30,726 nt of DNA from an uncultured Dictyoglomota bacterium (GCA_964654465.1 CAZZIO010000043.1:1-30726); one strand, 5' to 3'. Shown: positions 1 to 30,726, numbered from the stretch's first letter. Translations and numbers: made by a program. The notes: generated from the letters alone by a model not told the origin.

Positions 1-661
1 CGTATAAGATATATGTAAACTCCCCTGTTTGGTTACCTTTAAAAAGGTCTATAAACTTAAAGAATACCGCCCCACCTATTAAAGGAAGGGACATATAAAA
101 AGAGAATTTTGTAGCTTCATCTCTTCTTAATCCTACATACATTCCACCTGATATAGATGAACCAGACCTTGAAACTCCAGGAAAGAGGGCAAATACTTGC
201 CAAACTCCAATAATTATAGCCTTTTTTATATCTAAATCTTTAAGTTCCAAGGGCTTACTTTTATATCTTTCCAATAGGAGAAAGATAATACCAAAGACTA
301 CTACTCCCACCAAAATAATCCATATTGCAAAAGGATAAGTTTGAGGCTCTGAAATTTTCTCCACAAAAGGATCTAATAAAATCCCAAAAATACCAGCTGG
401 AATAGTGGCAAGAATTATAAGTCCAAGAATTTTCCTTTTTTCTCCCCCTTTAAATATGGCAATTAAAAACTCTATCCAATCTTTTATAAAATATAAAAAT
501 ACAGCAAGAAAAGTACCAAGATGTAATCCCACATTAAAAGTTAGCCCAAAATCGGGTACCTTAAATAAATAAGGAATTAAAATCAAATGAGCGGTACTAC
601 TTATGGGTAAAAATTCTGTTATTCCTTGGACAATACCTAAAATTATTACCCAAAATTCCAT
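1..661 (-). CDS. uppP: Undecaprenyl-diphosphate phosphatase (3' end runs off the window)
   Basis: Not in the ORF track. Manual translation from ATG at 661 gives MEFWVIILGIVQGITEFLPISSTAHL..., containing the UppP/BacA QGxTEFLPxSS motif; a later segment reads PGVSRSG. GGAGG RBS at 667-671. Confidence 0.95.
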   Translation of the reverse strand, partial: MEFWVIILGIVQGITEFLPISSTAHLILIPYLFKVPDFGLTFNVGLHLGTFLAVFLYFIKDWIEFLIAIFKGGEKRKILGLIILATIPAGIFGILLDPFVEKISEPQTYPFAIWIILVGVVVFGIIFLLLERYKSKPLELKDLDIKKAIIIGVWQVFALFPGVSRSGSSISGGMYVGLRRDEATKFSFYMSLPLIGGAVFFKFIDLFKGNQTGEFTYILY

Positions 662-670
662 AAAAACCTC

Positions 671-2032
671 CTATTTACCAACACAGAAGTTTTCAAATAT
701 CTTATCCACAATATCTAAGGATACTTCCTCACCTAACATATTCCCTAATGATCTTTCAATATCATAAAGAAAAGACCCAAGTATATCAATAGCATTAAAA
801 TTTTTCAAGGTTTTTATTGACTCATCTATTAAGTTATTTATTTTTTTTAGCTCCTCTTTGTGATATATATTTAGAAACAATCCATCTATAGATTCTTCTG
901 CAATTATATATTCTTTAAGCTTCTCTTCTAATCTATCAATACCTATATTATTTTTAGCAGACACGTATACCCTTTCTATATTCTCAGGGAAAAAGGATAG
1001 ATCAATTTTCAAAGGTAAGTCTATTTTATTGATAACTAACAAAACTTTCTTATTTTCATAACTCATTATCCCTTGAAAAAGATTCTTTTCTTCCTCAGTA
1101 ATTTCAAGACTTCCATCAAGTACAAAAAGAATAATATTTGATTTTTCAAGGATCTTTTTAGTTTTTTCCATTCCCAATTTATCCAATATATCACGGGGAA
1201 TAGAAAGACCCGCAGTATCATAAATTTTTATAAGATAACCAGATAAATAAATCTCTCCTTCGATATAATCCCTTGTAGTACCTGGTATTGGTGTTACTAT
1301 TGCCCTATCTTCCCTCATTAAAGAATTAAAAAGGCTTGACTTTCCCACATTTGGCTTTCCTACTAATATAACTTTATAGCCTTCTTTAATTAAATCACCT
1401 TTCTCCCCCTTTAATAAAAGTTCCTCTACCTCTTTTTTAATCTCTTCCAATATTCTTATCCACTCTGATTTCTCCTTCTCTTCCACATCCTCAGGAAAAT
1501 CTATGGAGGCTTCCAATTGTACTCTTAAAAATTCTACTCTATCTTTTAATTCTCTTATCCTTTTGGAAGTGTCACCTTCCAATTTTGATAGAGCTATCCT
1601 CAATGACGTTTTACTTTCTGCCCTTATAATTTCATTTATGCTTTCTGCTTGGAGAAGATCAATCTTTCCATTTAAAAAGGCTCTTTTGGTAAATTCACCT
1701 TTTTCTGCTATTCGAGCACCTTCATTAATGATAATCTTTAAAACTTCTTCAAGAATAATAGGACTCCCATGGGTAAATATCTCTACCATATCCTCGCCTG
1801 TATAGGAATTTGGACCTTTGTAAACAGCTAAAAGTACCTCATCAATGAACTCATCATTATAGTAGATTCTTCCATAATGCAAAGTATGAGAAGGTACTTT
1901 TTCAAGATCCTTCTCTCTGATAGGTAAAAAAATTTTCTTGGCAATTCCTATAGCCTGTGGTCCACTTATTCGGATTATCCCAATAGCACTATAACCAAGA
2001 GGGGTAGCTATAGCTGTAATTGTATCTTTCAT
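671..2032 (-). CDS. mnmE: tRNA modification GTPase MnmE/TrmE
   Basis: DTITAIATP N-terminus, SYTGED, GEFTKRAFLNGK, G1 GKPNVGKSS, GTTRD, DTAG, NKID, C-terminal FCVGK. Confidence 0.98.
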   Translation of the reverse strand: MKDTITAIATPLGYSAIGIIRISGPQAIGIAKKIFLPIREKDLEKVPSHTLHYGRIYYNDEFIDEVLLAVYKGPNSYTGEDMVEIFTHGSPIILEEVLKIIINEGARIAEKGEFTKRAFLNGKIDLLQAESINEIIRAESKTSLRIALSKLEGDTSKRIRELKDRVEFLRVQLEASIDFPEDVEEKEKSEWIRILEEIKKEVEELLLKGEKGDLIKEGYKVILVGKPNVGKSSLFNSLMREDRAIVTPIPGTTRDYIEGEIYLSGYLIKIYDTAGLSIPRDILDKLGMEKTKKILEKSNIILFVLDGSLEITEEEKNLFQGIMSYENKKVLLVINKIDLPLKIDLSFFPENIERVYVSAKNNIGIDRLEEKLKEYIIAEESIDGLFLNIYHKEELKKINNLIDESIKTLKNFNAIDILGSFLYDIERSLGNMLGEEVSLDIVDKIFENFCVGK

Positions 2033-2646
2033 TTTTCCTTAGGTGCTATAACCACATACCTATATGGATCTTCTCCTTCACTATATGTAATTACATCAGG
2101 ATCATTTTGCAAAGTTAAGTGAATTATTCTTCTTTCTTTTGGAGTCATAGGTTTTAGTTTGTACTCTTTCTTTTCTTTTTTTACCTTAGCAGCTATCTTC
2201 TTTGCCAACTCTTCTAAATACTTTTCTCTCCTTTCTCTATAATGATCAATATCCAAGGTAATAATATCGGTTATCTGCATTTTAGAGGCATAAAGACGGA
2301 TTATATACTCTAAGGATGAAAGTGTTCTTCCTGCAGGACCAATTAATTCTCCTAAATTATCCCCTTCAATACTTATTTTTATATTCCCATCTTCCTTTAA
2401 TATCTTTATTTTGGCTTTAACATTTAACATTTTTAAGATTTCTTTTATAAAATTCCTTAATATATCTTCAGGAATTTCCTTTATCCAAGCATATATGCGA
2501 AAAGGCCTTGCTCCTATCCCTAAAATTCCTTCTCTTCCATACTCAATAATTTTATAATCTATCTTATCAAGAGGAACTTCCAAAATCTCTTTAGCCTTGA
2601 GAAGAGCATCTTCTAAGGTCTTGCCCTCTATCTCAATCTCCTTCAT
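2029..2646 (-). CDS. jag: RNA-binding protein Jag/KhpB/EloR (Jag_N, KH, R3H)
   Basis: Jag_N 'EGKTLEDAL', KH 'LIGPAGRTL', R3H 'ERRIIH...SEGEDPYRYVVI'; usual position between yidC and mnmE. Confidence 0.95.
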   Translation of the reverse strand: MKEIEIEGKTLEDALLKAKEILEVPLDKIDYKIIEYGREGILGIGARPFRIYAWIKEIPEDILRNFIKEILKMLNVKAKIKILKEDGNIKISIEGDNLGELIGPAGRTLSSLEYIIRLYASKMQITDIITLDIDHYRERREKYLEELAKKIAAKVKKEKKEYKLKPMTPKERRIIHLTLQNDPDVITYSEGEDPYRYVVIAPKEK

Positions 2647-2653
2647 ATCAGTA

Positions 2654-3283
2654 TTAGCCCTCCTTATGGAGCCTAAATACTATATACTGTTGCAGTAACT
2701 GGAATAAACTAGATACAAGCCAATAAAGCATCACACCAGCAGGTACTTTATAAAGCAGAAACATTCCAGTAAAAAGTAAGGTTGTAAAGATATTCATAAT
2801 TTGCTGCTGTCTCTTTTGCTCTGGTGTTGAAGACAAAGAAGACAATATCCCAGAAAAATAAGTTACAATAGCCATGATAATCAAAAGAAGATAGTCTGGC
2901 TTAGTGAGATCTGACATCCATAAAAAACTGGGAGTTACAGTATACTTATAATTCAATAAAAGCTGGTACAAAGCAATAAGAATTGGAAATTGGATAAGAA
3001 GAGGTAAACACCCCATCATCGGGTTAATTCTATACTGCTGATAAAGTATCATAATCTGCTTATTCATTTCTTGAGGATCATCTTTAAATTTCTCCTGAAT
3101 CTTTTTTATCTCAGGCTGTATTTTTTGCTGAAGATATATACTTCTTAATTGGGCATGAGTTAATGGATATAAAATAATCCTTACAAGAATCACTAAAAAT
3201 ATTATAGCAACCCCATAATTCCCAGTCCAACTATAAAAAAGCTCCAAAAGATATCCTAAACCATTTGCTAAAGCATTTATCAT
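2654..3283 (-). CDS. yidC: Membrane protein insertase YidC/Oxa1 (short form)
   Basis: NYGVAII..VRIILYPL, NPMMGCLPLLIQFPI, FLW..DL, LYWLVS motifs. Confidence 0.95.
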   Translation of the reverse strand: MINALANGLGYLLELFYSWTGNYGVAIIFLVILVRIILYPLTHAQLRSIYLQQKIQPEIKKIQEKFKDDPQEMNKQIMILYQQYRINPMMGCLPLLIQFPILIALYQLLLNYKYTVTPSFLWMSDLTKPDYLLLIIMAIVTYFSGILSSLSSTPEQKRQQQIMNIFTTLLFTGMFLLYKVPAGVMLYWLVSSLFQLLQQYIVFRLHKEG

Positions 3284-3541
3284 TTATTTATTCCTCCTTT
3301 GCAATTTCAATTCTAATAATTCTTCTTTTGTAGGTACAGGATCATAACCACCCGGATTAAAAGGATGACACCTCAAAATTCTCTTTATAGCAAGAATACT
3401 CCCCTCAAAAACCCCAAACCTTTCTATGGCTTCTAAGGCGTAGGAAGAACATGTGGGATAAAAACGACAGGAAGAAGGTAAAATAGGAGATATAAATCTT
3501 TTATATATTTTTATAACTAAAACTAACAATTTCTTAAGCAT
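3284..3541 (-). CDS. yidD: Membrane protein insertion efficiency factor YidD
   Basis: [11 protein letters not shown]...[14 protein letters not shown] signature. Confidence 0.97.
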
Positions 3542-3893
3542 CCCTTAAAATACCAGCTTTTATCCATATATTTAATAGCATATCCTTCATTTTATGATAA
3601 TTAATATTTTCTATATTTTCTCCTGGCTTAACTATTACAAGAATCTCTGCATCATCACTTAAGTAAGGTCTATGAAGTCTATATACTTCTCTTATAAGTC
3701 TCTTTATTCTATTCCTAACAACTGCAGGCCCTACTTTTTTACTTACACTTATCCCTATTCTTCTTTTTTCTCCTCTTCTTATATAAACAACAAAATTCTT
3801 AGAAAGGGAATAAGGTCTTCCCTCTCTTAAAATACGTAAAAAATCTTCTTGTCTTTTTAACCTTTCTTCTTTTGGAAATGAATAAAGTCTCAA
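3534..3893 (-). CDS. rnpA: Ribonuclease P protein component
   Basis: [24 protein letters not shown] motif; TTG start directly after the rpmH stop. Confidence 0.97.
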
Positions 3894-4028
3894 TTATACT
3901 GTTAATCTCTTTCTTCCCTTCGCTCTTCTTCTTTTTATAACTCTTCTACCACCGGGAGTTCTCATACGGGCAAGAAAACCATGGACTCTTTTTCTATGAT
4001 GTTTTTTAGGCTGATAAGTCCTCTTCAT
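3894..4028 (-). CDS. rpmH: 50S ribosomal protein L34
   Basis: Not in the ORF track. Manual translation [44 protein letters not shown] (44 aa). Confidence 0.98.
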
Positions 4029-4082
4029 TCCTTACCCTCTCCTTTTCTTTAAAAATTTCTGTATTTCTAGGGATACAAAGTA

Positions 4083-4111
4083 ATACTAACAAAAAAGGCT
4101 TTTATCGTCAA
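4083..4111 (-). promoter_or_regulatory. Sigma70-type promoter of the rpmH operon
   Basis: -35 TTGACG (4111-4106, overlapping the pncB stop), 17-nt spacer, extended -10 TGnTAGTAT (hexamer 4088-4083). Confidence 0.7.
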
Positions 4112-5292
4112 GGTAAAAACTCGGGAATGTATTTCTTTCCTCCTTTTATAATCTTAAATTCCTCGGGTAAAGAATTGATATTATTTAATATTCTCTTTCT
4201 AATATTATCTGTCTCTTCAAAGTCTCTTATGATCTTACCTTGAGATATAAGAGGCTTTAAAAGAGGCTTTTTACCAGGAAGTAATTCTGAAGTATGAAGT
4301 CTTACAGTATCGTTAAAATTTTCACTTCTCTGAACCTGTTTTGCACCTGGCATATTACCCACTTTAGCAATTGGGTTCCCATCTACTTCTACGATTTTTA
4401 ATGCAAAATCTATAACTGGAGCATTAGCTACCCTTGTTCCAATTCCAAAGGCATCTACCAAGTCTCTGTATTTTTCTACTTCATACTCATCAAGACCCCC
4501 ACTCAAAAATATCTGAATATTATTATAACCTCTTCTTGCAAATTCCCATCTAATATCTTTTATAAGATAAGAAAAATCTTTACTATCTATTCTTATACCT
4601 TGAAGCCTATCTTTCAAAGCTTCCAAAGCATTTAATGCACCTATAGTAGGAGAACCATAGGTATCTACAAGGGCAATTCTTGGTATTTTAGGATCTACAT
4701 ATTGATCAAAAGCTGAAAAAGCTTCTTTTTCGTCTCCTATAATCAAAATTAATGCATGAGGCATAGTGCCAACAGGAGTTTTATAAATATACTTTGCCCC
4801 TAACACATTAGATACTCCATCAAATCCAGACACATATGTGGCATACTCTACTACTGGAGCTAAAAATGGATGTTGTCTTCTAGTCCCAAAACTATATATC
4901 TTTTTATTTCCTGCTGCAATTCTTACACGAGCTGATTTTGTTGCAATACCTGACATAAAACAGATAAACCCTAATATAGCAGTTTCATATCGAGCAAAAT
5001 CTCTATATTTTCCCCTTATTTGGAGCACAGGCTCATAAGGGAAGAATATCTCTCCCTCTTCCATGGAATAAACATCTACTGGAAGGCCTTCTAAAAGCTT
5101 CGCTACTTCATATATTCCAAGAACTATTCCAAAGTGATAATTTTCATCAGGAAAACTTTTTGTAAAAAGTTCCATTACTACCTGAGGATTTTTGCTTAAA
5201 CCATCTAATACCTCTTCAGTCCTTAAAAAATAGGCATCAGTACATAAACCATTCTTTATTTCTTCTGGTCTTGCAATCAAAAATTCTTTCAA
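4108..5292 (-). CDS. pncB: Nicotinate phosphoribosyltransferase
   Basis: TDAYF, SGIATK, SFGTRR, GTMPHA, LVDTY, RIDS, SGGLDE, FGIGT motifs. Start placed at TTG 5292 (GGAGGAG RBS, overlaps the pncA stop) rather than ATG 5307. Confidence 0.92.
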   Translation of the reverse strand: MKEFLIARPEEIKNGLCTDAYFLRTEEVLDGLSKNPQVVMELFTKSFPDENYHFGIVLGIYEVAKLLEGLPVDVYSMEEGEIFFPYEPVLQIRGKYRDFARYETAILGFICFMSGIATKSARVRIAAGNKKIYSFGTRRQHPFLAPVVEYATYVSGFDGVSNVLGAKYIYKTPVGTMPHALILIIGDEKEAFSAFDQYVDPKIPRIALVDTYGSPTIGALNALEALKDRLQGIRIDSKDFSYLIKDIRWEFARRGYNNIQIFLSGGLDEYEVEKYRDLVDAFGIGTRVANAPVIDFALKIVEVDGNPIAKVGNMPGAKQVQRSENFNDTVRLHTSELLPGKKPLLKPLISQGKIIRDFEETDNIRKRILNNINSLPEEFKIIKGGKKYIPEFLP

Positions 5293-5840
5293 TTTATCTC
5301 CTCCCATTTTTCTATAAATTCTTGAGTTGTATATATCTTTGCATTATGAATATCTTTCATATATTTTAAAGCTCTTTCATGCTCTTCGGGGACAAAAGAT
5401 GCTGTGGCATCTGAAATAACAATCACCTCAAATCCTCTAAAAAAGGCATCAGCAGAATTGTGAAGTACACATATATGGGTGCTTGTACCTGTAAGTATCA
5501 CTGTATCCACATTATGTTTCTTTAAAACATCTTCAAGATCTGTTTTATAAAAACCGCTATAAACTTTCTTATTTATTACATAATCTTGAGGAGAAGGGGC
5601 AAGTTCAGGTATTATCTCAGAACCTTTATCTCCTTCCATAGCATGTTTTCCCCATAAGGAAAGCTCTTTATCCTCCTCAGAATGAGAATCTCTTAAATAG
5701 ATAACAGGTATATTTTTCTCATGAGCTTTTTCAATAAGAAGCTTAATATTAGGAACTATCTCTTGAGCATATGGATTACCAAACTTTCCTGTAACAAAAT
5801 CTACTACCATATCCACTATAATTAAAGCAGGACGCATCAT
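5289..5840 (-). CDS. pncA: Nicotinamidase / isochorismatase-family cysteine hydrolase
   Basis: ALIIVDM (Asp), D-x-H metal ligands, WGKH, K in KKVYSGF, GTSTHICV (Cys); coupled to pncB. Confidence 0.8.
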   Translation of the reverse strand: MMRPALIIVDMVVDFVTGKFGNPYAQEIVPNIKLLIEKAHEKNIPVIYLRDSHSEEDKELSLWGKHAMEGDKGSEIIPELAPSPQDYVINKKVYSGFYKTDLEDVLKKHNVDTVILTGTSTHICVLHNSADAFFRGFEVIVISDATASFVPEEHERALKYMKDIHNAKIYTTQEFIEKWEEIN

Positions 5841-5869
5841 ACTCCCCCTTTCTATTCTCTTTGATTTCT

Positions 5870-5898
5870 ATTATAACAATAACAATAAAAAATATAAA
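5870..5898 (-). promoter_or_regulatory. Promoter of pncA-pncB
   Basis: Extended -10 TGTTATAAT (5878-5870); TTTATA 17 nt upstream of the hexamer; AAAGGGGGAG RBS before the ATG. Confidence 0.6.
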
Positions 5899-5930
5899 TA
5901 AAGAAGGAAGGCCTCTATAGACCTTCCTTC
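5886..5930 (-). terminator. Rho-independent terminator after the microprotein gene
   Basis: Minus strand reads GAAGGAAGGTC-TATAGA-GGCCTTCCTTC followed by TTTATTTATATTTTTT. Confidence 0.8.
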
Positions 5931-5962
5931 AAGAATGATCTAAAAATTAGAAAATTAAAATC

Positions 5963-6040
5963 CTATTTCTTCCCCTTCATGAAATACCAAATAAGAAGAA
6001 TAATCACAATAACTATCAACACCCACCAATACCACGCCAT
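5963..6040 (-). CDS. 25-aa single-pass membrane microprotein MAWYWWVLIVIVIILLIWYFMKGKK
   Basis: Manual translation; AAAGGGGG RBS about 9 nt upstream; hydrophobic helix with aromatic caps and a basic tail; flanked by its own promoter and terminator. Confidence 0.8.
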   Translation of the reverse strand: MAWYWWVLIVIVIILLIWYFMKGKK

Positions 6041-6079
6041 CTTATTTTTCCCCCTTTCTATAAGTACTAACTATAAATA

Positions 6080-6108
6080 AGTTTATTCCTTTTCTTCCCA
6101 TATGTCAA
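6080..6108 (-). promoter_or_regulatory. Consensus promoter for the microprotein gene, inside the yjbQ 3' end
   Basis: Perfect -35 TTGACA (6108-6103), 17-nt spacer, -10 TAAACT (6085-6080). Confidence 0.7.
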
Positions 6109-6487
6109 CCCACACTTTTCTATACCTTGGTCCATCAAACTCCGCAAGAAAGACTCCTTGCCAAGTTCCAAGATTAAGCTTACCCTCCCTTACAAATAGA
6201 AAGGTATTTGTCCCTACAATAGTACTCTTAATATGAGCAGGAGAATTTCCTTCAGCATGAGCATAGGGAATGTTAGAGGGAACTATCTTATCATAAGTAG
6301 ATATAATATCTCTCACCACACTAGGATCATAATTTTCATTTATTAATATTCCTGCTGTAGTATGAGGGACAAAAATGAAACAAATTCCATTTTTTACATT
6401 ACTTTTCTTTATAGCTTCTTCAATCTTATCTGTTATATCTACAAGAGCCACCTTTTGAGGAGTAGATACGGAGATTTCGTAAAACAT
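6083..6487 (-). CDS. yjbQ: YjbQ/UPF0047 family protein (secondary thiamine-phosphate synthase family)
   Basis: PHTTAG..INEN.DP, H.EGNSPAHIKS, LGTWQGVFLAEFDGPR.R motifs. Confidence 0.93.
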   Translation of the reverse strand: MFYEISVSTPQKVALVDITDKIEEAIKKSNVKNGICFIFVPHTTAGILINENYDPSVVRDIISTYDKIVPSNIPYAHAEGNSPAHIKSTIVGTNTFLFVREGKLNLGTWQGVFLAEFDGPRYRKVWVDIWEEKE

Positions 6488-6588
6488 AAGCCTGCTTTCC
6501 TCCCTTCTTTTTATTTTTCCTATTTTTTCATTATAATAAATATTAGGAAGATTTAGAAATACAAAAGTTTTAGGGGGTGTAATAAAAA

Positions 6589-8049
6589 ATGGGAAATGAA
6601 TGGAAAGGAAAACTTATTAAGATAGATGATTATAGATATATGATACCTGAGGATCATAAGCCTTTTATGAAGGTACCGGGGATTATATTTGCTGATGAAA
6701 AATTAATGGAAGATATCGTTAAAGACCAATCTCCAGAACAAGTAGCCAACGTTGCATCTCTACCTGGCATACTAAAATACTCTTTAGCTATGCCAGATAT
6801 CCATTGGGGATATGGATTTCCTATAGGTGGAGTAGCAGCTATGAAGAAAAAGGGAGGGGTTATTTCTCCAGGAGGTGTAGGATACGATATAAATTGCGGT
6901 GTAAGATTGATAAGAACTAATTTATCAAAAGAAGATGTTTTACCAAAGATAAGAGAGTTGGTAGATGAGCTTTTTGATAAGATACCAGCTGGTGTAGGCT
7001 CAGAAGGAGATCTGAGGGTAAAAGGTAAAGAACTTGATGAGGTACTTGAAAAAGGTGCTCAATGGGCTGTAAAACAGGGTTATGGATGGAAAGAAGATTT
7101 AGAACATATAGAAGAAAGAGGAAGACTAACATATGCAGATCCAGATAAGGTATCCAAAAAAGCAAAGGAAAGAGGAGAGTATCAATTAGGTACTTTGGGC
7201 TCAGGAAACCACTTCTTGGAAATTCAGGTAGTTAGCAGAGTTTTCGAGCCAGAAATAGCTGACAAGTTAGGAATCTTTCCAGATCAGATAGTAATTATGG
7301 TACATACAGGATCTCGTGGTCTTGGACACCAGGTAGCAGAAGATTATATCAGAGTAATGTCTAATGCCATGAGAAAATATGGCATTGAAGTACCTGATAA
7401 ACAACTTGCTTGTGCTCCCTTTGATTCTCCTGAGGGTCAAGATTATTTCTCAGCCATGTCTTGTGCAGCCAACTTTGCTTGGGCAAATAGACAAATGATA
7501 ACCCACTGGGTGAGAGAGGTATTTGAAAAAGTATTTAGGGAGGGGGCTGAATCCTTAGGAATGAGGCTTATTTATGATGTGGCCCACAATATTGCCAAAT
7601 TAGAGGAACACGATATTGATGGAAAAATAGAAGAGGTAATAGTACATAGAAAAGGAGCTACAAGAGCCTTTCCAGCAGGACATCCAGACCTTCCAGAAGA
7701 TTACAAGGATATAGGTCAGCCAGTGATAATACCCGGAGATATGGGAAGATCTTCTTTTCTTCTTATAGGTCTTCCTAAGGCAATGGAACTCTCCTTTGGA
7801 TCTACTTGCCACGGAGCAGGAAGAACCCAAAGCAGAAGTAAGCTTTTAAAAAGTGGCTTAAGAGCTTCGGATATTGAAAGGGAGCTACTTGAAAGAGGGA
7901 TTATAGTAAAAGCAGCATCTAAGGCTTCTATAGTAGAAGAGGCTTCAGAAGCTTACAAAAATGTAGTAGATGTGGTAAATGTAGTACATAACGCAGAAAT
8001 TTCAAAAAGAGTTGCTCAGATGAAACCATTAGCTGTAATTAAAGGATAG
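6589..8049 (+). CDS. rtcB: RNA-splicing/repair ligase RtcB (long, archaeal/eukaryote-like form)
   Basis: MPDIHWGYGFPIGGV, GYDINCG, LGSGNHFLE, HTGSRG, YDVAHN, HRKGATRA, STCHGAGR, EE...AYK motifs. Confidence 0.97.
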   Translation: MGNEWKGKLIKIDDYRYMIPEDHKPFMKVPGIIFADEKLMEDIVKDQSPEQVANVASLPGILKYSLAMPDIHWGYGFPIGGVAAMKKKGGVISPGGVGYDINCGVRLIRTNLSKEDVLPKIRELVDELFDKIPAGVGSEGDLRVKGKELDEVLEKGAQWAVKQGYGWKEDLEHIEERGRLTYADPDKVSKKAKERGEYQLGTLGSGNHFLEIQVVSRVFEPEIADKLGIFPDQIVIMVHTGSRGLGHQVAEDYIRVMSNAMRKYGIEVPDKQLACAPFDSPEGQDYFSAMSCAANFAWANRQMITHWVREVFEKVFREGAESLGMRLIYDVAHNIAKLEEHDIDGKIEEVIVHRKGATRAFPAGHPDLPEDYKDIGQPVIIPGDMGRSSFLLIGLPKAMELSFGSTCHGAGRTQSRSKLLKSGLRASDIERELLERGIIVKAASKASIVEEASEAYKNVVDVVNVVHNAEISKRVAQMKPLAVIKG

Positions 8050-8088
8050 AAAAAAGGGGAAGGACGTAAGCGCCCTTCCCCTTTAAAA
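8050..8088. terminator. Likely bidirectional terminator between rtcB and the beta-barrel gene
   Basis: AAAGGGGAAGG-ACGTAAGCGC-CCTTCCCCTTT hairpin between convergent stops; longer U-tract on the minus strand. Confidence 0.85.
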
Positions 8089-8096
8089 TAGTTCCC

Positions 8097-8972
8097 TCAA
8101 AAACTCATAGAAAGCCCTACTCTATGGTAAAATCCACCCAAGTTTAAAGAGTATAAAAGAGCATAATCAATTACTATATTATCCTTTTTAAAACCAAGAC
8201 CAAAAGTAGGAGAATCCACATTCCATCCTAATCTCACATATACGACTTTCCTAAACAAATATTCCCCACCAATCTGGAAACTTAAAGATGGAATACTAAC
8301 ATTTCCAGATACTGCTAAGTTTTCTGATTGATATGAAAGTCCAACCTTGATGTTTGGTGTTATTGGTTCATCATAAGATTCTGTTCCATCAGACCATGAC
8401 ACATTATTATAAAGATTATAAACTACAGCTCCAATTTTAACTTGAGGAGTAAGTTTAAATATTACTCCTAAATCTATACCAAAGCCTTCTGAATTATAAG
8501 GAGATGGTAAAACTGCCCACATTCTTTTTATATTCATTCCTACAGAAAGATTAGAAAACAAAACTTTACCTATAGAATAGGCTAACACATTCTCAGAATA
8601 GGGTACTCCTAATTCTTCATCAGGAGAAATTCTACTATAATATAATGCACTTGCCCACATTCCCTTATCAGGTACAGCAAAGGATATAATAGTACCTGTT
8701 ATGTTAGGTCCGCTAAAACCAAGACTTTCCGGAGTTAAACCTAAATAATTATAGGAGATAAAAAATTGAGAATTATAAAGTCTTGCTATTGATGCTGGAT
8801 TATATGTAATCCCATTAATATCTCCTTCTATTGCTATAAAAGCACCTCCCATACCCATAGCCCTTGGACTCCATGAAAGATAAGGTCCTTCAGAAAAACC
8901 CCCATAGGTTTGAGCATAAGATCCAGAGGATAAAATTGTTATAGCTAAAATAAGAAACACTATTTTTCGCAT
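8097..8972 (-). CDS. Outer-membrane beta-barrel protein, PorV/PorQ (FadL-like, UPF0164) family
   Basis: Signal peptide MRKIVFLILAITILSSGSYA; plug motif 'SPRAMGMGGAFIAIEGDINGITYNPASIA'; alternating amphipathic strands; C-terminal Phe (VGLSMSF). Start moved to ATG 8972 with AGGAGGAG RBS. Confidence 0.75.
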   Translation of the reverse strand: MRKIVFLILAITILSSGSYAQTYGGFSEGPYLSWSPRAMGMGGAFIAIEGDINGITYNPASIARLYNSQFFISYNYLGLTPESLGFSGPNITGTIISFAVPDKGMWASALYYSRISPDEELGVPYSENVLAYSIGKVLFSNLSVGMNIKRMWAVLPSPYNSEGFGIDLGVIFKLTPQVKIGAVVYNLYNNVSWSDGTESYDEPITPNIKVGLSYQSENLAVSGNVSIPSLSFQIGGEYLFRKVVYVRLGWNVDSPTFGLGFKKDNIVIDYALLYSLNLGGFYHRVGLSMSF

Positions 8973-8995
8973 TTTAACTCTCCTCCTAAAAATTA

Positions 8996-11900
8996 TCACT
9001 TAACTACAACAAATCCCTTAAATTTATATTTAATCGCCCCATTTGACTCTTTAATTGTAATCTTTACGAGATAATAACCATTAGGCACTAATCTACCTAA
9101 ATTGTCCTTACCATCCCATGTTACAGTATCTTGAGCTTGCACACTATTAAAAGTTCTACTATATATGGTCTTTACCAATGTACCGTTCATACTGTATATA
9201 TCTATTTTAACCTCTGATATATTTCCAAAAGAAGCCTGTACTTGGAAATCTATTCTAAGTAACCCTTTCTTAGGAGAAAAGATAGATGGCGTTACAATAA
9301 CATCTCCAGAAGCAGTTGAAGAAGCTTCTAAATTTAAGGTAAAAGTATAGGTATCATCTACAGAGTTACCAGTATTATCTGTAGCCCTTAAGATTACAGT
9401 ATAAATGCCTTTAGTCCATGTATAAGAAGTAGTATTTACAGTAAGAGTAGCTGTACGAGAATCTGAGGAAATCTGATATGTATATGTCCCAACTTCCATT
9501 CCATTAGGATCTCTAAGCTTTATGTATGTCTTATAAATGTTAGTATCAATTCCAGTAGTATTATCTTTTACTACCACTGATACTTGAGAGGGCGGTAATA
9601 CGAGTATAGCATTCTTTGTAGGATAGGTACTTTCTATATAAGGTTTACTCATGTCTAATGTAAAGGAAGTATAGGTGATAGTATAATTTCCTGCCATATC
9701 ATATAGAGTTATAGCCATATTATAAACTCCGTCTTGAGCCAAAATATCAGATGATATAGGTACTACAAGTAGGTTCTTATCAGATAAAGTAGGATCAAAA
9801 GCTAAAGGAAAATTACCTATGGGTGTAACTAAGTTTATTCCAGACTTTGTAATATCAATTCCTGTACCTGTATCTATATATTTTACTTCTATTTTTTCAA
9901 CTTTTGATACATTGCCAGTTGGCAAGACTGAAATTATAACGGGACGGCTCAAATCTATTGTAATTTTTGAGGTATTAAAGAAAGTATTCCCAAGAAGATC
10001 GGTAAGTCTTATAGTTAGATAATAATCTCCTTCTGTAAGATTATAGCCTGAAGGGATATTTAATATTAGAGTTGCATTATTAGGAGTAGTAGAGGTATAG
10101 GTATAAGTTCCAGCTATTTCAGGCCCTGCTATGATAGTACCAGATGCTGAGGAAATTTTTACAAAGGTTTTTACAGGAGATAAATCTATTCCGACACCAG
10201 CATCCCCAACTGATACTTGAATTTGAGTAAATGTATAGTTTAGGGTAGTAGAATTTAAAGAAGAATTTATAACATAAGGTGGGGTCGTATCTAATAAGAA
10301 GGTGGATGTGGTAAATGTAGAATTTCCAGCTTTATCTATTAAATAGATGCCCATATTATATATTCCATCAATCATATTTATAGATGAAGGTATATCAGCT
10401 ACAGCTAATATAGATGTGGTTTTATCTTTATTAAATAATATTTTTTGAGAATTTCCATTTGGAGTAAAGAGTTCAATATAAGAGCCTACAGGAGAATAAG
10501 GATAATTATCCCAAAGATTTAAACCAGATCCTTCATCCTTATAATTAACTCTTATCTCCGATGTCCCAATTATAGCCCCTTTAGGCTCTACATCTATAAA
10601 TTGGGGGGAAGAATTATCTATAATAAAACTTGAAGTTACCAAGCTTCCTTTATTTCCCTTTTTATCTATTGGTTCTACTTCTATAGTATAATATCCAGTT
10701 GTAAGAGCACTAGTAAATGTCCAATAAATTGTATCATGACCATTATGAGATTGAATTCCCCCTACATATCTTCCAATATTATCTCTTACCCTTATAGCAG
10801 ATTTTTCTAAATCTGGACCAATACCTCCTCCATCATCTAAAATAGCAAAAACACTGGATATATTACTCACTAAAGACCCCGAAGATGGATATATTGAGAG
10901 GACTTTAGGAGGAGTTATATCTTCTGGTACAACTATAACTTCTCCTAAAGTGATATTTGTTATTAAAGGTTTTAGGGGAACATTAATAACAGTATTACTG
11001 GTAGAATCTATGATAGTATATATTGGCTCTAAAATAACTTTATAATTTCCTGGAGGATTTCCCACAATCTTATAATACCAAGTAGTTAGATCTTCCGGTT
11101 TCTCTTTAACAAGCTCTAAATCCTTTTCACCATACCAATAAAATGTTGCAGGACTTGTTACATTCTCAAAAGCCATAGTTCTTACCACGTTGTTATTACC
11201 ATCAACAACAGATATTTTCACATTTGTCAAAGATGCTGTATAAGGCTTTATGTCAAAGCTTAGAGCTATACTACCTATGGTTATACCTTCCTGATCAAGA
11301 TAAAAAGATGGATCCCTGTTAAATTCATTCCCATAGGTGTCTGTAAAAGGTTTGGTATACGTAGCCTTATAAAATGGTTTATTCGGATCTAACATAGAAC
11401 AAAAAGGATTAGGTGTTCCTATAAGATTAGAAACTTCCACATCAGGAATATCTAAGATCAATTTACTAGATGCTGTATTAACATTTCCTGCATAATCAGC
11501 AGCAGTTATTGTATAAATAATTATTCCTTCCTTAGCCAAGGAACCACCAAAATAGCCATCCCATTCCAAATTATATGTACCAGGGACCGGACAAATTCTT
11601 CCATTCCAATCAAGTAATGTATAAGTTGCATTATTACTATCCATGAGAGTAACTGTAACTGTAGCATATTCACTTATATAAAATGATATATTGACCATGT
11701 CTCTAAAACCATCCCCATCAGGAGAAAATGGATTAGGAGACGCAGAGAGATTCTCAATAGATGGTTTTGTCCTGTCAGCTTTAACAGAAACAATAGGAGA
11801 AGTATATGTTGTCCCTGATACTTTAGTTGCTACAACATAACTATATAAAACGCCATCTGTGGTATTTGTATCAGTGTATACATTAGAAGTTACAGTAAAG

Positions 11901-12106
11901 TATGTATAAGATGGATATGGATTTCCATCACCTTCAATTCTATAAATTGTATAACTTGTAGCTCCAGAAACAGCATTCCATCTTAATTCGATACTTCCCC
12001 CAGGTAGGGGTTTTGGATAACCGGATTGCCAAGTAATAGTTTGAGCTAAAGTATAATCAATAATTAAAAATAAAAAAATTGTTAAAAATAAAACTTTTCT
12101 ATACAT
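8996..12106 (-). CDS. Large secreted/surface protein: signal peptide, FN3-like domain, two FlgD-like Ig domains, about five bacterial Ig repeats, C-terminal FlgD/T9SS-CTD-like domain
   Basis: Signal peptide; 'LRWNAVSGATSYTIYR' FN3; 'PNPFSPDGDG..D'; repeated 'D..PP/D..RP ... G.Y.....D..GN' units; C-terminus 'PSIFSP...VKIDIYSMNGTLVKTI...WDGKDNLGRLVPNGYYLVKI...KGFVVVK'; Ser/Thr-rich. Confidence 0.8.
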   Translation of the reverse strand: MYRKVLFLTIFLFLIIDYTLAQTITWQSGYPKPLPGGSIELRWNAVSGATSYTIYRIEGDGNPYPSYTYFTVTSNVYTDTNTTDGVLYSYVVATKVSGTTYTSPIVSVKADRTKPSIENLSASPNPFSPDGDGFRDMVNISFYISEYATVTVTLMDSNNATYTLLDWNGRICPVPGTYNLEWDGYFGGSLAKEGIIIYTITAADYAGNVNTASSKLILDIPDVEVSNLIGTPNPFCSMLDPNKPFYKATYTKPFTDTYGNEFNRDPSFYLDQEGITIGSIALSFDIKPYTASLTNVKISVVDGNNNVVRTMAFENVTSPATFYWYGEKDLELVKEKPEDLTTWYYKIVGNPPGNYKVILEPIYTIIDSTSNTVINVPLKPLITNITLGEVIVVPEDITPPKVLSIYPSSGSLVSNISSVFAILDDGGGIGPDLEKSAIRVRDNIGRYVGGIQSHNGHDTIYWTFTSALTTGYYTIEVEPIDKKGNKGSLVTSSFIIDNSSPQFIDVEPKGAIIGTSEIRVNYKDEGSGLNLWDNYPYSPVGSYIELFTPNGNSQKILFNKDKTTSILAVADIPSSINMIDGIYNMGIYLIDKAGNSTFTTSTFLLDTTPPYVINSSLNSTTLNYTFTQIQVSVGDAGVGIDLSPVKTFVKISSASGTIIAGPEIAGTYTYTSTTPNNATLILNIPSGYNLTEGDYYLTIRLTDLLGNTFFNTSKITIDLSRPVIISVLPTGNVSKVEKIEVKYIDTGTGIDITKSGINLVTPIGNFPLAFDPTLSDKNLLVVPISSDILAQDGVYNMAITLYDMAGNYTITYTSFTLDMSKPYIESTYPTKNAILVLPPSQVSVVVKDNTTGIDTNIYKTYIKLRDPNGMEVGTYTYQISSDSRTATLTVNTTSYTWTKGIYTVILRATDNTGNSVDDTYTFTLNLEASSTASGDVIVTPSIFSPKKGLLRIDFQVQASFGNISEVKIDIYSMNGTLVKTIYSRTFNSVQAQDTVTWDGKDNLGRLVPNGYYLVKITIKESNGAIKYKFKGFVVVK

Positions 12107-12149
12107 AAATCCCTCCCCTAATTATTCTCAATCTTAAGAATTTGTTGAT

Positions 12150-12158
12150 ATTATATCA
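12150..12158 (-). promoter_or_regulatory. Extended -10 promoter of the surface protein/beta-barrel operon
   Basis: TGATATAAT on the minus strand about 45 nt upstream of the ATG; GGGGAGGG RBS. Confidence 0.55.
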
Positions 12159-12196
12159 CAAAAATCCTTATTAACCCCATTAAACTTCTTTAATCC

Positions 12197-12226
12197 TTTA
12201 CACTTCCTTGCTTTTTCTGATATAAT
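12197..12226 (+). promoter_or_regulatory. Promoter of glpP
   Basis: -35 TTTACA (12197-12202), 18-nt spacer, extended -10 TGATATAAT (12218-12226). Confidence 0.65.
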
Positions 12227-12278
12227 AAAAACAAGAGATTATAAGTTTTTTAAAAAATCTTTGTAAGAGGGGAGAGAA

Positions 12279-12866
12279 ATGGAAAATAAAAAAATCAGTG
12301 TGAAAGAATTCCTGGACGTTATTAAGGGAAGTCCTATTATTGCCGCTGTTAGAGAAGAGGAAAGACTTCCTCAAGCTCTTCAAAGTAAATCAAAGGTCTT
12401 ATTTTTGTTAAAAACAAATGTCCTAACTTTACCCAATATTGTACAAGAGATAAAAGCTCATAATAAATTAGTATTTATCCATTTAGATTTATTAGAGGGT
12501 TTGGCACAAGACAAATATGCTTTAAGATATTTGGGAGATGTGGTAGGAATAGATGGGGTTATTACCACAAGATCCAATTTAATACAGCAAGCAAAAGCAG
12601 AAGATTTGATAGCCATACAAAGATTCTTTGTACTTGATTCTTCCGCCTTAGCCACCGGTGTAAAGATCATGCAAACAGCAGAACCTGATCTTGTAGAAAT
12701 CCTTCCTGGAATCATCTTTATTCATTTAGGAGAAGAGCTAAAAAGTCAGATTCCATACCCATTAATTGCAGGAGGATTAATAAGAACTCCAGAAGAAGCA
12801 AAGGAAATTCTTGCAGCAGGAGCAACAGCTATATCTACAACTTCTTTCACTTTGTGGAATCTTTAG
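12279..12866 (+). CDS. glpP: Glycerol-3-phosphate-responsive antiterminator, GlpP family
   Basis: PIIAAVR, VFIHLDLLEGL..D, DGVITTR, IQRFFVLDS, VEILPG, IAGGLI, ISTTS..LW motifs. Confidence 0.93.
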   Translation: MENKKISVKEFLDVIKGSPIIAAVREEERLPQALQSKSKVLFLLKTNVLTLPNIVQEIKAHNKLVFIHLDLLEGLAQDKYALRYLGDVVGIDGVITTRSNLIQQAKAEDLIAIQRFFVLDSSALATGVKIMQTAEPDLVEILPGIIFIHLGEELKSQIPYPLIAGGLIRTPEEAKEILAAGATAISTTSFTLWNL

Positions 12867-13287
12867 TCTCTAAGAATAATTGGAGAGCTCTTTTCTTATA
12901 AGAGTTTAAAAGAAGAGCATATTTAATCTCGTCGCGGGTTTCTTTATCTGGGGTTTCTTTTAGTTTCTCTCTTAGCTCTTTTTCTTCCTTTTCTAAAGTA
13001 TGAAAATCAATTTTCTCTATTATCTCTGCGTTATCGGTAATAACATATGCCTTATCTCTAATAAACTCCATAAATCCTTTACCTACTACAAAATAAGAAG
13101 ATCCTTTATCAGTTTTTGAAATAAGAATTCCAGGGATAATTCTTGCCAATGTATTTACATGTCTTGGTAAGATTCCAATCATGCCATCCTCTACCGGTAC
13201 AATAATGGAATTTACATATCCCCTATATATTACTTTTACTGGTGTTACAATCTCTAAATATACTTCCTTCTTAACATCTTCTTTCAT
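12847..13287 (-). CDS. atpC: F-type ATP synthase epsilon subunit
   Basis: LEIVTP, G.IGILPRH, GFME; follows atpD. Confidence 0.93.
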   Translation of the reverse strand: MKEDVKKEVYLEIVTPVKVIYRGYVNSIIVPVEDGMIGILPRHVNTLARIIPGILISKTDKGSSYFVVGKGFMEFIRDKAYVITDNAEIIEKIDFHTLEKEEKELREKLKETPDKETRDEIKYALLLNSYKKRALQLFLETKDSTK

Positions 13288-13289
13288 GG

Positions 13290-15532
<2,243 letters not shown>

Positions 15533-15561
<29 letters not shown>

Positions 15562-17062
15562 ATTCTTTTTGAAATTCCTGAAATGTAGTATGAAGTTGAT
15601 AAATTATTTGATCTGATAATTCTAATTGCTGTCTTAGTAAAACCAATAGAGACGAAGCCTTAAGTTTTAGATAAGCAATATATTTAACTACCACATCCTT
15701 AACTTTTTCTACAGGATAAGAGTCCAGAAATCCACCATTAGCAAGATAAAAGGTTATAATTTGTTCTTCTATTGGCTGTACCTCATGAGCACCTTGTTTA
15801 AGAATTTCCTCAATTCTTTTGCCTCTTTCTATCTTTTTCTGAGTAGCCATATCAAGTTCTGTACCAAATTCAAGGAACATTGCATATTCCCTATATTGAG
15901 CAAGATCAAGTCTTAATCTTCCAGCAACTTGTCTCATTCCTCTTGGTTGAGCAGAACCACCTACCCTTGATACCGAAAGTCCCACATTTATGGCAGGACG
16001 AATACCTGAATTAAATAAAGATGTATCAAGATAGATTTGTCCATCAGTTATAGATATGAGATTTGTAGGAATATAAGTTGCAATTTCTCCTGCTAAGGTT
16101 TCTGCAATTGGTAAAGCAGTAAGAGCTCCTCCACCTAATCTTTTATTTAATTTGGCAGCTCTCTCTAAAAGATGAGCATGAAGATAGAAAATATCCCCAG
16201 GATAAGCCTCTCTTCCAGGTGTTCTTCTCAATAGTAATGCTATTTCTCTGTAAGTATTAGCATGTTTTGTAAGATCATCATAAACTACAAGTACCTTTTC
16301 CCCTTGATGCATAAAATACTCACCCATAGCACATCCTGCCATAGGAGCAATATATCTTAATGCGGGTGCTTCATCAGGAAAGGTTGCTATTACTATAGTA
16401 TGGGAAAGAGCATCATATTCTCTCAGAGTTTGCACAAGCCTTGCAATATTTGTCCTTTTTTGAGCAATAGCTACATAAATACAGATGGTGCCATAATTCT
16501 TTTGATTTATAATAGTATCAATAGCAATTGTAGTTTTTCCAGTCTGTCTATCCCCTAATATTAGCTCTCTTTGCCCATGTCCAATAGGAATTAAAGCATC
16601 TATCGTTCTTATACCTGTATACAAAGGCTCTTTTACAGGCTCTCTATCAAAAATACTTGGCGCTTCCCTATCCACAGGCATATATCTCTCAGGGAAAATA
16701 GGCCCACCATCATCTAATGGATCTCCAAGAGGATCTATTACTCTTCCCAAATATCCCCTACCAACTGGCACTTGTAATATTTTACCAGTGGAGTATACTA
16801 TATCTCCTTCTTTTACATATTCGTCTTTTCCAAAAAGAACTATTCCAACTGTATCTTCTTTCAAACTAAGTACAAGACCCTCAACCCCAGATTCAAAGAC
16901 TACCATCTCTCCTACAAAAGCTGAGTTCAAAAGCGTAGCCTGTACTACTCCGTCTCCCACACTTTTTACATAACCAATATTAGATATTCTTGGAGAAAAA
17001 TCATATTCTTTTAATTTTTCTTCAATTCTTTCTATAGGAAAGCGTAATATTTCCTCCCTCAT
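15533..17062 (-). CDS. atpA: F-type ATP synthase alpha subunit
   Basis: GQRELILGDRQTGKT, YDDLTKHA, PGREAYPGD, SITDGQI, GLSVSRVG. Confidence 0.98.
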
Positions 17063-17796
17063 ATATTCTCAACCTCTTTTAGGAATTCATAAATTTGTGA
17101 AAGATGATACTCTAAGGAATTATCAATAAGAAATTCTCCTATCAATAATTTAAAACCAAGACCCATATTAGGATCTACCTCAAAAGAAAGTTTATAACCT
17201 CCTGGAAGAATTGACCTCAATTTTTCTTCAATCTGAGCTTTCAATGAGGGTTTGATATTATCCGAAGAAATAAATTTAACTTCCTCCAAATTATTTGGTT
17301 TTACCTGAGAAATTACTAAATTCATACCATTAACAAATTTAATAATAAGGAGCTCTTCCGTACCTTCGGGTAAGAATCTTCTGAAGAATTCCTTTATAAT
17401 AATCTTGGATAGATCCAAAATCTCTTTTTTAGCTATCTCCAAGGCTCTTTTTCTTTCTGCCATCGATATTTCATGAGCTCTTATAATAATTCTCTCTGCT
17501 TCTTCTTCTGCCTTCTGGAGTATATCCCTCTTCATCTTCTCAGCAGTATCCACTGCTTCTTGGATAATTTTAGATGCCTCCTCTCTTGCACGAGAAAGCT
17601 GTTCTTCTCTTTGTTTTTTCAATTCTTCTGCCTCTTTTAATTTAGTCTCTGCCTCTAAAATTGCACTTTCTATCTTTTTTTTTCTTTCATCCATTATCCT
17701 AATGATAGAACCTAAAAGATATCTTTTAACTAACCAGGCAAGAGCAAGCAGGTTTACAATAGTAGATATTATAGTGAGAAGACTAAATGAAAACAT
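17059..17796 (-). CDS. atpF: ATP synthase b subunit with delta-like C-terminal extension (N-ATPase-type b)
   Basis: N-terminal TM helix, long coiled coil, then 'EVDPNMGLGFKLLIGEFLIDNSL', resembling the delta/OSCP C-terminal motif; 245 aa. Confidence 0.88.
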   Translation of the reverse strand: MFSFSLLTIISTIVNLLALAWLVKRYLLGSIIRIMDERKKKIESAILEAETKLKEAEELKKQREEQLSRAREEASKIIQEAVDTAEKMKRDILQKAEEEAERIIIRAHEISMAERKRALEIAKKEILDLSKIIIKEFFRRFLPEGTEELLIIKFVNGMNLVISQVKPNNLEEVKFISSDNIKPSLKAQIEEKLRSILPGGYKLSFEVDPNMGLGFKLLIGEFLIDNSLEYHLSQIYEFLKEVENI

Positions 17797-17813
17797 ATTT
17801 TTCCCTTCTTAAT

Positions 17814-18071
17814 TTATGAGATTTTTCCCAAAAGAGGATTTGCAAAAAGAAGTATAAGAGCTACACTTAATGTAAATATCATAATAGTCTCAATAAAGGC
17901 AAGGGCAAAAAGAAGCATACGGTTAATTTGATCAGCAGCCTCTGGTTGTCGAGCCACACTTTCAAAAGCACTTGCAGCTGCATTTCCCTGAGCCTTTGTA
18001 GCATTCATACCTACTAATGCAACAGAAAAACCTGCTGTAACAATAGAAACAATAATTACCCATACGATCAT
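17814..18071 (-). CDS. atpE: ATP synthase c subunit
   Basis: Helical hairpin with ARQPE loop, carboxylate in 'AFIETIMIF', ending ILLFANP; AAAGGAGGT RBS. Confidence 0.96.
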   Translation of the reverse strand: MIVWVIIVSIVTAGFSVALVGMNATKAQGNAAASAFESVARQPEAADQINRMLLFALAFIETIMIFTLSVALILLFANPLLGKIS

Positions 18072-18085
18072 ATTCTTTACCTCCT

Positions 18086-18748
18086 TTACTCTTCTAAAGC
18101 TGCTGCAAGATATGCAGCGCTAAGGCTTGTAAATATAAAAGCTTGAATAAATCCCATAAACATATTCAAGGCCATAATAGGTACAGGAACAATCAAAGGT
18201 GCAAGAATAGTAATTATTCCAAGAACAATATGTTCACCAGAGATATTTCCAAAAAGTCGCAGTGCAAGAGATACAGGACGGGTTATCTGCTCAAGGATAT
18301 TTATAGGAAGAAATAGGATAGAAGGTGAGATAAAACTCTTAAAATATTCTATTCCCTTCTCTTTAAAGGCTACATATTGAATATACAAAATAGTACCTAT
18401 AGCAAGACCTGCTGTTACATTAATGTCGGATGTAGGAGAAGTAAAACCCGGTATAAAGCCAGACCAATTTGATATAAGGATGAATAAAAAAAGAGTCCCA
18501 AAAAAAGCAAGGTGTCTATCTGCTACATCCTCAGGTAAAAAACCAGTAATGTATCTTTTGAACATTTCAACAAGAGTTTCAACAATATTTTCCTTAGTGG
18601 TAAGCTCTTCTCTGGGTTTATAACTAAACCAAAATAAAAGAACAAGAACTATTAGAGATATAATCTGTAGGGATATGAAAGTGTCAGTAATAGGTATACC
18701 AAAGATTTCTCCTATAATTCGAGGTCCTATTTCAGGCCCTTTTTCCAT
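18086..18748 (-). CDS. atpB: ATP synthase a subunit
   Basis: SPTSDIN, RPVSLALRLFGN, FIQAFIFTSL..AY. Confidence 0.96.
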   Translation of the reverse strand: MEKGPEIGPRIIGEIFGIPITDTFISLQIISLIVLVLLFWFSYKPREELTTKENIVETLVEMFKRYITGFLPEDVADRHLAFFGTLFLFILISNWSGFIPGFTSPTSDINVTAGLAIGTILYIQYVAFKEKGIEYFKSFISPSILFLPINILEQITRPVSLALRLFGNISGEHIVLGIITILAPLIVPVPIMALNMFMGFIQAFIFTSLSAAYLAAALEE

Positions 18749-19073
18749 CCTTATTCCTCCATGTTATTATCATCATATATCCTTGCCCTATTAAATAGCC
18801 AATTAAAAATAATATAATTCCTACAAAGCCAGCTCTCAAACTTAATAAAAAAGCTAAAATCAAAACTCCATATCTTTTTATTATACTTCTATTATATCCT
18901 CCTATTCCATACCTTTTTAAATCATAAGCTAACCAACAAAAAGTTATTATACTACCACATAATCCAAAAATCAAAGATGATATGGGAGGATATAAAAAGA
19001 AGAAAACAAGTCCTATCAGTACTCCTATAAAGGCAATCTTCAAATATTTACCGTAGAAATCTAAAGATATCAC
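18732..19073 (-). CDS. atpI: ATP synthase accessory membrane protein (AtpI/AtpR-like)
   Basis: About four hydrophobic segments; directly upstream of atpB; GTG start uncertain. Confidence 0.65.
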   Translation of the reverse strand: MISLDFYGKYLKIAFIGVLIGLVFFFLYPPISSLIFGLCGSIITFCWLAYDLKRYGIGGYNRSIIKRYGVLILAFLLSLRAGFVGIILFLIGYLIGQGYMMIITWRNKDGKRA

Positions 19074-19254
19074 GGAAACCTACCCATATTCCAAGAACTG
19101 TAAATCCTAAAAGAAAAACAGGTGATGTACCAAAAACTTTATCTAAATAATATCCTATAAAGATACTAACCAACAAAGAACCAAGAAGCCCTGTTCCAAG
19201 GGCAAAAGTAAAATTAAATATCTCCCAAATGTTCTTAGGTTTCTTTTTATTCAT
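19048..19254 (-). CDS. AtpZ/AtpQ family (ATPase_gene1) protein
   Basis: IGYYLDKVFGTSPVFLL...LG motif; first gene of the atp cluster. Confidence 0.85.
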   Translation of the reverse strand: MNKKKPKNIWEIFNFTFALGTGLLGSLLVSIFIGYYLDKVFGTSPVFLLGFTVLGIWVGFRDIFRFLR

Positions 19255-19264
19255 TTTTTTAAAA

Positions 19265-19726
19265 TCAAAATTTTTTTATCTGTCTCAACGCCTCATAAAC
19301 CACTATAGCTACTGAATTTGATAAATTTAAAGATCTAACTGGACCAAACATGGGTATAGTTATTGAATTCTCCCAATACTTATTGACAATATCCTCTGGT
19401 ATTCCTTCATCTTCAGATCCAAATATCAGATAATCTCCTTCTCTATACTCTACCTCAGTATAAAATTTATAGGCAGGAAATTCAACTAAGAAAAACCTTC
19501 CCCTTTTATTCTTCTCATAAAAATCTTCCCAACTCTTGTAAGTTTCGTAATCAAGATAACTCCAGTAATCAAGACCTGCTCTTTTTAAATATTTATCTGT
19601 CAAGGAAAAACCAAGCTTACCAACTAAATGAAGCTTGGAATTAGTTGCCACACATAACCTGCCAATATTACCAGTATTATAAGGAATCTGTGGTTCTATA
19701 AGTACTACATGGAGATTATGCTTCAT
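19265..19726 (-). CDS. trmL: tRNA (cytidine/uridine(34)-2'-O)-methyltransferase
   Basis: PQIPYNTGNIGRLC, KRAGLDYW, FGSE..G, RSLNLSNSVAIVVYEALRQ. Confidence 0.95.
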   Translation of the reverse strand: MKHNLHVVLIEPQIPYNTGNIGRLCVATNSKLHLVGKLGFSLTDKYLKRAGLDYWSYLDYETYKSWEDFYEKNKRGRFFLVEFPAYKFYTEVEYREGDYLIFGSEDEGIPEDIVNKYWENSITIPMFGPVRSLNLSNSVAIVVYEALRQIKKF

Positions 19727-20178
19727 TAACCTTTGAGAAGCTCCTCTACTATCTTTCTTATCCTTTCTCCTTCAGCCAATCCTTTTAATCCAGAAATTGC
19801 TTCTTTCATAACCTTTCCCATATCTTTGATATTAGTAGCTCCAACTTTCTCTATTATTTCCTTAATCTTTATCCTTAATTCCTCATCTGATAGCTCTGCT
19901 GGTACATATTCCTCTAAAATCTTTAATTCCCTCTCTTCTTTTTCAGCAAGGTCAAGCCTCCCACCTTGATTATACATTTCAATAGCTTCTCTTCTTTTTT
20001 TAAGCTCCTTCTTAATTACCTCTAACACTTCTCCATCATCTAATTCTTTACCCTTTTCTCTTAACTCAATTTCTCTATACTTGATTGCAGATCTTAAAGT
20101 GCTTAAAACTTCTGCCCTAAAATTATCTTTGTTTTTTAGAGCAGTCATATAATCTTTTGTGATCTTTTCATAGAGCAT
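19726..20178 (-). CDS. GatB/YqeY domain protein
   Basis: K.RREAIEMY..GGR.DLAEKE..E, KDMGKVM. Confidence 0.92.
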   Translation of the reverse strand: MLYEKITKDYMTALKNKDNFRAEVLSTLRSAIKYREIELREKGKELDDGEVLEVIKKELKKRREAIEMYNQGGRLDLAEKEERELKILEEYVPAELSDEELRIKIKEIIEKVGATNIKDMGKVMKEAISGLKGLAEGERIRKIVEELLKG

Positions 20179-20182
20179 TGTT

Positions 20183-21130
20183 TTAATCCTCCTTCTCCAG
20201 TATTTCTATAATTTTAATCCAACCTCTTTTTGTATTTTCAGGATTGTAACCCCCACCGCCAAGTATCAATAGTTTTCCATTACACACCATATTTGAAAGA
20301 TCTATTATTTCTTTTACAAATTTCCCATAACCTTCCACACTGTAATTTAAATGGGTAATTGGATCACCTGAAAGTCCATCTACTCCAGCTTGTAGAATTA
20401 TAAAATCAACCTTAATTTCCCAAGCAAAATTTTTAATCTCTTCTAAAGCAAGTAAAAGCTCATCATCAGAAGCTCCAGGAAGCAAAGGAATATTCAACTT
20501 AGTACCAAAAGCATTTCCTTTTCCTCTCTCATCCCTTTTCCCTGTACCTGGATAGAGAAATCTACCATCCTCATGAACATCTGCAATGTATAGATGAGGA
20601 TCATCCACGTATTCGTAAAAAACCCCATCCCCATGATGGGCATCAACATCTATATAGAGAATATCTTGAATGTTATACTTTTTTCTCAAATACTCAATAC
20701 CCACTCCAATATCATTGAATATACAAAAACCCGCAGCAGTATTCCTTCTTGCATGATGCAAACCTGCCATAGGTACAAAAACTCTTTTATATTTTCCCTC
20801 CATTATGAGATCTATCCCTTTTAAGGAAGAACCTACTACATAAGAGGCCGCCTCATAACAATCTAAAAAGGCAGGTGTATCTCCATAATCCAAATAACCC
20901 TCTCCTGTCTTTGATTTTTCAATCACAAAATCTACATATTCTTTTGTTTGAAAAAGCAGTAAATCATCATAGGAACTTATTTGAGGAGTTTCTCTTTTTA
21001 TCAAAGTATCTCTTCTTTCTAATTCTTCCTTAAAAGATTCCAATCTTCTTCTATTCATAGGATGAGGTTCTGGAAAGGAATAGAGTAAAGATTCTTCTCC
21101 CCAGATAAAACTACTCTCCGTATTCTTCAA
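20183..21130 (-). CDS. Histone deacetylase family / AcuC-like Zn-dependent deacetylase
   Basis: HPMN..R, GDTP, GLHHA, GFCIFND, DVDAHHGDG, PGTG, GVDGL.GDP, GGGGY. Confidence 0.92.
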   Translation of the reverse strand: MKNTESSFIWGEESLLYSFPEPHPMNRRRLESFKEELERRDTLIKRETPQISSYDDLLLFQTKEYVDFVIEKSKTGEGYLDYGDTPAFLDCYEAASYVVGSSLKGIDLIMEGKYKRVFVPMAGLHHARRNTAAGFCIFNDIGVGIEYLRKKYNIQDILYIDVDAHHGDGVFYEYVDDPHLYIADVHEDGRFLYPGTGKRDERGKGNAFGTKLNIPLLPGASDDELLLALEEIKNFAWEIKVDFIILQAGVDGLSGDPITHLNYSVEGYGKFVKEIIDLSNMVCNGKLLILGGGGYNPENTKRGWIKIIEILEKED

Positions 21131-21707
21131 TTTCTACCCCCCTTTTAGAAATATATTCTCTAAATTCCTCCTTTAAAGATATAGGTACCTTTACTTCCAA
21201 AACCACATCTTCACCAAAATTCTCATCTATCTCGCAGGAAAAATTTTTAATAAGTTCCCTCTTTATATTAGGGAAATCTTTATATGTAACCTTAATTCTA
21301 TAGTTGACAGTAACTATCTTTTTTACAATTTTAGCCTTTTCTATGGTTTTCTCCATTGTAAAATGGTAAGCATCAATAAGTCCTCTAACACCTAATTTAA
21401 TCCCACCAAAATATCTCACCACAATACCTATTATATTATATAAATCTTTCTCTCTTAAAGCATTCAATATAGGAATTCCTGCTGTTCCAGTAGGTTCTCC
21501 ACCATCAGAAAAGTACTCTTCCCCAGTTACCTTTCTATAAGCATAACAATAATGGGTAGCATTTTTGTAGTTTTCTTTCACACCTTTTAATATATCAGAG
21601 GGATTTGTTTCCAATGGTTTTATTATGCCTATGAAAAGAGATCTTTGAATTTTCACTTCAAAGGTTTCTTCATTTTCAACTGTTAGATATTTTTCTACAG
21701 GACTCAT
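21111..21707 (-). CDS. YigZ / IMPACT family protein
   Basis: ATHYCYAY, SDGGEPTGTAG.P, VVRYFGGIKLG..GLI.AY. Confidence 0.93.
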   Translation of the reverse strand: MSPVEKYLTVENEETFEVKIQRSLFIGIIKPLETNPSDILKGVKENYKNATHYCYAYRKVTGEEYFSDGGEPTGTAGIPILNALREKDLYNIIGIVVRYFGGIKLGVRGLIDAYHFTMEKTIEKAKIVKKIVTVNYRIKVTYKDFPNIKRELIKNFSCEIDENFGEDVVLEVKVPISLKEEFREYISKRGVEIEEYGE

Positions 21708-22660
21708 TCGCTTCCAAGTATTATCTCTAACTCCCTTATCTTTTCATTTCTTATAACCTTGAATATAACCTTACTGTTTGGTGGTGTATGACTCAAAAAT
21801 CTATGTAAATCATCAATATTATTTATTAATTCATTATCAGCCATAATTATTATATCACCACTTAGTAAGTTTCCCTTTTGAGCAGGGCTTGATGGAGCTA
21901 CTCTTATAATATATACTCCACCTTCTTGCTTCAAATTTAACATATCCCTCAATTTTCTTGGGATTACTACACTTTGACCTATAATACCAAGATAACTTCT
22001 TCTTACCCTACCCTCCTTTATAAGAAGACCAGCTACCCATTTTGCTGTATTGATAGGAATAGCAAAACATATTCCTTGAGCACCCTGTATTATCGCTGTA
22101 TTCACTCCTATAACTTTTCCATATATATCCACTAATGGTCCTCCAGAACTTCCAGGATTAAGGGCTGCATCTGTTTGGATAATATTTTCCATAAGATGCC
22201 CACTATAACTTCTTAATGATCTCCCTAAAGCACTTATTACCCCACTGGTAACACTATGCCCAAATCCTAAGGGATTTCCTATGGCAAGAACAATCTGTCC
22301 TACCTTTAAAGCATCAGAATCTCCCAATTCCAAATAAGGAAGATCCTTTTCGGGGATCTTAAGCACTGAAAGATCTGTTTGAGGATCTTCTCCCACAAGC
22401 TCTGCATTATATGATCTTCTATCTGAAAGAGTTATCTGAATTTTTGTAGCTTGGCGAGTAACATGACTATTAGTAAGGATATATCCATCAGAAGTAAAGA
22501 TAAAACCAGAGGCAAAGCCTTTAATCTCTTGAGGACCAAAAAAGAATGGAATAAAAGTACTTTGACTTAGATCAATATTAACAACAGCAGGACTAACCTT
22601 TTCCACTACCCTTACCAAAGCATTAGAGTATGCTTCTAAAAATTTTTCATAGTCTTCCAT
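21704..22660 (-). CDS. HtrA/DegQ-like S1C serine protease with one PDZ domain and no signal peptide
   Basis: TNSHV (His), TDLSVL (Asp), IQTDAALNPGSSGGPL (Ser), C-terminal PDZ (LGI, SPAQKGNL..GDII). Confidence 0.93.
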   Translation of the reverse strand: MEDYEKFLEAYSNALVRVVEKVSPAVVNIDLSQSTFIPFFFGPQEIKGFASGFIFTSDGYILTNSHVTRQATKIQITLSDRRSYNAELVGEDPQTDLSVLKIPEKDLPYLELGDSDALKVGQIVLAIGNPLGFGHSVTSGVISALGRSLRSYSGHLMENIIQTDAALNPGSSGGPLVDIYGKVIGVNTAIIQGAQGICFAIPINTAKWVAGLLIKEGRVRRSYLGIIGQSVVIPRKLRDMLNLKQEGGVYIIRVAPSSPAQKGNLLSGDIIIMADNELINNIDDLHRFLSHTPPNSKVIFKVIRNEKIRELEIILGSE

Positions 22661-23567
22661 CTTTTGAACCCCCTAAAATCCAATGATAAATCTTCCCTAT
22701 ACTTTTCTCTAAAACATCAAAATGATCTGTCTCTTGAAGTATTACAAAGGTAATGTTATTCCTTTTATATTTTTCTGCTATTTTAAATAATTCATCCCTA
22801 TTATAAAATTTATCTCTATCTCCCACCACTACAAGAGTAGGAACATACAGACTATCCCATATCTTCTTAACAGAATCTGGAAAGGCAGATTTAAAAAAGG
22901 CTAAAGAGTAATTATTAACTAAAAGTTTATCCTCCACTCCCTCAGGAAGATCCCATGAAATAATCCTAAAATGAGGGAATAAAAAAGATAAGAATTGAAA
23001 TATTTTGGTAGTATTCTTTATTTTCAAAATATTATTACTATTAGTAGAGATCTTTTCTACTGGTAATCCACCAGATATTAGAATCAAACCTGCAGGATTT
23101 AAATTATACTCCATAAAGTATTTTAGGGTCAAAGCTGCTCCCATACTATGGCCACCTAGGTAAACTGGTAAACCAGGATTTTCCATCCTTACAATCTCGT
23201 AAAATCTATACATATCTTCCGAAAGAGACTTAAAATCAGGGGAATCTCCTCTTCTTCCTTCTGACCTTCCATGTCCTCTTATATCAGGAAGATAAACCTT
23301 TATCCCTAAATCAGCCAAGGCTTTTGCAAAAGGGAGGTAATACTTACCATAAACAGAAATACCATGAATAAATATCAAAGTTGCCTTTGAATTATCCGTT
23401 TTTACTATTCTATATGCAATAGAAGTGCCATCATAGGATTTAAAATATAATACATCATTATCCATATTTTTTATTCTTTTAGCAAATTCTTGAAAATCTA
23501 AAGACAAACCACAACAAAGGAAAACTAATAAAAGGAATAATAAAATACAAAGTAATTTATTCCTCAT
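22647..23567 (-). CDS. Exported alpha/beta hydrolase (lysophospholipase/monoacylglycerol lipase-like)
   Basis: FIHG, DIRGHGRS.G.RG, GHSMG nucleophile elbow, GDRD and H; hydrophobic N-terminus from ATG 23567 (track start 23591 is less likely). Confidence 0.85.
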   Translation of the reverse strand: MRNKLLCILLFLLLVFLCCGLSLDFQEFAKRIKNMDNDVLYFKSYDGTSIAYRIVKTDNSKATLIFIHGISVYGKYYLPFAKALADLGIKVYLPDIRGHGRSEGRRGDSPDFKSLSEDMYRFYEIVRMENPGLPVYLGGHSMGAALTLKYFMEYNLNPAGLILISGGLPVEKISTNSNNILKIKNTTKIFQFLSFLFPHFRIISWDLPEGVEDKLLVNNYSLAFFKSAFPDSVKKIWDSLYVPTLVVVGDRDKFYNRDELFKIAEKYKRNNITFVILQETDHFDVLEKSIGKIYHWILGGSKDGRL

Positions 23568-24741
23568 ACAGTAACTTTTCCTTATCCTCAACGATCTCTT
23601 GATTCTTTATTAGAGTCACAACTTTGTTAACATATTTCCTTTTATCACCAAGAAGAATAGCTCCAACAAGCTTATCATCCTTAAATATTAGCTTTCTATA
23701 AAAACCTTCTTTATTCTTATTAACCTTTATTTCATAAACTTCTCCTTCTGGATTAATCTCTCCAATAGAAGTAAGATCTATTCCTGTAACTTTCAAGGAA
23801 TTAAGAGGAATAGTACCTTTATATTCTACTTTTCTTCCCATCATATTTTCTACAGCTACCCTGGCTTGCTCCAAACATGCTGGAATAATGCCATAAATTC
23901 TTCCTTGATGCTCTACACAGTCACCCACAGCAAAAATTCCTTCCGCACTTGTTTCCATATAGTCATTTACAACTATTCCTTTATTTACTCCTATTCCCGA
24001 ATTTTTTGCAAATTCCACATTGGGTATAATACCAGCAGAAATTATAAGTAGATCGCCGTTTATTATTTTGCCATCTTCTAATTCAATCCCTACAAATTTT
24101 CCATTATTTTCTAATACTTTCTTGGCCTTTACTCCAAGATAAAAGCTAAAACCAAATTTAGATTGAATAATACTTTGAAGTACTTTACTACCCTCATCAT
24201 CAAGCTGTCTGGGTAAAAGTCTTGGGAAAAATTCTAATCCAATAATTTTTAGACCTCTTTGATATAAAGCCCTTCCTGTCTCTAGCCCTAAAAGGCCACA
24301 ACCTAAAAGTATTGCTGTTTCTTTTCCCTTTATATAGGAAAGAATATTTAAGGCATCATCTAATGTTCTAAGGGTAAAAACACCTTCTACATTTATGTTT
24401 TCAAGAGGAGGTATTTGAGGTCTTGCTCCAGAAGCAATAAGCAGTTTATCATAATTGTATTTTCCCTTATTCGTTTCAACTTCTTTTTTAGAAATATCTA
24501 TCCTTAATACTCTTTCTCCCAATATTACATTAATCTTTTTACTTTTGTACCAGTCGTCAGTATAAAAGAAAATTTCCTCTTTTTTAATATTTCCTGCTAA
24601 AAATTCTATAAGTTGTGGCCTTGCATAATAGGGATATTTTTCTTCAGAAATAATAATTACTTCGGATTCTTTATCCTTTTCTCTTATTAATTCTGCTGAA
24701 GTTATTCCTGAAACCCCGTTACCAATAATAAAATATTTCAT
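23557..24741 (-). CDS. NAD(P)H:rubredoxin oxidoreductase-like FAD-dependent oxidoreductase
   Basis: IIGNGVSG FAD motif, LIASGA, GCGLLGLE NAD motif, IFAVGDC; directly downstream of rubredoxin. Confidence 0.88.
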   Translation of the reverse strand: MKYFIIGNGVSGITSAELIREKDKESEVIIISEEKYPYYARPQLIEFLAGNIKKEEIFFYTDDWYKSKKINVILGERVLRIDISKKEVETNKGKYNYDKLLIASGARPQIPPLENINVEGVFTLRTLDDALNILSYIKGKETAILLGCGLLGLETGRALYQRGLKIIGLEFFPRLLPRQLDDEGSKVLQSIIQSKFGFSFYLGVKAKKVLENNGKFVGIELEDGKIINGDLLIISAGIIPNVEFAKNSGIGVNKGIVVNDYMETSAEGIFAVGDCVEHQGRIYGIIPACLEQARVAVENMMGRKVEYKGTIPLNSLKVTGIDLTSIGEINPEGEVYEIKVNKNKEGFYRKLIFKDDKLVGAILLGDKRKYVNKVVTLIKNQEIVEDKEKLLYEE

Positions 24742-24751
24742 ATACTATAAC

Positions 24752-24910
24752 CTATACTGGTTTGAACATACTTTTATCCGCACCACACACAGGACATACC
24801 CAATCATCTGGAATCTCTTCAAAAGGTGTTCCTGGTGGAATATTCCCATGAGGGTCTCCTTCCTCTGGATCATAAATGTACCCACATACTATACATCTAT
24901 ATTTTGTCAT
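24752..24910 (-). CDS. Rubredoxin
   Basis: Not in the ORF track. Manual translation [52 protein letters not shown] with two CxxC motifs; AAGGGGG RBS. Confidence 0.98.
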
Positions 24911-24949
24911 AAACTTAACCCCCTTATTAAAATTTATTTTCAGTTTTAA

Positions 24950-24958
24950 ATTATATCA
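24950..24958 (-). promoter_or_regulatory. Extended -10 promoter upstream of rubredoxin
   Basis: TGATATAAT on the minus strand 40 nt before the ATG. Confidence 0.55.
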
Positions 24959-24978
24959 AAAAACTACAAGTATTTCTA

Positions 24979-27102
24979 TTAAAAACTTGGTAACAAGGTA
25001 AATCCCTCAGGTCTACCCATAAGTTCCAATCCTTTTGATGGAAACGCCTTGAGATATATGCTAAATTGGAAACTTTGGGTAGCAAAATAATATGTAGCTT
25101 TCATATTAAAACAGTGAAGATCCTTCTCTAAGGAGAGAGAATAAAAGGTATTCCCTAAGGTAGGTATATAATAACCTAAAAGACTAAGTTTACCAGAATA
25201 ATGCCAATCTCCTGTTATATTAATTCCTACCTTATAATCCACCCTTTTAATTAGGTTAGCATTTAAATCATATAGACTACCGAAAGAAAAATAAAAATTT
25301 GGATTCTGAAAAATACCTTGGATAAAAAGAGGCGTGAATGTTTGTGTATTCCAAAGATAAGACGTCTTAGCAGAAAAGGTTGCCGTTTTTTCCAGTTTTA
25401 GTATTCCTGAAATAGATAAAGATGTAGGTGTATTATTGATAAAATTATAGCCTTGCTGTAAGGATATATTTATATTGGGGTTTCCAATAGTAGCTTGGAA
25501 ACCTATATTGTTGATATTAGTTAAATAATCGAAATAGAAAGGAGTATTCCCAGGATCTCCAGTTACAATATCTTTTCCTAACCATTGGAAATTATAATTT
25601 AGAGATCCTGATATTAAAGATGAAAGTCTATAGCTATAACTTATATTTCCAAATAAAAGATAACGTGCATCTTGAGTACCATAGAATTCCTGCTTAAATC
25701 CAAGATTTGAAGAGATATTTCCAGTAGAAAATAATAACTTGGGAGATAAAGTTAAAGAAAATCCCATTTTCCATGTATTGATAGTAAAAGGAATACCTGG
25801 CTCAACATAATTTCCAAAAAGTAATTCCAGCCTTGATGGAATACTTGCAAGTGATAATTTTCTACTATAATAAAATTCTGGCACCTTCTTTAATAATAAA
25901 TCTGCAGTATTAGTCCATCTTTCATTGGCATATATATAAAATCTTTGAACAGTATCATCGTAATCAAGATTAATATTTCCCTGCAAATCCTCTTGTCTAC
26001 TTCCTAAAGTATAAGAAAGCTTGCTATATCTTATATTGGACTGTAGTTTTAGATTTTTATTGAAATCAAGAGTTGTATTAATATTTACCCCTTTATTATC
26101 AAAGTTGGGATTATTATTCCAAGTCCCAAGTATATTAGTTCTTAATATTCCAGAGGTATAGGTTAAATTAACTGAGTTTTGCAAGGAATAATTACCAGAA
26201 TAAGGATAAGAAAAATATATGGAATTAAAATTTAAGGAAAGAGAAGAAAGAACATATTTACCAGTAATACTAAGTCTTAATTCATCGGTATTAAGATTGT
26301 AATTATAAAGGTAGTGAGCATCTATATTTCCAGAAAGATTTGGAAAACTATACTTTTGAGATAGAGAGAATTTAAACCCTTGATTTTGAGATATAAGAAA
26401 AGTAAGAACACCAGGAACCCCCCAAAGATTATATGTAAAAGGATAAGTAAGATATAGTCCAAGAGTAGAATCATAACCAATCTGAGGAAATGGAGAAGGC
26501 TCCTTTGTGAGAGGAATTACATAATAGGGAACATAAAAAATTGGCAGATAAAAAGCAGGATATGGAAATCTCAAAAAGAAAATCACATTAATAAAAACTA
26601 TTCTATCATTAGGATAATATTCAATTTGAGATGAAGAAAGGAAATAATGAGGATTTTCATAAGAACAAGTAGTAAAAGCACCTTTCTTAAGGGATATATC
26701 TCCCTTCTTCCATATTAAATCTTCTCCTTTTATATACATCTTTTCCTGAGAGTCAAGTACCTTATATTTTAATTTCACATTTTTTATAGTAGCTTTCTCT
26801 TCCTTATAAAAGTACTCTATATCTTCTGCCCAAAACTCTCCTTCTTTATCTCTAAAATAAACATTACCTTCCGCCTTAAATAAGGCTTCTCTTATACTTC
26901 CTTCTAATCTGTCTGCCTTTATTAATATATCTTTTCCTGAAAACTCCACATTACCTTCCGCCTTAAAAAATTGGGTTTCCCAATTAAAAGATATTTTTTC
27001 TGCCTTTATTTTCCAAGGAGTCTCGGCAAAAGCTATATGTAGGATAAAATATAGTATTATAGTAATAAAAACTAATCTTTTCACCATTTTCTTATCTTCC
27101 AT
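24979..27102 (-). CDS. lptD: LPS-assembly protein LptD-like (OstA jellyroll plus beta-barrel)
   Basis: Signal peptide, OstA-type AEGNV repeats, 'FTTC....PHY', 'P.FYVPY', 'PQIGYDS..G', aromatic-rich strands, C-terminal 'DLHCF...LKAFP'. The start may be ATG 27087. Confidence 0.82.
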   Translation of the reverse strand: MEDKKMVKRLVFITIILYFILHIAFAETPWKIKAEKISFNWETQFFKAEGNVEFSGKDILIKADRLEGSIREALFKAEGNVYFRDKEGEFWAEDIEYFYKEEKATIKNVKLKYKVLDSQEKMYIKGEDLIWKKGDISLKKGAFTTCSYENPHYFLSSSQIEYYPNDRIVFINVIFFLRFPYPAFYLPIFYVPYYVIPLTKEPSPFPQIGYDSTLGLYLTYPFTYNLWGVPGVLTFLISQNQGFKFSLSQKYSFPNLSGNIDAHYLYNYNLNTDELRLSITGKYVLSSLSLNFNSIYFSYPYSGNYSLQNSVNLTYTSGILRTNILGTWNNNPNFDNKGVNINTTLDFNKNLKLQSNIRYSKLSYTLGSRQEDLQGNINLDYDDTVQRFYIYANERWTNTADLLLKKVPEFYYSRKLSLASIPSRLELLFGNYVEPGIPFTINTWKMGFSLTLSPKLLFSTGNISSNLGFKQEFYGTQDARYLLFGNISYSYRLSSLISGSLNYNFQWLGKDIVTGDPGNTPFYFDYLTNINNIGFQATIGNPNINISLQQGYNFINNTPTSLSISGILKLEKTATFSAKTSYLWNTQTFTPLFIQGIFQNPNFYFSFGSLYDLNANLIKRVDYKVGINITGDWHYSGKLSLLGYYIPTLGNTFYSLSLEKDLHCFNMKATYYFATQSFQFSIYLKAFPSKGLELMGRPEGFTLLPSF
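26861..26967. repeat. Exact 20-bp direct repeat ACATTACCTTCCGCCTTAAA (26861-26880 and 26948-26967) within lptD
   Basis: Read directly; the copies are 87 nt apart and both encode FKAEGNV. Confidence 0.9.
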
Positions 27103-28172
27103 ATAAATACTCCCAAACTGATACTTCCTAAGGTAATATTAGGTAACCATGCAGAGATAAAAGGAGAAAAAATGGCATGCTCTCCTAAGGATCGAGCGAT
27201 AATGTTGAAACCATAATAAAAGAAGGCAATAATAATACTAAAGGCAGTTCCCCAAAGTCTTCCTCCTCTTCCTGTAATAAGGATTACACTAAATCCAAGG
27301 AGAGCAAATATAGGCAATGCAACACTTTGGGCAATCCTTAGATAATCCTCTACAAGATAGGATCTGGCAGATATTCCCGATTTTCTATAAACTTCAATTC
27401 TTTTCTTAAGTTCATTAGTAGGCATCTCTTGAGGAGTTCTATCTCTATAAAAGATTAGCATAAAATCTTGAGGAAGATTTATCTTAAACTCCTCAAAATT
27501 TCCCTCCCATGCTACAAAGGAATCCTCTCCTAAATAATGTACTATGCCATTTTTCAATATAAGTGAATCTCTATTCCAAATAGCCTCCTTTGCAGTGTAA
27601 ATAACAGGAAATTTATTGGAATTTGAGGTATCATATACAAGTACATCTTCCATTTTATTACTCTTTTCTATTATTTTTTTAACGTAATAATACCTTCCCT
27701 CTTCATCATGAAAAAAAACATTTTCACCCTTTACAGGAGCAGGATTTAAAAAAAAGTATTTTTGAATCAATTGATTAGCACGAAAATTAGATTCTGGAAT
27801 AAGAGAATAAGTAAAAAACCAAAGAATTATGGAAAGCAATAGGGAAAACAAAAGGGGTACAATTGTCAGAGAAAAAAAATAAATTCCACTACATCTCATA
27901 GCAAATATTTCGCCATCTCTCATAAGCCTTCCAAAGGAAAAAATTATAGCGAAAAGAAGAGACACAGGAATCACAAATACTAACAATGATGGAATCTTAT
28001 AGTAAAGAAGTTTCAATACAACCTCTAAACTGATCCTTCTTAAAATAATAAAATCAGAAAACTCATAAAGTATTTGGATTAGCATTACTAATATAAATCC
28101 AAATATTCCCAAGAAGAAGGGACCTAATAATTCACTTAATACATACTTGTGATAAGTTTTTATTCTTATCAT
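27081..28172 (-). CDS. LptF/LptG family permease
   Basis: KY...E...PF, P.....VIPVSLL, GRLMRDGEIFAMRCSGI, periplasmic jellyroll, AWLPNI. Confidence 0.9.
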   Translation of the reverse strand: MIRIKTYHKYVLSELLGPFFLGIFGFILVMLIQILYEFSDFIILRRISLEVVLKLLYYKIPSLLVFVIPVSLLFAIIFSFGRLMRDGEIFAMRCSGIYFFSLTIVPLLFSLLLSIILWFFTYSLIPESNFRANQLIQKYFFLNPAPVKGENVFFHDEEGRYYYVKKIIEKSNKMEDVLVYDTSNSNKFPVIYTAKEAIWNRDSLILKNGIVHYLGEDSFVAWEGNFEEFKINLPQDFMLIFYRDRTPQEMPTNELKKRIEVYRKSGISARSYLVEDYLRIAQSVALPIFALLGFSVILITGRGGRLWGTAFSIIIAFFYYGFNIIARSLGEHAIFSPFISAWLPNITLGSISLGVFIWKIRKW

Positions 28173-28816
28173 TCTTTTACATAAAAGGTAGTATCTATAT
28201 TGCCTTCTGCCTCAACCCTCTTATCCTTTACATATACTACAAGCTTTTTACAATTTATTTCATTCTTATCACTATCCAACATCTTTACATTATCTAAAAA
28301 GGTATAAACCTCTTTATCAGTATCAAAGTCTGCACTACTTGCAGTTACTATAAGATCTTCCCTCTCTATTCTTACGCTTCCAGTTAAACTTCCTGTTTTA
28401 TTCTTTAAAGAGTAAACTACTCCCTGAGAAAAAAGTTTTGTAATTTCTATTTTCTCTCCACTTTTTCTCTGCAAAACCACATTTACATTTTTCTTTAACT
28501 CCAAGATCTCCTTTTTAAGATCTACCTTTAAATCCTCCCCGACAATTGATAAATCTTTTTGAGTAATACTTACTTTTCCTGGAGCTTCCACAATACTGGT
28601 ATCTTGATTATAAAATATCATTGTGCTTGTAATCTTTGTCTCATCCTCTTGACCAGGTTTATATATAACAGTAACATTTCCCTCTGCTCGAGTCACCTTT
28701 TTCCCAAAATCATAAGATATTTTTTGGGCAGAAATCTTAATAGGAGTTTTAGTTTGTGAAAAACCGATTCCTATAATTAGCACAAAGATTAAAAAAATTC
28801 CAATTATCTTATTCAT
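28169..28816 (-). CDS. lptA: LptA/OstA-like periplasmic beta-jellyroll protein
   Basis: Signal peptide; repeated 'I.A....YD....AEGNV' OstA units; lies between lptC and lptF/G. Confidence 0.75.
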   Translation of the reverse strand: MNKIIGIFLIFVLIIGIGFSQTKTPIKISAQKISYDFGKKVTRAEGNVTVIYKPGQEDETKITSTMIFYNQDTSIVEAPGKVSITQKDLSIVGEDLKVDLKKEILELKKNVNVVLQRKSGEKIEITKLFSQGVVYSLKNKTGSLTGSVRIEREDLIVTASSADFDTDKEVYTFLDNVKMLDSDKNEINCKKLVVYVKDKRVEAEGNIDTTFYVKE

Positions 28817-28831
28817 GTTTTTCCTCCCCTC

Positions 28832-29377
28832 TTAATATAATACTTCTATCACCACATTACCTTCAAAATCAGCTTTTCCTTCCTTAGAATCAAATCTAAA
28901 AATATCTGCCTCGGCCTTAAACTCTCCTCTCTTCTCAAATCTTACCCTTCCCTTTGTACTAACAAATTCCCCTGTATCAAAATACCATACCCCTTCTCTT
29001 GCCTCACCCACATAACCATCCTCAGTTTCAAAATATAATCTATCTGGTATTTTCATTATCTTTTTATCCCTATCTACCTCTGCCTTTTCTGTTTTTATAT
29101 ACAAAGACAATTTATTATCTCTATATACTTTACCATCTATATTCCCCTCAAAGAGAAATTTTCTATAATTTAAATCAATACTTAAATTATCAGCTGAGAT
29201 CTCCCAACTCAGATTTCCCTCATCTCTACCCTTCAAATGTACCTTTTTGGCATAAATACCAGGCTTCTCATAATTAGAAGATACTTCTTCTTTTTGTGGA
29301 GGAAAAAGATAGTAACTTCCTCCCCAAGCAATAAGAACCACCAATATCAATATACTAAGAAAAATTGTCCGTCTCAT
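28832..29377 (-). CDS. lptC: LptC-like membrane-anchored jellyroll protein
   Basis: Single N-terminal TM helix, 'G...WEISAD', C-terminal 'FEGNV'. Confidence 0.72.
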   Translation of the reverse strand: MRRTIFLSILILVVLIAWGGSYYLFPPQKEEVSSNYEKPGIYAKKVHLKGRDEGNLSWEISADNLSIDLNYRKFLFEGNIDGKVYRDNKLSLYIKTEKAEVDRDKKIMKIPDRLYFETEDGYVGEAREGVWYFDTGEFVSTKGRVRFEKRGEFKAEADIFRFDSKEGKADFEGNVVIEVLY

Positions 29378-30726
29378 TCTTTAATCAATTTTATCAAAAG
29401 AAATATTAAAAATCCCAAAAACATGGGCATATCCCCCCAAAAAGTATAAAAAGAAAAGCTCCCTTTTGGAACTTCTCCATAAATAGCAACTTTTTCCCCT
29501 TCTTTTGTTTCTTTTATAATCCTACCATAAGGATCAGCGAAAAATGTAATCCCCGTATTTGCTACCTGAACTATAGGTCTCCTATTTTCTACTCCTCTAA
29601 GAAGAGATTGATTCTTATGCTGATAGACTGCTGGTGTCCCTTGAAACCAGCCATCATTAGTTATAACCACAATTATATCACTATGTCTTTGAGAAAGTAT
29701 TTTTGATGGATCTGAGAATAAAGATTCAAAACATATAAGTACACCTATTTTCTTCCCATCAATAGATAAAGGATAAAAACCAGGACCACTACTATAATTT
29801 CCAATAAGTCCTCTAAAATACTCTGGAATTACATAATTGAAAGGAAAGGGAACTTCCTCAACAAAAGGTACAAGTTGTACCTTCCTATGCACTTTATATC
29901 TTCCATCCCTTGTGATGAGATATGCAGAATTATAAATATTTCTTCCATTCATCTCCAAGGATCCTAAAAGAAGATTAGTATTTTTAAACTCTGCAAGCTC
30001 TCCCAACTCCTTGAGATATATGGGAGAATGATTTAAATAGCAAAAAAGTACACTCTCTGCCCATACCACTAAATCCAAATTATCAGGAAGATTTAATGTT
30101 AGTTCTTTATGAACCTGGAATTGGTCATAAATATTGGTATAAAAATATTTGGAAAAGCTATCATAACTTCCTTGTACCGCCCCCACCTTCATAAATGAAT
30201 TGTAATCTCCCCTGCCTATAAAAAATCCTACAATAAATAGAGAGATAAAAACCAAAATAAAAGAAATCTTTCTTTTAAAATCCGATTCCCTAAATCTTGC
30301 TATTACAGTATTAACTAAAACAACCAAAAAAACTAAACCCAATTCGCCAAATATACTTGCCCATTGAAGAAGAGGATAAATATGAACCAAAGGCTCCCCA
30401 AATGACCCCCAATTAAAGGCAAGAGGTCCATGGGATCTTATCCATTGTATAAATACCATAAAAAAGGCTGGAAAAAATATAGAATTCTCTTTTCTTTTTA
30501 CCCCCCAAAGAAAAACTCCATAATATAGAGAAAGATAAATAATAAGAAGAAGATACACAAATATGGAGAGACCTATACTTGTAAAATGAGATACCAAGCG
30601 TGGTATCCAATAAAAGTTAACACTATTATAGCCAATTCCATATAAAAAACCCAAGATAAAAGCTTTCCTTTGAGTAATTTCCGGAAGAAGGGAAAAAAGA
30701 GGTATAAGGGTAAAAAAGATAAGAAA
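29374..30726 (-). CDS. lnt: Apolipoprotein N-acyltransferase (5' end beyond the window)
   Basis: VVWAES (Glu), K..LVPFVE (Lys), ICFES (Cys), ITNDGWF, RGVENRR, ANTG. The frame stays open from 30654 to the window edge. Confidence 0.95.
   Translation of the reverse strand, partial: FLIFFTLIPLFSLLPEITQRKAFILGFLYGIGYNSVNFYWIPRLVSHFTSIGLSIFVYLLLIIYLSLYYGVFLWGVKRKENSIFFPAFFMVFIQWIRSHGPLAFNWGSFGEPLVHIYPLLQWASIFGELGLVFLVVLVNTVIARFRESDFKRKISFILVFISLFIVGFFIGRGDYNSFMKVGAVQGSYDSFSKYFYTNIYDQFQVHKELTLNLPDNLDLVVWAESVLFCYLNHSPIYLKELGELAEFKNTNLLLGSLEMNGRNIYNSAYLITRDGRYKVHRKVQLVPFVEEVPFPFNYVIPEYFRGLIGNYSSGPGFYPLSIDGKKIGVLICFESLFSDPSKILSQRHSDIIVVITNDGWFQGTPAVYQHKNQSLLRGVENRRPIVQVANTGITFFADPYGRIIKETKEGEKVAIYGEVPKGSFSFYTFWGDMPMFLGFLIFLLIKLIKE

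Follow-up and report, generated by a model that had tools for sequence, protein, structure and literature searches.

A two-gene cassette in Dictyoglomota pairs a protein bearing a PorU/PorZ-like C-terminal domain with a PorV/PorQ-family barrel, a probable cargo-anchor pair

In P. gingivalis, PorU:PorV and PorZ:PorQ of its type IX secretion system (T9SS) are described as 1:1 surface-anchoring complexes (Glew 2017, PMC5562754), and in a review the C-terminal domains (CTDs) of PorU and PorZ are described as retained and as remaining bound to the cognate PorV-like barrels (PMC10202324). The solved PorV is reported to hold a CTD via its extracellular loops (PMC10994853), and PorP/SprF carriers to anchor cognate type B cargo at the surface, their genes usually being clustered (PMC10202324, PMC10994853). 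Within the T9SS account of Abby 2016 (PMC4793230), 60 of 97 genomes have the system and Bacteroidetes are its sole bearers. The present understanding of these carrier barrels (PorV, PorQ, PorP/SprF) is confined to Bacteroidota and their FCB relatives, where they count solely as accessories to the SprA translocon, and the literature searched for Dictyoglomus together with type IX secretion held incidental mentions only.

The window, by which we mean the whole stretch of 30,726 nucleotides analysed, belongs to a 99.97% complete genome from Dictyoglomota, a phylum outside the FCB group in NCBI taxonomy. Its barrel shares 92% identity with that of a Dictyoglomaceae MAG, and another match, 51% identical, comes from Dictyoglomus sp., in line with the non-Bacteroidota host proposed in a preliminary description of this DNA. 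That description had also proposed a two-gene unit, cargo then barrel, closed by a terminator at about 8050-8088; both ORFs were recovered (Table 1), and a stem followed by a T-run lies directly past the barrel stop. The promoter it placed at about 12150 fared less well: hexamers matching 9/12 positions were found there, but the 27 sigma-70-like sites in the region compare with 22.4 +/- 4.8 in shuffled sequence, a number that does not exceed chance for the AT-rich DNA at hand, so that a promoter of the pair is at most plausible. As to the physiology of the genus, lipid A genes are reported in D. turgidum (PMC5167688) and, within the same paper's account of its peptidases, an annotated signal sequence in only one (Brumm 2016).

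Table 1. Features of the cargo-barrel locus, in positions of the window
Feature	Position	Strand	Description
Promoter-like site, sigma-70-like	12238..12267	-	CTTACA-18-TATAAT, 10/12 consensus
Second promoter-like site, sigma-70-like	12121..12148	-	9/12, weak consensus match
Cargo gene	8996..12106	-	ORF, 1036 aa
Predicted Sec signal peptide of cargo	12041..12106	-	Residues 1-22, ...TLAQ|T, by eye from sequence
Internal tail-like domain of cargo	11477..11761	-	Residues 116-210, weak tail-HMM alignment
Ig-like repeats of cargo	9317..10909	-	Residues ~400-930; Big_13, DUF4625, Big_3_2, CopC and PKD-like matches
C-terminal domain of cargo (tail)	8999..9313	-	Residues 932-1036; predicted docking domain, seven-strand beta-sandwich
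Barrel gene	8097..8972	-	291 aa from the likelier ATG (MRKIVF...); signal-peptide-like N-terminus read from sequence
Longer barrel ORF	8097..8999	-	300 aa from alternative GTG start at 8999
N-terminal hatch of barrel	8769..8909	-	Residues 22-68; conserved R..GMG.A...NPAG motif
Intrinsic terminator	8053..8084	-	14-pair stem, 8 GC pairs, T-run; directly past barrel stop

ORF length, Ig-type Pfam matches and the predicted signal peptide all agree with the cargo's earlier description as a 1036-aa Sec-exported Ig-repeat protein. A Pfam scan assigned to it Big_13 in four stretches, DUF4625, Big_3_2, an Ig domain resembling CopC and, at the C-terminus, FlgD_ig, and detected no catalytic domain. Its orthologues have the same type of N-terminus, and judged by their signal peptides the Dictyoglomota cargos are not lipoproteins. 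The tail HMM also aligns within the cargo, with a domain i-E of 0.4 only, and the orthologues show comparable internal segments; this weak tail-like segment indicates that domains of this kind are not terminal signals alone.

The last ~100 aa had been said to follow the pattern of T9SS CTDs, and three Pfam models had been suggested for checking this. FlgD_ig matched at 36.1 bits, above its cut-off of 27, but Por_Secre_tail (PF18962; 24.8 and 21.4 bits) and CHU_C (PF13585; 18-21 bits, short of what a type B CTD should give) both remained under cut-offs of 27. TIGR04183 reached 26.1 bits on the tail alone (cut-off 23) versus 19.4 in the whole protein, TIGR04131 (type B) stayed at 16.8-21.7 bits, under its cut-off of 35, and the best NCBIfam match of the tail was the PorU C-terminus (E 1.3e-14). 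The tail was modelled with a pLDDT of 93.6 as a seven-strand beta-sandwich at the extreme C-terminus, as in type A CTDs. Among 48,161 PDB representatives its top structural match was the PorU CTD (Z 11.4, 96 aa, 24% identity), with the PorZ CTD at rank 6 (Z 10.5, 22% identity) and the mirolase CTD at Z 9.2, although Spo0M, RbmA and a GH2 domain lie less than 1 Z unit from the PorU CTD score and the fold is a generic Ig-like sandwich. The best Foldseek matches, C5a peptidase and GbpA, by themselves place it no further than such a sandwich. Taken together, computation supports homology of the tail to T9SS CTDs, the nearest being the uncleaved ones of PorU and PorZ, and in this respect the first impression held.

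The partner, earlier described as a FadL/PorV-like barrel of about 291 aa, matched NF033709 (PorV_fam) with an E-value of 2.3e-17 and 63.6 bits, and a paralogous barrel of the same genome aligned to this model end to end with 84.6 bits; both scores are below the curated cut-off of 90, so that homology is clear and the two are divergent family members at best. The PorV/PorQ equivalog models NF033710 and NF033711 gave 17.9 and 42 bits, far from their cut-offs of 250 and 220, and PorP/SprF (TIGR03519) was absent among the barrel's NCBIfam matches at E <= 1. With a family profile the solved PorV of F. johnsoniae scored E 7.3e-21 and the best FadL-type chain 2.8e-5; with a Dictyoglomota-only profile PorV still came first (9e-8 versus 0.017 for FadL-type), a match resting mainly on the N-terminal 74 residues. 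NF033709 is matched with E <= 0.001 by every one of the 32 closest relatives outside Dictyoglomus, and the one tabulated reaches 191.6 bits against the cut-off of 90. Cluster naming adds no information: among the 10 nearest relatives just two clusters have a name, 'PorV/PorQ family protein [bacterium]' for one and 'hypothetical protein' for the other. The AF2 model (pLDDT 82.5) has 14 strands, none of them ahead of residue 69, and an N-terminal hatch in which N58 and P59 are invariant. It superimposes on PorV with Z 29.9 over 264 residues (rmsd 2.9), although by fold alone PorV, FadL and CymD tie (29.9, 29.4 and 29.2). The window barrel is a 14-strand FadL-type barrel with a hatch whose sequence lies nearer to PorV than to the FadL transporters, as in the PorV/PorQ family.

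Prediction of the tail-barrel complex, a check that had been suggested for the pair, gave a score of 0.89, compared with 0.00 for the best of three controls, and placed the tail on the extracellular loops. In a calibration that did not cover user alignments, 116 of 157 solved complexes attained the mark for this score, as did 2 of 215 mismatched pairs, and the score may in part be memory of solved PorV-CTD complexes. Across runs at least 88% of contacts agreed and partner pLDDT was at least 89. The loops in predicted contact (79-91, 115-127, 153-161, 193-205 and 275-279) all belong to the long-loop face, none of the predicted contacts involving short turns of the opposite face, and barrel residues 22-32 also lie at the modelled interface. 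By hand count, 6 of 14 invariant tail residues are at this interface versus ~4 expected, which is no clear enrichment.

Across the genome FlgD_ig occurs in only two proteins, both encoded directly upstream of a barrel, so that tails and adjacent barrels stand strictly one to one. The second cargo, on contig C61, is an M6 metalloprotease (TIGR03296, 172.6 bits, cut-off 110.8); the copy in the window genome ends at the contig end, ahead of the HExxH motif, and the zinc motif HEMGH is present in all 10 orthologues fetched from relatives. The two cassettes have no conserved third gene in common. The barrel is found in 11/11 Dictyoglomota genomes, and a cargo with tail followed by a barrel is intact at 16 of the 17 loci fetched from the phylum; one relative, a MAG of 86% completeness, has both genes truncated. 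At environmental barrel loci, retrieved with a six-sequence alignment subset, Pfam gives a T9SS-type tail at the end of 31 of 56 upstream ORFs and a custom tail HMM gives one in 38 of 56, against 13 of 685 other ORFs, with all 51 matches of that HMM at the extreme C-terminus. The hosts of the 80 environmental contigs may include T9SS bearers; an atlas suggests that most barrel relatives come from FCB-group phyla. Since the cassette is frequent there (38/56 loci), its function, whatever its nature, is widespread. The environmental cargos are very diverse (a GH16 enzyme, an S8 protease, Kelch and CBM proteins), and the C-terminal sandwich is the sole feature common to them and to both of the unrelated Dictyoglomota cargos. 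The preliminary description had named findings that would count against it, among them an ordinary FadL barrel with no CTD interface, no other CTD protein in the genome and a pairing not conserved in relatives. What emerged instead was a barrel closer to PorV in sequence with predicted tail binding, a second tail-bearing protein with its own barrel, and a pairing kept in Dictyoglomota relatives and environmental contigs.

SprA and PorKLMN genes had been reported missing from the window, and a genome-wide search, likewise suggested, detected no SprA-like translocon or PorKLMN genes either, which accords with the 'minimal' system then proposed. The SprA model TIGR04189, GldK and GldM had no matches in the window genome; SprA_N (PF14349), GldN and Peptidase_C25 (the PorU sortase domain) had none in 11 Dictyoglomota genomes, two single-contig relatives included for PF14349; and GldL had none above cut-off in the 11, with one 17-bit match. 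The searches with SprA, SprA_N, GldL, GldN and C25 ran without a positive control, the 14 control genomes containing no T9SS and giving no match to any of these models. The PorU model matched just the two tails in the window genome, where one secretin gene was identified as the sole candidate outer-membrane translocon for large proteins. With T9SS core components undetected, the system is not a T9SS by membership; of the minimal or divergent T9SS-related module proposed earlier, computation supports the binding or anchoring part only, and export would be a further assumption.

We regard the locus as probably, though by no means surely, a two-gene cargo-anchor cassette homologous to PorU-PorV and PorZ-PorQ that works without the T9SS translocon. 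Its computed support consists of the homology of both parts, the conserved one-to-one pairing, the undetected T9SS core and the predicted interface; from these we infer that tail and barrel bind in the cell, that the cargo is exposed at the surface and that it keeps its tail. The large cargo would leave the cytoplasm via Sec, BAM would insert the compact 14-strand barrel into the outer membrane, and the tail sandwich would dock non-covalently onto the barrel's extracellular loops and mature N-terminus. Because no PorU-type sortase was detected, the tail would stay uncleaved on the cargo, and by such docking of an uncleaved tail the barrel would retain its one cognate protein at the cell surface, an Ig-repeat adhesin-like protein in the window and an M6 metalloprotease in the paralogous cassette.

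In known systems the CTD reaches PorV via SprA, and since SprA is undetected here, docking at the surface needs another export route. It is conceivable, if on balance rather unlikely, that the barrel is exporter as well as anchor and moves its cognate cargo across the outer membrane after tail recognition, perhaps during BAM-dependent assembly, forming a self-contained two-partner-like system with a logic as in Slam/type XI or type V secretion. An extracellular predicted interface in a genome with no SprA-sized gene and empty SprA, GldK/L/M/N and C25 searches speaks for this, as do the strict tail-to-barrel ratio and the lack of a conserved third gene in either cassette. Of 12 longer barrel relatives scanned, moreover, 8 combine the barrel with TPR repeats on the periplasmic side, in one case with a weak TPR_Slam match, as expected for a substrate-receiving module; yet no TPR or other periplasmic domain was detected in the Dictyoglomota barrels, and the secretin offers an alternative exit. 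FadL/PorV-type 14-strand barrels are also plugged by their hatch, and we know of none that translocates proteins. The same shortage of outer-membrane translocons, the secretin excepted, would fit a cargo kept inside the outer envelope and merely fastened by the barrel, at its periplasmic face or through it, as would the multicellular Dictyoglomus spheres, in which several cells share a common envelope (Brumm 2016, PMC5167688). We consider this improbable, because the predicted loop contacts fall on long loops and none on the short turns opposite, and because the solved PorV uses extracellular loops for its CTD (PMC10994853).

Two further readings have very little probability. For an ordinary FadL-type uptake channel of a small hydrophobic or peptide substrate, placed beside the cargo for metabolism rather than binding, one can cite the fold scores of FadL, TodX and CymD, which equal that of PorV, and the NPA-type hatch motif, which has a role in FadL and is common to both; a protease next to a channel could also make metabolic sense. 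The window cargo, however, has no catalytic domain detected, the unrelated and diverse cargos have just the sandwich in common, sequence profiles prefer PorV by many orders of magnitude, and an interface was predicted where controls gave none. No more credit is due to a complete but highly divergent T9SS whose core evaded the family models. The missing positive controls leave it some room, but SprA has ~2400 aa and the longest ORF of this nearly complete genome has 1426 aa and is RpoC-like. TamB, BamA, glycosidases and the like make up the remaining large exported proteins, the two single-contig relatives gave no matches, and Abby 2016 (PMC4793230), in its T9SS account, places the system in Bacteroidetes alone.

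Returning to the cargo-anchor cassette, what is new is a non-FCB phylum with two cognate cargo-carrier pairs and with translocon, motor and sortase undetected, which indicates that CTD-barrel recognition is separable from the rest of the T9SS machine. This raises the question whether such a pair alone can bring a ~1000-aa protein to the surface. Only tentatively, and with more doubt than conviction, do we propose that a PorV-family barrel and a C-terminal sandwich form a self-sufficient export-and-anchoring unit that requires neither an SprA translocon nor a GldLM motor. In that case the carrier-cargo pair of the T9SS would stand on its own as a two-partner system, possibly an older one, that Dictyoglomota keep alone and Bacteroidota coupled to a powered translocon, and one so far unrecognised pathway of secretion would also take in the environmental cassettes and barrel-TPR fusions. 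The cassettes also suggest a means by which an M6 protease and a large Ig-repeat protein are attached to the unusual outer envelope of Dictyoglomus.

Slam/type XI systems, too, have a 14-strand barrel, encoded beside the cargo, by which a C-terminal beta domain is recognised, but the Dictyoglomota barrels showed no relation to Slam in sequence or fold, and their cargos, by their signal peptides, are not lipoproteins. FadL/TodX channels resemble the barrel in their 14 strands and N-terminal hatch (Z 27-29) and in the NPA-type motif, but the window barrel groups with PorV by sequence profiles and has as its partner a protein domain that it is predicted to bind. Type B SprB-SprF likewise has a dedicated barrel beside its cognate cargo; the window tail, however, is under the CHU_C and TIGR04131 cut-offs, and known type B export depends on the T9SS core. 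PorU-PorV and PorZ-PorQ differ from the window pair in host phylum and in the SprA/Sov, GldKLMN/PorKLMN and C25 components undetected in the window genome. The Dictyoglomota cargos, an adhesin-like protein and an M6 protease, are neither sortase nor LPS-delivery protein, and the barrels, which score below the family cut-off, have short loops and ~100 aa fewer than PorV. These P. gingivalis pairs nonetheless have the same composition, a C-terminal sandwich with a PorV/PorQ-family 14-strand barrel, and the order of CTD protein then barrel in the window mirrors the consecutive tags given for PG0026 (PorU) and PG27 (PorV/LptO).

The preliminary description had proposed a two-gene unit, and two co-directional minus-strand ORFs were indeed found, the 1036-aa Ig-repeat protein (the cargo) and, directly downstream, the barrel, both starting with a signal-peptide-like sequence when read by eye. 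Since the flanking ORFs lie on the other strand, the pair forms a unit of its own. The terminator placed at about 8050-8088 was located as a hairpin with a T-run; around the promoter suggested near 12150 there are promoter-like hexamers, although shuffled sequence yields about as many (22.4 ± 4.8, versus 27 observed). Upstream of the cassette, ORF translations from the minus strand (13290-17796) resemble an F-type ATP synthase operon.

Features of the cassette, its flanks and related loci (window coordinates, or contig coordinates in the same genome, G000)
Feature	Position	Strand	Remarks
Cargo ORF	8996..12106	-	1036 aa
Barrel gene, longer reading	start GTG 8999	-	300 aa
Barrel gene, more plausible reading	start ATG 8972	-	291 aa; short intergenic gap after cargo
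Terminator hairpin	8084..8053	-	14 pairs, GC-rich, T-run; after barrel stop
Promoter-like hexamers	12148..12121 and 12267..12238	-	upstream of cargo
Flanking ORFs	6589..8049 and 12279..12866	+	strand opposite to the pair
Second cassette (L051)	C61:5063-8078		5'-truncated M6 metalloprotease with same tail, then 289-aa barrel
Distant barrel (L050)	C40:173396-174625		409 aa; solitary
Distant barrel (L142)	C64:3779-4609		276 aa; solitary
Barrel remnant (L052)	C63:~2620-2893		~90-aa C-terminal part of C61-type barrel, without intact N-terminus
Secretin-domain gene	C7:52120-52593		only one in genome, 160 bits

The genome holding the window contig C43 (1.91 Mb, 99.97% complete) had been taken to come from outside the Bacteroidota, which agrees with the relatives of the barrel (92% identity to the barrel of a Dictyoglomaceae MAG and 51% to a Dictyoglomus sp. 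homologue): the Dictyoglomota are a separate phylum, not in the FCB group, in NCBI taxonomy. BamA, TamB, Skp and LpxA/C/D, reported for D. turgidum in its genome paper, indicate a true outer membrane (PMC5167688).

The NCBIfam PorV family model NF033709 matched the window barrel with an E value of 2.3e-17 but, at 63.6 bits, did not reach its cut-off of 90, and scores for the PorQ, PorV2 and PorV equivalogs were far under their cut-offs. In the alignment-based AF2 model (pLDDT 82.5, pTM 0.81), 14 strands follow a strand-free N-terminal segment carrying the conserved R..GMG.A...NPAG motif. Fold comparison returned PorV (Z 29.9, 264 aa, rmsd 2.9), FadL (29.4) and CymD (29.2), separated by a gap from OmpG (Z 17), and by its predicted fold the barrel is a member of the FadL/PorV superfamily, as it also is by Foldseek. 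Because these three values are nearly equal, fold cannot tell PorV from FadL, but sequence can. A 25-sequence profile, which took in 7 non-Dictyoglomus sequences (3 of them annotated PorV/PorQ), matched solved PorV at E 7.3e-21 versus 2.8e-5 for TbuX, and a Dictyoglomota-only profile again ranked PorV first (9e-8 versus 0.017), the match coming mostly from the first 74 residues. PorV thus beats FadL-type chains, and the original PorV/PorQ-like assignment held. An exhaustive profile search collected 48,689 cluster representatives at E <= 1e-3, 5,678 of them even at E <= 1e-30, and NF033709 matched 32/32 of the nearest representatives scanned; judged from these matches, the PorV/PorQ family is very large and the Dictyoglomota barrels belong to it as short and divergent members. 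Among long environmental relatives (620-840 aa; P0131, P0064, P0081, P0152, P0062, P0150, P0137 and others), 8 of 12 scanned are PorV-like barrels with C-terminal TPR repeats, one such fusion matching TPR_Slam weakly, while other long relatives carry fused Ig/Fn3 domains. A TPR arm on the periplasmic side of these fusions hints at substrate handling.

The end of the cargo had been likened to the C-terminal domain (CTD) of type IX secretion system (T9SS) substrates, and the family models gave scores on both sides of their cut-offs. FlgD_ig scored 36.1 on the last ~100 residues (cut-off 27) and TIGR04183 passed when the tail was scored alone (26.1, cut-off 23), whereas Por_Secre_tail (24.8) and CHU_C (18) stayed under their cut-offs. 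For the whole cargo, the best NCBIfam match was to the final stretch of the PorU model (953-1089 of 1095, E 1.3e-14). The tail was modelled by AF2 as a seven-strand sandwich (pLDDT 93.6), the architecture stated for T9SS CTDs in PMC10994853. Its Foldseek neighbours were generic Ig-like domains with PorZ at rank 3; an independent search of 48,161 PDB representatives placed the PorU CTD first (6za2_B residues 1059-1157; Z 11.4, 96 aa, 24% identity), the PorZ CTD at rank 6 (Z 10.5, 22% identity) and, at Z 9.2, the mirolase CTD, with several unrelated sandwiches within 1 Z unit, so that this is a tie headed by T9SS CTDs with no clean separation. A weak internal tail-like domain (i-E 0.4) lies near the cargo N-terminus (residues 116-210, window 11477-11761), and orthologues have comparable internal segments.

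Genome-wide, FlgD_ig recognized just two proteins, the window cargo and one further tail-bearer on contig C61, again directly upstream of its own barrel, a paralogue of the window barrel. Contig C61 stops inside this cargo gene. Its full-length orthologues are ~1025-aa M6 metalloproteases (TIGR03296, 172.6 bits), each with a signal peptide and two terminal FlgD_ig domains, and the HEMGH motif is intact in 10/10. Opposite-strand ORFs near the C61 cassette look, by eye, like Wza/SLBB-like polysaccharide-export genes. The barrels on C40 and C64 have neither a tail-bearing neighbour nor a Pfam match. The remnant on C63 may be a decayed third cassette; this 4.4-kb contig also has what looks, by eye, like a transposase/integrase fragment.

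Barrel homologues were present in 11/11 Dictyoglomota genomes examined, the C61 type in all 11 and the window type in 8 (one of the 3 genomes lacking it is only 72% complete). The pairing proved to be conserved in relatives: cargo tail then barrel is kept in 16 of 17 loci (10/10 C61-type and 6/7 window-type barrels directly follow a tail-ending ORF), the upstream ORFs being ~900-1050 aa and in one case 669 aa. The sole exception (L033, G001:C242:14000-21500), a syntenic locus in a closely related, 86% complete MAG, retains just 87 aa of the cargo and a 215-aa barrel cut short at its N-terminus, either through a real deletion or through assembly collapse. Invariant residues, the terminal lysine among them, are common to both tail types. 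In a midpoint-rooted FastTree phylogeny of the barrels, the window and C61 types are each monophyletic (support 1.0) and together split from 32 environmental relatives (0.987), a topology consistent with a single acquisition followed by cassette duplication inside the phylum.

Outside the Dictyoglomota, scanning metagenomes with an alignment of six sequences confirmed 560 loci, the best 80 of which were taken. A same-strand ORF ends <=400 bases upstream of the barrel in 56 of these 80, and 31 of the 56 ORFs carry a terminal FlgD_ig, Por_Secre_tail or CHU_C-like domain (E <= 0.01), 19 of the 31 exceeding a Pfam cut-off. A tail HMM was then built from 18 of these ORFs and the 17 Dictyoglomota tails; it matched 51 of 741 C-terminally complete ORFs (18 by construction), always at the extreme C-terminus; 38 of the 51 immediately precede the barrel and, among the remaining 13, at least 6 immediately follow it. 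These environmental cargos are varied (GH16 + PKD, S8 subtilase, Kelch/Fn3 giants, CarboxypepD_reg repeats, CBM20/48, NHL), and the nearest atlas clusters belong mostly to FCB-group phyla.

Prediction of the complex of mature barrel and tail, with one 17-row alignment per partner, scored 0.89, against 0.00 for the best of 3 controls. This mark was reached by 116/157 solved complexes and 2/215 mismatched pairs, counts that hold roughly because our own alignments were fed in, and such a score can also stem from solved PorV-CTD complexes that the predictor has memorised. The runs share >=88% of contacts, with partner pLDDT >=89. Predicted barrel contacts (residues 79-91, 115-127, 153-161, 193-205 and 275-279) fall in the longer loops of one face, taking both termini as periplasmic, and none in the short turns of the opposite face; the mature N-terminus (22-32) also touches the tail. 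On the tail side, the predicted interface comprises residues 40-47, 76-84 and 96-105. According to PMC10994853, PorV binds CTDs with the matching face.

SprA and PorKLMN genes, described as absent from the window, were not found genome-wide either. The window genome gave zero matches to SprA (TIGR04189; no positive control), GldK and GldM, and no PorU match beyond the two tails. Across the 11 genomes, SprA_N, GldN and Peptidase_C25 gave 0 matches and GldL 0 above cut-off (one 17-bit match); no control genome matched the SprA, SprA_N, GldL, GldN or C25 models, and these negatives are therefore without positive control. SprA is ~2400 aa long and, independently of the HMM searches, no ORF in the genome exceeds 1426 aa; the rest of the large exported set consists of TamB, BamA, glycosidases, an M1 peptidase and similar proteins.

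Computation supports homology, pairing, conservation and a predicted interface. In the sequence of events we propose, Sec would export the Ig-repeat cargo, BAM would insert the barrel in the outer membrane, and the uncleaved sandwich would dock on the extracellular loops, so that the cassette would display the Ig-repeat protein. How the cargo would cross the outer membrane admits several readings. In the boldest, it could pass through the barrel itself; the genome's lone secretin could be a possible alternative route. The cargo could also never cross, the pair then being a periplasmic tether.

Speculatively, the C61 cassette would hold an M6 protease at the cell surface. In D. turgidum just one peptidase is annotated with a signal sequence, alongside many peptide transporters (Brumm 2016, PMC5167688). 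The window cargo could, equally speculatively, be an envelope adhesin in these aggregate-forming bacteria. Searches of the literature outside subscription journals turned up no paper describing a T9SS-like module for Dictyoglomus.

The nearest analogues are PorU-PorV and PorZ-PorQ, in both of which the CTD stays on a surface protein that a PorV/PorQ-family barrel anchors 1:1 (PMC5562754; PMC10202324). Type B CTD/PorP-SprF pairs resemble the window pair in that a dedicated carrier has its gene beside that of its cargo (PMC10202324). On these precedents we interpret the window pair as a cassette of a cargo and its cognate anchor, which is not a T9SS by membership, yet by analogy would work like T9SS attachment pairs.
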